A stretch of 63,098 nt of DNA, counting the filler, from Candidatus Tectimicrobiota bacterium (GTDB lineage Bacteria > JACPSX01), in NCBI GenBank assembly GCA_016193065.1. It is 6 parts of 6 records of this genome, joined end to end, with 100 filler letters (N's around TTAATTAATTAA, not from the genome) between each part and the next. Parts side by side here need not be neighbours in the genome. Positions count along the whole stretch, not along the records: positions 50,284 to 55,645 come from JACPSX010000212.1; 5 more parts are not named here. One strand, written 5' to 3'. Below are positions 1 to 63,098 of the stretch, one piece after another. The position numbers and the translations under genes are program-made. How positions within the stretch are numbered: position 1 is the stretch's first letter; every line of letters starts with the position of its first letter. Under the pieces are notes generated by a model. That model was given only the letters and a program-made list of their open reading frames with translations, was not told the DNA's origin and made no database searches.

Positions 1-342
1 ACCGATGGCCGCTCCCCTGCCAGTGCGCCTGCCGCCTCCGGCAATTTCTCCGGTAGCGGCTCCCACTCCTGCACCGAGCGCGCCTCCGATCAGGGCATCA
101 GTTACCGTTTGGGCGGTCTTGTCGCCCGCAACGGACTTCGCGTACTCGTTACAAGCCGCGATATCCGTTGCCGTGGGCCTTGGTGCCGCTTGGCGGGCTG
201 GTTGCCTCGAAACGGTGGGAACAGGTGCCTCCTTCTTCTGGCTCCTGCTTGCTACCACCAATCCCGTGACGAGCGCCGTAACGACCACCAGAGCCATTCC
301 GATCGCCGTCATCTTCCAGGGATTCCAGGTATTTTTCGACAT
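1..342 (-). CDS. Glycine-zipper membrane/secreted protein, 3'-partial (runs off the contig edge; not in the ORF track)
   Basis: Manual translation MSKNTWNPWKMTAIGMALVVVTALVTGLVVASRSQKK...ACNEYAKSVAGDKT...LIGGALGAGVGAATGEIAGGG; RBS GAGGAGG upstream; paralogous to 10069-10443. Confidence 0.85.
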   Translation of the reverse strand, partial: MSKNTWNPWKMTAIGMALVVVTALVTGLVVASRSQKKEAPVPTVSRQPARQAAPRPTATDIAACNEYAKSVAGDKTAQTVTDALIGGALGAGVGAATGEIAGGGRRTGRGAAIG

Positions 343-364
343 GGCGATATCCTCCTCTAGAAAC

Positions 365-595
365 TCATCTCTTCCTGTTCACTTCATCAACGACAAGCCC
401 TCCGGCGACGCCCGCAGCGCCTCCGACAATAGCGCCGAGGACCGCACTACCGCCGGTGAGCGCTCCAATTACGGCGCCGCCAACAGTACCGATGGCTCCA
501 CCAGTCAGAGCCCGCTGCTGTTGGGGAGTCAGACCCGCACACCCCGTGCTTCCGAACAACATCACGACGATTAGAAACGCACTAATCAATCTCAT
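365..595 (-). CDS. Small glycine-zipper lipoprotein
   Basis: Start MRLISAFLIVVMLFGSTGC (lipobox-like Cys) after RBS GGGGAGG; GGAIG/GGAVIG/GAIVGG glycine zipper. Confidence 0.8.
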   Translation of the reverse strand: MRLISAFLIVVMLFGSTGCAGLTPQQQRALTGGAIGTVGGAVIGALTGGSAVLGAIVGGAAGVAGGLVVDEVNRKR

Positions 596-623
596 GACAG
601 ATACCTCCCCTGACCATTTCGAA

Positions 624-1031
624 TTACGGATCAAGCCTGCTCACGACTGCCTTTAACTGGGCGAGATCAATCGGCTTCTCAAGAAATTCCGACACCTTCA
701 AAAGCTCGGCTTGCGCTTTCACTTCCGGACCCGCGTCCGCGCTCACCACAATGATGGAAATCCTTGGGTGAAACGCCCGGAAAATCCGCACCAGATCCCA
801 ACCGCTCATCGTCAGACCGTGAACGGGCGGCAGGCCGAGGTCGATGATCGCGACCTCGAACTGGTTTTCCTTCACTTTCTTGATGGCCTGCCAGCCGTCC
901 GTAGCCGTTTCCACCTTCCATCCCCCATGCGCCAGGGACCATCTCAAGCCTTCGAGACTGTGAAGATAGGGATCTACAATGAGAATCCTTCTTTGCGCTG
1001 CCACTGATCGTCCACCCAGCTTGACATCCAT
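624..1031 (-). CDS. Single-domain response regulator (receiver only), copy 1
   Basis: ILIVD...IIDLGLP...IIVVSA...FLEKP receiver motifs; start placed downstream of the sigma-54 promoter (exact start uncertain). Confidence 0.85.
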   Translation of the reverse strand: MDVKLGGRSVAAQRRILIVDPYLHSLEGLRWSLAHGGWKVETATDGWQAIKKVKENQFEVAIIDLGLPPVHGLTMSGWDLVRIFRAFHPRISIIVVSADAGPEVKAQAELLKVSEFLEKPIDLAQLKAVVSRLDP

Positions 1032-1070
1032 GGATCTCGCTCTCAGAACACCTTTCACTTCCCCGATAAA

Positions 1071-1085
1071 GCAACCGGCGTGCCA
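1071..1085 (-). promoter_or_regulatory. Sigma-54 (-24/-12) promoter
   Basis: Minus strand TGGCAC-GCCGG-TTGC fits TGGCAC-N5-TTGC; conserved in the paralogous region at 12126-12140. Confidence 0.85.
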
Positions 1086-1192
1086 ATCACAGGCATTCAC
1101 CTCTGCCGACCGGAGAGCTCGAGTTTTCTGAGTCTTTTGAGATTCACAATTGGCCGGGTAAGGAGATACTGAGCTTGCTTGGAAGAGAAGCA

Positions 1193-1227
1193 TGTAAACT
1201 TTACACTGTGGGCCTGTAAGTGTTACG
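1193..1227. promoter_or_regulatory. Paired palindromic enhancer-like sites (TGTAA-N3-TTACA)
   Basis: TGTAAACTTTACA (1193-1205) and TGTAAGTGTTACG (1215-1227), 22 bp apart, about 110 bp upstream of the sigma-54 promoter. Confidence 0.7.
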
Positions 1228-1326
1228 CAGTGGGGCAGGTGGCATGTGACGTCGATGTCAGAGAAAATCGTTGAAGCGAAGGGAGCGCACGATTCCAGTT
1301 GCGGGACAACAACGGGGAGAGGTTCC

Positions 1327-1746
1327 CTAGCGAAGAGCGCTCAACAGTTCTTCTGCCAGAACGTAGGCTTTGTCAGCCAAGTTAAACGCCTGCTGGAACT
1401 CTTTGTTTGCGAGCGCCGCCTTTCCTCTGGCAAGGAATCCGTGGATGAAAGAAAGGGTCTCCTGTTGATCCTTGGCCAGCCTTTTGGGATCGATCCGCGT
1501 GACCATGCGCTCCGTGCCCTTGATCCGCGTATCGGCCTGCTGCCTCAACCGATCTTCTTCTGCCGGACTGAGCTGAGGAGACAGCACGGCAGGAGGCCGC
1601 GAGGGCTCCTTTTTCGCGGGTGCCGAGGGTGGAGCGGAAGGAGTGGGCGGTGCAAGGATCTCTTTCAGCCGGGTACAGCTCGTCAGGGCCAGTGCGATGA
1701 GTACGAATGCAAGGAAGTGTCCGAATGTTGGACGCAATTGAGTCAT
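1327..1746 (-). CDS. Hypothetical lipoprotein co-transcribed with the two-component system
   Basis: Signal peptide with LTSC lipobox, Pro-rich linker, helical C-terminus; overlaps the kinase stop by 4 nt. Confidence 0.75.
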   Translation of the reverse strand: MTQLRPTFGHFLAFVLIALALTSCTRLKEILAPPTPSAPPSAPAKKEPSRPPAVLSPQLSPAEEDRLRQQADTRIKGTERMVTRIDPKRLAKDQQETLSFIHGFLARGKAALANKEFQQAFNLADKAYVLAEELLSALR

Positions 1747-3572
1747 GAACGGTCCGCCTTCGCCGGGAAACGGACGACGACGGTAGTACCCTTGCCCACC
1801 TCCGAGAAGACATCAATGGCGCCGTCGTGCATCTGGACAATGCGATAGGCCAGAGACAAGCCGATTCCACTCCCCTCGGGCTTGGTCGTGTAGTAGAGCT
1901 TGAAGACCTTTTCCAGATCCTCCGGGGAGATACCGATCCCTTCATCGATAATACGCACTGTGACGCACTCCTCTTGCCTCTTCTCGCCCTCGGTCACAAG
2001 GCTGACCGTCCCTCCGGCCGGCATGGACTGGCAAGCGTTTAACACGATGTTTAGGAATACCTGGCGCAGGAGTTCCTCATCAGCCGTGACAGGGGGGAGG
2101 GAGGAATCCAACTTGAGCTCAAAGTGGATCGCTGACCTTTCCCATTCTGTCTTCAGAAGCGCTGTGACTTCTCGCAGGAGCCTGTTCAGGTCCACGAGCC
2201 TCAAGCTCAGGTCGTGGGGCCGCATGAACTTCAAAAACCCCTGGACGACGCGGTCCAGCCGGCGGATCTCGCCGCGGATGACCTCCAGGCTGTCCTGCAC
2301 TTCCTCGGGAGACCCAGCCAGTTTCTCCTTGAGCAGTTCCAGGTGGATCATCATGGCATTGAGTGGATTCTTGACTTCATGGGCGACTCCGGAGGTTAGA
2401 CTCCCGAGGGCGGCAAGCTTGGCCGAGTAACTGATGAGCGACTGAAGCGTCTTAATGGAGCCCAGGTTCTTCAGGAGGATCATGGAGCCCATCGTCTTCT
2501 GGGCATCGGACACAAAGAAATGAGAAACCAGCAACTCCTGGGGCTTGCCATATCCGGGAACGACGATGGTGGCGTTTCGGAAGCCGGTCTTGCGCTCGAA
2601 GGATCGCTCCAGGAGCGGATGCAAAGGGTGAGAGGGATCCAGGATGTGGGCGAGCCGGGATCCCACCGCTTGCTCCAGAGGCCGGCCCACGACTGCCTCG
2701 GTGGCTCTGTTGTAGAAAAGGATCTCGCCATCCTGGTTGAGGAAGACGATCCCGTCCTCCAGGTGATCGACGACCTGTTGAAGACGGGCTTTCTCGCTCA
2801 GCATCGTCAAACGGTCAGACTGGATCTGCCGTCCCAGGAGTTGGATCTGGGAAGCCAGCTCGCCTACCTCGTCTTTCCCAACCAAGTCCGCAGCCACCCC
2901 GGGCTCTCCGCGTCTGAGGCGGTCCATTTCCAGGGTGAGCGCGCGGATCGGCTTCAGGATCACGCCGGCCAGCCCCATGGCAACCAACCAGGCGACCGGC
3001 AGTGCCACACCGGCCAGAGCGACGCTCTGTCCCAGGAAGGCCTTCAACTCCCGCCTCAAAAGGGTGGTGGACACTCCAAGCTTGATATTCCCGAAGGGCT
3101 CATCGTTGAGCTTTATGGGCATGGCGACTTCGTAGATCGTTTCGCCCGCATACAAAGACCGGAAGCGCCGAACCGGATCGAGGGAAAGGAGATTTTGAAG
3201 GTTTGGCCGCTCGGGAGCGTCTGCTCCCTCCCTTTCCCCTTCGCTGCCGAGAACCACCCGGCCCGTTCGGTCGGCAATCAGGACATACAAAAGGTGGGGT
3301 GAGTAACCGACGCTGGCGTGGAGAAGGCTGCGAAGATCCCGGTCTACTTTTAACACCTGGCGGGGATCCCTGCCCGGGGCACGGGCAAGGGCGCGCCGGC
3401 TTTGCGCGTAGACCTGCCTGGCGATGAGTTGGGACTGCTCCAGTGCTTCCCGAACGACGACCCGGCTCAATTGAGAGAGGTGCACGAGCGTGGCGGTCGC
3501 CACCGCGAGGAATGTGAGCGCACTGATAGCGACCGCTTCCTTGGCCTTAATGCCGAAGCGCATCCGGGTCAC
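1743..3572 (-). CDS. Sensor histidine kinase (TM, HAMP, PAS, HisKA, HATPase)
   Basis: H-box AHEVKNPL, N-box NIVLNACQ, DEGIGI, GSGIGL; two hydrophobic segments; PAS-like DGIVFLNQDG..YNRA. Confidence 0.95.
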   Translation of the reverse strand: MTRMRFGIKAKEAVAISALTFLAVATATLVHLSQLSRVVVREALEQSQLIARQVYAQSRRALARAPGRDPRQVLKVDRDLRSLLHASVGYSPHLLYVLIADRTGRVVLGSEGEREGADAPERPNLQNLLSLDPVRRFRSLYAGETIYEVAMPIKLNDEPFGNIKLGVSTTLLRRELKAFLGQSVALAGVALPVAWLVAMGLAGVILKPIRALTLEMDRLRRGEPGVAADLVGKDEVGELASQIQLLGRQIQSDRLTMLSEKARLQQVVDHLEDGIVFLNQDGEILFYNRATEAVVGRPLEQAVGSRLAHILDPSHPLHPLLERSFERKTGFRNATIVVPGYGKPQELLVSHFFVSDAQKTMGSMILLKNLGSIKTLQSLISYSAKLAALGSLTSGVAHEVKNPLNAMMIHLELLKEKLAGSPEEVQDSLEVIRGEIRRLDRVVQGFLKFMRPHDLSLRLVDLNRLLREVTALLKTEWERSAIHFELKLDSSLPPVTADEELLRQVFLNIVLNACQSMPAGGTVSLVTEGEKRQEECVTVRIIDEGIGISPEDLEKVFKLYYTTKPEGSGIGLSLAYRIVQMHDGAIDVFSEVGKGTTVVVRFPAKADRS

Positions 3573-4917
3573 CGTAGCGATGGAGCTTGTTGTGAAGGGT
3601 CTTCAGGCCGATCCCCAGTATCTCGGCGGCTTTGGTCTTGTTGTTGTGAACAAAGGCGAGGGTGCTCAGGATCAGTTGCTTCTCGGCCTCCTCGACGGTG
3701 GTTCCCACGGGTATCGTGACGGCTTCCGAGTTTTGGTCGTGCGCCCCGACTCGAAAGCGTGGGGGAATATGGTCCGCAACGATAAGGTCACCCTCGCAAG
3801 CAATGATCGCTCGTTCGATGGTGTTCCGGAGCTCTCGGACGTTCCCGGGCCAAGGATTACTGAGCAGGATCTGGAGAGCCGCGCCGTCAATCGCTTTGAT
3901 CCGCTTCTCATATTTGCGGTTGAACTCCTCGATGAAGGCCTGAACAAGGAGGGGGATGTCATCAGTCCGCTCCCGCAGGGGCGGAAGAAAGAAGGTGAAT
4001 ACGTTCAAACGGTAGAAAAGGTCCTCCCGAAGGCTGCCTGCTTTGATGGCCTTCTCAGGATCTTTGTTGGTTGCGGCCACAATCCGCACGTCTATCTGGA
4101 TTTCCTTCTGTCCCCCAAGGCGCCGCAGCGTGCCGTCCTGAACGATGCGAAGGAACTTCGCCTGGGTGGATGGGCTCATCTCGGCGATCTCATCCAGGAA
4201 AAGGGTGCCGCCGTTCGCCATCTCAAAGCAGCCGATCCTGCGCTCCAGAGCCCCCGTGAATGCTCCCTTTTCGTGTCCGAAGATCTCGCTCTCCAGGAGC
4301 GTTTCCGGGATCGCCGAGCAATTCACCGGAACGAACGGACCGCTCCGGCGGGGGGAGAGATCATGGAGGGTGCAAGCGACCAACTCCTTGCCGGTTCCGC
4401 TCTCTCCGCAGATCAAGGCGGGAGCCGGGGTGGGAGCGGCCAGCTCGATGAGGCGGTACACCTCCTGCATGGGCTTGCTCGTTCCTACCAGATTGCCAAG
4501 CCCCCAAACCTCCTTCAGGCGCCGGCGGAGGAGGGTCACCTCGCGTAAGGTCTCGCCTTTCTCCAAGGCTTTCTGGACGAGCATTCGGAGCCGGGGGATA
4601 TCGACCGGCTTGGTCAGGTAGTCGTAAGCCCCCTCCTTCATGGCGGAGACTGCCGTTTCGATGGTGCCGTGGGCGGTAAGGAGGATGACAGCCGCGAAGG
4701 GGAGTTCTTCCTGAAGGGCTTTCAAAAGCCCCAGCCCGTCGAGCTTCGGCATGAGGAGATCAAAAATAACAACGGACGGCAGGAACGTAGCGGCCTTTTT
4801 CAGGGCTTCCTCGCCGTCCGCGGCGTCTTCGACTTCATAGCCCCAGGAGGAAAGAAGCGCCTTCAATCCCTTCCGCGAGGCCTCTTCATCATCCGAAATC
4901 AAGACCCGATGCGGCAT
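3547..4917 (-). CDS. Sigma-54-dependent response regulator (NtrC/AtoC family)
   Basis: Receiver (DDE, DLLMP, TA, KP), Walker A GESGTGKE, GAFTGA, FLDEI, WPGNVREL, Fis-type HTH; start taken at MPHRVLIS. Confidence 0.95.
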   Translation of the reverse strand: MPHRVLISDDEEASRKGLKALLSSWGYEVEDAADGEEALKKAATFLPSVVIFDLLMPKLDGLGLLKALQEELPFAAVILLTAHGTIETAVSAMKEGAYDYLTKPVDIPRLRMLVQKALEKGETLREVTLLRRRLKEVWGLGNLVGTSKPMQEVYRLIELAAPTPAPALICGESGTGKELVACTLHDLSPRRSGPFVPVNCSAIPETLLESEIFGHEKGAFTGALERRIGCFEMANGGTLFLDEIAEMSPSTQAKFLRIVQDGTLRRLGGQKEIQIDVRIVAATNKDPEKAIKAGSLREDLFYRLNVFTFFLPPLRERTDDIPLLVQAFIEEFNRKYEKRIKAIDGAALQILLSNPWPGNVRELRNTIERAIIACEGDLIVADHIPPRFRVGAHDQNSEAVTIPVGTTVEEAEKQLILSTLAFVHNNKTKAAEILGIGLKTLHNKLHRYGDPDALRH

Positions 4918-5252
4918 CGTTCCCCCTCGCCCTTCGTCTGAAACTGATCCTGCAATTGTACCGCATCCGGTGCTTGCGGGCATGGAGGAGCGCGGAACAC
5001 TCACAGGCGCCTGGTGGTCGATGGACGCATCATCTTTCGATTGTGGAGTCTTACGGTCGAGCTATGAAAAGTGACCAGCGCGGCTTTCCGAACCGAAGGA
5101 CGAACGTGCGCTGGTAAGTGAGAGGAGAGAGGCTCGCCAGGGGCGATAGGGTCATCCTGTTCGGGACTGTCCGTTCAGTGCAAGAGTCCCGAAAACTTCC
5201 CGCGCAACCAGGAGGGGGGGCCCGAAGCCGGCTTGCTAACCGCTTGATTTTT

Positions 5253-5299
5253 TGGTGGAGCTGGCGGGGATCGAACCCGCGACCTCTAGAGTGCGATTC
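5253..5299 (-). mobile_element. 3' half of tRNA-Ala(CGC): att-site duplication of an integrative element
   Basis: Minus strand GAATCGCACTCTAGAGGTCGCGGGTTCGATCCCCGCCAGCTCCACCA: anticodon loop, T-arm, U70, CCA; no D-arm or 5' acceptor strand upstream. Confidence 0.75.
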
Positions 5300-5502
5300 G
5301 GTTCCCGTCCCTCAAGGGCTCCAACCCCATCCATCTAACCCCATAAAGTTTCTATCGGTTCACCACTCCGCTTTGGGCCTGAATTGGGGCCTTTCGGCTA
5401 CAGTTCACGGACAAAACACGGACAATTTCGGGGCTCTTTTTCAGTATGCGGGCTCCGGCAACGGAACCTATTTCCAAGGAGGCTCATCCCATGAGGGGCA
5501 AG

Positions 5503-5602
5503 NNNNNNNNNNNNNNNNNNNNNNNNNNNNNNNNNNNNNNNNNNNNTTAATTAATTAANNNNNNNNNNNNNNNNNNNNNNNNNNNNNNNNNNNNNNNNNN
5601 NN
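5503..5602. other. Assembly linker
   Basis: N-run with TTAATTAATTAA. Confidence 0.99.
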
Positions 5603-5675
5603 CGTCGCGTATCGGTTGACTGTTCAAGTCCTTTATCCTTGACTGTTTCCACACGCGGTCTGGAATTTCTTTGCA

Positions 5676-5718
5676 CCCTCTCCCCCTACCCTATCACCCT
5701 GGCCCGCGGGGGAGAGGG
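5676..5718. repeat. REP-like palindrome (CCCTCTCCCCC...GGGGGAGAGGG)
   Basis: Inverted repeat downstream of the methyltransferase; same type as the coding insertions at 44738-44915 and 49604-49824. Confidence 0.6.
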
Positions 5719-5750
5719 GATCTTAGGGCGCGAATTTCTGACTCAGGATG

Positions 5751-6365
5751 CTAGGTTTTCTGCAGCCGGGCCGTGAACCGCAGGCCGTCGGAATCCATGA
5801 TGGCTCCTTGCAGCCCGCAGCGCCTCGCCAACGCCAGCAGCTCGGAGGGAAACAGGAAGGAACAGCGTTTCCTCCTGAGCAGGGAGAGGATGAAAAAGAT
5901 CCGGATGATCGGGTTGCTGCGATGGTACTCAACGATCAACACGACTCCGGCCGGGGTCAGAGTCCGAAAGATCTCCCGCAGGGCGGCCTCCTGATCGGAC
6001 ACGTGGTGGAAGACGTCGATCAGAAAGATTCCTTGAAATGACAAGCTCTTGAAGGGCAGCGCCTCGGCCCGGGCGATCGTGCGGTGAAGGGCGGGATGGC
6101 GATGGGCACGTCTCAGGACGGATCCATTTGCGTCGACGAGGTGTATATTTTTCCGCCCTTCCCCGGCCAGGAGGACCGACTGGTCTCCTGACCCGCTTCC
6201 CAAATCCAGCAGTGGCCCCGCCGACTTTTCTGTGCCGAATTCCGCCAGAAGCTTCGCCCCATGAGAAGGCGGTCCGGCGCCCCGGAGTTTTCTGTATACC
6301 CCTTCAAGGAGATCAAATACGGACATGCAGTTCTCCCAGATGAAGCCTCCGTTTCTTCTTTCCAT
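5751..6365 (-). CDS. Class I SAM-dependent methyltransferase
   Basis: LLDLGSGSG motif I, AEALPF, VFHH, LTPAGVVLI; start may be 6326. Confidence 0.85.
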   Translation of the reverse strand: MERRNGGFIWENCMSVFDLLEGVYRKLRGAGPPSHGAKLLAEFGTEKSAGPLLDLGSGSGDQSVLLAGEGRKNIHLVDANGSVLRRAHRHPALHRTIARAEALPFKSLSFQGIFLIDVFHHVSDQEAALREIFRTLTPAGVVLIVEYHRSNPIIRIFFILSLLRRKRCSFLFPSELLALARRCGLQGAIMDSDGLRFTARLQKT

Positions 6366-6507
6366 TTTCCCGCAAAACGCCCGCCGTGAAAACCAGCGAA
6401 TCCTTCACCGACTTCTTGGCTCGAAAGAGAAGAGGGGACGGCTGCCGCTTGGGGGTGTCTGTCCCGCCAGAGAGGGGAAAACAGGAGAGCAGGGAAAGGA
6501 GTCCGGC

Positions 6508-6930
6508 ATGGCGCCTCGAGAGAGAATTCTCGCTCCGATATTCCTCGTTGGTCTGGTGTGGGCCGCCCCGATGGCCTTGGCCCAGGATGCGACGGGATCG
6601 GGGCCGGTGCGGCAGCAAGCGCAGGCGAATTGGGATCAGCAGGCGGAGCAAGCCTTCGGCCTGGGACGAGGTCAGGGGCGTCAGCTCATGACCCAGGAGG
6701 AGTGGCAGGAGCACCAGCAAAAGATGCAAACCATGAGCGTGGAGGACCGGGAGCGGTACCGGCAGGAGGTTCACGAGCGCATGTCCCAACGAGCCAGAGA
6801 AAAGGGAATCTCCCCCTCTGAAAGACCGCAGCCCCGGGGGCCGATGGGCGGACCCGGCACGGGAGGGTCCGGCCGTACGGGTGGTTCCGGCATGGGAGGC
6901 CGCAGTTCGGGTGGCCGCCGCGGTCGCTAG
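6508..6930 (+). CDS. Secreted hypothetical protein (Q/E/R-rich helices, Gly-rich tail)
   Basis: RBS AAGGAG, signal peptide ending ALA-Q, LMTQEEWQEHQQKMQTMSVEDRERYR. Confidence 0.7.
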   Translation: MAPRERILAPIFLVGLVWAAPMALAQDATGSGPVRQQAQANWDQQAEQAFGLGRGQGRQLMTQEEWQEHQQKMQTMSVEDRERYRQEVHERMSQRAREKGISPSERPQPRGPMGGPGTGGSGRTGGSGMGGRSSGGRRGR

Positions 6931-7093
6931 TCTAGGGGGTGAAAAATTCAACACCTGTTCCCCCATTCCATCGAACCGGGCGGCCTCTTCCCGGCCATAC
7001 TGGCTTTTGAGGCTCATCCGCCATAGATTGAGACTCAGAAACACTGGAAGTCGGGGGGAATTCGGGGTCTGGTTTCGGAGCGGAGCGATTCAA

Positions 7094-8441
7094 ATGGTTC
7101 AAGGGCAGGACCGGCTCGGGAGCCCCGGAGTTCGTGATTCCCTGAAAATCCAAGACCTGGCCTTCATTCTGGATTCCGTGGCCGACGGCGTTTTTACCGT
7201 GGATGGGGATTTCCGGATCACCTCCTTCAATCGGGCTGCGGAACAGATTACCGGCGTTCCCAAAGAGGAAGCCTTCGGCCGGCGCTGCTGGGACCGGCCG
7301 CCCGGTCGTGAACCGTCCCGTGTACATCCTCAGACCCGAGGGCGAGCGCGTCCCCATCAGCGTCAGCACGGCCATTCTCAAGGACCGGCAGGGCAAGGCC
7401 ATGGGCGGCGTGGAGACGTGTCGTGACCTGCGTCTGGTGGAAGAACTGCGCGCCGAAATCGAAGGCCGCTACACCTTCGCCGACATCCTGAGCAAGAACC
7501 ATGAGATGCAGCGCCTCTTCCACATCCTCCCCGAAGTGGCTGAGAGCGACAGCACCGTGCTGATCGAAGGGGAAAGCGGCACCGGCAAGGATCTCTTTGC
7601 GCGGGCCATCCACGGTTTAAGCCCGCGCAAGCGCAAGCCTCTGGTGACGGTGAATTGCGGAGCCCTGCCCGACACGCTGCTGGAGTCCGAGCTGTTCGGA
7701 TACAGAGCCGGCGCCTTCACCGATGCCCGCAAGGACAAGCCCGGGCGCTTCGCCCTGGCGGAAGGGGGGACCATCTTCCTGGACGAGATCGGGGACGTGT
7801 CCCCAGCCCTTCAGGTCCGGCTCCTGCGGATCCTCGAGGACAAGACCTATGAACCCCTGGGGGGCACGGCCACCCTGAAGGCGAACGTCCGGGTGGTCGC
7901 GGCCTCGAACCGGAAGCTGGAAGACCTGGTCAAGGCGGGAACATTTCGACAGGACCTGTACTACCGGATCCATGTCGTCAAGCTGACCCTGCCCCCCTTG
8001 CGCCGGCGCCGCGAGGACGTCCCGCTCCTTGTGGATCACTTCATTGCCCGCTTCAATCGCCTGCGGGAGAAAGACGTGACCGGCGTGTCTCCGGAAGTGA
8101 TGGAGATCCTCATGACCCACGACTATCCGGGCAACGTGCGCGAGCTGGAAAACATCGTCGAGCACGCCTTTGTTCTGTGTCCGGGCGGACTTATTTTGCC
8201 CGAGCATCTGCCTGAGGCCCTGCGTCCCCAGGAGGGGGTTTCGGAACCGTCCGGGGGAAGAACACTCCAGGAGCAGGAAGCGCTCTTCCTCTACGAAGCC
8301 CTGAAACGCAACGGCTGGAACCGCCTGGCCACGGCGAAAGAGCTCGGAATCCACAAAACCACCCTCTGGCGCAAGATCAAGCAGCTGGGGATCAAGGTCC
8401 CCGGTCCGGGACGCGGGAGGGTTGCAGGATTGCAGTCCTAG
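7094..8441 (+). pseudogene. PAS-domain sigma-54 activator with a frameshift in the PAS domain
   Basis: First half of PAS (ILDSVADGVFTVD..ITSFNRAAEQITG..GRRCWD) in one frame; second half plus AAA+ (GESGTGKD, GAFTDA, YPGNVREL) and HTH in another; junction near 7293. Confidence 0.75.
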
Positions 8442-8465
8442 GACCACAAAATCTTACTGCTGGGT

Positions 8466-8687
8466 TTAAGTCCCTGGAGAAAGTGATACGCGTTGGCTCG
8501 CGAAGCGGAGACAGGCGTGAATGTCCTCGAGCTCAAGGTCAGGGTGCTCGTCCAAGATCTGCTCGGGGGTCATCCCCTCGGCCAAGAGCTCCAGCACGTC
8601 GCTCACTCGAATTCGCATGCCCCTGACACATGGACGCCCACCGCACTGCCGTGGGTTCACCGTGATCCGATCAAAGATTTGCGCCAT
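8466..8687 (-). CDS. DUF433 family protein (antitoxin-like)
   Basis: RITVNPRQCGGRPCVRGMRIRVSDVLELLAEGMT.EQIL..HPDL..EDIHACL signature. Confidence 0.9.
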   Translation of the reverse strand: MAQIFDRITVNPRQCGGRPCVRGMRIRVSDVLELLAEGMTPEQILDEHPDLELEDIHACLRFASQRVSLSPGT

Positions 8688-8726
8688 ACAGGTACCCTCG
8701 CCCGTATACTCTACCATAGTCGCGTC

Positions 8727-8790
8727 CGTCAGCGACTGCGCTCTGCGGCGGGACGCGAGGCGGCCCGTCTGCTGGAGCGCACGGTTGGCG
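8727..8790 (-). mobile_element. Degenerate integron attC-like site
   Basis: Minus strand CGCCAAC-CGT-GCGCTCCAGCAG...GCCGCAGAGCGC-AGTC-GCTGACG; 64-bp imperfect hairpin; right core site decayed relative to GTTGGCG. Confidence 0.6.
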
Positions 8791-9061
8791 ACCTCCCTCG
8801 AAGGCGCGCGACCTTCTCTTTAGGTAGCTCGCGCAAGAATTCGGGAGCAAAGTCCGCGCCATTTGGCCACACAACGGTTCCAGCAACCGGGTCCAGTACG
8901 ACACGCGAGAAGTACTCTGGATCTCGCAGCGGCTCGAAGACGGGGCCCTCGAGCTCGGGGAAAAGGTTTACGCGCCGCAAGGCGCCATCATTGAAGCGGA
9001 TCGCGAGCGAATGCGGTCCCACCAGCTCCACCGCCTCAATTCTAAGGATTGCTTTTGACAT
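8729..9061 (-). CDS. DUF2442 family protein
   Basis: LAIRFNDG...GPVFEPLRDPEYF..V..D...GTVVWPNGADFAPEFL. Confidence 0.9.
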   Translation of the reverse strand: MSKAILRIEAVELVGPHSLAIRFNDGALRRVNLFPELEGPVFEPLRDPEYFSRVVLDPVAGTVVWPNGADFAPEFLRELPKEKVARLRGRSPTVRSSRRAASRPAAERSR

Positions 9062-9070
9062 GTTCGCCTC

Positions 9071-9331
9071 TCAATCCAGCGGGGCAATCGGACGAAGGGG
9101 TACGCGGCTCTGCGCATCACTCCACGCTTCAACCAATTCCGCCTCGTGCAGTTTACCCCATTGCTTGACCAGAGCCAGGGCACGCCGCGGCAGGCGGCCT
9201 TTGAGAACGCGTCGCGAACGCACTGAAATCTCCGCTTCATGCGACCCGTAGATTGCATGAAAGTGCGGGGGGCCGTGATCTCGGTGGTACATGTAGATCG
9301 AGATCCCGTAGAAGTAGGAGATCCTCGCGAC
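9071..9331 (-). CDS. DUF4160 family protein (start codon appears lost)
   Basis: RISYFYGISIYMYHRDHGPPHFHAIYG...GRLPRRALALVKQW...IAPLD; GTC sits where the initiator is expected. Confidence 0.8.
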   Translation of the reverse strand, partial: VARISYFYGISIYMYHRDHGPPHFHAIYGSHEAEISVRSRRVLKGRLPRRALALVKQWGKLHEAELVEAWSDAQSRVPLRPIAPLD

Positions 9332-9884
9332 GCTGTTTGCCTATTAAGTATACTGACCGGCATATTCCGGTCTCGACGTTTCCCACTACTACGGCGATTC
9401 TCCTCGGGTTTCCAACACTTGTCAAGATTCTCTGGGCTCTACCCCGCGCCGGCAAACACTGACCGGCACAACGTATAGCGTTTTATCCCTGAGGCCCGAG
9501 AAGAAATGGGGGCAACTCAGACCCTGGAGAGGCCGGGGGATAAAACGTGTTGGACTAAACCGCTGAGCGATAATCTACTGGCTCCTATGGGGATTGTAAA
9601 GCGGGAAGGCGAGGGAGGAGGGAGCAGGCGGTCGGGTACGGAGGGGGGGGTTGGCCGGGATTCGGGTGCGAGCCGACCCCTTCCAGGGTCGTGCGGCATG
9701 ATCCCCGGCGCACGCGGATGGCTCCCGAAGAGCAGATTCCGGCCGGGGGAGAGACCTGTGCCGAGCCCGCACACAGCCCACTCATCCTACGCCCGGATCA
9801 GCTCCCACACCTCCCTGACTCGCCGTCTCAGTATCGAACCAGACCACCGAAGCAAATTCCAGACGTCCCAGCCGTAGCGGCTCA

Positions 9885-9943
9885 GTTCAACCCCGACTTG
9901 CAGCCGGACCTGTCGGTCCGCTGCGAAGTCTTATTCGTTCGGC
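9885..9943. mobile_element. attC-like hairpin
   Basis: GTTCAAC...GACTTGCAGCCGGAC-loop-GTCCGCTGCGAAGTC...GTTCGGC, 59 bp, with unpaired bases; spacers non-canonical. Confidence 0.45.
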
Positions 9944-9967
9944 GGCCACTGCGTTCGCTCGCGCGTC

Positions 9968-10067
9968 NNNNNNNNNNNNNNNNNNNNNNNNNNNNNNNNN
10001 NNNNNNNNNNNTTAATTAATTAANNNNNNNNNNNNNNNNNNNNNNNNNNNNNNNNNNNNNNNNNNNN
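9968..10067. other. Assembly linker
   Basis: N-run with TTAATTAATTAA. Confidence 0.99.
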
Positions 10068-10068
10068 A

Positions 10069-10443
10069 TTGGTGGTAGCAAGCAGGAGCCAGAAGAAGGA
10101 AGAGGCAAAGCCTCCTCCCACCGTTTCTCGTCAACCGGCCCGCCCCGCGGCACCAAGGCCCACGGCAGCGGACATCGCGGCTTGTAACGAGTACGCGAAG
10201 TCCGTCGCGGGCGACAAGACCGCCGAAACGGTAAAGGATGCCCTGATCGGAGGTGTGCTCGGTGCCGGGGTGGGAGCTGCTACCGGGGAAATTGCCGGAG
10301 GCGGCAGACGCACTGGCAGGGGAGCAGCCAGCGGTGGACTCACCGGAGCTGCGGCGGGAACGCTCTACGGGATCAACGAAGCCAAGAAAAACGATGCCCG
10401 GTACGTGGAAGCGTATCGGGCCTGCATGAGAGGACGGGCCTAA
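10069..10443 (+). CDS. Glycine-zipper protein, 5'-partial (paralog of 1-342)
   Basis: ACNEYAK...GGVLGAGVGAATGEIAGGG...YRACMRGR; two Cys flank the zipper. Confidence 0.85.
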   Translation: MVVASRSQKKEEAKPPPTVSRQPARPAAPRPTAADIAACNEYAKSVAGDKTAETVKDALIGGVLGAGVGAATGEIAGGGRRTGRGAASGGLTGAAAGTLYGINEAKKNDARYVEAYRACMRGRA

Positions 10444-10444
10444 G

Positions 10445-11236
10445 ATGAAAAGAAGGGGCGACCTTCGCGTTGTTGTGGGCATGATCTTCATCCTGCTCGG
10501 CGCCGCACCGGCCTTCGCTGCAGACCCAAGCGGGTCACTTTCGACCTCCGTAGACTACTCGAAGGGGGACTACGGTACCGGCGAAAACACAACGATTCTC
10601 TCCGTGCCGTTCATGCTTGGGGTGACACCGATCGACCGGCTAACGCTAAGCCTCACGGTGCCCTACATCCGACAGACGACGCAGACCGTCTTTGTCACGG
10701 GTGGTGGCGTTGCGAAGCGCCAAGGAAGGGAGCGTCAGCTCTCCCGCACCGAGGAGGGGTTGGGCGATATCCTGATGGAGGGTGAATATGTGCTGCTCGG
10801 TGAGCAACTCACCTCCCCCGAGGTCGCCGGTTCTCTCAAAATCAAGCTTCCGACCGCAGACGAGGACAGGGGCCTGGGAACGGGGGAGTTCGACGAGACG
10901 ATCGGTGTGGGCTTCAGCAAGACCTTCCTTGAGCGCCTGGGCCTGCACCTGGATTTGGGGTACACGTTCATCGGCTCGCCGCCAGGGACGGACTTCCGCA
11001 ACTCGTTTTCGTGGAGCACCGGCGCGGCTTACCTGGTGGCTCAGCCGATCTCGGTGTTCGCGTTCCTCGACGGCTCTACCGCGATCGCTCGAGATCAGAA
11101 GAATCCCCTGGAGTTCCGCTTTGGCACCGAGTACGAGCCCGCCAAAGCGGTGAGCCTTACCGGCTCATTGGGTGTCGGGCTGAGCGACGGCTCCCCCGAT
11201 CACAGCATCTCGGGCAGAGTCGCCTTTCCGTTCTGA
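10445..11236 (+). CDS. Outer-membrane beta-barrel protein (putative transporter, MetA-pathway/CoxB-like)
   Basis: Signal peptide AFA-A, GLGDI and KLPTAD..GLGTGEFD motifs, amphipathic strands, C-terminal Phe. Confidence 0.75.
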   Translation: MKRRGDLRVVVGMIFILLGAAPAFAADPSGSLSTSVDYSKGDYGTGENTTILSVPFMLGVTPIDRLTLSLTVPYIRQTTQTVFVTGGGVAKRQGRERQLSRTEEGLGDILMEGEYVLLGEQLTSPEVAGSLKIKLPTADEDRGLGTGEFDETIGVGFSKTFLERLGLHLDLGYTFIGSPPGTDFRNSFSWSTGAAYLVAQPISVFAFLDGSTAIARDQKNPLEFRFGTEYEPAKAVSLTGSLGVGLSDGSPDHSISGRVAFPF

Positions 11237-11314
11237 CGTTGTTGGGCGCTCCGGCGCATCCGGAGCATTGACAGGGTAGCAAGCGTTTAACGACTCGTAA
11301 AGGAGGATCCAACC

Positions 11315-11908
11315 ATGAGGTATATCCTGGTTACGACGCTTTTGACGATCACGATGCTGGCAGCGCCGGTGCTAGCGCAGACGACGGATCAGGGAACATT
11401 TGACTCGCTCCCTCCGGGCGAGCAGAAAATCGCCGATGCGCTGTTCAACGCGCAGGTGACAAACTCGACAGAGGGATCCCCGACTCCCCTTACCCGAGAC
11501 GACATTGCGACGATGAAGCAGAGCGGCAAAGGATGGGGGGAGATCTTCCAAGAGATGAAGTCTCAGGGGTTGGTGCAAGAGAAGAACCTGGGGCGGGTGG
11601 TCAGCGGGTCTGCCCGGGAGCACCGGGGAGCTTCCTCCGCCACACGAACGGAGGCACGCGAAGGGAAGTCCATGACCGGGGCATTGCGGACGCCCGAGTC
11701 CGGAAGCGCCACGGGGAGAAGCCGGGACCATTTCCGGGGGCAAGTTGAAGAGAACAGTCGCGCGACGTTCTCTTCCCATGGTCGTTCCGGATGGCGCGCC
11801 TCCTCGGGACCGGGGCAGTGGAGGAAAGGCTTTGGAAACAGCTTCGACACCGGCGGGTTCGGCCGCAGCGGCCACGGAGCAGGCCACGGAAGGGGTGGCC
11901 GGAAGTGA
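11315..11908 (+). CDS. Secreted hypothetical protein with GKGWGEI motif, copy 1
   Basis: RBS AGGAGG, signal peptide VLA-Q, domain shared with 13278-13892, Gly/Arg-rich tail. Confidence 0.8.
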   Translation: MRYILVTTLLTITMLAAPVLAQTTDQGTFDSLPPGEQKIADALFNAQVTNSTEGSPTPLTRDDIATMKQSGKGWGEIFQEMKSQGLVQEKNLGRVVSGSAREHRGASSATRTEAREGKSMTGALRTPESGSATGRSRDHFRGQVEENSRATFSSHGRSGWRASSGPGQWRKGFGNSFDTGGFGRSGHGAGHGRGGRK

Positions 11909-11981
11909 TCTGGAAATTTTCTCTCTCTTCACGTTACCGGTCGTCTCTGTCATTCACGTCACAGACACCCCTCCCCTGCTG

Positions 11982-12016
11982 TGTAACACTTACAGTCCCA
12001 CAGTGTAAAGTTTACA
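11982..12016. promoter_or_regulatory. Paired palindromic enhancer-like sites (TGTAA-N3-TTACA)
   Basis: TGTAACACTTACA (11982-11994) and TGTAAAGTTTACA (12004-12016), 22 bp apart. Confidence 0.75.
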
Positions 12017-12125
12017 TGCTTCTCTTCCAAAGTAAGTTCAATACCCCTCTCGTCTCTCCCACTTGAATCTCAAAAGACCCAGAAAAACCGAGGCTTCCCA
12101 CCGGGAGCGGTGAACTCCCTGCGAT

Positions 12126-12140
12126 TGGCACATCCGTTGC
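12126..12140 (+). promoter_or_regulatory. Sigma-54 (-24/-12) promoter
   Basis: TGGCAC-ATCCG-TTGC. Confidence 0.85.
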
Positions 12141-12181
12141 TCTAGCGAGGGAGCGATCTGTTTGGTAGGGAGATCCTCGAG

Positions 12182-12640
12182 GTGGGTAAAGCCTTTGATG
12201 AAATTTTGCGGAAATCTCTTCTAGCGAGAGTGGGTGGGCAATCGGTGGCAGTGGAAAAGGTGACAGTACAAAAAAGGATTCTCATTGTGGACGCTTATCT
12301 CCACAGTCTTGAGGGCCTGAGATGGTCCCTGATGCATGGGGAATGGAAGGTGGAAACAGCTACGGACACCTGGCAGGCCATCAAGAAGGTAAAGGAAAGC
12401 CCGTTCGAGGTGGCGATCATCGACCTGGGCCTGCCACCCGTTCACGGTCTGACGATGAGTGGTTGGGATCTGGTGCGAATCTTCCGGGCGTTCCACCCGG
12501 GGATTTCCATCATTGTGGTAAGCGCGGACGGAGGTCCGGAAGTGAAAGCGCAAGCCGAGCTTCTGAAGGTGTCGGAGTTTCTCGAAAAACCGATCGATCT
12601 CGCCCGGTTGAAGGCAGTCGTGAGCAGGCTCGATCCATAA
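12182..12640 (+). CDS. Single-domain response regulator, copy 2
   Basis: Receiver nearly identical to 624-1031; start uncertain. Confidence 0.85.
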   Translation: MGKAFDEILRKSLLARVGGQSVAVEKVTVQKRILIVDAYLHSLEGLRWSLMHGEWKVETATDTWQAIKKVKESPFEVAIIDLGLPPVHGLTMSGWDLVRIFRAFHPGISIIVVSADGGPEVKAQAELLKVSEFLEKPIDLARLKAVVSRLDP

Positions 12641-12668
12641 CCGGGAACGGCCAGAGGAGGAAGCAATT

Positions 12669-12767
12669 ATGAAATTTCTCCTAAGCGCGTTCCTAATTGT
12701 CGTGATGTTGTCCGTAACTCCGGGGTGCGCAGGTCTGACTACTCAGTAGCGGCGCGCGCTGACATAG
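12669..12767 (+). pseudogene. Remnant of the small glycine-zipper lipoprotein
   Basis: MKFLLSAFLIVVMLSVTPGCAGLTTQ*RRALT* aligns with MRLISAFLIVVMLFGSTGCAGLTPQQQRALT (365-595); TAG replaces a CAG and the zipper is missing. Confidence 0.8.
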
Positions 12768-12786
12768 AGCAATGAGGAGGACTTTT

Positions 12787-13185
12787 ATGAAATCCGGAAA
12801 AGGTCTGATCAGTTTGGTAGGAGCGGCAATCTTGCTCGGAGCGGCCGGTGCCCAGGCCCAGAATCAAGTCGGCCCATGGATGGGAAGTCTCGCGCAGGAG
12901 AAGCCAGATCGGGAGAGTTGTGTGTCAGTGGTTTACTTCCTGATCGAGGATGACCGCAGCGCTGTGGATCAGTGGGAGCGACCGCGAGTTGTGATCCTTC
13001 TTGTCAGTGTTGACGAGTGGCAAGATGCGGAGACCTGGGCAGAGGATCCTGCTCCGGGAAGCATGGCCCGGGAGCGGCCGGATCGAGAAATACGTTGCCC
13101 CGAGGTGTCCGCCCTGATGCCGGGAACGGAAGAATCGGGAGATCAACCAGACTCCGAGTCAGGAGGCTCTACGGAATCCTGCTGA
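12787..13185 (+). CDS. Secreted acidic hypothetical protein
   Basis: RBS GAGGAGG, signal peptide AQA-Q; internal repeat GSLAQEKPDRE / GSMARERPDRE. Confidence 0.6.
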   Translation: MKSGKGLISLVGAAILLGAAGAQAQNQVGPWMGSLAQEKPDRESCVSVVYFLIEDDRSAVDQWERPRVVILLVSVDEWQDAETWAEDPAPGSMARERPDREIRCPEVSALMPGTEESGDQPDSESGGSTESC

Positions 13186-13206
13186 TCAGGTAAGGAAAAT
13201 AGGACC

Positions 13207-13245
13207 ATGGCAAAGGATATTTGGAATCCCTGGAAGAGTAAGTGA
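13207..13245 (+). pseudogene. N-terminal remnant of the glycine-zipper gene
   Basis: MAKDIWNPWKSK* versus MSKNTWNPWKM of 1-342; joined directly to a leader homologous to that of 11315. Confidence 0.65.
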
Positions 13246-13277
13246 GCGTTTAACAACTCGTGAAGGAGGATCGAATC

Positions 13278-13892
13278 ATGCGGTACATTTTCATCACCAC
13301 ACTTTTGGCGACCACGATGCTGGCATCACCGGTGCTGGCACAGACGGTCACTGCGACCCAGTCCACAACGGTTCAGGCGAACACAAACCTGAAAGCGTAC
13401 AACTCACTCTCTCCGGGTAACCAGATGATCGCTCGGGCGTTGTTCAGCACTCAGGTGTCGAGTTCGACTTCCGCAAGCACTAAGCCTCTCACCCTGAATC
13501 AAATCGCCACGATGAAGGAAAGTGGCAAGGGTTGGGCGGAAATCTTTGAGGGCATGAAAGCCCAGGGCCGGTTGCAGGACAAAACTCTGGGGCAAGTGGT
13601 TAGCAGGTATAACCGCCTGCAACGGGTGAACGCGTCCCAGATCACCAAGATTGAGGAAAGTAATCAGACCTCGATAAAGGATAAAAGCCGAGGTGATCTT
13701 GATGACAGAGATGTAGAGGGTAGTCTACGGTCAACCCTTCCAAACAATCCCGAACCCCGTAGCTCCTCCTCAGGATCAGTCCAGGGGAACGTGGACAACT
13801 CTTTCAGCGTGGGGTATGGCGCCGGTTCCAGAGGACCGGGTGGAGGGCTTGGCGGAGGCGGCCGTGTCGGTGTTGGCCTAGGCCGCCGTTAG
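13278..13892 (+). CDS. Secreted hypothetical protein with GKGWAEI motif, copy 2
   Basis: MRYIFITTLL signal peptide; LSPGNQMIARALF...IATMKESGKGWAEIFEGMKAQG..QDKTLGQVVS. Confidence 0.8.
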   Translation: MRYIFITTLLATTMLASPVLAQTVTATQSTTVQANTNLKAYNSLSPGNQMIARALFSTQVSSSTSASTKPLTLNQIATMKESGKGWAEIFEGMKAQGRLQDKTLGQVVSRYNRLQRVNASQITKIEESNQTSIKDKSRGDLDDRDVEGSLRSTLPNNPEPRSSSSGSVQGNVDNSFSVGYGAGSRGPGGGLGGGGRVGVGLGRR

Positions 13893-13907
13893 GGCTAGAA
13901 GAAGATC

Positions 13908-15950
13908 ATGCCCGGCAGGAATGAAGGTGCCCCACTCCCCCACCGGCTGCTGGAATTCTGGCGCCGCCGGCCCGCGGCCGGCAGGGGGATCCTGCTGGGC
14001 GTGGCGGTTGTAGTTCCAGCGGGCCTCTTGATCTTTCTGGTGGTCCTTCTTTCCTTGCCCCCGGTGACCGGATTGGAGGAGTTGCGGTCGATCCAGAGTG
14101 TTCAACTGTACGATGAGAACGATGAACCAATCCCGGGATCCCTTAGGGGGCAGAGGATCTTCATACCACTGGCCAAGATCCCCAAAACGCTCAGAGATGC
14201 AGTCATTGCCGTAGAGGATGCCCGGTTTTACTCTCATTTCGGTGTGGACCCCACCGGGGTGGCCCGCGCGATCTATCAGAACCTTCGCCACGGGCGCATC
14301 GTGGAAGGCGGCAGCACGATCACTCAGCAACTGGCCAGGGTTCTGTTCCTCACTTCGGACAGGCGTCTGGATAGGAAGATTAGCGAACTGGTTCTCGCCC
14401 TGGAGCTGGAGCACCGGTACTCGAAAGACCAGATTCTAGAGATGTATCTGAACCGGGTTTACTTCGGTCACGGTGCGTACGGTGTGGAGGCGGCTGCGAA
14501 GACGTATTTCGGCAAGCCTGTAACCGAGCTTTCTCTTTCCGAGGCCGCGCTGCTGGCCGGCATCCCTCGCGCGCCGGGGCTCTACTCGCCGTTTAATTAC
14601 CCGGATCTGGCCCTGCGCCGCCGGACGCATGTGCTAAATCGGATGGTGGAAACAGGGGTTCTAAAACCGGCCGTTGCTCAACGGGCCAAGACAGCCGGTC
14701 TGCGCCTGGTTCCTCCCGATCGGCGAACTACGGGTCTGTACTTTGTTGAGTTTGTCCGCGAGATGTTGATCGAAAAGTACGGAGAGGACATGGTGTTCAG
14801 GGGCGGCCTTCAGGTTCACACCACTCTGTCTCCCCGCTTGCAACGACTGGCCGAGCAAGCCTTGCTTCAGGGCCTCAAGAATCTGGAGTCTCGGACTCTG
14901 CCTGTCCCCGCCAGCAAGCGCGGAATACCGTCGGGAGCACCGGAAGGAGCTATCCTTACGATCGAGCCCGGGACCGGATACATTAAGGCGATGGTCGGCG
15001 GCGCTGACTTTTTCCGCAGCGAGTTTAACCGGGCCGTGACGGCCAGGCGGCAGCCGGGATCGGCCTTCAAACCGTTTGTCTATCTCGCCGCCCTGGAAGC
15101 CGGGCTCACACCGGCGACTTGGATCGAGGACAGCCCGGTGAGTTACAAGATCGGGCGCAACGGAAAACCGTGGCGGCCCGCCAACTACGGCGGGAAATAT
15201 AACGGCGCCATTACACTCCAGCAAGGCCTGGAGGAGTCGGTGAACGTGGCAACTGTGAAACTTCAGGAGAAGATCGGCATTCAGCGGACCATCGGATTGG
15301 CCCATCGTCTGGGGATTCGAAGCCCTCTCCACGAGGATCTCTCGCTGGCACTGGGAACCTCTGATCTCTCACTACTGGAACTGACGGGGGCATACGCTGC
15401 CCTGGCAAATCAGGGTGTTTGGATCTCACCCACCCCCATCCGTTACATTACGGACGCCCAAGGAAAGCTATTGGAGATGTACGTGCCGCAACTGCAGCGA
15501 GCAATATCGCGGGAACTGGCTTATGTCATCACTCACATGCTGATGGGCGTTGTGGAGCGAGGCACCGGGAAAACAGCTAAGGCGCTCGGCCGACCGATCG
15601 CGGGAAAAACAGGGACCACGAATGACTACTCGAACGCCTGGTTCATCGGGTACACCCCGAGCCTGGTCACCGGAGTGTGGGTAGGCTACGACCAGCCCAG
15701 GAGTCTCGGGAAAGAAGAGACGGGGGCGCGTGCGGCGCTACCGATTTGGGTCCGCTACATCGGCAAGGCCCTGGCGAACTCCCCTCCTGAGAATTTCCCG
15801 GTTCCTGAAGGGGTGGTGTCGGTCCCCGTGGACCTAAACGCGTCTGGGACCTGCGCTCGCCCGGTGGAGATGGCCTTCCTCCAGGGCACAGAACCCTCTA
15901 ATACCTGCGGTGGATTTCTCAGCATATTCCGCCGGATGTTCCACTTTTAA
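13908..15950 (+). CDS. Class A penicillin-binding protein (PBP1A family)
   Basis: Transglycosylase EDARFYSH, GGSTITQQL, RKISE; transpeptidase SAFK, SVN, KTG. Confidence 0.95.
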   Translation: MPGRNEGAPLPHRLLEFWRRRPAAGRGILLGVAVVVPAGLLIFLVVLLSLPPVTGLEELRSIQSVQLYDENDEPIPGSLRGQRIFIPLAKIPKTLRDAVIAVEDARFYSHFGVDPTGVARAIYQNLRHGRIVEGGSTITQQLARVLFLTSDRRLDRKISELVLALELEHRYSKDQILEMYLNRVYFGHGAYGVEAAAKTYFGKPVTELSLSEAALLAGIPRAPGLYSPFNYPDLALRRRTHVLNRMVETGVLKPAVAQRAKTAGLRLVPPDRRTTGLYFVEFVREMLIEKYGEDMVFRGGLQVHTTLSPRLQRLAEQALLQGLKNLESRTLPVPASKRGIPSGAPEGAILTIEPGTGYIKAMVGGADFFRSEFNRAVTARRQPGSAFKPFVYLAALEAGLTPATWIEDSPVSYKIGRNGKPWRPANYGGKYNGAITLQQGLEESVNVATVKLQEKIGIQRTIGLAHRLGIRSPLHEDLSLALGTSDLSLLELTGAYAALANQGVWISPTPIRYITDAQGKLLEMYVPQLQRAISRELAYVITHMLMGVVERGTGKTAKALGRPIAGKTGTTNDYSNAWFIGYTPSLVTGVWVGYDQPRSLGKEETGARAALPIWVRYIGKALANSPPENFPVPEGVVSVPVDLNASGTCARPVEMAFLQGTEPSNTCGGFLSIFRRMFHF

Positions 15951-16180
15951 CCCTGATCCGAAATTCCCCGCCGGGGTCATTCGGCGTTGGCCCGCGGGTG
16001 ACACCCGCCGGGCGGGTACCCGGGACGCCTCCGCAGAGCCGCGCCGGGCACCGAGCCGGCCGCAGGCAGGGCTAGGTCGGGTTCGAGGAGGCGCCCCCGG
16101 GTACCCGCAGAGTGGGTGCACTTTGTGGGCACCCGCCCTGGCCGGGTACCCGCTTTGCGGGTGCAGGTCCTGCGGGCCAA
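15948..16180. repeat. Dispersed hairpin repeat family B, copy 1 (with GGGTACCC inserts)
   Basis: TAACCC..TCCGAAATTCCCC..TCATTCGG..TTGGCCCGCGGGT..GCCTCCGCAGAGCCGCGC..TCGAGGAGGCGCCCC..CCTGCGGGCCAA shared with 26044-26198. Confidence 0.85.
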
Positions 16181-16194
16181 TCGAGGGCCCGTCT

Positions 16195-17301
16195 CTATTT
16201 TTTCTGGAAGAACCGGACCATCTTGACTTCGACCCCGACCTTCGCGCATGCTTCGTTGAACATCTGCAGGATGCGGGGATCCTCATCGTCATACTCGATC
16301 TGGTCCCCGCCGAGTTTCACGCTGATCTCGCTCTTTCCCGCGGTGTTCACGTCCCGGCCCCGGGCGATTTCCTCTCCGCGCCGGTATTTCCGGCTCCCCC
16401 AGCGCAGGGCCAGGTAGCGAGCGGGATCTGCCCCCGCGTTGAAATGCTGATGAAACCAGCGCTCGGGGGGAACAAACAGGCTCCCCACGCGCCAGTCGAT
16501 CCGGGTCATCTCCTGCCCCTCAGGCCACAGCAGGGAGTAACCCTTTCCACCAATGATGAAGACATGGGCGCCGGGTCCGTGCCGGTGCGCTTTCTTGTAA
16601 GTCCCCACTGGAAACTCGGAAATGTGGGCCGCCATGGTGTTGTTGGCCAGCTCAAACATCACGTTGGAGCCCCCGGCACCCCGGGCCTCCCAGGTGGAGA
16701 GCTTGAAGTTTGTAACATCCGCCACGAAGTTCGTATCCCACACCCGGCCCGGAAAGGAAACACCATGGCCGCTGAAGTAGTCATCCTCGCCGCTGAACCG
16801 ATCCCGGAATTGAAACGGGTTGTTGAAGATAAAATCAAGATTGTGGAGGAGATTGATCATGGTGGGAGCCGTCGTCACGGCCACGTACCGGGCGGGTTGA
16901 TCCCCCTGGCCGTTGAAATGCTGGTGCCATGCGTTCAGGGGGGGAGAGAAGAGGCTACCGGCCTGCCATTCAAAGGTCAGCTTCTTCCCCCCTTCTTGCC
17001 ACACCGTGGTGGCACCTCGACCGCTCAGGACAAAGATGAGCTCTTCAAAGAGGTGGCGCTGCGGCTTCAAGCTGCCCCCCGGGGGAATCTCACACACATA
17101 GGCGTCGTTTGTCTGGCCGGTCCCTTCCAAATTAATAAAGGCCCCCAGCCCCCCCTTGCGCTCCCAGGGCTCAAGGGCCAGAGTCCTTAAATCCTCCACA
17201 AAAAAGCCGGTGTGGATCGGGATCCCTTCCCCCTGGATCCACTTCTCGTACGAGGTCAGTTCGCTCAACGTCCCGGTTGCCGCCTCTTTTGGCTCCGCCA
17301 T
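16195..17301 (-). CDS. Bicupin protein (gentisate dioxygenase-like fold)
   Basis: Two cupin motifs: RHLFEE...WHQH and AHRHGPGAH...FHQH. Confidence 0.8.
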   Translation of the reverse strand: MAEPKEAATGTLSELTSYEKWIQGEGIPIHTGFFVEDLRTLALEPWERKGGLGAFINLEGTGQTNDAYVCEIPPGGSLKPQRHLFEELIFVLSGRGATTVWQEGGKKLTFEWQAGSLFSPPLNAWHQHFNGQGDQPARYVAVTTAPTMINLLHNLDFIFNNPFQFRDRFSGEDDYFSGHGVSFPGRVWDTNFVADVTNFKLSTWEARGAGGSNVMFELANNTMAAHISEFPVGTYKKAHRHGPGAHVFIIGGKGYSLLWPEGQEMTRIDWRVGSLFVPPERWFHQHFNAGADPARYLALRWGSRKYRRGEEIARGRDVNTAGKSEISVKLGGDQIEYDDEDPRILQMFNEACAKVGVEVKMVRFFQKK

Positions 17302-17352
17302 GCAATCTTCCTCCTTTTGATCGTTAAATGCCTGCCGCGGCGAAACGCTCGT

Positions 17353-17772
17353 CTACTCGCCGATGATCTTTACGAGCACCCGCTTGCGCCGGCGCCCGTC
17401 AAACTCGCCGTAGAAGATCTGCTCCCAGGGCCCGAAATCCAGCTTGCCGCCGGTAACGGCCACCACGACCTCCCTCCCCATGATCTGACGCTTGAGATGG
17501 GCGTCTCCATTGTCTTCCCCGGTCAAGTTATGGCGATATCGGGAAGTGGGCTCGTGAGGGGCCAGGCCTTCGAGCCAGTCCTCATAATCCCGCAAGAGTC
17601 CCGATTCGTCGTCATTGATGTAAACGCTGGCCGTGATATGCATGGCATTGACCAGGCACAACCCCTCCTTGATCCCGCTCTTCTTCAAGCACGCTTCCAC
17701 CTGGGGGGTGATATTGATAAAGGCCCGCCGGGTGGGAGTGTTAAACCAGAGCTCTTCTCGATAGGTTTTCAT
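17353..17772 (-). CDS. yjbQ: YjbQ/UPF0047 family protein
   Basis: [34 protein letters not shown]. Confidence 0.9.
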
Positions 17773-17887
17773 GCGGACGCACTCCTCTGGCCGCCCAGGC
17801 CCTTTTCAAACTTGCATTTCGGGGAGCTATGCTATAGGATTCTGCTAGTTTGACCTATCCGATAGCGATCCGGCGCCGAATACCCAG

Positions 17888-17962
17888 GGGCGGTTAGTTC
17901 AGGGGGAGAACGCCTGCTTCACACGCAGGAGGCCGTAGGTTCAAATCCTACACCGCCCACCA
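17888..17962 (+). tRNA. tRNA-Val(CAC)
   Basis: Acceptor GGGCGGT/ACCGCCC, anticodon arm CCTGC-TTCACAC-GCAGG, GGTTCAAATCC, encoded CCA. Confidence 0.95.
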
Positions 17963-18061
17963 TCCATCAGGTTCTAATCTCTTCTTTCTAATCCTAGACA
18001 GGGGATAAGTCAACCCCGATCCGAACACAACCACTCAGCCAGCAGAGGCGCTGGCGACAGA

Positions 18062-18143
18062 GGGCACCCACCTGTCTGCGTGCGGACCTGTCTGCCGTGC
18101 GGCACAGGCAGGCACGCACAGGCAGGCGCAGGGGTGCCCCTAC
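18062..18143 (-). repeat. GTAG-class REP interrupted by two nested CCTGTCTG...CAGGCAGG palindromes
   Basis: Removing 18071-18126 restores GTAG-GGGCACCC-CTGCGT-GGGTGCCC on the minus strand. Confidence 0.75.
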
Positions 18144-18157
18144 ATGGTAGTCTTCAG

Positions 18158-18297
18158 TCCGAGGGGGTAGCCCCCGCAAGCGACCTGAGAGGTTGCGAGG
18201 CGAAGACCCACCCGATCCGGCCGAACATCTCTCGTCGCAAGCTCTCCGGGAGCTCAAGGGGGCACTCCCGAGGATCTGAGGAGGGTAGTAATTCCTC
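18158..18297. repeat. Dispersed hairpin repeat family A (diverged copy)
   Basis: TCCGAGGGGGTAGCCCCCG..GGTTGCGAGG..TCGCAAGC..GAGCTCAAGGGGGCAC..CGAGGA similar to 38270-38428. Confidence 0.75.
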
Positions 18298-18370
18298 AAA
18301 ACGGGGTTCACCGCATCCGCTGAATTTGGTATTCTCTGCATAGCAACCCCTCTCTGGAAAAGGAGGAATC

Positions 18371-19072
18371 TTGAGCACAGCACGGACTCTGGATTCTCTA
18401 GCCGAGCTGCGCACAGTGAAGCTCTTTCGAAACCTCTCCACGGAGCAGTTGCGCGCGGTGGCTGCTTCTATGGGGAGAAAGACCATCAAGAAGGGGGAGT
18501 TCCTGTTCACGGAAGGGGAGCCTTCCGACTGGCTCTACCTGGTGATCAAGGGGAAAGTAAAGATTCTCAAGCAATCTTCCCAGAGCAAGGAGATCATCCT
18601 GGAAATCCACGGGTCCGGTGAGTGTCTGGCGGAAATCGCGGTCATCGACGGGAATCCCTATCCCGCAGCGGCCCAGGCGCTTACGGACACGACCGTGTTG
18701 AGCGTTGGGCGCAAAGCCTTTCTGGAGATGCTTGCGGTCCACCCCACTCTCTCCCGGGAGATCATCCTGGGGCTCAGCGCCCGGCTGCGCGAAATCGTCT
18801 CCTCCCTCTCTAGTATCGCCGCCCAGCCCGTCGAGAAACGCCTGGCCCGGGCCCTCCTCAAGCTTGGCGAGCGGGCCGGCATTCCTGACGCCCGGGGGAT
18901 CCTTCTCAACCTCCCTCTGACCCGCCAGGATTTGGCTGACATCATTGGAGCCACTGTAGAAACCGTAATCCGCAGCATGGGAAAGCTGAAAAACCAAGGG
19001 CTCATCACCTGGCAGGGCAAGAGGATCATCCTCCAGAACCCCAAAGGGCTGCAGCACCTGATCAACAGCTAG
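18371..19072 (+). CDS. CRP/FNR family transcriptional regulator
   Basis: cNMP-binding domain (LFTEGE, LYLVIKGKVK) and HTH LTRQDLADIIGATVETVIR; RBS AGGAGG with TTG start. Confidence 0.92.
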   Translation: MSTARTLDSLAELRTVKLFRNLSTEQLRAVAASMGRKTIKKGEFLFTEGEPSDWLYLVIKGKVKILKQSSQSKEIILEIHGSGECLAEIAVIDGNPYPAAAQALTDTTVLSVGRKAFLEMLAVHPTLSREIILGLSARLREIVSSLSSIAAQPVEKRLARALLKLGERAGIPDARGILLNLPLTRQDLADIIGATVETVIRSMGKLKNQGLITWQGKRIILQNPKGLQHLINS

Positions 19073-19175
19073 TACCGTTCCAACTGAATGCGCCGAATTC
19101 GAGCAGCGTGCCTTGCGGCAAAGATTCCAATCGCATGAGACGAGTAAGTCGGTAAAATAGTTGGAACGGGGCTAG
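19069..19175. mobile_element. MITE of about 105 bp, copy 1
   Basis: Terminal inverted repeats CTAGTACCGTTCCAACT / AGTTGGAACGGGGCTAG; interior similar to 61724-61831. Confidence 0.8.
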
Positions 19176-19315
19176 GAGAAATCCGCTCCGATTTGCGCAG
19201 AGTCGTGCTACAATTCGGCTTCCGGCGGCATGGCAACGCGGATTGCTAGCCCCCCATGTGTTGAGAGGAACTTCCAACCGGAATCCCAGCGCTGAACATC
19301 CCGAAGGAGATCTAA

Positions 19316-20338
19316 ATGAAAGATTTCAAAATATTTTCCCCATTACCCGGCATCGTCTGCCTTGTTTTTCTGGTGCTGCACCTGGCTGGAACCCCTCTGA
19401 ACGCTTCCGCAACCGCAGCGGAGCTCGAAAAGCTCAATGTCAGCTATTCCAGTATTGCTGCGGCTTCCGTGTCCACCTGGGTGCCCTGGGAAGCAGGCAT
19501 CTATAAGAAGTATGGTCTCGACGTCAACATCCTCTATGTCGCCGGCTCCAAGGCGATCTCCGCCGTGATCTCCGGGGATACTCCGATCAGCCAGGGATCG
19601 GGTGCCGCGGCCATCCTCGCCCGCCTCAGCGGATCCGATGTGACCCTTATCGGAGCGATCATCAACGTGATTCCCATGAGCCTGGTGACCACGCCGGACA
19701 TTACAGGTCCCCAAGACGTGAAGGGCAAAACCTTCGGTGTCACTCGCTTCGGTTCGCTGACCGACCAGGGATTAAGAAGGGCTATCAGCGAGTGGGGGCT
19801 TGATCCGGCCAAGGACATCAAGATCATCCAGACCGGAGGAGTTCCGGAAAATCTTCTCTTCATGCAGCAGGGGCACATCAAGGGCGCTCTGATTTCCTCG
19901 CCGACCCTGGAGAAGGCCAAAGAGATGGGTTACAGGGAACTCGTGAATCTGGCCGACATCAAATTCCGCTATCCGTCCACCGCGCTGATCACGACCGATT
20001 CGTTCATCAAGAGCCGGCCGCAGACCTTGAAGACTTTCCTCAAGGCAACTCTCGAAGGAATCAAATACGCCAAAACGAACCGCGACTTCACCATCAAGAT
20101 CCTGGGGAAGTATACCCGGACTTCGGACGCCAAGTTACTCGGCAGCGCTTTCCAGAGCTACGTCCTCGGCTACATCCGCAACGTCCCGACCATCACCGCC
20201 ACGGAAATCGAATCCGCGCTGGAAGAGATTGCCGTTAGAAATCCCAAAGCGAAGGGCGCGGAACCCAAGCAATTCTTCGATCCCGCCCCGTTGGATCAAC
20301 TGGCCAAAGAAGGGTTCATCAAGCAACTCCACCCTTGA
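19316..20338 (+). CDS. ABC transporter substrate-binding protein (NMT1/SsuA-like)
   Basis: Signal peptide, GIYKKYGLDV, DVKGKTFGVTRFGS. Confidence 0.85.
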   Translation: MKDFKIFSPLPGIVCLVFLVLHLAGTPLNASATAAELEKLNVSYSSIAAASVSTWVPWEAGIYKKYGLDVNILYVAGSKAISAVISGDTPISQGSGAAAILARLSGSDVTLIGAIINVIPMSLVTTPDITGPQDVKGKTFGVTRFGSLTDQGLRRAISEWGLDPAKDIKIIQTGGVPENLLFMQQGHIKGALISSPTLEKAKEMGYRELVNLADIKFRYPSTALITTDSFIKSRPQTLKTFLKATLEGIKYAKTNRDFTIKILGKYTRTSDAKLLGSAFQSYVLGYIRNVPTITATEIESALEEIAVRNPKAKGAEPKQFFDPAPLDQLAKEGFIKQLHP

Positions 20339-20434
20339 GGACGGCAACCCCACTGGCTGATCCAAGCGGTCCCGATCTTAGACATCAGGGAAGCGTTATA
20401 CCACCAGGACCTCAATCATGCTTGGTTCTCCGCA

Positions 20435-21883
20435 TCACCCCGACCCTTCCCGCAACCGCCGGAAGAGATCGAGGTATTCCCTCGCCGAGCGCTCCCAGGA
20501 ATGATCCGCACTCATTCCGTTGGCGACCAGGCGACCCCATTGCTCGGGACGGCGGTAGGCATCCAGCGCCCGCCGGATGGCCCCCAGGAATGCCTGAGGG
20601 GAATACTCCGAAAAGCGAAACCCGTTGCCGATTCCTGGGGGATCCAGCTCTTGCACGGTATCATCAAGCCCTCCGGTCGCCCGGACTACGGGGACCGTAC
20701 CATACTTCAGGCTGTACATCTGGTTTAAGCCGCAAGGTTCATAGCGGGAAGGCATGAGGAAAAGATCGGCGCCCGCCTCAATCTTGTGGGCCAGGGCGTT
20801 GTCGAAGCGCAGAAACACCCGAACCCCCCGAGAGTGGCGTTTCTGGAGCTGCTCAAACAATTCATGATATTTCTTTTCTCCGGTCCCCAGGAGGACAAAC
20901 TGGACACCGAGCCCCATGAGATCCTCCATGATGGCGGCCAGAAGGTCAAACCCCTTCTGATCTGCCAGTCTGGAGATCACCCCAAGAACGGGGACGTCGG
21001 CCGTTTCAGGAAATCCGCAGACTTGTTGCAGGTCCCGCTTGCATTCTTTCTTGCCGCTGATGTCACTCTTAGAATAATGACGGGCGATGAAGGGATCCGT
21101 TTCGGGATTCCAGTCCGCATAGTCTACTCCATTAAGGATCCCGTACAGGGAACTGGAATGCTCCTGGAGGACTCCCTCCAAACCGAAGCCCTGCTCGGCC
21201 GTGCGGATCTCCTCCGCGTATTTCTTGCTGACCGTGGAAATGGCGTCGGCAAACACCATGCCCCCCTTCAGGAAGTTGATCTTCTCATAAAACTCCAGTT
21301 GCCGGGGATTGAAGTACTCCCAAGGCAGGCTCAAGAGGTGCCAGTCCAGATGCCAAAAGACCCCCTGATAACCCAGGTTGTGGATGGTCATCAGTGTGCG
21401 GACGGAACCAAGCTCAGGATAGGAAGATGCCGATGCTTTCAGGAACACCGGCACCAGGGCTGTTTGCCAGTCGTGGCAGTGCAGAATCTCGGGGGCGCCG
21501 ATCCGCCGCAGGAGCTCCAGAGCCGCCCGGGAGAAAAAAACAAAGCGCTCGGCATTGTCTCCATAGTCCCCCTCCGGGGTCGAGTATAGGTATTCCCGCC
21601 GAAAGTAGCGGTCTGCCTTGATGAAGAAAACTTGCACCCCCTGGCCCACGCGGGCCTGCAGCACCTCCGCCGGCTCCTGTCGATCGCTGATGGGAACCGA
21701 AAAGCGGATGCCGCTGTCCTCCACCGACAAGCGGTCGTACGGAATCACCGAATACGCGGGCAGGACCAGGCGAACCTGAGCCCCTTGTTTTTCCAGCGCC
21801 AGGGGCAGGCTGCCCGCGACGTCCGCCAGCCCACCGGTCTTCGCGAAGGGAACAGCTTCCGGTGAAATTTCCACGATGTCCAT
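20435..21883 (-). CDS. glgA: Glycogen synthase
   Basis: KTGGLADV, HCHDWQT, TIHNLGYQG, PSRYEPCGL, TGGLDDTV. Confidence 0.97.
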   Translation of the reverse strand: MDIVEISPEAVPFAKTGGLADVAGSLPLALEKQGAQVRLVLPAYSVIPYDRLSVEDSGIRFSVPISDRQEPAEVLQARVGQGVQVFFIKADRYFRREYLYSTPEGDYGDNAERFVFFSRAALELLRRIGAPEILHCHDWQTALVPVFLKASASSYPELGSVRTLMTIHNLGYQGVFWHLDWHLLSLPWEYFNPRQLEFYEKINFLKGGMVFADAISTVSKKYAEEIRTAEQGFGLEGVLQEHSSSLYGILNGVDYADWNPETDPFIARHYSKSDISGKKECKRDLQQVCGFPETADVPVLGVISRLADQKGFDLLAAIMEDLMGLGVQFVLLGTGEKKYHELFEQLQKRHSRGVRVFLRFDNALAHKIEAGADLFLMPSRYEPCGLNQMYSLKYGTVPVVRATGGLDDTVQELDPPGIGNGFRFSEYSPQAFLGAIRRALDAYRRPEQWGRLVANGMSADHSWERSAREYLDLFRRLREGSG

Positions 21884-22041
21884 GAGTCGCCTCCTTATGA
21901 CGCCACTTTGACCGCCTGCGGGTTGCTCTCCGTAGGATGATTGCTGGGGCCGGTCCGCCCGGATCTGCTTTCTGCCTCGGGATCGGGCGTTTCTTCAATC
22001 TCCTTGATCCAAATCTCGTTACCGAACCTGCTGCTGGAAGA

Positions 22042-22282
22042 GACCGGGTGTGCCCCGCAGGGCGACTTAAAGTTTTGCAGGCGCCGCACCCACGAAGATC
22101 TGAACCCCTCGCACGCGAAAAACAACCGATCCTAAATCGCCCTCTCGTGCAAAAGTTTACTGGAGCCCCAAGGGGCACCCCGGTCTCCCATCTCATTATC
22201 TTGCCGCAAGCCGTTCGGGAGCCGGGTACCCATCCTGGGTGTGGGCGCCCCCGAGGGCTTGAGGAGGGTAGCAACTCATAGG
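22042..22282. repeat. Composite family A repeat (variant hairpin plus half copy with a GGGTACCC insert)
   Basis: GACCGGGTGTGCCCC...GGGGCACCCCGGTC followed by GCAAGCCGTTCGGGAGCC-GGGTACCCATCCTGGGTGT-GGGCGCCCCCGAGG. Confidence 0.7.
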
Positions 22283-22317
22283 CTCCGCCGGACGGCCGCT
22301 GGCGGGAATTCGCAGGG

Positions 22318-23763
22318 CTACTGGCTGCGGCGGGAGTCCCAGCAGCAGGGAATTGCCTGCAGAGCCGCCGCGCTGACATAATCCTCGATCCGGGCCGCCT
22401 TCAGGGCTTCGGCCGGTACCCGGGTGCGGGACGCAAAGGGGCGCCCCTTGGGCATCGTGGCGTCGATGATCATCTTCGATGTGGCCGTCTCACGAGTTAC
22501 GGAGGGATCCAGCGGGCTGCCCTTCGCGTCGCGGATGATATCCACGGCCTCATGGGGCTGGCAGCGAGTGGCCACCGCCCATAGCACCTCCTGCTCGTTA
22601 AAGGGATCGATGTCCGCGTCTACGACAATGACGTTCTTGATGAAGTCGCAACTGGCCAGTGCCATGAGGGCCGCCTGACGGGCCTGACCCTCGGCTTGCT
22701 TCTCAATGGAGACGTAGCAGTTGAGGCGGCAATTCCCCGAGAAGGCAAAGTGAACGCCGCGCACGGAGGGGACAACCCCACGAATCGCATTGAAAACATC
22801 CCCCTCCTTGGGGATCCCCCCCAGAATCCAGTTCTCCCGATGGGAGACGAAAATATCCTGAAAGCAGGCCTGGCGCCGGTGCGTGATCGCCTTGACCTCC
22901 ACGACCGCGGAAAGCCTCTGCGGCCCGTAGTATCCGGTCCACTCTCCGAAGGGTGCTTCAATCTCACGGAGCCCGGGAGGGACTTCCCCCTCGATGATCA
23001 GGTCCGCATCCGCGGGCACCCAGAAGTCCTCCCCCCAGGTCGCGGAAGGTGTGATGCGCAGAGCGGATCCCGACACTCCCCCGACCACCTCGTAATCATC
23101 GGTGCCGAAGGGTTGCACGTTCAGGCAGCCCAGAAAAAAGAGCGGATGGTGGCTCACCACGATGGCCACCGGAGCGGGTTCCCGCCGCTCATGATAGCGC
23201 TTGCACAACTGCCAGCTATGGCGCGGAGCCATGTAGAGCCCCAGCCGTCGGGGCCCTTTGTACATGTTTCTCTGGAAAGCCAGGTTGTAAAAGGGGTGTT
23301 CCGGATCCCTGAAGACGGTCACCATATCCACATAGGGGGCAGGATCCATCTCGTGGTGCCGGACCAGAGGCAGGTCACGGAGGTCCGCATCTTCGCCGGT
23401 CCGAACGACCTCATGGACAGGAGCATCCTCACCGGCCAGCTTGCCGGGAGGGAGACGGCGCTGCAGCCGGCCGGCGAAGTCGAGGCTCAATGCCAGCCCG
23501 GCGCTTTCGGGCTCCAATCCCATGGCAATTGCGCACTTCTCCCGGGTGGCAAACACGTTCGTGACCAGGGGGAAAGAAGAGACTTCCCCCCGCAGGTTGC
23601 GCGCCGAGCGAAACAGAACCAGGGGAAATTGCCCCCGGGATTCCAGGTGGCCCAGCAGCGCCGTAACTTGGAAGCTCCCGGGGGAGACGGGCCGGTCGAC
23701 CTCTAAAATCTCCCCAGGGTGCTCTCTCTGCAGATGCCGGAGAAAATCAGCCAGACTGTCCAT
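22318..23763 (-). CDS. UbiD family (prFMN-dependent) decarboxylase
   Basis: EAPFGEWTGYY, VPADADLIIEG, IVVDADIDP...VLWAVATR, LDPS, KMIIDAT. Confidence 0.9.
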   Translation of the reverse strand: MDSLADFLRHLQREHPGEILEVDRPVSPGSFQVTALLGHLESRGQFPLVLFRSARNLRGEVSSFPLVTNVFATREKCAIAMGLEPESAGLALSLDFAGRLQRRLPPGKLAGEDAPVHEVVRTGEDADLRDLPLVRHHEMDPAPYVDMVTVFRDPEHPFYNLAFQRNMYKGPRRLGLYMAPRHSWQLCKRYHERREPAPVAIVVSHHPLFFLGCLNVQPFGTDDYEVVGGVSGSALRITPSATWGEDFWVPADADLIIEGEVPPGLREIEAPFGEWTGYYGPQRLSAVVEVKAITHRRQACFQDIFVSHRENWILGGIPKEGDVFNAIRGVVPSVRGVHFAFSGNCRLNCYVSIEKQAEGQARQAALMALASCDFIKNVIVVDADIDPFNEQEVLWAVATRCQPHEAVDIIRDAKGSPLDPSVTRETATSKMIIDATMPKGRPFASRTRVPAEALKAARIEDYVSAAALQAIPCCWDSRRSQ

Positions 23764-23781
23764 GAGCACTCCCCTCCGGAG

Positions 23782-24756
23782 TCATTTCAAGAAGCGTGTG
23801 TCCACCAGATCCTCGGGTCTGGCTGCCGGAGCCTGGGGAAAATCGCTCTTGGCCGACTCCAGAACCGCCGCGATCCCTTGCAGATCAACGCGAAAGTCCC
23901 GCTCGAGGACCGGAACCTCCGCGTTGTAGGCCAGCTCCAGCGTCTTCACGTCCCGGATCTGGGTGTTCTTGGCAATAATCCCCATAGCCACCTCCTTCCG
24001 GGTAAAGAGAAACTGCGCGGCTTCCCGGATGGCATCCACGAATCCCTGCAGAATGTCCTGACGCTTGGCGATCGTGTCTCGGGTCGTGGCCAGTGCGGTG
24101 GCAGCATAGGGGATCCTGAGAGCCGTGCCGTCGGCGATGAGCCGGAAGCCTTTCTGGATGACCTGAGTATCCTGCGGAGGGATGACGGCAATCGCGTCCA
24201 CGGCGCCGGAGGCCATGGCGGCCACGCTTTCCAACTGCCCCCCGGTCTGGATAAAGCTCACATCCCGGCCAGCATCCAGGTTAAAGCGCTTGAGAATCTC
24301 CACGGCCAGAAAATGGGGATTACTGCCGACCCGCACGACGCCGATTTTTTTCCCTTTCAGATCGGGCACCGTCCGCAGTTCAGGTTTGCCCACGATGCTG
24401 CCGGTGAGGACGTTTTTCAAAGCCCCGATAAACACCAGATTTCTCGCCCCCCCCAGGTAGGCTCGAATAATCCCCACACCCCCGATGAGGGCCACGTCGG
24501 CTCCGCCGGCCAGGAGCGTGGCCACCACCGGAGGAGCTCCGCCGATGTACGTGAGTCGCACGTCCAATCCCCGTTTCTCGAAAAACCCCTGCTCGATGGC
24601 AATCCACACCGGAGATTGAGAAATGACCTTGGCCGAGTAGACGATGGAGATCTTCGATGCAGCCAGCCCCGGTGAACTGGCAAACCCGATGACCGCCAAC
24701 CAGACGAGCAGGCCGACCAGGGGCATATGAAAGCGCCGCAGCTTTCCCCTCTCCAT
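23782..24756 (-). CDS. ABC transporter substrate-binding protein (NMT1/SsuA-like)
   Basis: Signal peptide, WIAIEQGFFEKRGLDV, DLKGKKIGV. Confidence 0.85.
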   Translation of the reverse strand: MERGKLRRFHMPLVGLLVWLAVIGFASSPGLAASKISIVYSAKVISQSPVWIAIEQGFFEKRGLDVRLTYIGGAPPVVATLLAGGADVALIGGVGIIRAYLGGARNLVFIGALKNVLTGSIVGKPELRTVPDLKGKKIGVVRVGSNPHFLAVEILKRFNLDAGRDVSFIQTGGQLESVAAMASGAVDAIAVIPPQDTQVIQKGFRLIADGTALRIPYAATALATTRDTIAKRQDILQGFVDAIREAAQFLFTRKEVAMGIIAKNTQIRDVKTLELAYNAEVPVLERDFRVDLQGIAAVLESAKSDFPQAPAARPEDLVDTRFLK

Positions 24757-24808
24757 AACTCCTCCTTTGCCGACTCCAGGCCGGCTGTTGAGAGATACCC
24801 CCACCTCT

Positions 24809-25567
24809 TCAGCCCATGAGGGACAAATACCAGAAGATAATCACCTTGCCGTAAAACAATGCGCCCACAGCTCCCAGCGCCAGAAAAGGACCAAACGGGA
24901 TCATGTCCTTGCGTCCTTTGAGCCCTAGAATGAGGAGAGCAATGGCCACCAGAGAGCCCAGCAGGATTCCAGCAAAAATCGTTACCAGGGTCAACTGCCA
25001 GCCCACAAAGGCTCCGATCATAGCGATCAGCTTGATGTCCCCGCCCCCCATTCCGCCGCGGCTCACCAGCGCAATCAGGTAGAAAAGCCCTCCCCCCAAC
25101 AGAACTCCCAGGAGGAGGTCCAGAACATGGTTCATCGACACCAGGAAACCGAACAAGAGGCCAACGGCAATCCCGGGCAGCGTAATCATATCGGGGACGA
25201 GCTTATGTTCCAGGTCGATGAAGCTGACGACCACCAGAGCGCTCAGAAGGACCGCGGCCTCCACCCCCTGCCATGTGGGGCCTAATTTCCGGTAGACCAG
25301 CAAAAAAAGGACGCCGGTGAGCAGCTCAACCAGAGGGTAACGTACGCTGATGGGTTCCCGGCAGCGTGCGCAACGGCCGCGCAGGAACAGATAACTCAGG
25401 ATGGGGACGTTCTGGTGGGGCAAGATCGCGGCATTGCAGCGGGGGCAGTGGGAAGCCGGAGCGATGAGCGATTGCCGGCGGGGCAGGCGGAAGATACACA
25501 CGTTGGCAAAGCTGCCGATGGTCGTTCCCAGGACAAAGGCTCCCAGCAAAGGGAGTAGCTCCGTCAC
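24809..25567 (-). CDS. pilD: Prepilin peptidase / N-methyltransferase
   Basis: GSFANVCIFRLP, two CxxC motifs, FIDLEH, GMGGGDIKL, IPFGPFL. Confidence 0.95.
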   Translation of the reverse strand: MTELLPLLGAFVLGTTIGSFANVCIFRLPRRQSLIAPASHCPRCNAAILPHQNVPILSYLFLRGRCARCREPISVRYPLVELLTGVLFLLVYRKLGPTWQGVEAAVLLSALVVVSFIDLEHKLVPDMITLPGIAVGLLFGFLVSMNHVLDLLLGVLLGGGLFYLIALVSRGGMGGGDIKLIAMIGAFVGWQLTLVTIFAGILLGSLVAIALLILGLKGRKDMIPFGPFLALGAVGALFYGKVIIFWYLSLMG

Positions 25568-26037
25568 TGAACCTCCTCGATCACATGCTGCGCCAGCTCG
25601 TAGGAGAAACCCCGCCCGATCAGAAAGCGAAAGAGTCTCTCTCGGACTTTCTCGGGGGAACCTGCACGGCTACTCTTCAACTTCTTGCGGGCCGCTTCCA
25701 GGGCCATCTCGTGCTCCCGGTTCTCGTCCATCGATTCCCTCACGATCGCTGTTGCCAGGGCCTCCCCCAGCCCCCGGCGGATCAGCTCCTGGCGCAGGAG
25801 CCGGGCTCCCATGGGTTTTCTCTCCAGGCAGTCACGCGCCCACTGGCGCCCGAACGCCTCGTCGTCCAGGTATCCGGCTTCCTCCAGGTAAGAGCTGACC
25901 CTGCGCATCAGAGACGGTTCGAAGCGGGCCTTGTGCAGCCGCTGTTCGACCTCGAACCGGCTGCGGGCCCGCCGAGCCAGGTAGCGCACCGCAGTTTCCA
26001 GGGCCGCTTTCCAGCGGCTCTCTTCCTCTTCCACCAT
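25564..26037 (-). CDS. recX: Regulatory protein RecX
   Basis: YLARRARS..EV..RL, GYLDDEAF, LIGRGF; downstream of recA; start uncertain. Confidence 0.9.
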   Translation of the reverse strand: MVEEEESRWKAALETAVRYLARRARSRFEVEQRLHKARFEPSLMRRVSSYLEEAGYLDDEAFGRQWARDCLERKPMGARLLRQELIRRGLGEALATAIVRESMDENREHEMALEAARKKLKSSRAGSPEKVRERLFRFLIGRGFSYELAQHVIEEVQ

Positions 26038-26043
26038 TTCACC

Positions 26044-26198
26044 TAACCCCAATCCGAAATTCCCCATCAGGATCATTCGGAATTGGCCCGCGGGTGGCGT
26101 CGGGGATGCCTCCGCAGAGCCGCGCGAAAGTGGGACCCTCGTCAGGGTGACGTAGCGCGGCTCGAGGAGGCGCCCCGGCGACAGGACCTGCGGGCCAA
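26044..26198. repeat. Dispersed hairpin repeat family B, copy 2
   Basis: Nested stems TTGGCCCGCGGGT/ACCTGCGGGCCAA, GCCTCC/GGAGGC, GAGCCGCGC/GCGCGGCTC. Confidence 0.85.
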
Positions 26199-26237
26199 CG
26201 GCGCGAGTCAACCAGGTTGGTTTTCTTCGGATTAGGG

Positions 26238-27269
26238 CTAAGATTCTGCCCCTGTTCCCACCGAAGCGCGAGTCATTCCAAGTTTTTGCCGCAACTCCTT
26301 CTCGATCTCGCCGGCCGCGGCCGGATTCTCCCGCAGGAATTTCTTGGCGTTCTCCCTCCCCTGCCCGATCCTCTCGTCCCGGTACGAGTACCAGGCCCCG
26401 CTCTTGGCGATGATCCCGTTATCCACACCGAGATCCGCCAGATCCCCCTCCCGGGAAATCCCTTCGCCGTAAATGATGTCAAAGCTCGCCTGCTTGAAGG
26501 GAGGAGCCACTTTGTTCTTGACGACCTTCACCCGGGTGCGGCTGCCGATCACGTCTTCCCCTTCCTTGATGGACTCCAAGCGACGGATATCCATGCGGAC
26601 GGAGGCGTAGAACTTGAGGGCGTTGCCCCCCGTCGTGGTCTCCGGGTTCCCGAACATGACACCGATCTTTTGCCGGATCTGGTTAACGAAAATGACGCTG
26701 GTGCGGGATTTGCTGATGATGGCGGTGAGCTTGCGCAAAGCTTGTGACATGAGCCGGGCCTGGAGCCCCATGTGGGCGTCTCCCATTTCCCCGTCAATCT
26801 CCGCCTTCGGCACCAGGGCCGCCACCGAATCGATGACGATGACGTCCACCGCGCCGCTGCGCACCAGGACCTCGGCAATTTCCAGAGCTTGTTCCCCCGT
26901 ATCGGGCTGTGAAATGAGCAGGTCGTCGGTGTTTACGCCCAGGTTCCGGGCGTAAGACGGATCCAGGGCATGCTCGGCGTCAATGAACGCCGCCACGCCG
27001 CCGGACTTCTGAGCTTCGGCAATGATGTGCAGGGTCAGGGTGGTTTTCCCGGAGGATTCGGGTCCGAAGATCTCCGCCACCCGGCCGCGCGGAATCCCCC
27101 CGACTCCCAACGCCGCATCCAGGGAGATGGAGCCGGTGGGAATTACAGCCACATCGGCCAGGGCATCCTCGGAACCCAGTCGCATGATTGCCCCTTTACC
27201 GAATTGGCGCTCGATCTGACTGAAGGCCAGGTCCAGGGCTTTCTTCTTGTTTTCCTTGGTGGCGTCCAT
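26238..27269 (-). CDS. recA: Recombinase RecA
   Basis: [33 protein letters not shown]. Confidence 0.99.
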
Positions 27270-27306
27270 TGCATTGTTCTCCTAAGACTCCCCCGCCGTT
27301 AATGCC

Positions 27307-27888
27307 TCAGCTCCCCGGGCCACCCAGGGGAACCGACTCCAGCAACGAATACTCGGCGCCCGTGGGCTTCAGCGTGCTGCGCATCAAATCCACAGCGCTG
27401 ACCTCGAAGATTCCCCCATGTCGTCTTTTCTCGGTATGCAGGAGCCGGATCAGTTGACCCCGTCCTCGGGAAACCGCCACGCGGCCCATGGTCAGATGAG
27501 GGGTATAGTCCCGCTCCTCGGGCTCAAATCCTAACTTCCGAAATCCTTTCTCTAGCTTTACCTGAAGCCGTTGCAGTTCGCCGCTGGCATCCTCCAAGCC
27601 TATCCAGATGATCCTCGGATAACGCGCATTAGGAAAGGCATCAACCTCCGTAATCTCCAGCGTGAACGGAGAAGCGCCACGGGCAGCTTCCACCATCACA
27701 CCACGAATTTCAGGAATGCGTTCCTCCTCGACCTCTCCCAGAAATTTCAGGGTAACGTGGAGCCCCTCCGGCCTGATCCAGCGGACGGCAATATCGGCGT
27801 GGCGAAAGAGATCCTGAACGCGGCCCAATTCCTGCCTGATGTGCGCAGGGATGTTAATCGCGACAAACGTCCGCAGTATGGGGCTCAT
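27307..27888 (-). CDS. thpR: RNA 2',3'-cyclic phosphodiesterase
   Basis: Two HxT motifs: HVTLKFLG and PHLTMGR. Confidence 0.92.
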   Translation of the reverse strand: MSPILRTFVAINIPAHIRQELGRVQDLFRHADIAVRWIRPEGLHVTLKFLGEVEEERIPEIRGVMVEAARGASPFTLEITEVDAFPNARYPRIIWIGLEDASGELQRLQVKLEKGFRKLGFEPEERDYTPHLTMGRVAVSRGRGQLIRLLHTEKRRHGGIFEVSAVDLMRSTLKPTGAEYSLLESVPLGGPGS

Positions 27889-27889
27889 A

Positions 27890-28375
27890 TTAGTTGAGGG
27901 GTAACCTCCCTGTCAAATGCTCTTCCAGGAGAGTTAAGGTCCGCTGCGCGGCTGCAAGCTTCACAGCCAACCGATCTCCGGGAAACAGAGCGTGCTCCAC
28001 GTGAACTCCGTCCGCCGAGGCCAGGGCAATAAAAACCGTTCCTACGGGCTTGGCCGGACTTCCCCCCGTGGGCCCCGCGATTCCAGTAACGGCCAGACCC
28101 AAATCCACCCCTGCGCGGTCTCTTACCCCTCGCGCCATGAGTTCAGCGGTCCGGGCACTGACCGCCCCGGATTCGGCCAGTACACTCTCTGGGACACCTA
28201 GAAGATCGATCTTAGCCTGGTTGCTGTACACGACGACTCCACGTTCCAGGTAGGCGGAGCTTCCGGAAACATTGGTGAGGCGATGGCAGATCAGGCCCCC
28301 GGTACAGGACTCAGCTACGGACAGCCTCAACCCTTTTTCCCGGAGCAATCTTCCGATCCGTTCCTCTAGATCCAT
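27890..28375 (-). CDS. cinA: CinA C-terminal domain protein (NMN deamidase)
   Basis: AESCTGG, GSSAY, YSN..K, TGIAGP.GG. Confidence 0.92.
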   Translation of the reverse strand: MDLEERIGRLLREKGLRLSVAESCTGGLICHRLTNVSGSSAYLERGVVVYSNQAKIDLLGVPESVLAESGAVSARTAELMARGVRDRAGVDLGLAVTGIAGPTGGSPAKPVGTVFIALASADGVHVEHALFPGDRLAVKLAAAQRTLTLLEEHLTGRLPLN

Positions 28376-28827
28376 CCCGCCAACCCTCCCGGCAGTCGAT
28401 TCACGCCATGGAGGATCCCGTTGGTTATAAGGCCCGCCAGGACGTCATCCGCCATCACGCCAAATCCCCCGGGGAGTTTCTCAAGAGAGGGAACTGGTTT
28501 CCAGATGTCGAAGATCCGGAAGAGAATAAACCCCGCAGCGACGCTAAAAACGGACAACGGGACCAGAAAGAGGCTCAAAAGCATCCCCGCTACCTCGTCG
28601 ATGACGATGGCAGGAGCGTCTTTGCACTCGAGCAGGATCTCCGCCCGCCGGGAAATCTCGACTCCGAGGACAATCACCCCCACTCCGACAATACCGAAGG
28701 GTAGCGTTCCCAGCCGGGATAGAAGCAATGCCAAAGGGACCGCCACAGCCGCCCCGAGGGTTCCCGGTGCCACCGGGCTCCGGCCCACCCCTCCTGCGGT
28801 AGCCAACCACAGGATCAGCTTCTCCAT
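28366..28827 (-). CDS. pgpA: Phosphatidylglycerophosphatase A
   Basis: APGTLG, IVIDEVAG, FRIFDIWKP, GVMADD. Confidence 0.95.
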   Translation of the reverse strand: MEKLILWLATAGGVGRSPVAPGTLGAAVAVPLALLLSRLGTLPFGIVGVGVIVLGVEISRRAEILLECKDAPAIVIDEVAGMLLSLFLVPLSVFSVAAGFILFRIFDIWKPVPSLEKLPGGFGVMADDVLAGLITNGILHGVNRLPGGLAGWI

Positions 28828-28840
28828 AAAGCCCGTTCGC

Positions 28841-30001
<1,161 letters not shown>

Positions 30002-30008
30002 GTTCCCC

Positions 30009-30809
30009 TCAGATCGTTCCCAGGAGGTAGCGGGCATAAAAGTAAAGGAGCGGGGCGGCAAATAGGAGGCTGTCCAACCGATCCAGGATGCCGCCATGCC
30101 CCGGGATCATCCCCCCCGAGTCCTTGACCCCCGCACTGCGCTTGAGCATGGATTCCACCAGATCTCCAAGCTGTCCCGAAACGGCCAGCAGAGAACCGGC
30201 CGCCAGCCAACGACCTCCTCCCATCACAGGAAGAAACCAGACTGAGGCGCCGTATGCGGCTGCCAGGCTCCCCCCGAACCCAGCCACGGCTCCTTCCACC
30301 GTTTTCTTGGGGCTGATTTGGGAGGCCAGCGGACGTCTTCCCAGAGAGCTTCCCACGCAATACGCAAAGGTATCTCCTATCATAATCACCATGAACAAAA
30401 AGTAAAGGAAATGGTGCCCTTCGGGAAGGCGCCGCAGGGCAATCAGAAACCCGGAGAGCCACCCCACATACAGGATACCCCAGAAGGTCCCCCCGAGCTT
30501 ATCGATCACACGATCGTACCTTTGCGGGGAAAGCAGGTGAACGACTGCCAGAATCAAGACCGCCCAGGTGAGAACCATTACGGGGGCTAACGTCCAGGTC
30601 AGCGCAAAGCTGGCCGTCACCACAGCCCCCAAGAGGATCCCTGCCTTCCCCCAGCAGGAACTCCCCGCACCGGCAGACAGCGAATAGAACTCCCGAAGCC
30701 CGGCTGCAGCTACCGCTACCACCAGAGCAGAGAACGGCAAAACGCCGGTATACTCCACCAGCAGGTAGAGAAGGGGAAGAAGAAGCGCAGCGCTGATGAG
30801 CCGCCGCAC
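30009..30809 (-). CDS. cdsA: Phosphatidate cytidylyltransferase
   Basis: SPKKTVEG, GDLVESMLKR..GVKDSG..IPGHGGILDRLD. Confidence 0.97.
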   Translation of the reverse strand: MRRLISAALLLPLLYLLVEYTGVLPFSALVVAVAAAGLREFYSLSAGAGSSCWGKAGILLGAVVTASFALTWTLAPVMVLTWAVLILAVVHLLSPQRYDRVIDKLGGTFWGILYVGWLSGFLIALRRLPEGHHFLYFLFMVIMIGDTFAYCVGSSLGRRPLASQISPKKTVEGAVAGFGGSLAAAYGASVWFLPVMGGGRWLAAGSLLAVSGQLGDLVESMLKRSAGVKDSGGMIPGHGGILDRLDSLLFAAPLLYFYARYLLGTI

Positions 30810-30812
30810 CGG

Positions 30813-31619
30813 CTAATCTCCGCAGTCCAATTGCTCTGGAGTGAATCCAAAGCGTCGCTGGCGCTGCTGATAGGAGAGGAGAGCATCCAGGAGATGCTGT
30901 CCGCCGAAATCGGGCCACAGGACATCGGTGAAGTAGAACTCCGTGTAAGCAACCTGCCACAGGAGGAAATTGCTGATTCGCAGCTCCCCGCTGGTGCGGA
31001 TGAGCAGATCCGGGTCGGGCAAATCGGCGGTATCCAAGCTGCCTGCAAAGAGCTGTTCGTTGATCTCTTCCACCCGGACTTCCCGAGCCTGAACCCGCAG
31101 CGCCAGCCTGCGGGCCGCCTCCACGATTTCTTCCCGGGCCCCGTAGCTCAAGGCCAGGGTCAGCACCATGCCGTTGTTTTTCCGGGTGCGGTCCTTGGCA
31201 GAAGCGATCTTTTCCTGAACGAGCTCGGGAAGGGCCTGAATACACCCGATCGTGTTGAAGCGGATGTTTTCCCGCTCCATGCGATCGATCTCCTTGACCA
31301 GATGCTCGTCCAGAAGGGCCATGAGCGCTTCAATTTCAATCTGGGGACGGTTCCAGTTTTCACTCGAGAACGAGTACAAGGTAAGAGCTTCGATCTCCAA
31401 CTGACGGCAGTTGCTCACCAGTTCCTCCACGGCTTTCGCCCCGGCCCGATGTCCCATCACACGGGGTAAACGCCGCCGCTTTGCCCAACGCCCGTTGCCG
31501 TCCGTGATGACGGCGATGTGGCGGGGAAGATGAGCCGGATCGATCCGGGACAGTTGCGCTGGAGTCAACACAGGCTTTTCTCCTGCCAGGGTCCTGTTGG
31601 GCCCGAGTCCCGATTCCAT
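30813..31619 (-). CDS. uppS: Undecaprenyl diphosphate synthase
   Basis: DGNGRWA, FSSENWNRP, RTSGELRISNFLLWQ; start uncertain. Confidence 0.97.
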   Translation of the reverse strand: MESGLGPNRTLAGEKPVLTPAQLSRIDPAHLPRHIAVITDGNGRWAKRRRLPRVMGHRAGAKAVEELVSNCRQLEIEALTLYSFSSENWNRPQIEIEALMALLDEHLVKEIDRMERENIRFNTIGCIQALPELVQEKIASAKDRTRKNNGMVLTLALSYGAREEIVEAARRLALRVQAREVRVEEINEQLFAGSLDTADLPDPDLLIRTSGELRISNFLLWQVAYTEFYFTDVLWPDFGGQHLLDALLSYQQRQRRFGFTPEQLDCGD

Positions 31620-31682
31620 AAAATGGCAGCATTGGGAAGAGAAAAAAGGTAGGCCACCCAACCGGCGGTTCCCGTTGTCTCC

Positions 31683-32252
31683 CTAGACTTCCAGAACCTC
31701 TTTTTCCTTTTTGGTCGCGATGGCATCGATTTTGCCGATGTGCTGATCCGTAAGCTTCTGGATTCGGTCCTGAGCCTTGCGCAATTCGTCCTCGGAGATC
31801 TCTTTGTTCTTTTCCAACCCCTTCAGGCTCTCGTTGCCTTCTCTACGGATGTTGCGCACGGCAACCCGGGCTTCCTCGCCCATTTTCCGTACCACCTTGA
31901 TCAAATCCTTGCGCCTCTCCTCGGTCAGAGGAGGAATGTTGATCCGCACAATCTTGCCGTCGTTGCTTGGCGTAAGACCCAAACCGGACTTCAGGATTGC
32001 CTTCTCAATCTCTCCAATCAAGTTCTGATCCCACGGTTGGATGGTGATGAGCCTGCTCTCGGGGACGGAAAGGGTGGCCACTTGATTCAGGGGCATGTTG
32101 GTCCCATAGTAGTTCACCGTGATCCCTTCCAGCAAAGCCAGGGACGCTCGCCCGGTCCGGATTCCCGACAAATCTTTCTGCAGAACTTCCACGGAACCAG
32201 CCATCTTTCTGTCCACGTCTTTGAAAACCTTTTCGGTGGCGCTATCGGGCAT
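31683..32252 (-). CDS. frr: Ribosome recycling factor
   Basis: [21 protein letters not shown]. Confidence 0.98.
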
Positions 32253-32967
32253 TGCTCCCTCCCTGCACGATGGTCCCGATGGACTCCCCTTGCAGAACGC
32301 GGCGCACGTTCCCGCGGACCTGTAAATTAAAGACGATGATCGGCAGGTTGTTATCCATGCAGAGCGAGATGGCCGTGGCGTCCATGACCTTGAGCCCCCG
32401 TTGCAGCACGTCGCTATAGCTTAAGTCCTCGAAGCGCTCGGCCGCGGCCGCTTTCATCGGATCGCCGCTGTAGATCCCATCGACCTTGGTGGCCTTCAGG
32501 ATGACCTCGGCATTGATCTCCATGGCCCGCAAGGAGGCCGCCGTATCGGTCGTGAAATAGGGGTTCCCGGTACCCGCGACAAACAAGACGACCCTGCCTT
32601 TTTCCAGATGGCGGATGGCCCGCCGCCGGATATAAGGCTCGGCCACCTCATGCATTTCGATAGCGGTCAGAACCCGGGTATCGACCCCGTGTTCTTCCAG
32701 GGCGGCTTGCAGGGCCAGACCGTTGATCACCGTGGCCAGCATCCCCATGTAATCGGCCGTGGCCCGCTCGATCTTGTAGTCGGTCCCCTGCAGACCCCGG
32801 AAGATATTGCCCCCGCCGATGACGACAGCCACCTGGGCTCCGAGGTCCCGGACTTCTTTAATTTCCTCGGCGATGGCGTGAAGTTGGGCGGCATCGACGC
32901 CGTAGCCGCGCTCACCGGACAGCGCCTCTCCGCTCAACTTCAGGAGAACTCGCCCATATTTCAGCAC
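32242..32967 (-). CDS. pyrH: UMP kinase
   Basis: [24 protein letters not shown]. Confidence 0.98.
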
Positions 32968-33115
32968 CGCTTGGCTCCCGCAGGTTCAATCATCCATTTG
33001 GATCGAACCAACCCAGAGGCCCATGCTTTTGCCCCCCGTGCACGCCGAAAAACTTTCTCTGGGGGCTGTGAGCCTATCCAGTTCCTCCGCCTCCGCGCTC
33101 TGCGCGAGAGGTCCC

Positions 33116-33712
33116 TCAGTCCCGGCCTACCTGAAAGCGGGCAAACTGCTTGACCTGTATGTTTTCGCCAATCTGGGCGATTTTTTGAGAGATCAGATCC
33201 TTCACGGTTAGATCGGGGTCCTTTACGAACGGCTGTTCGAGCAGACAGGTCTCGGAACAGTACTTCTCAAGCTTACCTTCGACGATCTTGTCGATGACTT
33301 TTTCGGGCTTCCCCGAATTGCGGGCCTGCTCCCCGTAAATTTCCCTCTCTTTCTCCAAAACCTCCGGGGGAACTTCGTCGCGGCTCAAGTAGAGGGGGCT
33401 GGCGGCCGCGATGTGCATGGCCAGGTCTTTGACCAGTTCCTGAAACTGGGGAGTGCGGGCTACAAAATCCGTCTCGCAACCCACCTCCACCAGCACTCCG
33501 ATCTTCCCCCCGGCATGGATGTATGAGCCCACAAGCCCTTCGCGGGTCGCCCGGCCGCCTTTTTTTGCCGCTGTGGCCAGACCCTTCTTGCGCAGGTAGG
33601 AAATGGCCGCCTCCATGTCCCCGTTGGATTCCCTGAGGGCCTCCTTGCATTCCATGACCCCAACACCCGTTTTTTCCCGCAGGTCTTTGACCATTGCTGC
33701 TGTAATCGTCAT
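33116..33712 (-). CDS. tsf: Elongation factor Ts (short form)
   Basis: [22 protein letters not shown]; 198 aa. Confidence 0.98.
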
Positions 33713-33746
33713 GATTCAACTCCCGGATAGAGAAGGAAGTAGATGT

Positions 33747-34544
33747 TCAGGCATTGGTTTCGGCGGGGGCTTGACTCGCTTCGACTTCATCTTCTGCTGC
33801 GGTTTCCACTAGAGATTGGGCGGGTTCTTCCGTGCCAACGGCCGTGCCCGCCGTGGCACTCGAGCGGGCGCGCCCCTCAAGGACAGCATCGGCAATCATG
33901 CCCGTGATCAGGCGAATGGACCGGATGGCATCGTCGTTTCCGGGAATGACGTAGCTCACTTCATCTGGATCGCAATTCGTATCCACAAGAGCAATCGTCG
34001 GGACGGAGAGCTTGCGAGCTTCGCTCAGCGCGATCCGCTCTTTTTTGGTATCCACGAGGAAAACCGCCCTGGGCAGGCTGTCCATATCCTTAATTCCCAA
34101 CAGATACTTTTCGAGCTTGGCCCTTTCCTTCTCCAGATGGATGACTTCCTTCTTGGTAAGGGACTCGAATGTCCCGTCCTGTTTCATGCGCTCGATTTCT
34201 TTCAGGCGGTTGACGCTTTTGCGGATCGTACTGAAATTAGTCAGCATGCCCCCCAGCCAACGCTGGTTCACGTAAAACATCTGGCAGCGGCTGGCTTCTT
34301 CGCAAATGATCTCCTGGGCCTGTTTTTTCGTGCCCACGAAGAGGATGGAGCCTCCTTCGGCGGCCACGTCTCGGGCAACCTTGCAAGCCTCTTTTAACTT
34401 GCGAACGGTCTTTTGCAGATCAATGATGTAGATGCCGTTTCGGGCTCCAAAAATGTACTTTTTCATCTTTGGATTCCAGCGCTTGGTTTGATGCCCGAAA
34501 TGGGTCCCCGCTTCCAGAAGCTGCTTCATCGTGATCGTGGCCAA
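33747..34544 (-). CDS. rpsB: 30S ribosomal protein S2
   Basis: [26 protein letters not shown]. Confidence 0.99.
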
Positions 34545-34626
34545 ACGTTCTCCTCCTCCGTACCTTGCCCTCCTCTAGAGCACTCTTAAGAAGTAACCGC
34601 CGCCAGCGGTAGTGTGTAATCTGTTG

Positions 34627-34655
34627 ATATTATCACGTCTTAGCTGACTTCGCAA
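34627..34655 (-). promoter_or_regulatory. Sigma-70-like promoter of rpsB-tsf
   Basis: TTGCGA-N17-TAATAT with TG extension; followed by a leader containing ACACAC, where S2 autoregulatory leaders are known. Confidence 0.55.
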
Positions 34656-34669
34656 GGATAAAATCACCC

Positions 34670-35887
34670 CTAACTTCGGTAAGCCGCATTAATCCGCACG
34701 TATTCGGGCGATAGGTCCGAGGCCCACACCACCGCTTCACCGGATCCCCGGTGCAGGTGAATCCGCATGGATATGTTCCGCTTTCTCATCAATTTCCTGA
34801 CTTTTGCCTCCTGGGCGGGAGGCAAGGGCTCTCCCCGGCGAACCAGAGAAAACTTTCCGATGGACAAATCGACACGGTCCGGATTGAAAGGGACCCCCGC
34901 ATTTCCAGCCGCAGCCAGGATCCTCCCCCAGTTGGGATCCTCCCCAAACAGGGCCGTTTTCACCAAGGGAGAGTTGGCAATGGCCAGCCCCACGGCTTTC
35001 GCCTGGGCTGCCGAGGGGGCGCCCTGGACGTTTACTTCCAAAAGCTTCGTGGCGCCTTCCCCATCCTGCACGATCATCTTGGCCAAATCCAGACAAACCG
35101 CAAGGAGAGCCTCCTTGAACAGAGCGCCAAAGGGGGTCTTCTCGTCGATCTCCGGGGCCACCCGCTTCTCCCCGGTTGCCAGCAAGAAGACGCAATCGTT
35201 GGTACTCGTATCCCCATCGACCGTGATCCGATTGAAGGACTTTTCGACGGCCTCCCGCAAAATCTTCTGGAGCACCCCTCGACGAGCATACGCGTCCGTG
35301 GCCAGAAAGCAGAGCATCGTGGCCATCCGGGGGGAGATCATCCCCGAGCCTTTGGCAATCCCCCCGAGGCTCACCGGATAGCCCCCCACCTCCCAGCGCA
35401 AAGCCGCAAGCTTGGGCCGTGTGTCCGTGGTCATTATCGCCCGGCCGGCATCTCCTCCCCCGTTTCCGCGCAACGCCTTGACCAGAGAGGGTATAGCACT
35501 GACAATGCGCCTCATAGGCAGCCTTTTTCCAATCACGCCCGTTGAAGCCACCAGGACGCGGCTCGGAGAAACCCCCAGGCAGGCCGCTGTCACCTCCGCC
35601 ATTTTGCAGGCATCCCGGTAGCCCTGCGCTCCCGTGCAGGCATTCGCATTGCCGCTATTGGCCACGATAGCCCGGATCTTCCCGGTGCGGATCTGCTGTC
35701 GGGAGAAGCGCACAGGAGCCGCCTGGACTTGATTCGAGGTAAACACGCCCGCCGCTGTGGCGTCCCGCTCGCAAAAGATCAGGGCAAGGTCCCCGCCCTT
35801 CTTTTTTATCCCACAGTGGACACCGGCCGCCTTCACCCCGGGGACTGCCGTAATCCCTCCCTTCAGACGCTTGAGCCCTTTCCTCAT
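34670..35887 (-). CDS. argJ: Ornithine acetyltransferase
   Basis: NSGNANA.TG, STGVIG, KGSGMI.P.MATML, VDGDTSTND, DGEGATK. Confidence 0.97.
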   Translation of the reverse strand: MRKGLKRLKGGITAVPGVKAAGVHCGIKKKGGDLALIFCERDATAAGVFTSNQVQAAPVRFSRQQIRTGKIRAIVANSGNANACTGAQGYRDACKMAEVTAACLGVSPSRVLVASTGVIGKRLPMRRIVSAIPSLVKALRGNGGGDAGRAIMTTDTRPKLAALRWEVGGYPVSLGGIAKGSGMISPRMATMLCFLATDAYARRGVLQKILREAVEKSFNRITVDGDTSTNDCVFLLATGEKRVAPEIDEKTPFGALFKEALLAVCLDLAKMIVQDGEGATKLLEVNVQGAPSAAQAKAVGLAIANSPLVKTALFGEDPNWGRILAAAGNAGVPFNPDRVDLSIGKFSLVRRGEPLPPAQEAKVRKLMRKRNISMRIHLHRGSGEAVVWASDLSPEYVRINAAYRS

Positions 35888-35908
35888 AATTCATTCCCTA
35901 CCTTCGGC

Positions 35909-36955
35909 TTAGGGAAAAAGGCCGGCCCCTTCCAGCCCCTCTCTCTCGTCGAAGCCGAACATCAGGTTCATGTTCTGGATCGCCTGTCCCGCCGCCCCCT
36001 TCACGAGATTATCAAGCGCGCTCACTACGATGAGCCGGCCCACTCTGCGGTCCACATAGATCCCCACATCGCAGAAATTGGACCCCAGCGTATCCTTTGT
36101 GGCAGGGAACTGGCCGGACTCCCGGACCCGGACAAATGGCTCGGAGGCATACTGCTTCTGGTAGAGCCCCAGCATCGCGCTTTCATCCGCCGAGCCCGTT
36201 AGAGAAGCATACGCTGTCGTCAAGATCCCCCTCGTCATAGGGATGAGATGGGGAGTAAAGGACACCCGCACGGGACCCCCCGCCCGCACCGACAGCTCCT
36301 GCTCGATTTCGGGAGTGTGCCGGTGGCGCCCTAAACCGTATGCGCGCACGCTCTCGTTGCACTCACCAAACAGATAGGCCAGATCCACCTGGCGGCCCGC
36401 CCCGGAAACCCCCGACTTGGCGTCAATGACAATGGAATCCTCCCGGATAACCCCGCACCCCAGAACCGGGAGCAGGGCCAGAATCGCCCCGGTCGGGTAG
36501 CAGCCCGGGTTGGCGACCAAAACGGCGGAATGGATCTCCCGGCGATAGACTTCCGGAAGGCCGTATACGGCGCTGCCCAGAAGGCCCGGAAAACTGTGGG
36601 TGATGCCGTACCATTCCTCGTACAGCCCGGGATCCCGCAGGCGGAAGTCGGCGCTCAGATCAACCACCTTTTTCCCCTGGTCGAGGAGCCCGGGGATCAC
36701 CCCCATCGCGGTCTTGTGCGGCAGGGCCACAAAGACCAGGTCGCAATCGTTGGTAGCCTTAAGATCATCGAGAGAGGTAAAGGAGCCGTCAAAATACCCC
36801 TGGAGGGAAGGAAAGGTGCGGGAGATCACCTGGCCAGCGTAGCGGTCAGCCGTGGCGTGGGTAACCTTTACCCGGGGATGACTCCAGAGGAGGCGCAGGA
36901 GTTCCGCCCCCGTGTACCCGCTGGCACCCGCAATGGCAACCTTGAGCTTGTCCAC
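35909..36955 (-). CDS. argC: N-acetyl-gamma-glutamyl-phosphate reductase
   Basis: GASGYTG, ANPGCYPT, SGVSGAG, DNLVKGAAGQA. Confidence 0.98.
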   Translation of the reverse strand: MDKLKVAIAGASGYTGAELLRLLWSHPRVKVTHATADRYAGQVISRTFPSLQGYFDGSFTSLDDLKATNDCDLVFVALPHKTAMGVIPGLLDQGKKVVDLSADFRLRDPGLYEEWYGITHSFPGLLGSAVYGLPEVYRREIHSAVLVANPGCYPTGAILALLPVLGCGVIREDSIVIDAKSGVSGAGRQVDLAYLFGECNESVRAYGLGRHRHTPEIEQELSVRAGGPVRVSFTPHLIPMTRGILTTAYASLTGSADESAMLGLYQKQYASEPFVRVRESGQFPATKDTLGSNFCDVGIYVDRRVGRLIVVSALDNLVKGAAGQAIQNMNLMFGFDEREGLEGAGLFP

Positions 36956-37073
36956 AGCCTCCCACCCGCAGCCTTTTCAAAAAATGCCAGGCCGCCTGAC
37001 CACCAGGGCCCAAAAAATTAAGGAAGGCCCTCTTTGACCTTCCTTAGGAACAAGTATGACCGACCAGAAAAAC

Positions 37074-37466
37074 CTAGCGCTTGGAGAATTGGAAACGTTT
37101 CCGGGCCCCTTTCTGGCCGTACTTTTTGCGCTCCTTCACCCTGGAGTCCCGAGTCAAGAAACCGGCTCTCTTTAAGTGTTGCCTCAATCCTGGATTGAAG
37201 AGGAGCAGCGCCTTGGCGATCCCATGTTTAACGGCCCCCGCCTGACCCGACAGTCCTCCCCCTTCCACCGTAGCTCGGACGCCAAATTGTCCCGAAGTGT
37301 TCGTCACCTCAAAGGGCTGCTGAATTTCCATCCGGGAAGTCTCGCGTCCGAAGTATTCCTCCACAGGGCGCCGATTCACCAACACAGAGTCCTCTCCCGG
37401 GGTGATCCACACTCGCGCTACCGCGCTCTTTCGTTTCCCCGTTGCGTAATAGTTCATCGTGGTCAA
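37074..37466 (-). CDS. rpsI: 30S ribosomal protein S9
   Basis: [31 protein letters not shown]. Confidence 0.99.
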
Positions 37467-37486
37467 GATTCACCTCTCATGGGGCT

Positions 37487-37918
37487 TCAAAGCTCAACCG
37501 TCTCGGGCTTCTGCGCCTGATGGGGGTGCTCAGCGGCCGGGTAGACTTTCAGCTTGCCGATGAGCTGCCTGCCCAGGCGATTTTTGGGGAGCATCCCGCG
37601 CACGGCGTTCTCTATGATCCGCTCCGGTTTTGCGGCCAGGACTTCTGCGGCGCTCTCGGAGTGTAATCCTCCCGGATATCTTGAATGTCGAATGTATTTC
37701 TTGTCCTGGAGTTTTTTACCCGTCAGCACCACCTGAGCCGCATTGACCACGATCACATGATCTCCCGTGTCCAGATGGGGGGTAAACGCCGGCTTGTTTT
37801 TGCCGCGCAAGATCCTGGCCACTTCACTGGCCAGACGGCCCAGAACCTTTCCTCTGGCATCGACCAGGTACCACTTCTTCGCAATTTCTGCCAAGTTTGG
37901 CGTTAATGTTCCGCGCAC
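37487..37918 (-). CDS. rplM: 50S ribosomal protein L13
   Basis: LGRLAS, GKNKP.FTPH.DTGD, GMLPKN.LGR. Confidence 0.99.
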
Positions 37919-37970
37919 TCTGAATTCTCCCTAAAAAATCAAAGACTTGCGAAGGATCAGGCGCACGCAG

Positions 37971-37999
37971 ATGGTACAGTGGTCCCGGCAGTCTGTCAA
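37971..37999 (-). promoter_or_regulatory. Sigma-70-like promoter of rplM-rpsI
   Basis: TTGACA-N17-TACCAT on the minus strand. Confidence 0.65.
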
Positions 38000-38069
38000 G
38001 GGAAATTTAGCCCTTTCCGGCCCGCCGCGCCGGGTTTGGCCCGCCAATTTTTGTGGCGCCACAGGAAAA

Positions 38070-38271
38070 GGGCCGCATCCCGCCCTTCGCTTCCGGGTAC
38101 CCGCCTTGCGGGTGTTCCGCAGCGACCCTGTCGGGCCTGCGCTTGGACGAAGCTTCCGGAATTCCCTGCGGTCAGTTCCGGCTTTCATCCGGCGCAGGCC
38201 TCGGTGGCGGGTACCCGCCTTGCGGGTGTTGCTGCTCCCGGCAGTTTTGCTCAGGGCGGGAATGTCGGCCC
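38070..38271. repeat. Long imperfect hairpin (family C) with two identical GGGTACCCGCCTTGCGGGTG inserts
   Basis: GGGCCGCATCCCGCCCT...AGGGCGGGAATGTCGGCCC; inner GGCCTGCGC/GCGCAGGCC; inserts at 38095-38114 and 38209-38228. Confidence 0.7.
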
Positions 38272-38428
38272 CCTCAGTGCTCTGCTTCCGAGGGGTTGCC
38301 CCCGTAGGCGATCTAAGCGGTTGCGAGGAAGAGACCTCTCAATCCGGCTGATACAACTCGCGTCGCAAGCGCTTCGTGAGCCCAAGGGGGCACCCCGAGG
38401 ATGCCGAAGAGAAACTGGGGGTGGGCAA
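38270..38428. repeat. Dispersed hairpin repeat family A
   Basis: Near-identical to inverted 40911-41001; similar to 62865-63060. Confidence 0.9.
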
Positions 38429-38442
38429 ACCGTGCAGGGGCG

Positions 38443-38471
38443 TTGCCAAACTTCCGGGGGACCACTATAAT
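38443..38471 (+). promoter_or_regulatory. Sigma-70-like promoter of ccdA
   Basis: TTGCCA-N17-TATAAT. Confidence 0.65.
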
Positions 38472-38517
38472 TGCGCCCAACATCTGCTGCGGAAAACGGC
38501 AGGAGGGGAGCAGTTTC

Positions 38518-39264
38518 ATGGAAAACCTCGGGCAAATAACGGTCCTGATGGCCCTTAGCGCGGGGGTCTTCTCGTTCCTGTCTCCTTGTGTCCTGCCCTT
38601 GTTCCCTTCCTACTTATCGTTCATCAGCGGAGTCTCTCTCGATCAGATGCTTGCCCCTTCCGATCGAACCCAGGTTCGCAAACGGGTTGTTTTCAATTCC
38701 CTCTGCTTCATCCTGGGGTTTTCCCTGGTCTTCGTGGCGCTGGGGGCCTCGGTGACTCTCCTGGGGCAACTCCTGCTGAGGCACCAGGTCGTGCTGCGCA
38801 AGGCGGGAGGCATCCTGATCGTGATCTTCGGCCTCTACCTGACCGGCGTGCTCAAACTCCCATTCCTGGCGCGCTACCGCCAGTTCAACCTGGAGAAAAA
38901 GCCATCGGGGTACCTGGGTTCATTTCTCGTGGGCTGCACGTTCTCTATTGGCTGGACCCCTTGCGTCGGCCCCATTCTGGGATCCATCCTCCTGGTGGCC
39001 AGTACGTCCGAGGACATAAGCCGCGGGATCACCCTGTTGCTCTTCTACTCGGCGGGATTGGCCCTCCCCTTTTTCGTGGGCTCCCTGAGTATTGAACGGT
39101 TTCTGCCGCTGTTCCAGCGCTACCGGAAACTCATCCCGGTTCTGCACACTGTGGCCGGCCTCATGCTCATCGCCGTGGGGGTTCTTCTCTACACAAACTA
39201 CCTGACCCGCCTGAACAGCTACGCATTGCAGCTCACGCCGCGCTGGCTCTGGGAACGCCTCTGA
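38518..39264 (+). CDS. ccdA: Cytochrome c biogenesis protein CcdA
   Basis: SFLSPCVLPL.P.Y and GWTPCVGPILG; RBS GGAGG. Confidence 0.93.
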   Translation: MENLGQITVLMALSAGVFSFLSPCVLPLFPSYLSFISGVSLDQMLAPSDRTQVRKRVVFNSLCFILGFSLVFVALGASVTLLGQLLLRHQVVLRKAGGILIVIFGLYLTGVLKLPFLARYRQFNLEKKPSGYLGSFLVGCTFSIGWTPCVGPILGSILLVASTSEDISRGITLLLFYSAGLALPFFVGSLSIERFLPLFQRYRKLIPVLHTVAGLMLIAVGVLLYTNYLTRLNSYALQLTPRWLWERL

Positions 39265-39300
39265 CGAGTCACGCACTTCCGGACCTCGGCTCCACATCTT

Positions 39301-39331
39301 GCTGACCGCTGATTGCTGACTGCTGAATGCT
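39301..39331 (+). repeat. Heptamer tandem repeat (GCTGANN)
   Basis: GCTGACC GCTGATT GCTGACT GCTGAAT GCT. Confidence 0.7.
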
Positions 39332-39340
39332 ATCCTGGAG

Positions 39341-40018
39341 TTATTCCTCGACCACGTACTCGAAGGTGAGAAAACAGATCACCACAAAGATCACGTCGAA
39401 GACGCCGAGCAGCTTGAGCCAGTCGCCCGCATCTCCCAGGGGATCTCCGGCCAGCACCTTCCCGGTGGCCTTTACGGCCGCAATGATCACCGGCACCGCG
39501 ACGGGGAACAGCAGAATCGGCAACATGACCTCCCGGGTCCGGGTGTTGACGGACATGGCGGCAAACAAGGTGCCCACGGCGGCAAAGCCGATCGTGCTCA
39601 AGACGATGACCACGATCAAGCGCAGGATGACCTCGAGCAGGGGAAGGTTTAAGAAGGCGGCAAAAACAGGGAAGGCAAAGATCTCTATAATCCCCATGAA
39701 CAACACGTTGCCGATCATCTTCCCCAGGTAAATCGCACCCCGGTCCATGGGGCTCAACAGGAGCCCCTGCAAGCAATCATTTTCTTTCTCGGCCAGGAAG
39801 GAACGGTTCAGGCCCAGGACTCCGCCGAAGGTGAAGGCAACCCACAAAATTCCAGGGGCTAGTTCCCTCATCCGCTGACTGCCCGGATCGAACGCAAAGG
39901 CGAAGATGAGCGCCACCAAGAGGGTGAAGACCAACAAGCTGGTGAAGATCTCCTTGGTGCGGAACTCCGTCGTGATGTCTTTCCAAAGAATGATCCGAAT
40001 GAGATTCAAGTACCCCAT
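39341..40018 (-). CDS. ccmB: Heme exporter permease CcmB
   Basis: KDITTEFR, PGILWVAF, EKENDCLQGLLLSP, LPILLFP. Confidence 0.93.
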   Translation of the reverse strand: MGYLNLIRIILWKDITTEFRTKEIFTSLLVFTLLVALIFAFAFDPGSQRMRELAPGILWVAFTFGGVLGLNRSFLAEKENDCLQGLLLSPMDRGAIYLGKMIGNVLFMGIIEIFAFPVFAAFLNLPLLEVILRLIVVIVLSTIGFAAVGTLFAAMSVNTRTREVMLPILLFPVAVPVIIAAVKATGKVLAGDPLGDAGDWLKLLGVFDVIFVVICFLTFEYVVEE

Positions 40019-40749
40019 CCGACTCTCTCCCCCACGTGCTCGTAGTAGACCGCTTCCAGATCCTGAAGCCCGATCCTCGCCGCTCTCTCCTGGTAGACGA
40101 TCTTCCCGGCCACCAGGATGGCGACCCAGTCACTGATCTCAAGGCCGCGGCCCAGATCATGGGTCGTGAGAATGATCCCCTTGCCTTGCCGCCGCACGTC
40201 CAAGAGAGCGGTGTTGAGGATGCGTACGGCATGCTGGTCCAGACCCGTGTAGGGCTCGTCGAGCAGCAAGACCTTGGGATCGTGAAGAATGGCGCGAGCT
40301 ATGGCCAGCCTCTGCTCCATGCCCCGGGAAAAGGTGCGCACCGGATCGTCTTTGCGCTCCTCGAGACCCACCATGGCCAGAAGTTTTTCGATTGGGTCCC
40401 GCCCCCCGCTGCATCCGTACAGGGAAGCGTAGAAATGCAAATTCTCCCGGGCTGTCAGGCTCCCGTAGAGAAAACTGCGATGGGCGACCACTCCGATTTT
40501 CCGGCGCAGGTCTTCTCCTTCCTTGCGCAGGTCGTGGCCGGCAATCCGGATTGTCCCTTCCTCAGGTCGCAAGGAGGTGGACAAAACGCGGATCAGGGTG
40601 CTCTTGCCGGCCCCGTTGGGACCGAAGATGGTGAGAATCTCGCCGGCCCCTAACTCCAGGTTGACGCCCCGCAGGACCTTACGATAGCCGTAGGATCGGG
40701 TCAGCCCTTCGATGCGCACCAGCGGCTCCGGCTGCTGTCCTTTCTCCAT
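40006..40749 (-). CDS. ccmA: Heme exporter ATPase CcmA
   Basis: GPNGAGKS, FSRGM, LLLDEP; upstream of ccmB. Confidence 0.88.
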   Translation of the reverse strand: MEKGQQPEPLVRIEGLTRSYGYRKVLRGVNLELGAGEILTIFGPNGAGKSTLIRVLSTSLRPEEGTIRIAGHDLRKEGEDLRRKIGVVAHRSFLYGSLTARENLHFYASLYGCSGGRDPIEKLLAMVGLEERKDDPVRTFSRGMEQRLAIARAILHDPKVLLLDEPYTGLDQHAVRILNTALLDVRRQGKGIILTTHDLGRGLEISDWVAILVAGKIVYQERAARIGLQDLEAVYYEHVGERVGWGT

Positions 40750-40847
40750 CCCAATCCTCCCGCCGTTTGAGAATCGCCAGAGGCAACCCTCTCACAGAAG
40801 TCAAAAACTTCGGAATGATGCCACGCCCTTCCCCATGCGTCAATACA

Positions 40848-40875
40848 GATCAGCAGTCAGCGGCCAGCACTCAGC
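40848..40875 (-). repeat. Heptamer tandem repeat (same type, opposite strand)
   Basis: GATCAGC AGTCAGC GGCCAGC ACTCAGC. Confidence 0.65.
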
Positions 40876-40910
40876 TAAGAATTCGGAACAAGAAGCAAGA
40901 AAGAAGGCCC

Positions 40911-41001
40911 TTGCCCACCCCCAGTTTCTCTTCGGCATCCTCGGGGTGCCCCCTTGGGCTCACGAAGCGCTTGCGACGCGAGTTGTGTCGGCCGGATTGA
41001 G
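40911..41001. repeat. Family A repeat truncated by the contig end
   Basis: Matches the reverse complement of 38338-38428 with two differences. Confidence 0.9.
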
Positions 41002-41101
41002 NNNNNNNNNNNNNNNNNNNNNNNNNNNNNNNNNNNNNNNNNNNNTTAATTAATTAANNNNNNNNNNNNNNNNNNNNNNNNNNNNNNNNNNNNNNNNNNN
41101 N
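41002..41101. other. Assembly linker
   Basis: N-run with TTAATTAATTAA. Confidence 0.99.
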
Positions 41102-42411
41102 CGCTGATACCTCATCCCCCGGGTTATGATTCCTATCCGTTTATAAACCCGAGTGGCTGGGAGATAGTCATCCCGGTGGCCAATGCGGGGCCCGATCAGA
41201 CGGTGAATGAGGGGATCCTGGTGACGCTCGATGGAACAGGAAGTACCGGTCAAAACTTAACCTTCAGTTGGACCCAGCTTGCTGGCCCCGTTGTAACTCT
41301 GAGTGGTGCCAACACCCCCACACCCAGTTTCACACCGCTGTTGCCGGGCGGATTCGGCAGCCAGGTGCTCACGTTCCAACTGACAGTAACCAGTGGCGAC
41401 CTAGCGAGCTCAGATACTGTTGACATCACAGTCAAGAACGTGAATCACGGACCGGTGGCCCTGGCTGGCGCGGATCAGACCGTCAACGAGGGGAGTTTGG
41501 TTACGCTTGACGGAAGTGCCAGCTACGACCCGGATAGTGACCCCATCACGTACCAGTGGGTGCAGACCGGGGGGGATCCGGTGACGCTCAATGGCCCGAC
41601 GACAGCGACTCCGACATTCACGGCTCCAATCCTCTCAGGTGGCGTGGGTGGATCGAGCACCCTGACGTTCGCCTTGACGGTCTCGGATGATGCTCTCTCA
41701 AGCCCTGCCGATGAGGTGCAGGTGGTCGTGGAGCAAGTAAACCACGCGCCGGTGGCAAACGCGGGGGCACCTCAGACCGTACATAGTGGCAGTCTCGTCA
41801 CCCTGGACGGCACTGGCAGCTACGACCCGGATAGTGACCCCATCACCTACCAGTGGGTGCAGACCGGGGGGGATCCGGTTGTCACGCTCACGGGCGCTAC
41901 AACCCCCACTCCGAGCTTCGTGGCCCCTCCAGTATCGGGGACCACCTCGCTTATCTTCGAATTAACGGTCAGCGACACCTTGTTCAGCAGCACGGCAGCT
42001 GTGTCCATTACCGTAAAGAATGGTCCGCCCGTCTGTGGGGTGGCAAGCGCAGTTCCGAGCCTCCTGTGGCCACCGAATCACGGCCTGGTGCCGGTCAGCA
42101 TATCCGGGGTCACCGATCCGGACGATAGTGGTGTTGCGATCAGCATTGTGGGGGTAACGCAGGACGAGCCCGTGAACGGTTTGGGCGATGGTGACACGAG
42201 TCCGGACGCTGTGATCAAAGGGGACAAGGTCCTCCTGCGGGCAGAGCGCTCTGGGACTGGAAACGGGCGGGTCTACGAGGTCCGCTTTACCGCCGATGAC
42301 GGCCAGGGAGGGGCGTGTTCGGGAGCCGTTAGCGTGAAGGTCCCTCACAGTAATAAGCGTGGAGTGGTCACCATTGACGATGGGCAGCTCTACGACTCGA
42401 CCCAGCCGTAA
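41102..42411 (+). CDS. Surface protein with PKD/K319L-like Ig repeats and a C-terminal LWPPNH domain, 5'-partial
   Basis: Three PVA.AG..QTV..G.LVTLDG..S repeats; frame open to the contig edge; 62-bp near-identical DNA repeat at 41521-41582 and 41818-41879. Confidence 0.85.
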
Positions 42412-42667
42412 ATCGGCACTGGAGGCTTATTGGGGACCGGGCACTTGGTTTGGCAAATGGGTCCTTCGGGTTCTTTGGGCTGGGGTGAAGGGAGTCTGTT
42501 GGTGAGGGAGTGTTGGCCACGGACGTGGCTATACCGTCACGCTCCAGTGCACCGACGCTTCTGGATGTAGATCGATGAAGACCAAAACGGTGACAGTCCC
42601 ACGCAAGAAGCCGAAAAGCAAGTAGCAAGGAGCTAGGAGCAAGGGATTCTGTTGTAGCCAAGAAATC

Positions 42668-42929
42668 AAGATGAACTGCATCGAATTGCCTCTGGCGTAA
42701 GTAGACCAACGGACGGAGAAGGTCGACCGTTGGGTCAACAGTGAGCAGAAGCATCGCTGGGTAGCCCACGACGCTGCTGGACGTCAAGCCTCGGCTGCGG
42801 CGCCTGCACGGCTATCAATTTCTGCCGCCGCTCCGCCCTGCCCTGGTCAAGGATCAGAAGGAGCCGCAAGAGGTTGCGTAAGACCATGCGAACACCCTTC
42901 TCAATTTCAACGAGAAATGGGATCGACTC
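42668..42929 (+). mobile_element. IS256-family transposase C-terminal remnant with right end
   Basis: NCIELPLA*VDQRTEKVDRWVNSEQKHRWVA / LLDVKPRLRRLHGYQFL (stop plus frameshift); terminal AATTTCAAC...GGGATCGACTC. Confidence 0.7.
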
Positions 42930-43345
42930 GAATTCTTGGTGCCCTAAGAAACCGTTGACAGAGCAAAAGACAGAGTGCTAAAAGAAGGCCAGATCTAGAA
43001 ACTTCTCATCCAATCGGGACACGCTAAAAGCGAGGGATCCCTCAAGGATTCTGGGCGTGCACCCCATAAGCAAAAGGGGGCCTTTAATGACGCTCTGCCG
43101 TCGATCAGCCCTTTTGCTCTCGCCTCAAAAGGCGGTATTCCCCGTCTTCGCGTCTTTAACGAACTCCGAATCGGAGCCAAATTCCGAGGCTGGGTTAGGG
43201 TGTACGCCTGGGGTTAAACCCCCATTGTTGTTCTCCTCTGATTCCCTAAGGGGGAAAGAAGGAGGTGGTGATCGTTGATTGAATTGAGATCTTTTCAAGG
43301 TTCGACTTGATCCTGTCCGCAATGGATTTGGGGAGGAGGGGTACC

Positions 43346-43945
43346 ATGAAAAAGCTAGCGGTGTTGTCGGCGCTGGTAGTGTTCCTGGGTGTTCTTGCCT
43401 TAGCGGGGAGCGGGGTGTCTGCGCGCGGCGGTCCAAAGGGTGGGTGCGCCACGATTCAGGATGGAACCATTACGGACAGTGATGGAAACCCTCTGGTGCT
43501 GGGGTTCGACCAGTTCGGATACAACTACCAGGCCCACGAGTTTAACGGCACATACGACAGCGTGGACCGCGTCCTCGACGGCAAGTACTATGGTGCTACT
43601 GGAGACTATGTGGATGACCAACTGTGGATGAAGTGGTCCGATGACTGGCTTTCCAATAAGGACTGCAATGGGGATGGAAAGCTTGATAGAGGTGCGGCAG
43701 GCACCAGCCAAGGATGGCTCACCAATCACGTGGAAGGGGACTATGACTCCAATGGCGATGGCCTTCAAGATGCCCACTACACCTATTTCGTAAAGGTTGG
43801 CTGGGTCGGGCCGGGGGGCCCCCTCTGGGGTCAGTACACAGTTATCCAGGAGGTGTACAACGACCCGGTCGGTGGCTATCACGGCCTGCTCTCCAAGATC
43901 GCGGCGCCCGGCCTTGGCTTGAACGAGCACTGGACCCAGCAATAG
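43346..43945 (+). CDS. Secreted Asp/Gly/Tyr-rich hypothetical protein
   Basis: RBS GGAGG, signal peptide, DCNGDGKLD and DSNGDGLQD loops. Confidence 0.8.
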   Translation: MKKLAVLSALVVFLGVLALAGSGVSARGGPKGGCATIQDGTITDSDGNPLVLGFDQFGYNYQAHEFNGTYDSVDRVLDGKYYGATGDYVDDQLWMKWSDDWLSNKDCNGDGKLDRGAAGTSQGWLTNHVEGDYDSNGDGLQDAHYTYFVKVGWVGPGGPLWGQYTVIQEVYNDPVGGYHGLLSKIAAPGLGLNEHWTQQ

Positions 43946-44446
43946 CAGAGAGCGAGGGTCTCCAAACAAAGTAAGGCTACAAGGCCGGATGGTCGCGTGA
44001 CGGGAACGGCGCCAACTTCCCCCGATTTCCGGGTTGTCCCATCGCTCTGGGGAACTGTGGGCCGGGGTGACCTGGCGCTGTGGGAAGTCTCCTACGGGAT
44101 TGCCCGGAGCGGAGAAGGGGCGATCCATAGGAAAAAAGTCCCCTGCCGTTCCCTGCGCGGCGGGAGGTGTGTAAACACTCGACTTGTGCTATACTGCGCT
44201 GCACAAACGTGGCAGTTGATAAACAGCAAGGCTGTGCGCTTGTCCTGAAATCGCCAACGATTCGGGGGCGGGTATCCGTGGTTTTTTGGCGGTATCCGGG
44301 AACCATTGGACTCGCTTCCCGCCTTAAAGCTTCTTCAGGCCCGAATTCATCGGAAGAATCGGTCCAGGCAGGGATGCGTGGGGTTGTGTCCAGGGCGGAT
44401 TGGTCTGCTTGGAGGCGGTGAAACGTGCAGAGAGGAGGATCATAGA

Positions 44447-47400
44447 ATGAAACGGCGGGAGCTGGGACAATCACTGGCGGCGATCTCGATCCTGTTCTTG
44501 GTGATTCTTCCTGTCCTGGCGGACGCTGGGACTATTTCCGCGGCGGCAAACCCCGCTCCCGGGGTTTCCCGCGTGGCTTACAACAAGTTGCCCCTGATCT
44601 TTGAAGCGAACCGGGGGCAGACGGATGCTCAGGTAAAGTTTCTTTCCCGAGGCCACGGTTATACCTTGTTCTTGACTTCCACGGAGGCGGTGCTGGCTTT
44701 ACGCAAGCCTCAGGCCGCTGCCCAGAAACTCGATTCCACTCTTTCTCCCTCTCCTCGTGTGAAGGGCTCTCTCCCACTGGCTTCCCCGAGGGCGGAGGAT
44801 CGTGCCTTGTCTACTCCCCCGAGCCCGGAGGGTTCTCTTAAATCCCTTCCGACGGCTGAAGGGGATTCTCCTTTGTCCCCTCCCCCCACCGCGGGGGAGG
44901 GTCAGGGTGGGGGGGCCGTCCTGCGCATGAAGCTTGTGGGCGCCAATCCTGATCCCCGGGTAGTGGGGCGGGAGGAGCTTCCCGGCAAGAGCAACTACTT
45001 TATCGGCAACGATCCGAAGAAATGGCGCACCAACGTCAGCACCTATGCCCGGATCGAGTATCGAGACGTCTATCCCGGAGTGAATCTGGTCTACTACGGA
45101 AACCAGGGGCAACTGGAGTACGACTTTATCGTCGCCCCGGGCGCTGATCCCGCCGCCATTCGGCTCTCGATCGGGGGTGCGGACAAACAGGAGATCGACG
45201 ATCAGGGTCATCTCGTTCTGCACGCCGCAGGCGGACAGATCCGCCTCCACAAGCCCCTTGTCTATCAAGAAGTCGACGGCGTCAGAAAGTTCATCCCCGG
45301 CCGCTACGTGCTCATCCCTTCATCTTTATCCCTTCTCCCTTCGGGAGAGGGTCAGAGCAAGGGTACGATTCGGATCGGCTTTGAAGTGGCCGCCTACGAT
45401 GCGAGCAAGCCTCTCGTCATCGATCCGGTGCTGAGCTACTCCACCTATTTGGGCGGCACCGGCGCGGATTTCGGCAACGGCATCGCCGTGGATTCCTCCG
45501 GAAATATGTATGTGACGGGCTATACTGCGTCGGCCAACTTTCCTACAGCAAATCCTGTCCCGCCTGGACTCAATGCTGGCGGCTACGATGCCTTCGTAAC
45601 GAAGTTGAGCGCCACTGGTGCGCTTGTTTACTCCACGTACCTGGGCGGCAGCGGAGACGATCGGGCGAACGGCATTGCCGTGGACGGTGTCGGCAACGCG
45701 TACGTGGTCGGCTCAACGAACCCGCTAGACCATCTCTATTCAAACGACTTCCCCACGAAGGAGGCCTTACAGGCCCAGTTCGGTGGCCATACGGATGCCT
45801 TCGTGACAAAACTGAACGCTTCCGGTGGGCTTGTTTACTCCACCTACCTGGGCGGCCTTGATTACGACGGGGGGTTCGGCATTGCCGTGGACGCCGCTGG
45901 GAATGTGTACATTACCGGTGACACATGGTCCGACACCTTTCCTACAACGCCGGGCGCCTTCCAACCTGCACTCAGCGGACCCGCGCAAATTGACGCCTTC
46001 GTGGCCAAGTTGAATGCCGCCGGTTCCGGGCTGGTCTATTCCACCTACCTGGGCGGAAACGGCGGCGTACCCGGCTATGGCATTGCCGTCCATGGCTATG
46101 GCATTGCCGTCGACGCTTCCGGGAATGCCTACGTGACGGGAGATGTTAACAACGGATGGGAACCCGATCGCACCAAGCTGCATTTTCCCACGGTCAATGC
46201 CTTTCAGGCTACCTACGGCGGTGGCTCATTCGATGCTTTCGTAACGAAGCTGAATGCCTCCGGTTCTGCTCTGGTCTACTCGACCTATCTGGGTGGCAGC
46301 GGCCAGGAGCATGGTTATGGCATTGCTGTGGACGGCGCCGGCGCCGCCTACGTGGCGGGTTGGACTCTATCGAGCGACTTCCCGACGAGGGCGGGTTCTT
46401 TTCAGACCGTGTACGGCGGTTCCACGGATGCCTTCGTAACGAAGCTGAGCGCCACGGGTGGGCTTGTTTACTCGTCTTACCTGGGCGGTAGTTTCTATGA
46501 CGAAGGCTTCGGCATCGCCGTAGACGCTTCCGGCAATGCCTACGTGACGGGTTGGACCGGGCAGACATTTACAACGAACAACTTTCCTACGGTGAATCCT
46601 TTCCAGACTGCGATGAGCGGGTTCACTGACGCATTCGTAGCCAAGTTAAATGACGCCGGCTCGGCCCTGGTTTATTCCACCTATCTGGGCGGCAGCGGCG
46701 GCGAAACGGGCTTTGGCATCGCCGTGGATGCTTCCGGCAACGCTTACGTGACGGGCTCCACCGGTTCGAGCAACTTCCCGACGACGTCTGGTCCGTTTGG
46801 GCCCGGAGGTGGAGATGACGCCTTCATAGCGAAAATCACCGCTGCCGTTCCCAACCGGGATCCGGTAGCCGACGCAGGTCCGGATCAGACCGTGGAAGGG
46901 ACCAGTCCCTCGGGGGCTAGGGTGACCCTGGACAGCTCCGGATCAAGCGATCCCGATGGTGATGTACTCACTTACACGTGGATTGAGTCTGGCAATATGA
47001 TCGGTTCCGGTAAAACCATAGCGGTTACTCTATCCATGGGGACCCATGTCATTACTCTCACCGTGGATGACGGCAAGGACGGGACAGCTTCAGACACCGT
47101 GACCGTGAAGGTACAGGACACGACTGCTCCCCTCATCTCCTCCGTCTCGGCCAGTCCGAGTGTTCTCTGGCCCCCGAACCGCCGGATGGTTCCGGTGACC
47201 GTGGCTGTTTCCGTCTCCGACATTTGTGATGGTGCGCCCAGATGCCGGATCGTGTCTGTGACCAGCAACGAGCCGGTAAGCGGACTCGGCCGGCGCGACA
47301 GGACCCCCGACTGGGAGATCACCGGAGACCTTACGATGAACCTTAGAGCGGAGCGTTCCGCAAAGGGGAGAGGGCGTGTCTACACGATTACGATCCGGTG

Positions 47401-47485
47401 CGCCGACGCCTCGGGAAATAGCTCGACGAAGACCACCACAGTGACAGTTCCGCACAAGAAACCGAAAAAGGAGAAGAAACGGTAA
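44447..47485 (+). CDS. Secreted SBBP-repeat beta-propeller protein with PKD and LWPPNH domains
   Basis: FEANRGQ N-terminal domain; about seven LVYSTYLGG..D.G.GIAVD..GNAYVTG.T.S.DFP repeats; RBS GAGGAGG. Confidence 0.9.
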   Translation: MKRRELGQSLAAISILFLVILPVLADAGTISAAANPAPGVSRVAYNKLPLIFEANRGQTDAQVKFLSRGHGYTLFLTSTEAVLALRKPQAAAQKLDSTLSPSPRVKGSLPLASPRAEDRALSTPPSPEGSLKSLPTAEGDSPLSPPPTAGEGQGGGAVLRMKLVGANPDPRVVGREELPGKSNYFIGNDPKKWRTNVSTYARIEYRDVYPGVNLVYYGNQGQLEYDFIVAPGADPAAIRLSIGGADKQEIDDQGHLVLHAAGGQIRLHKPLVYQEVDGVRKFIPGRYVLIPSSLSLLPSGEGQSKGTIRIGFEVAAYDASKPLVIDPVLSYSTYLGGTGADFGNGIAVDSSGNMYVTGYTASANFPTANPVPPGLNAGGYDAFVTKLSATGALVYSTYLGGSGDDRANGIAVDGVGNAYVVGSTNPLDHLYSNDFPTKEALQAQFGGHTDAFVTKLNASGGLVYSTYLGGLDYDGGFGIAVDAAGNVYITGDTWSDTFPTTPGAFQPALSGPAQIDAFVAKLNAAGSGLVYSTYLGGNGGVPGYGIAVHGYGIAVDASGNAYVTGDVNNGWEPDRTKLHFPTVNAFQATYGGGSFDAFVTKLNASGSALVYSTYLGGSGQEHGYGIAVDGAGAAYVAGWTLSSDFPTRAGSFQTVYGGSTDAFVTKLSATGGLVYSSYLGGSFYDEGFGIAVDASGNAYVTGWTGQTFTTNNFPTVNPFQTAMSGFTDAFVAKLNDAGSALVYSTYLGGSGGETGFGIAVDASGNAYVTGSTGSSNFPTTSGPFGPGGGDDAFIAKITAAVPNRDPVADAGPDQTVEGTSPSGARVTLDSSGSSDPDGDVLTYTWIESGNMIGSGKTIAVTLSMGTHVITLTVDDGKDGTASDTVTVKVQDTTAPLISSVSASPSVLWPPNRRMVPVTVAVSVSDICDGAPRCRIVSVTSNEPVSGLGRRDRTPDWEITGDLTMNLRAERSAKGRGRVYTITIRCADASGNSSTKTTTVTVPHKKPKKEKKR

Positions 47486-47694
47486 GATAAGGATTACGGG
47501 CCCCCTGGAGCAATTCCCAGTCCAAGGGGAAAAAGCCGAGGTGGTATTCGGGCTTGACAGGAGCGGGAAAATGTTAATAATTGCGCCTAGTTCCGTGTCT
47601 AGCCCAACGGCACTATCCGCTCCCTTCCGGAATATCCCGGCGCTGAGTCGTGGACTTGGTGTCTTTGCCTTGTATACTCTCTCGGTGAGCCGCC

Positions 47695-49320
47695 ATGTAT
47701 AAAGCGTTCTTTGGGTTCAAGGAGCAGCCGTTCAATATCTCTCCCGATCCCCGCTTCTTGTTCTTGAGCCGGACCCATGAGGATGCTTTCAATCAGGTCG
47801 TTTATGGGATCCGGCAGAGGCTGGGGTTTATCCGGGTAGTGGGGGAAGTGGGCACGGGGAAGACGATCCTTTGCCGACACCTCTTGAGCAAGCTGGCGGA
47901 CGAAGCAGCCACAGCGTACATCTTCAACCCTTTCCTGTCACAAATTGAGCTGCTGCGCGCCATCAACCAGGATTTCGGCCTCCCGGTGGCAGGAGGCGAG
48001 TCGGAGAAACAGCTCGTTGAAGACTTGAACGGGTTCCTGATGGCCAGGCAGGCCGCGGGGCGCAATGCGGTCCTGATCCTCGATGAAGCCCAGAACCTGG
48101 AAGACAAAGTGCTCGAGCAGATCCGCCTGCTCTCCAACCTGGAGACCGAGCGGGAAAAGCTCTTGCAGATCGTCCTGGTGGGCCAGCCGGAGCTGGAGGC
48201 CAAGCTGGAGAAAGTCCACCTGCGCCAGCTCGATCAGAGGATCGCCATAAGGGTTCATCTACAAACCCTCAACCTCGAAGAGACCGAGCGGTATATTGCC
48301 CATCGTCTTTCCATCGCGGGCGGGCGGGGAAACTTCCAGTTTCTCCCGGAAGCTTTCAGGGAAATTTTCCGGCATACCCAGGGAGTACCACGCAAGATCA
48401 ATCTCCTTTGCGACCGGATTCTTCTGTTAAGTCTGGTGAGAGAGACCCGCAGCATTGACGCGAGGGCGGTGGAAGCTTCGGCAAAGGATCTGGGATGGAG
48501 GCAGCCCTCACTTTCCGGAGTTCAGTTTCCCCGCTTCCGGACACCGGCAGTGCTGCGCTGGGGCCGGGCGGCCGCAGTTTTGATTTTTCTGGTGGGTGCA
48601 GCGGTTCTCGGCCATGAAATTGCGGGGAAAATGGATTTTCTCGGCAAGGCTGTCGGGAAACTGCGTGGGGAAGCGGTTACCGCAACCGTCTCGGCAAAGG
48701 CCGCGACGCCGGGGAAAGCCGAGGTAGCCGATGCGGACAGGGAGTGGCGGCTGCAGCGCCTCTGGTCCATCCGGGAGCAGCTCAGACTTGCTGTGCTTAA
48801 GGGAGGACAGCATCTCTCGACTGCGGAGCTGGCGGATCAATATCGGATGAAAAGCATGACAGTAACGCTGACGGACTCACCACCCCAAGCGATTGCTGAA
48901 CCCGTCCTCATGCAGGGTTGGGCCCAGGGGACGGATCGGCCCGAGTTATGGGTGGTGTCCAGGGCTTCAGGAGCAATGCTGGAAGTTTACGATGGACAGA
49001 CCAAAGAACTGAAGATAGAAGAGCCCCACCTGGTTCCCGGCAAACCCGTTACCCTGTTCTTGTTCTATGAGTCCAGGCCGGGCGAAGATCGAATCCTGGT
49101 GGCGGGAGATTCCGGGCCGGAGATCGAATGGCTGCAGAGACAACTGAAAGAACTTGGTTACTACCGAGGGGCCATCAATGGGCTCTTCGATGAGGAAACC
49201 CGGGCCGCAGTGAAGCAGGTCCAGAGCCAGCACGGGCTCGACAGCGACGGGATCGCAGGTCCACAAACCCAGATCCTGTTAACCCATCTGGCGGGACGGC
49301 CGGAGAAATCGAAGGGCTGA
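47695..49320 (+). CDS. exeA: ExeA/GspA-family AAA ATPase with a peptidoglycan-binding domain
   Basis: MY.AFFGFKEQPF..SPDP.F, GEVGTGKT, LDEAQ, GQPEL, GVPRKIN; C-terminal LQRQLKELGY..DGIAGPQT. Confidence 0.9.
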   Translation: MYKAFFGFKEQPFNISPDPRFLFLSRTHEDAFNQVVYGIRQRLGFIRVVGEVGTGKTILCRHLLSKLADEAATAYIFNPFLSQIELLRAINQDFGLPVAGGESEKQLVEDLNGFLMARQAAGRNAVLILDEAQNLEDKVLEQIRLLSNLETEREKLLQIVLVGQPELEAKLEKVHLRQLDQRIAIRVHLQTLNLEETERYIAHRLSIAGGRGNFQFLPEAFREIFRHTQGVPRKINLLCDRILLLSLVRETRSIDARAVEASAKDLGWRQPSLSGVQFPRFRTPAVLRWGRAAAVLIFLVGAAVLGHEIAGKMDFLGKAVGKLRGEAVTATVSAKAATPGKAEVADADREWRLQRLWSIREQLRLAVLKGGQHLSTAELADQYRMKSMTVTLTDSPPQAIAEPVLMQGWAQGTDRPELWVVSRASGAMLEVYDGQTKELKIEEPHLVPGKPVTLFLFYESRPGEDRILVAGDSGPEIEWLQRQLKELGYYRGAINGLFDEETRAAVKQVQSQHGLDSDGIAGPQTQILLTHLAGRPEKSKG

Positions 49321-49338
49321 AGGGCAGGAACTGTTCTC

Positions 49339-50183
49339 ATGAGCATCATCCACGAGGCGCTAAAAAAGCTGGAGCGGCAGGGCACCCAACCGGACCCGTT
49401 CTTGCCGGCCTTGAGAGATTCCTCAAATCAAGCCGGTGATGTGCGGCGCGGGTGGAATGGGAGAACGTGGATGCTGGCTGTCCTGCTCCTGCTGAGCTTT
49501 ATCGGCGGTGGCCTGTGGGCGACACTGAAGCCTGAACAATCCCCGTTGCCGGGCGAGGCTATGACGGCATCCTCACCTGTGGTCCCTCCGCCGCAGGCGG
49601 TATCCCCCCTCACCCCGCCCCTCTCCACGCCCAAAGGGCACCCGGGGTACCCGGGGGAGAGGGTAAGTGAGGAGGATGCGCTCCTTCCCTCCAGAGAGAA
49701 GGTAGGCGAGGGGGCGTTGCCCTCTCGCTCCAGAGAGAGGGTAGGGGAAAGGGAGTTGTCCTCTCCCTCCACGGAGAGGGGAGAAAAAATGGTTTCCCCC
49801 TCCGGGGAGAAAGTGGAGTCAGGGACTTCTGCCTCGGCCGGGAGGACTCCGGGAACCGGGGGACAAAAAGCAAAGGCAAGAGGAGGGAGCGGAGGGATCG
49901 TGTCTGAAGCGCCGCAGCGGGTCCACGTCCCCACGGTTGCCTTTTCGAGTCCACCCAAGTTGAAAATTCCCGTGTTGCCGAAGAAGGAGGAGGGGAACGT
50001 TCCGGAGCCCGGGAATGCGGAGGAATATTTTCGCCGGGGCGTTCAGCTCTGGAAGGAAAAGAACGTTCCCGAGGCGGCAAAAGCCTTCGAAAAAACTCTG
50101 GAGCTCAACCCGAAGCTCGCCGAAGCCGCCAACAACCTGGGGAACCTCTACTTTGAGCAGAACCTGTTCGAGAAAGCCATTGA
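49339..50183 (+). CDS. ExeB/GspB-like membrane protein with TPRs, 3'-partial
   Basis: MSIIHEALKKLE start typical of ExeA partners, one TM, Pro-rich linker, TPR (AFEKTLELNPKLAEAANNLG). Confidence 0.75.
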
Positions 50184-50283
50184 NNNNNNNNNNNNNNNNN
50201 NNNNNNNNNNNNNNNNNNNNNNNNNNNTTAATTAATTAANNNNNNNNNNNNNNNNNNNNNNNNNNNNNNNNNNNNNNNNNNNN
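50184..50283. other. Assembly linker
   Basis: N-run with TTAATTAATTAA. Confidence 0.99.
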
Positions 50284-50364
50284 AAGCCCTTTACAGAGTT
50301 TTTTGGCGGAAGGAGGAAGGAAGTTTGTTAAAGTGGGAAGATCACGCTGCCGCGAAGCGGCTTA

Positions 50365-50424
50365 CTTGAACAACAGGATGAACCTGACGGCGCTTCGCGC
50401 CGCACGTTATCCTGGGCATTGGGT
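50365..50424 (+). mobile_element. Degenerate integron attC site
   Basis: CTTGAAC-AACAG-GATGAACC-TGACGGCGCTTCGCGCCGCA-CGTTATC-CTGGGC-ATTGGGT; 5/6-nt spacers, 60 bp. Confidence 0.65.
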
Positions 50425-50464
50425 CAAAGTTCCGTGAATTGTGCTCATGTAGATTAAAAGTGAG

Positions 50465-50704
50465 GCCCTGCAGGGCAAATACGACTGCGTGCTCTCCCCG
50501 TACCACGACCAGGGGCATATCGCGGCCAAGACCCTCGACTTTGACGGAAGCGTTGCGGTCACCCTGGGCCTGCCGGTTCTGCGCACCTCGGTGGATCACG
50601 GCACCGCGTTCGACGTTGCCTGGCAAGGAGTGGCCAGCCCCAGGAGCATGATCGAGGCGATCAAGGTGGCCGCTCGACTGGCCCGCAAGCACCGGAAAGA
50701 CTAG
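50465..50704 (+). pseudogene. pdxA: C-terminal fragment of a PdxA-family dehydrogenase
   Basis: [26 protein letters not shown]; in-frame stop immediately upstream and most of the protein absent. Confidence 0.85.
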
Positions 50705-50729
50705 TCCCCGCAGGCGACCGAACAGATCC

Positions 50730-51860
50730 TCAGCGGCGCGCCCGCATCCAGTTCCAAAAGCCGCTGGGACGGGTGGCGATGCCGTGGATGTCCGAGTTCT
50801 CGCCCTCGGCGCGCACCTTGGCCACTACTCGCCACGTTTGCGTGTCCAACACGGCGAAGCCGCTCTCGCTTCCCGCCACCACGTGCGGATCGCCCGTGAC
50901 CGGCTTGCCCCGCCGGCTGACGAAGGCGTAGCGGCCGCTGGGGCTCAAGTCAAACAGGTCCGGACGGCTCCCTACCGGCACCGTGCGCAGGCGCTCGTGC
51001 GTCCGGGCGTCCAGCACATCCACCGAGTCCCCCTGGCGCACCGCCAGCAGGATGTACTTCCCGTCCGGGGTCGGCATGAAGCCGTGGCCGTCCTTCCCGC
51101 TGGGCTGAATCTTCCTCACAATCTGGCCCGTCTTTGCATCGGCTACGGTGAACTGGGTGGGGGAACTGGCGTAGAGCCAGCGCTCGTCATAGCTGGGCAC
51201 GACGGCGCACCCGTCCCGACCGATGGGCTGGATCACTTTGGTCACGTGGCCCCCCTTGGCGTCCACCACGGTGACGGTGCCAGCCTGGTCCGGGGGCGCG
51301 TTTGCGGGCCCGCCGGTGACCACCCAGAAGGTGCTATCGTCCCGGGACCAGAAAGCGCACGACGGGCGGGGATCAGTGGGAATGGTCCGGCCCTTCGTAT
51401 AGGTGTCCCCCTGCGCCACGACCTCGACGAGGTTGTTATCCCCCACGTTGGCCACCCAGATCCGGGAGCCATCCCACGAGGGGGTGGCCGCGTGGGCCGT
51501 GCGGCCGGTGGGGATTCGTGTGACCACCTTCCTTTGCTCCGCGTCCACCACGAACATGCCGCCAGCGCGCACCCCGGCCACGTAGGCCCGCTTGTAGCCC
51601 GGGCCGAACAGGAGGATATGGGGCGCCACCGTAGGCTGCGGGCCCGGCGGCGCCAGGATGATCTCGCCCGACTTACTGATCCGCACCTCCCCGTCCCCTT
51701 CGGTCGCCGTGTAAATAATGACCTTGTCGTACCCTTGATCAGGGATCCAGACCTCGTAGCTCTTCGGGGCGCCGACGCCGTAGCCTCCCAGGCCGGCGCA
51801 CGCCGTCACCAGAGCCGCCGCAGCCACCGCCAACACCACCCCCCACACCCAGCTATGCAT
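50730..51860 (-). CDS. YncE/YVTN-like beta-propeller lipoprotein
   Basis: LVTAC lipobox; blades VVTRIPTGRTAH..TPSWDG.RIWVAN and VPVGSRP...SPSGRYAFV; RBS GAGGAGG. Confidence 0.8.
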   Translation of the reverse strand: MHSWVWGVVLAVAAAALVTACAGLGGYGVGAPKSYEVWIPDQGYDKVIIYTATEGDGEVRISKSGEIILAPPGPQPTVAPHILLFGPGYKRAYVAGVRAGGMFVVDAEQRKVVTRIPTGRTAHAATPSWDGSRIWVANVGDNNLVEVVAQGDTYTKGRTIPTDPRPSCAFWSRDDSTFWVVTGGPANAPPDQAGTVTVVDAKGGHVTKVIQPIGRDGCAVVPSYDERWLYASSPTQFTVADAKTGQIVRKIQPSGKDGHGFMPTPDGKYILLAVRQGDSVDVLDARTHERLRTVPVGSRPDLFDLSPSGRYAFVSRRGKPVTGDPHVVAGSESGFAVLDTQTWRVVAKVRAEGENSDIHGIATRPSGFWNWMRARR

Positions 51861-51882
51861 GGCCCCCCCTCCTCGACATGAG

Positions 51883-52458
51883 TTAAATGAACATGGACAC
51901 CTTGGCGCTTGCTGCATAGTCCAGGAAGGCCGCGGCGCCCGCGCACTGCACTCCGTCGATTAGCTCGGCTTGGCTGATGCCCATCAGCCCCATCGTGGTT
52001 GTTCAGGCAAAGAGCGAGACCTTCAACTCCTTCGCGATATCCATCAGCTCGGGGATCGTGGGGAGCTTCGCCCGGGCAATCCACGTCTTCATCATCGTCG
52101 TGGCCATGGCCGTCATCCCCGGCAGCGCTCCCACGAGGTTCGGGACCTTCATCCAGGGCAGAGACTGGAGCGGCGGCGGCATTGCCGGGTTTCCCACCGG
52201 TCCCACCTTGAGCTTCCCGATGCGGTCCCGGTGCAGGATGTCCATGCCGTAAAAGGTGAAAAAGACGCCCACCTCCCAGCCCAGGCTGCCGGCCGTGGTG
52301 GCCAGGATCAAGGGCGGGTAGGCCATGTCCAGCGTCCCTTTGGAAGCCACGAGAGCCATTCGGCTCGGCCGGCTGTCCCTGTCGGCGAGATCCTTGAACC
52401 GGCGGGCCACAACCTCGTCTACCCTCTGCTCGATGTACTGCTCCAATTCCGGGTTCAT
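51883..52458 (-). CDS. DsrE2/DsrE-family sulfur-relay protein with in-frame UGA (candidate Sec152)
   Basis: SKGTLDMAYPPLILA, FFTFYG; LFA-TGA-TTTMGLMGISQAELIDGVQCAGAAAFLDYA..A.VSMFI*; family similarity continues past the TGA at 52003-52005. Confidence 0.85.
51972..51989 (-). promoter_or_regulatory. Candidate bacterial SECIS hairpin
   Basis: GGCUGAU-GGGC-AUCAGCC starting 13 nt after the UGA; G-initiated 4-nt loop 20 nt from the UGA. Confidence 0.7.
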
Positions 52459-52493
52459 CGATCCCCTCTCTGCCTCTTCCAACCTCGCAGCCG

Positions 52494-52733
52494 TCACTTG
52501 TTCCGGCGCACGTAAAACGTGAAGACGCCGCCGGCCTCGTGGCTGGCCACCAGTTCTTGCCCGGTCTGCCTGGTCCACGCCTGCATGTCCGCCGGCGAGC
52601 CCGGGTCCGTGGCCTGCATCTCCAGAATCTGCCCCACCTGGATGGTTTGAATCGCCCTGGCGATCTTGATGACCGGCCCGGGGCACAGATCCCCCCTACA
52701 GTCCAGCACCGCGTCCGCCTTAACCGCGTCCAT
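52494..52733 (-). CDS. tusA: TusA-family sulfur carrier
   Basis: LDCRGDLCPGP, ATDPGS..DMQAW..TGQ. Confidence 0.92.
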   Translation of the reverse strand: MDAVKADAVLDCRGDLCPGPVIKIARAIQTIQVGQILEMQATDPGSPADMQAWTRQTGQELVASHEAGGVFTFYVRRNK

Positions 52734-53002
52734 GACCCCCTCGTGCGGGCCTGAGCCCGGAGCTTTCTAAGCCTCTAGACAACCGCGCCCCGAACGCTCC
52801 TGTCAGGCAAGGAATGTGTGAAGAACCCTGTTTTCTATAGTGTGAATAGTGCAATTACATTATAAGGGGGAGAGGCTTGTCTGTCACGCGAAAAGAGCAT
52901 GGCAAGATCGCGGAACAACACCGCCTGGCGACGCTACACCCGGGCCAGGCCGTAAGGCCGCTTGGGGACCTGGGGTGGACCCGGAGCCTTTCGATTCGGC
53001 CA

Positions 53003-53971
53003 TCAATGACGCTCAGGCGATCCCGAGTCCAGGCCCAGCAAGGCCCGGGCGTTCCCGCTCAGGATGGCCTCTGCATCACCGGCTGGAAGTCCAGCCTCCT
53101 CCACGTAAGTGACGCAGCGTTCGAGCTTGGGTCCAGACATATACGGAAAGTCGGTGCCCAGCACAAGATGGTCGGCGCCTATGGATTCCCGGGCACAGCG
53201 CAGCGCGGCGGGATGGGAGCTCACCGTGTCAAACCAGAAACGGCGCACGTAAGTGCTGGGTTTCCCCTCAATCCGTGCCGCACCACTGACGGCGGCTAGG
53301 AGATCCGCGACATCGTCCAACCGCTGCAGCAAAAACGGCAGCGTGCCCCCCAGGTGCGGCAGGAGAATCCGTATGTTGGGATAGCGCGCCATCGTGCCGG
53401 ATAATATCAGGCGGAGGGCCGCCACTGTATTCTCAAAGGGCGCGCCGATCAGCCAGTTCAATCCGTAATCGGCCGGGGCAAGCGCCCCGCCCACACCCAT
53501 TGGATGGAGGAATAGCACGGCCCGGCGACGATTAAGATCAGCAAAAAACGGGCCAAAGGCAGGGTCGTCCAGCGTCCTTTCGCCCACTGAGCAACCAACC
53601 GTCACACCCAACACCCCGGGTTTGTCGAGGCAGCGCTCGACCTCGGCAATGGCCTCCTCCACATGCGGCAGAGGAACTGTGGCAAAAGCGGCAAAGCGTC
53701 CCCTGTAACGATTGCATACCTCAACGTAAAGATCATTTCCCAGGCGGGCCGTCTCAACGGCCTCTGCCGCATTGACGAAATAGGGCACCAGCGCCCCTAG
53801 CGACAAAACCTGCAAGTCGATGCCGACTTTGTCGAGCACCGCCAGCCGCTCGTCCAAGGTAAGACGCGCGCCCGGGGCGCGGGCTATACTCCCGCGGGCC
53901 TCGGGCTTCTGGCGAGCGAAACAATCCACATATTCATTTGGATAGTAGTGGGCGTGAACGTCGATCCGCAT
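53003..53971 (-). CDS. Amidohydrolase-2 family protein (decarboxylase/hydratase-like)
   Basis: IDVHAH, FLHP, PHLGG.LPF, LGTDFPY. Confidence 0.88.
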   Translation of the reverse strand: MRIDVHAHYYPNEYVDCFARQKPEARGSIARAPGARLTLDERLAVLDKVGIDLQVLSLGALVPYFVNAAEAVETARLGNDLYVEVCNRYRGRFAAFATVPLPHVEEAIAEVERCLDKPGVLGVTVGCSVGERTLDDPAFGPFFADLNRRRAVLFLHPMGVGGALAPADYGLNWLIGAPFENTVAALRLILSGTMARYPNIRILLPHLGGTLPFLLQRLDDVADLLAAVSGAARIEGKPSTYVRRFWFDTVSSHPAALRCARESIGADHLVLGTDFPYMSGPKLERCVTYVEEAGLPAGDAEAILSGNARALLGLDSGSPERH

Positions 53972-54088
53972 TCCGGCCTCCTTCCCTGTCCCGAGTCATA
54001 CCCGCTCGGATGGTCTTGGCGCTGGACAACAACCCTCAAAAAGGTATCATAAAATGCCCAAAGAGAGACGGAGAAACAGGAGCGCAGC

Positions 54089-54721
54089 GTGGACCCGAAC
54101 GATTCCCCTTCTTCAGGACCTTCCGTCAGCGACCCGCGATTTTGGGAAGCTCTTTACCACAATGAGTCGGACCACTGGGAACTTGGCTCACCGGCTCCTC
54201 CCCTGGTCACCCATCTCAGGAAAGATCCGCCCCCGAAAGGGAAGGTTGCAGTCCTCGGCTGCGGGCGCGGCCACGACGCCCGGCTCTTTTCGAAGCTGGG
54301 CTATGAGGTCTGGGGATTTGATTTTTCCGAGACCGCGATCAACGAGGCCAGGAAGATCGGCGGGGATCAGGACGGGCGCCTCCGTTTCGAATGCCGGGAT
54401 ATTTTCAAGCTGTCCGAGATTTATCCTGCCTTCTTCGATGTGATCTGGGAGTACACCTGCTTTTGCGCGATCGATCCGAAGAGGCGCCCCGATTACGTCC
54501 AGACGGTTCTCCACCTCCTCAAGCATGGCGGCCATTTTCTGGCCAACTTCTGGCCCGTCCGGGAAGGAACGGAAGGGCCTCCATTCCCCGTCACCCGCAG
54601 CGAAATCGAGCGCCTCTTCGGTCCCTTTTTCTCCTTCCTCACCGCTTACGAGCCATCGAACTCGGTCCCCGGGCGCCAAGGCAAGGAGTGGTTCGTGTAC
54701 GCCCGCCCCGCCGATCATTGA
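54089..54721 (+). CDS. Thiopurine/thiol S-methyltransferase-like protein
   Basis: FW..LY....DHWELG.PAP, LGCGRGHD, EYTCFCAIDP..R..Y, GPPF. Confidence 0.85.
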   Translation: MDPNDSPSSGPSVSDPRFWEALYHNESDHWELGSPAPPLVTHLRKDPPPKGKVAVLGCGRGHDARLFSKLGYEVWGFDFSETAINEARKIGGDQDGRLRFECRDIFKLSEIYPAFFDVIWEYTCFCAIDPKRRPDYVQTVLHLLKHGGHFLANFWPVREGTEGPPFPVTRSEIERLFGPFFSFLTAYEPSNSVPGRQGKEWFVYARPADH

Positions 54722-54884
54722 ATCAGAGTTGGCAAGCCTTGGGCAGCCATAAGTGGATTACGCCCCCTATGGGGCAGTGTTTTGCGGCGATTGGTGAAGT
54801 GGAAGATGTCTTGACAACTCGTTAGAATGGCAAGAAAATCATGGTTGTTATGGGACACTTCAGCAACTGTGCTATACTGCCAAT

Positions 54885-55645
54885 ATGCTCAATAACCCCT
54901 TCTCGCCAATGGCTGAGATCGTTCTAGACAAAAGCTATCTGGACGGCGCACCTACCAGTTCTGTCCTGGCGCTTTGTGATCGGTTCGAGGTACTTCTGTC
55001 GGACGAACTCTTCTTTGAGATGATGACGACCGCGCCCCACAGTCAAAAGCGGTGCTTCTCTAAACTGCCCAACCGCGAGAATCCGGTGGGGCTCATTCCA
55101 AACGCTGGTTTTTTGCTGCGTTTCGAGAGAGAAAATCAACGCCAGTGCACTCCCCTTCGCCAGCATCGCTTCAACGATCGCTACATCTTCAACCAAAAGC
55201 TCCGGAAGGGTAGCTTTGTCTTCGAGGGTGAGGTGCTTGAGAACTTAAACAGATGGCGCTCTCAGGTTGAGGGTGACACAAAGAAGTTCGTCGACCGATG
55301 GCTGGTTGTGCATCAGTTCTTCCCCGAGCTCAATGGCATCGAGTGGAGGGACTTCCCGGCCGCAATCACAAAAGTTCGTCAGAAGATTGCTCTGGACTAT
55401 GACTTCGTCCGTGGACTCTACGCCTCTCTATTGCACGAGGACGCACCGCCACACGCGCCGGCTCCTGCCACAGTCGGCCCTCCTTGGGCTTGGTTCCGCT
55501 GGGTCCAATGTCAGGTGCTTGCGGCTCTGCGTATTTTCGAACGGTACGGGGGCCGTCTCCCGCAGAACCCCGGTCCCGAATTCTGGCGAAAGGCGGAGCA
55601 TTCCATGCTGGACGTCTACTACGTAATACTGGGCACCCTCGCAGG
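54885..55645 (+). CDS. Hypothetical protein, 3'-partial
   Basis: Long ORF open to the contig end; TGnTATACT upstream; start may be 54909. Confidence 0.65.
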
Positions 55646-55745
55646 NNNNNNNNNNNNNNNNNNNNNNNNNNNNNNNNNNNNNNNNNNNNTTAATTAATTA
55701 ANNNNNNNNNNNNNNNNNNNNNNNNNNNNNNNNNNNNNNNNNNNN
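55646..55745. other. Assembly linker
   Basis: N-run with TTAATTAATTAA. Confidence 0.99.
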
Positions 55746-56678
55746 CACCAGGGGGCGGAGATCACCTATCTGGAAATCCCCCAACTTGTCAGTCCGGGAT
55801 ACGTCCTTACCAAGGACTTTCTCCTGTTGGCGACGGACAAGGGGGGCCTGGTTCGATCTCTCGACATTGCGGCGGGAAAAGTGGCGCCCCTGGACAAAAA
55901 TGCGCGCTTTCTGGATGCCAAGCGCCAGCTTTCCGAGAAGAGCAACAGCCTTTTCTTTGTCGACGGGAACAAGGCTGCTGACGCCCTTGAGCGCGCCGTA
56001 TCCATGGTGAGCTCGCTGAACCCGGCATTGCAGAAAGCCCAGCAGGAGGGCTCGGGACCTTTACAGATTCTGGAACTCTTGCGGGTAGCTCCCCTGGCGG
56101 CTGGAGAGAGCGTGAACGAGAACAACCGGGTGACGAGTCGGCTTTTCGTGGCTCTGGCGGATGTCCCCAAGACTTCCAAGCCGGTTTCCGCTCCTCCCTC
56201 TGGGCTCCCGCCGGGGCTTTTGGCTTTGCTGAATCCCCAGGCTGCCCCTGCTGCCGAGGACAAGCCGGGCGAGCCCGCGACGGCCTCACCGGGTAAAGCA
56301 GGAGAAAAATCCGCTGGCCAGAGAGACCCCTTCCGGCCGGTGATCTTGCCCGAGAGGGTGCGCAAAGCTCAGGAACGTCCGGTAATCCCTCAGACCCCTT
56401 TGCAGCGCTATGACTTGGAGTCCCTGAAGCTCGTGGGGATCCTGTGGGGGGAATTGGGGAACAAAGCCTTGATCCAGGCTCCGGATGGAAAGGGTTACAC
56501 GGTCACGGCCAACACGCTGATCGGGTCCAGGGGTGGCGTGATCAAGGAAATTCAGGCCGACCGGATCATCGTGGAGGAAAGCCGCCAGGACGAGTTCGGC
56601 AAGTTCCATCCCGTCAACGTCACCGTTCCTCTAAGACGAGAGGGCGGTGCTGTGACCACCGCGCCGGCCAATCGTTAA
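55746..56678 (+). CDS. 5'-partial protein ending in a PilP domain
   Basis: RDPFRP...PLQRYDLESLKLVGILW....ALIQAPDGKGY.V.....IG...G.I; frame open from the contig edge. Confidence 0.8.
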   Translation, partial: HQGAEITYLEIPQLVSPGYVLTKDFLLLATDKGGLVRSLDIAAGKVAPLDKNARFLDAKRQLSEKSNSLFFVDGNKAADALERAVSMVSSLNPALQKAQQEGSGPLQILELLRVAPLAAGESVNENNRVTSRLFVALADVPKTSKPVSAPPSGLPPGLLALLNPQAAPAAEDKPGEPATASPGKAGEKSAGQRDPFRPVILPERVRKAQERPVIPQTPLQRYDLESLKLVGILWGELGNKALIQAPDGKGYTVTANTLIGSRGGVIKEIQADRIIVEESRQDEFGKFHPVNVTVPLRREGGAVTTAPANR

Positions 56679-56711
56679 CCCCGCGCCCTTGAACCTTCGG
56701 TTCTCCTGCGC

Positions 56712-59051
56712 TCACTTTTCCTGGGGTGCCCCGGCGGAGATGATCCGCTGGGCGATGAACCCGGCGATCTCCTCGTGAACCTCCGGACAGTCGACCCCGA
56801 TGATCACATGCCGCGGTCGCTCGCTCCAGACCAGCTTTTTATCACGGATTCTCAACTGGTCATAGACGATCTGTGCGCTCTCTGGCTTCACGGTAGGGTC
56901 GCGCCGGGAGTGGAGGATCAGGGTGGGTTGTCTGACTTTGGGGATTTCGGTCTGGTAAAATTCCACCAGGCGGTTAAACTGAGCAATTGCCTTGGGAGAA
57001 AGGGTGGTGTAGTTCAGGTGGGGATTTTCAGGCTCTGAGTTTACCTGGCGGGTCACCATTCCCACCAGAGCCGCCAAGCGCAGCCAGGGATTTTGCATCT
57101 GAATGGGGGGGGAGACCGCAACCACCCCTTGAACCTTTTCTCCCTTTCTAGAGGCCAGGAGCAGGGCCAGGGCCGCTCCCGCCGAAAAGCCCGCCACGAA
57201 CACCCGGGAACAGAAATAGTGCAAACAGCTATAGCCCCAGAGTGTCGAATCGTACCAGTCTTCCCACAATCTCTCCTCCAGATCCGCCGGCGAGGTGCCG
57301 TGGCCGCGCAGCCGCACTCCGTACACCGTGTATCCCCGGGCATGAAGGTCCCGCCCCAGGGGTTTGGTTTCTTCGGGGGAAGCCGAAAACCCGTGGATCA
57401 GCAAAATTCCCGTTTCTCCTTCCCGTGTCCCGCGCCGGCCCCGGTAGAAGAAAGGGACTCCCAGACCGTGGGGTTTGGATTCAGCCAGACGGTCTGAGTG
57501 AGCCGCAGTGCTTTGCCACTCTTTCTCGTAGACCTGCAAATCTCCCGTGAAGAGGGCATCGGCCAGATCTGGCCCCGTGAATCTCCGGGGTGACTTGATT
57601 TGCCGGGCAACTGCCTCTGTTACCGTGGTAAGGGGCTGGACCTCGTTGGAGTAGACCTGCAGGATGTTTTCGAGACGCATCCGGCCGAAAGCCGGGGCCT
57701 GCCGGATCTTCTCTTCATTGAATCGAATCGTATCCTCTGTTTGCTCGATGAGACCGGCGTGCTCCAGGCGCTGCAGGAGGTGGGTGAATTTCGGCTGCCC
57801 GTCTTCCGTGAGAAGGGAGTAGAGCGCTGAGGGATCCAGGAGATCGGGGTGGAGATGAATGTCGGGCTCCTGGCAAACCGTTTCGGCAATTGCGTAGACG
57901 GTATGGCGGAGCTGGGAGACAGGCAATCCGGGAAGTCCCCGGGACACGACGGATTGCCGGATGGCTTCGCAGGTCAGATGGTCCAGATTCACGGTGGTCA
58001 GGGAGTAGATCTGCTTCATGTAGCGCTCGGTAATCTGGCGGGCCCGGGTCTTTATCCTGCGGTCGCTTTCCAGGAGCCATTTTTCCAGCAGGTGTCCGTA
58101 GGGGTGCAGGATCTTGCTGTTCTTCAACGCTTCAAAGAGTTTGATCAGAGGGGGGTGATACCCCGTATCGAACCGGCGCCGGTCGATCTGCTGAAAGCCC
58201 GCCTCGACGATCAGAGGGTCACCTACCCGGATATCAATCTCGATTCCGCCCAGGAGCATCGAGCCTTCCACGGCGATTTCCTCCAGCAGGCGCTCCCCTC
58301 CGTTTCGGGACAGAAAATCGTGCGGCAGCCGCTGGGCCAGTTGCTGGAAGATTTTCTCCGAGCCCCGCAGCGGGTAGTAGGTGACGTTGACCGGCAGGAG
58401 GCACGTGATCCGCCGGGTGATCGCGTTCAAGTCGTCATGGGTGCAGTGCTCGAGGCCCAGGCGCCGGCAGACGGTCTCGATCTCGCCCCGGTCTCGATCC
58501 ATGGCGCGGCGCAGGTTGTTCTTGTAGCGCTGCACCAGGAGGGCCAGTACGGCGGCTCCGGAGTGGGGCGGGCGCCGGATCCCGTCGTTATAAACCTGCA
58601 ATTTTCCCCGCTCCATGACCTTGCGGTCCTTGACCATGATCCCCTCGGGAAAGATGAGCCACCAGCCCCCTTGCAGGATATCCCGGGCGATCAGCTCATA
58701 TTTGCCCGGCGTGTTTGTGGGCACGGCCCCGATGCTTTTTAAATAGTCTCCAAAAAATCGGTTCTGGAAGAACGAGTAATGGGCCAGGCTCCTGAGCTTC
58801 ACCCGGGTCTGCCGGTAAAAAATGTAGGGGAGCAGGAAGGTCTCGAAGCGGGTGAAGTGGTTGGCGATGACGATTCCGCCCCCGGCCCAGACCTGGTCCG
58901 TCAGGTTATGGACCCGCACCGAGACCTTTAGATTCTTCAGGAGTTGGTCAAGGAAGAACCGGGTCAGCTTGTGGTTTCGCAGGTTGAAAGAGGGCAAGTC
59001 CGCAACAGGCTGCGGGGGGGAAGTGGAAATGGCGTCTTCCTCTTTCATCAT
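56712..59051 (-). CDS. PlsC-like acyltransferase fused to an alpha/beta hydrolase
   Basis: NHFTRFE and IFPEG at the N-terminus; LLIHGF, GHGT, GFSAG, DPTV and His at the C-terminus. Confidence 0.85.
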   Translation of the reverse strand: MMKEEDAISTSPPQPVADLPSFNLRNHKLTRFFLDQLLKNLKVSVRVHNLTDQVWAGGGIVIANHFTRFETFLLPYIFYRQTRVKLRSLAHYSFFQNRFFGDYLKSIGAVPTNTPGKYELIARDILQGGWWLIFPEGIMVKDRKVMERGKLQVYNDGIRRPPHSGAAVLALLVQRYKNNLRRAMDRDRGEIETVCRRLGLEHCTHDDLNAITRRITCLLPVNVTYYPLRGSEKIFQQLAQRLPHDFLSRNGGERLLEEIAVEGSMLLGGIEIDIRVGDPLIVEAGFQQIDRRRFDTGYHPPLIKLFEALKNSKILHPYGHLLEKWLLESDRRIKTRARQITERYMKQIYSLTTVNLDHLTCEAIRQSVVSRGLPGLPVSQLRHTVYAIAETVCQEPDIHLHPDLLDPSALYSLLTEDGQPKFTHLLQRLEHAGLIEQTEDTIRFNEEKIRQAPAFGRMRLENILQVYSNEVQPLTTVTEAVARQIKSPRRFTGPDLADALFTGDLQVYEKEWQSTAAHSDRLAESKPHGLGVPFFYRGRRGTREGETGILLIHGFSASPEETKPLGRDLHARGYTVYGVRLRGHGTSPADLEERLWEDWYDSTLWGYSCLHYFCSRVFVAGFSAGAALALLLASRKGEKVQGVVAVSPPIQMQNPWLRLAALVGMVTRQVNSEPENPHLNYTTLSPKAIAQFNRLVEFYQTEIPKVRQPTLILHSRRDPTVKPESAQIVYDQLRIRDKKLVWSERPRHVIIGVDCPEVHEEIAGFIAQRIISAGAPQEK

Positions 59052-59247
59052 CGTGATCGTCCGTGCTCCAGGCCCTTGCGCGTCTTCTCGGTTTCCCGTG
59101 CAGGGAGTCCCTGTTTACGGGAGAGAAGCTTTCTTCTTAAAGATGATAACGGCACCGCTGAGATTCCCTCGTCCCCTTTTTTACGTGAGCCCTGTTGACG
59201 CTACAATGAGCAGCGTAACATATCAACCGGTGAAGGATGAGAACCTT

Positions 59248-59297
59248 TTGACAAATCGGTAGAAATGACGTAAAGTCAAGTAATTCTATAGACATTA
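59248..59297 (+). promoter_or_regulatory. Promoter with an overlapping 27-bp AT-rich palindromic operator
   Basis: TTGACA-N17-TAAAGT; TAAAGTCAA-N9-TAGACATTA at 59271-59297. Confidence 0.65.
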
Positions 59298-59314
59298 TTC
59301 CATGTGGAGGCGTT

Positions 59315-59734
59315 ATGAGGATTTCCACGAAGGGGGAGTACGGACTCAAGGCGATGCTCGATCTTGCCCTTCATCATGACCGGGTTCCGATCCAGATCCG
59401 GGAAGTTGCCGAGCGCCAGGGAATCCCCCAGCGTTATCTGGAACAACTTCTCCTCAGGTTGCGTCAGGAAGGACTGGTGGTTAGCCAGCGAGGGGCTGCG
59501 GGGGGTTACGGTCTGTCGCGACCCCCAGGCCGGATCACGGTTGCCGAGATCATCGCAGCCCTGGAAGGCCCCATTCGCATTGTGACCCACAAAAAGGGGG
59601 GCAGCCGGGACGTGTTCAGCGCTCTATGGGAAGATGTCGAGGGCGCCATCGGCGACGTGCTCAGGATCTCTCTAGAGGACTTGATCGCTCGCAAGGCGAA
59701 ACTGGAGAGAGGAGCCATGGTCTACCACATCTAA
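59315..59734 (+). CDS. Rrf2-family regulator, CymR-like
   Basis: STKGEYGL, IPQRYLEQL, SQRGAAGGY, LEGP; no Cys; ends MVYHI. Confidence 0.9.
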   Translation: MRISTKGEYGLKAMLDLALHHDRVPIQIREVAERQGIPQRYLEQLLLRLRQEGLVVSQRGAAGGYGLSRPPGRITVAEIIAALEGPIRIVTHKKGGSRDVFSALWEDVEGAIGDVLRISLEDLIARKAKLERGAMVYHI

Positions 59735-59773
59735 GGGCTAAGAGTTTAGAGCTGAGAGCTAAGCGCTAAGCGC
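59731..59773. repeat. Heptamer tandem repeat between convergent genes
   Basis: CTAAGGG CTAAGAG TTTAGAG CTGAGAG CTAAGCG CTAAGCG. Confidence 0.65.
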
Positions 59774-59782
59774 AAAAACTTC

Positions 59783-60022
59783 CTATTCGATTACATCTCC
59801 CTCGATCGGGTCGACCCGGACGCCCCAGCTTCTCAGCGTGTCCACAGCCTTTTCGATCTCCCTGCTGTCGCCGCTGATCTCGAGGTCGGCCCAGCCTTCC
59901 TCGAGGGTGATGTTGGCCCGACGGATGTTGGTGACGATGTCAAAGGCGTGGCCGATTTCGTGGATAATCGGCCGTTTGACGATCTCAGGAGGAAATCGCA
60001 GGTGAACACGCAGGGTCGTCAC
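59783..60022 (-). CDS. Stand-alone NIL-domain protein
   Basis: LRFPPEIVKRPII..IGH.FDIVTNIRRANI...GW..LEISG; RBS GGAGG with GTG start. Confidence 0.85.
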   Translation of the reverse strand: MTTLRVHLRFPPEIVKRPIIHEIGHAFDIVTNIRRANITLEEGWADLEISGDSREIEKAVDTLRSWGVRVDPIEGDVIE

Positions 60023-60068
60023 TTTACCTCCTGTTCTGGCCTTCTCCGGGGCTGCAGCGGCCCGCGCT

Positions 60069-60353
60069 TTATGCCCGTTTCCCTCCGGCAATTGCCGGCA
60101 CGATCGAGATTTCATCCCCTTCCTTGACTTTCGTGCTCTCCCCCTGCAGGAAGCGGATGTCCTCGTCGTTGACGTAGATATTGATGAAACGGCGTAGGGT
60201 TCCCGACTCGTCGTAAAGTCTCTCGCGCACGCCCTTATACTGCTCCTCGAGGTTGGCGAGAACCTCTTTTACGTTGTTTCCCGAAGCGTTCACCTCACCG
60301 CGGTTGCCCGTCAGTTTTTGCAATGGCGTTGGAACTCGCACCAAAATGGGCAT
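60069..60353 (-). CDS. MoaD/ThiS/CysO-family ubiquitin-like sulfur carrier
   Basis: VRVPTPL, LRRFINIYVNDEDIRFLQG, IVPAIAGG-KRA. Confidence 0.92.
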   Translation of the reverse strand: MPILVRVPTPLQKLTGNRGEVNASGNNVKEVLANLEEQYKGVRERLYDESGTLRRFINIYVNDEDIRFLQGESTKVKEGDEISIVPAIAGGKRA

Positions 60354-60354
60354 A

Positions 60355-61593
60355 TTATTTACCCTCCTTTCCATTAAACAGATCCTGGAACGCGCTCAAG
60401 CGGGGATCTATGAGAATTGGAGAACCAACGTCGCCCATCACCGCTTCTTGAGTCTTCAACCCGTTGCCCGTAATGGCCAGGACAGTGACATCATCGGGTT
60501 GGATCCGACCCTGAGCGACAAGCTTGCGGGCAACACCGAGGGTCACTCCCCCTGCCGTCTCCGCGAAGATTCCTTCGGTCTGGGCCAGGAGCTTCATGCA
60601 TTCCACGATCTCATCGTCCGCGACGTCTTCTCCATAACCACCGCTTTCCTTGACCGTCTTGATACCGTAATAACCGTCCGCCGGGTTGCCGATGGCGATC
60701 GATTTGGCAATGGTATTCGGGATGACCGGCTTGATGAAGTCGCGATTTTCCTTAATCGCGGTCGTAACTGGAGCACAGCCGCTGGCCTGGGCAGCATGGA
60801 TTTTCGTCTTCACCTCGTCGATGAGACCCAGATGGGCGAATTCGTTAAAGGCCTTCCAGACCTTGGTGATGAGAGAACTTCCCGCCACGGGGATGACGAC
60901 GTGATCCGGGGCTTTCCACCCCAGTTGCTCGGCGATCTCGTAGCCGAACGTTTTGGAGCCGTCTCCGTAGAAGGGCCGGATCGTGATGTTTACGAAGGCC
61001 CAGGGGAAATTGGCGGCAATCTCGCTGCACAGGCGGTTCACTTCATCGTACACGCCCCGGATCCCGACCAGCGTGGTTCCGTAGATCAGCGTGCCGACGA
61101 CTTTGGTCATTTCAATGTCGGCGGGGATGAAGATGTAACTCTTGAGGCCGGCTTCAGCGGCGTGAGCGGCCACGGAATTGGCGAGATTCCCCGTGGAGGC
61201 ACAAGCCACCGTGTCGTAATTGAATTCTTTGGCTTTACTGACTGCCACCGCCACCACCCGGTCTTTGAAAGAAAGGGTCGGGTGGTTCACGCAGTCGTTT
61301 TTGATGTAGAGATTATTGAGGCCCATGACCTTGCCGAGGCGTTTCGCCTTGATGAGGGGGGTGAAACCGACCTGTAGCCCCACCGTGGGGTCCCCGTCTA
61401 GAGGAAGGAGAGGCTGATAGCGCCACATACTCCTGGGACCGCGGGCGATCGTCTCCCGGCTTAAAACCCGGCGGATCTGCTCGTAATCGTAGACAATTTC
61501 CAAGGGGCCAAAACAAAATTCGCAGACGTGCAGTGGCTCTTTCGGGTATTGCCGCCCGCACTCACGGCACTGAAGTCCCAGAACGTATCCCAT
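60355..61593 (-). CDS. thrC: Threonine synthase-like PLP enzyme
   Basis: N-terminal CRECG..CEFCFG, PTLSFKDR, ASTGN, TGNGLK. Confidence 0.88.
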   Translation of the reverse strand: MGYVLGLQCRECGRQYPKEPLHVCEFCFGPLEIVYDYEQIRRVLSRETIARGPRSMWRYQPLLPLDGDPTVGLQVGFTPLIKAKRLGKVMGLNNLYIKNDCVNHPTLSFKDRVVAVAVSKAKEFNYDTVACASTGNLANSVAAHAAEAGLKSYIFIPADIEMTKVVGTLIYGTTLVGIRGVYDEVNRLCSEIAANFPWAFVNITIRPFYGDGSKTFGYEIAEQLGWKAPDHVVIPVAGSSLITKVWKAFNEFAHLGLIDEVKTKIHAAQASGCAPVTTAIKENRDFIKPVIPNTIAKSIAIGNPADGYYGIKTVKESGGYGEDVADDEIVECMKLLAQTEGIFAETAGGVTLGVARKLVAQGRIQPDDVTVLAITGNGLKTQEAVMGDVGSPILIDPRLSAFQDLFNGKEGK

Positions 61594-61669
61594 GTCGTTT
61601 CATTCCTTAAAAAATCTCGGCCGGCTGCGGGCCGATCCTCGCGTTCTATGATACCAGCAAAGGCAAGAA

Positions 61670-61698
61670 ACGCTAGCATAACAAGGGTTTGTCGTCAA
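61670..61698 (-). promoter_or_regulatory. Sigma-70-like promoter of the thrC-like operon
   Basis: TTGACG-N17-TAGCGT with TG extension. Confidence 0.45.
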
Positions 61699-61723
61699 GT
61701 GCTAAAGGAGTGCTAAAGGAGAG

Positions 61724-61831
61724 CTTGTGCCGTTCCAACCGAATGCGCTGAATTTGAGCAGCATGCCTTTCCGCAAAGATTGCAACCGTAGGGAACGAAT
61801 CAGTTGGTACAAATAGTTGGAACGGTACTAG
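61724..61831. mobile_element. MITE of about 105 bp, copy 2
   Basis: CTTGTGCCGTTCCAAC...AGTTGGAACGGTACTAG; collinear with 19069-19175. Confidence 0.8.
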
Positions 61832-62751
61832 TCGAACAGGGCGGTGCTGAGATAGCGCGAGTTCGCGTCGGCAAACAGCGTGACCACCGTCTTGCCCGCG
61901 CCCAGGGAGCGCGCCACCTGCACGGCCGCGCAGCAAGCAGCCCCGGAGGAGATCCCGACCGCAACCCCCTCTTCCTGCGCGAGCTTGCGGGCCCAGGTGA
62001 AGGCTTCCTCATCGCTGACGGGGATCACCTCGTCGATGATGTCCCGGTTCAAGATCCGGGGGATGAACCCGGCGCCGATGCCCTGGATCTGGTGGGGTCC
62101 CGGCGCCTTGCCTGATAGCACCGCCGAGGTGGATGGTTCAACGGCCACAATTTTAATCTGGGGGTACGCCTTCTTGAAAACTTCCCCTAACCCGGTGATC
62201 GTGCCGCCCGTGCCAACGCCGACCACCAGAGCATCCACGGGCCGGCCCTGCATGCTCTCGATGATCTCCGGACCCGTCGTGCGGCGGTGCACTTCCGGGT
62301 TGGCCGGGTTATTAAACTGCTGGGGCATGTAGTAGTCCGGGTGCAGCGCCACGAGGGCTTCCGCCTTTTCCACAGCTCCCTGCATCCCCCAGTCCGCCGG
62401 GGTTAGAATCACTTCCGTGCCGTAGGCCTCCAGGAGTTTTTGGCGCTCGTAGCTCATCCCCTGGCAGAGCACCACGATCACCCGATAGTTCCTGGCGGCC
62501 CCGATCATGGCGAGTCCCAGGCCGGTATTGCCGCTGGTGGGCTCGATGATCGTTGCCCCTGGTTGCAAGAGCCCCTGCCGCTCCGCCTCGTCAATCATGG
62601 CCAAGGCGATGCGGTCTTTCACGCTGCCCCCAGGGTTAAAAAACTCCATTTTTGCAAGGAGATCGGCGGAATCGGCCGGAAGGATCCGGCGGATTTTCAG
62701 GAGAGGAGTACCGCCCACCAGCTTCTCAACGCTATCCGCATAGGAACCCAT
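61828..62751 (-). CDS. cysK: Cysteine synthase A
   Basis: NPGGSVKDRIA, EPTSGNTG, QQFNNPAN, GTGGT, HQIQGIGAGF, GISSGA. Confidence 0.95.
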   Translation of the reverse strand: MGSYADSVEKLVGGTPLLKIRRILPADSADLLAKMEFFNPGGSVKDRIALAMIDEAERQGLLQPGATIIEPTSGNTGLGLAMIGAARNYRVIVVLCQGMSYERQKLLEAYGTEVILTPADWGMQGAVEKAEALVALHPDYYMPQQFNNPANPEVHRRTTGPEIIESMQGRPVDALVVGVGTGGTITGLGEVFKKAYPQIKIVAVEPSTSAVLSGKAPGPHQIQGIGAGFIPRILNRDIIDEVIPVSDEEAFTWARKLAQEEGVAVGISSGAACCAAVQVARSLGAGKTVVTLFADANSRYLSTALFD

Positions 62752-62864
62752 GCTGACTCCTTCCGATTCCGGCCTTCCGTACCCTCGGCTTGGCCTGGCG
62801 ATTTTTGCAGGCGAGGAGAAACCATAACGTAAATGGGCCTGTGCTGTCAATGTTCCTTGACACC

Positions 62865-63060
62865 TTGCCTACCCCCAGTTTGCCTAAGGAACAATTGCTA
62901 TCCCCATCGGCTCCTCGGGTGCCCACACCCAGGACGGGTACCCGGCTCACGAAGCGCTTGCGATGAGACATTTGCCGGCCGAATCGAGAGGGATTTGCCT
63001 CGCAACCGCTTAGATCGCCTGCGGGGGCAACCCCTCGGAGGAGAGAGTACCAAGGGGACT
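62865..63060. repeat. Family A repeat with a GGGTACCC insert
   Basis: GGCTCACGAAGCGCTTGCGA...TCGCAACCGCTTAGATCGCC..GGGGCAACCCCTCGGA; insert ACACCCAGGACGGGTACCC. Confidence 0.85.
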
Positions 63061-63098
63061 GTCCTTCCTGCCCTGAGCGCAACTGCCGGGAGCAGCGG

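Follow-up and report, generated by a model that had tools for sequence, protein, structure and literature searches.

The minus-strand gene dsrE2 of a Candidatus Tectimicrobiota bacterium is very probably a genuine selenoprotein gene. Judging from its sequence and those of its relatives, it appears to encode the selenocysteine (Sec) form of DsrE2 and to have been mis-annotated as truncated across public databases. The product would be a 191-residue DsrE2-type sulfur carrier in which the active-site Cys is replaced by a UGA-encoded Sec152. The gene was analyzed within a stretch of 63,098 nucleotides made up of six joined parts of assembly GCA_016193065.1, hereafter referred to as the window, to which all positions and strands refer unless stated otherwise.

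Gene layout and read-through frame

The features of the dsrE2 locus are as follows.

51883..52458, minus strand: coding sequence of dsrE2 with the UGA read through, 191 codons and a TAA stop (51883-51885), by translation
52003..52005, minus strand: UGA codon 152, in frame after ...VSLFA, proposed Sec where DsrE proteins have their active-site Cys
51886..52002, minus strand: 39 open codons 3' of the UGA, TTTMGLMGISQAELIDGVQCAGAAAFLDYAASAKVSMFI, in the same frame up to the TAA at 51885..51883
51972..51989, minus strand: hairpin GGCUGAU-GGGC-AUCAGCC, stem 51989-51983 paired with 51978-51972, loop 51982-51979
52463..52470, minus strand: purine-rich stretch GAGAGGGG, 4 nt 5' of the ATG, a likely ribosome-binding site as read from the sequence only
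52494..52733, minus strand: tusA, 79 aa with a CPGP active-site motif (Pfam PF01206, 71.3 bits), 35 nt upstream of dsrE2
50730..51860, minus strand: YVTN-type beta-propeller gene (NCBIfam TIGR02276 repeat, 57.4 bits), 22 nt 3' of the dsrE2 stop

Read from the sequence, dsrE2 starts at an ATG at position 52458 of the minus strand, and automatic gene calls stop it at codon 151. Translation confirmed what a preliminary description of this DNA had reported, namely an in-frame TGA at 52003-52005 followed by 39 open codons that end before the ribosome-binding site of the next gene, whose GGAGG and ATG (51860) come 22 nt past the dsrE2 stop. The peptide across the UGA reads VSLFA-U-TTTMGLMGISQAELIDGVQ. 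The motif at Sec152 is accordingly U-T-T-T in translation, with Cys absent at position +3, and the second Cys of the product, C172 (51943-51945), is located in the post-UGA tail.

The TGA itself is corroborated by an independent 3,142-nt contig (sequencing run X1) that spans this whole stretch with the TGA intact and differs from the window by two letters and one gap, all within the 52467-52485 spacer. None of the 40 contig differences listed, out of 159 difference rows, falls at 52003-52005 or 51972-51989, which is a weak check. Several contigs of related strains (runs X1 and X8, from two studies) begin within 51967-51973, corresponding to the hairpin edge, as would fit if many strains share this stretch and assembly graphs branch there.

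As an ordinary stop, TGA is used more often than any other codon in the window, ending 12 of the 26 long ORFs of high GC3, which indicates an organism without general TGA reassignment. A GC3-based scan of the window retained no in-frame-TGA gene beyond dsrE2; a second candidate was rejected as antisense to a plus-strand ORF that was taken, from its translation only, to be the 3' end of pdxA. The window further contains ten runs of 44 N, arranged as five pairs 12 nt apart (5503-5602, 9968-10067, 41002-41101, 50184-50283 and 55646-55745), which break ORFs, among them 49339-50235 and 54885-55697.

Family assignment, fold and structure model

For profile searches of the 191-residue product, C was substituted for U. 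The product matches Pfam PF13686 (DrsE_2) at 145.9 bits (cut-off 25) over positions 4-156 of the 156-position profile, and this complete profile is covered only on read-through. Its score against PF02635 is 24.2 bits (cut-off 22.7), far from the value for PF13686. The NCBIfam DsrE2 equivalog NF047629 is matched over positions 5-159 of 159 at 167.1 bits, which lies under its 210-bit cut-off.

Structural comparison led to the same superfamily. DsrE-family structures rank first in a Foldseek search, with 2qs7 (DsrE2B, Saccharolobus) as the best match (E 1.6e-10). The closest solved structures, 2qs7, 3pnx and 3mc3, all have a Cys aligned to residue 152, and codon 152 aligns to the 'FAC' of 2qs7 and the 'YAC' of 3pnx. 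The AlphaFold model has a mean pLDDT of 73, with the highest values (89-94) found over residues 141-180. Residue 152 is placed by the model at the end of a strand (148-152) followed by a helix (153-159), and the elements contributed after the UGA are this helix, a strand at 171-173, a helix at 175-183 and a strand at 187-190. An extra N-terminal helix is modeled at residues 3-27. If the model is correct, a product stopping at residue 151 would be missing its active site as well as a portion of the core.

Residues 85-116 of DsrE2 (window ~52111-52206, minus strand) form a proline-rich segment (VGPVGNPAMPPP...VPN..GALPGMT) that contains many invariant residues in 37 aligned proteins and is the sole part of the AlphaFold model with pLDDT below 50. 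This segment might be a loop that is flexible or used for docking.

The UGA column in relatives and selection on the tail

The preliminary description had placed the UGA at the conserved Cys of DsrE_2 proteins, and an alignment of homologs agrees: the column is Cys (TGC/TGT) in 157 of 160 fetched loci and TGA in three (L001, L081 and L083). Species-representative genomes account for 80 of these loci, 79 with a Cys codon and one with TGA (L001), and metagenomes for the other 80, with 78 Cys codons and two TGA (L081 and L083). Among the best 120 proteins listed from a large protein collection, 21 terminate at the Ala just before the UGA column. These stubs are 74-100% identical to the query, one of them being the window's own product, and are held in public records (NCBI, JGI) as proteins of 151-155 residues named 'DsrE/DsrF/DrsH-like family protein' or 'peroxiredoxin family protein'. 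The earlier proposal of a 191-aa Sec152 protein mis-annotated as truncated is supported both by these stubs and by the full PF13686 match on read-through.

A quick IQ-TREE analysis of 66 rows was based on the part of the alignment before the UGA column, a short alignment that yields modest support values. All 24 Sec rows fall within one 42-row clade that also includes 18 Cys rows, the window is found within a 13-row all-Sec subclade (SH-aLRT 92), and at least four Sec/Cys changes are required on this tree. Orthologs with UGA, which the preliminary description had suggested looking for, are thus numerous (L001, L081 and L083 among the loci; 24 Sec rows in the tree). The 90%-identity protein cluster of P0027 contains a UGA-column stub together with a full-length Cys form, P0130, suggesting that Sec/Cys switching also occurs among very close relatives. 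P0135, a third member of this cluster, matches the stub exactly up to the column and has Cys thereafter; it may represent a protein-level assembly chimera.

Selection was analyzed by Nei-Gojobori dN/dS for the six gap-free pairs of four TGA genes (window, L081, L083 and L001), which differ pairwise at 98-127 of 576 nt. For the 39 codons 3' of the UGA, dN/dS is 0.06-0.26 with dS of 0.39-1.02, and for the 151 codons 5' of the UGA it is 0.09-0.20. Purifying selection on the tail is therefore like that upstream, as looked for in the downstream frame of a bacterial selenoprotein gene. This match indicates that the tail is translated and argues against a real stop or a pseudogene. The counter-case named at the outset, a recent nonsense mutation among orthologs that all have Cys and no hairpin, does not apply here, given that UGA orthologs exist and the downstream codons are under purifying selection.

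A SECIS-like hairpin downstream of the UGA

A perfect 7-bp hairpin starting 13 nt past the UGA, as first described, was found again at 51989..51972, where it is encoded by codons G157-Q163; folded alone it has a free energy of -9.1 kcal/mol. The bacterial SECIS model given in a figure legend of a 2026 review specifies a loop of 3-9 nt, a stem of 4-16 bp, a G at loop position 1 or 2, a UGA-to-loop distance of 16-37 nt and a minimum free energy of at most -7.5 kcal/mol. When these criteria were applied by our own script, the hairpin was within the limits for all four measures, with a 4-nt loop (GGGC), a 7-bp stem, a spacing of 20 nt and -9.1 kcal/mol. As a chance check, perfect Watson-Crick hairpins of at least 7 bp with a loop of 3-9 nt, G as its first or second base and a spacing of 16-37 nt were counted on both strands of the window. 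They occur at 686 of 124,246 positions (0.55%) and follow 11 of the 1,765 TGA trinucleotides. Taken as a whole, the 71-nt region shows no stability beyond that of shuffled sequences (z = 0.57), 146 of 200 of which fold equally well. No other stem common to all four TGA genes was found in ViennaRNA folds of the 60 nt past the UGA.

Constraint on the stem was assessed at synonymous sites of eight gap-free clade genes (four Sec, four Cys), using codons that specify the same residue throughout and excluding Met and Trp. Of 114 such codons 88 vary and 26 are invariant, the latter including all four stem codons with synonymous freedom (G157, L158, I161 and S162). G157 is the sole invariant Gly codon out of 12 and L158 the sole invariant Leu codon out of 15; the third positions of G160, in the loop, and Q163, beyond the stem, vary. 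Four invariant stem codons out of four would be expected in about 0.2% of cases at the background of 22/108, a figure that is indicative only because the sequences are related and not independent.

Among Sec forms the hairpin is invariant, so that covariation is absent. Six of 164 Cys-form loci (L179, L082, L084, L181, L186 and L187) have the full 7-bp stem as well. The first four of these are the four nearest Cys relatives, all of which have the hairpin, which means that it is not specific to UGA alleles. L186 and L187 have compensated perfect stems formed via Val/Thr codons, and these could arise from codon choice alone. The original view of the hairpin as SECIS-like needs one amendment: it fits the bacterial SECIS model and is conserved, but its occurrence is not tied to the UGA. 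What goes beyond the routine is a constrained SECIS-like hairpin that, by sequence comparison, is retained in both Sec and Cys alleles of organisms predicted to be Sec-competent.

Selenocysteine machinery

No tRNA-Sec was detected in the window, where tRNA and Rfam scans gave one tRNA-Val only, and tblastn with SelA, SelB and SelD of genome G001 returned no selA, selB or selD match there. G001, the genome carrying the TGA ortholog L001, encodes selA (581 bits), selB (350 bits), tRNA-Sec (77 bits) and selD (350 bits), the last with one in-frame TGA of its own, as well as fdhA (1,218 bits), also with one TGA. By analogy with such relatives, the window's organism is likely to be Sec-competent. 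A BLAST search of 9 kb of window DNA against 251 genomes from the phylum of G001 yielded matches in short pieces only, at 63-84%. Two tRNA-Sec matches of equal score (77 bits) are found in G001, on contigs C287 and C314, one of them 3.6 kb from selB; they represent either a duplicated gene or redundancy of the metagenome-assembled genome (MAG).

ViennaRNA folds of the hairpins in G001 (two fdhA-type, one selD) have stems of six to nine pairs and the loops GGUCU, GGUCU and GGC, all beginning with GG and, by reading of the folds, starting 17-18 nt past the UGA. The dsrE2 hairpin, with its GGGC loop at 20 nt, shares this design. In four genomes with Cys alleles that have the hairpin (G022, G004, G175 and G200), selA and selB are both found above cut-off, indicating that the Cys state is not due to loss of the Sec trait.

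Genomic neighborhood

A tusA homolog adjoins dsrE2 in nine of the 12 relatives' loci examined and is located downstream of it in L082 and L179. On the other side of the window's dsrE2, the N-terminus of the beta-propeller protein has an apparent lipoprotein signal peptide and lipobox, going by its sequence only. The beta-propeller gene occupies the same position, with 81-88% aa identity, in L001, L081, L082, L083, L179 and L181. It is at least as conserved as DsrE2 and adjoins dsrE2 in all six of these loci (L001 6967-8091, L081 2041-3162, L083 1533-2660, L082 3781-4821 and L181 2168-3277, in coordinates of the respective locus, and L179).

Among the ORFs scanned at 41-63 kb of the window, no hdr, dsr, sox or rhodanese genes were found. 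A TPMT-family methyltransferase is encoded on the opposite strand 1.3 kb from tusA (54089-54721, plus strand; Pfam PF05724, 105 bits). Among NCBIfam models it fits TIGR03840 (TMPT_Se_Te) best, with a score of 52.5 bits that is well short of the cut-off of 223, and no TPMT-type methyltransferase was found in the 12 relatives' loci searched. Further away are genes for threonine synthase (60355-61593, minus strand; TIGR00260, 282 bits) and cysteine synthase A (61828-62850, minus strand; TIGR01139, 428 bits), which by window coordinates lie 8-10 kb from the tusA-dsrE2 pair, past the N runs at 55646-55745.

Proposed mechanism and alternative explanations

The proposed mechanism begins with the hairpin 13 nt past the UGA, which would act as a bacterial SECIS. 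SelB carrying Sec-tRNA(Sec) would bind this element, and the ribosome would insert Sec rather than terminate. Full-length DsrE2 would then partner the TusA encoded just upstream and hold sulfane sulfur on Sec152 as an Se-S intermediate. We infer Sec insertion in this organism, binding of SelB to the hairpin, and the sulfur-relay chemistry and partner alike, and picture DsrE2 as a TusA-partnered sulfur carrier with selenium as the carrying atom.

Gene callers and public databases, which give products of 151-155 residues, treat the UGA as a true stop; the gene would then be a nonsense mutant of recent origin, a pseudogene or one that encodes a functional truncated protein of 151 residues. The fact that the Sec competence of the window's organism rests on relatives also leaves some room for this explanation. 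We nevertheless consider a true stop extremely improbable, given that the identical stop occupies the identical column in 24 distinct rows of one clade and that the 39 downstream codons evolve at a dN/dS of 0.06-0.26, like those upstream. In addition, two strands and two helices of the modeled fold come from the tail, and only on read-through is the Pfam profile matched in full. The UGA might instead be read through without Sec, a near-cognate or suppressor tRNA inserting e.g. Cys or Trp and the hairpin merely promoting read-through. This would be compatible with the hairpin being found in Cys alleles too, and the inserted residue is itself a prediction from the gene sequence. It is, however, very improbable: the column otherwise contains only Cys, the classic Sec/Cys pairing, and TGA serves as an ordinary stop in the window. 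Moreover, G001, the sole searchable genome with a UGA relative, encodes the complete Sec machinery, and its further UGA selenoprotein genes have hairpins that share this geometry.

Sec might also be inserted at a UGA whose true SECIS lies elsewhere, with the hairpin being a by-product of the peptide G-L-M-G-I-S and GC-rich codons or having another role. Met and Ile codons fix two of its pairs and codon bias favors others, the perfect stems of the Cys forms L186 and L187 are built with Val/Thr codons, and the regional fold is unexceptional. We regard this as unlikely, as all four free stem codons are invariant against a background of 88 of 114 same-residue codons varying, and the full stem is found in only six of 164 Cys forms. 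The geometry is also that of three other selenoprotein hairpins in G001, and ViennaRNA folds of the 60 nt past the UGA offer no other stem common to the four TGA genes. A further possibility concerns function, namely that Sec is incorporated and that what the protein carries is selenium, not sulfur, the TusA/DsrE2 pair being YedF-like and supplying or detoxifying Se. YedF, as published, unites TusA-like and DsrE-like domains and co-occurs with SelD, the tusA product matches YedF models weakly (32.7 and 22.5 bits), and the distant TPMT-type methyltransferase with TMPT_Se_Te as its best model is encoded 1.3 kb away. The YedF matches are far under their cut-offs of 79 and 110 bits, though, and the methyltransferase reaches 52.5 against 223 bits, with no counterpart detected in the 12 loci of relatives that were searched. 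Most relatives, furthermore, have Cys at the site and belong to the DsrE2 sulfur-carrier family. Such a selenium-handling role probably does not apply and is the weaker alternative to a sulfur carrier.

Within the Sec-insertion, sulfur-carrier reading, a more speculative hypothesis can be put forward, which we hold tentatively and consider possible rather than probable. The hairpin may be selected in both UGA and UGY alleles of Sec-decoding organisms, allowing a one-nucleotide, reversible and repeated Se/S switch of the DsrE2 active site. Groundwater populations might as a result maintain Sec and Cys alleles as a standing polymorphism, one that perhaps follows the supply of selenium. Sulfane sulfur would be held by the Sec form in an Se-S adduct, and this form could constitute the first selenoprotein step in the TusA/DsrE relay.

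Comparison with known systems

TusA and DsrE-family proteins are described as handing on sulfane sulfur in the form of cysteine persulfides, the role of DsrE2 itself being called unclear in the published account. The closest known systems are Cys-type DsrE2 carriers (PF13686, NF047629; Alvin_2601, Aq_389 and 2QS7), with which the present protein shares the same domain end to end, the fold and the position of the active site. Clusters published for these carriers are of the tusA-dsrE2 type, and tusA likewise adjoins dsrE2 here. In contrast to Cys-type carriers, the present protein has Sec in place of the active-site Cys, an extra N-terminal helix and an NF047629 score of 167 bits against the cut-off of 210, and neither rhodanese nor hdr or dsr genes came up near its gene in the ORFs scanned at 41-63 kb. 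Liu et al. 2014 describe the DsrE2A subgroup by two cysteines that are strictly conserved and by genetic linkage to Dsr or Hdr systems. Compared by this description, Sec152 would stand at the first Cys position and C172 would be the second Cys; no dsr or hdr genes were found among the ORFs scanned.

YedF (TIGR03527) combines the same two domain types in a fused protein, whereas tusA and dsrE2 are separate genes here. In line with this, the tusA product reaches 22.5 bits on TIGR03527 (cut-off 110) and the domains are unfused, which sets the pair outside YedF. YedF's DsrE-like domain has a CGxC motif and is not reported as a selenoprotein in its published description. Rhodanese-like selenoproteins (PF00581; the 2026 review lists forms 1-5) resemble the present case in that Sec also replaces a persulfide-carrying Cys; their fold and family are unrelated.

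The assertion in the preliminary description that DsrE-like selenoproteins had been predicted before, and that the class is not new, holds just loosely, at the level of the DsrE superfamily. Zhang and colleagues published a 'DsrE-like protein' selenoprotein, reported for the Sargasso Sea and Desulfovibrio vulgaris, that is likewise a Sec-containing member of this superfamily, predicted by Sec/Cys pairing and a SECIS-like hairpin. It is assigned, however, to PF02635 and has a UxxC motif, as opposed to PF13686 and U-T-T-T here, where UxxC is absent; the two are set apart by description. PF13686/DsrE2 is absent from the table of 119 selenoprotein families in the 2026 review, and the main text of the deep-Sep paper mentions neither DsrE nor TusA, although its supplement may hold the family. 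Full-text literature searches turned up no description of a Sec-containing DsrE2; the supplementary lists of deep-Sep, Haft and Tolstoy 2025 and Deng et al. 2026 may include the family. The same applies to the source study of a groundwater Methylomirabilota MAG, for which the 2026 review gives 63 predicted selenoprotein genes and whose list may include PF13686 members.

What may be new is the Sec form within PF13686/DsrE2, selenoproteins in the DsrE superfamily being already known. Recognition of the read-through frame corrects an annotation error by which at least 21 protein clusters of the database searched are stored as stubs of 151-155 residues without the active site and one fifth of the fold. 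If the assignment is true, DsrE2 joins the inventory of prokaryotic selenoprotein families and selenium is placed in the TusA/DsrE sulfur-trafficking relay, with the natural Sec/Cys pair offering a handle on DsrE2 chemistry. The hairpin in the nearest Cys alleles would, in turn, provide a small and clean case for Sec/Cys interconversion.
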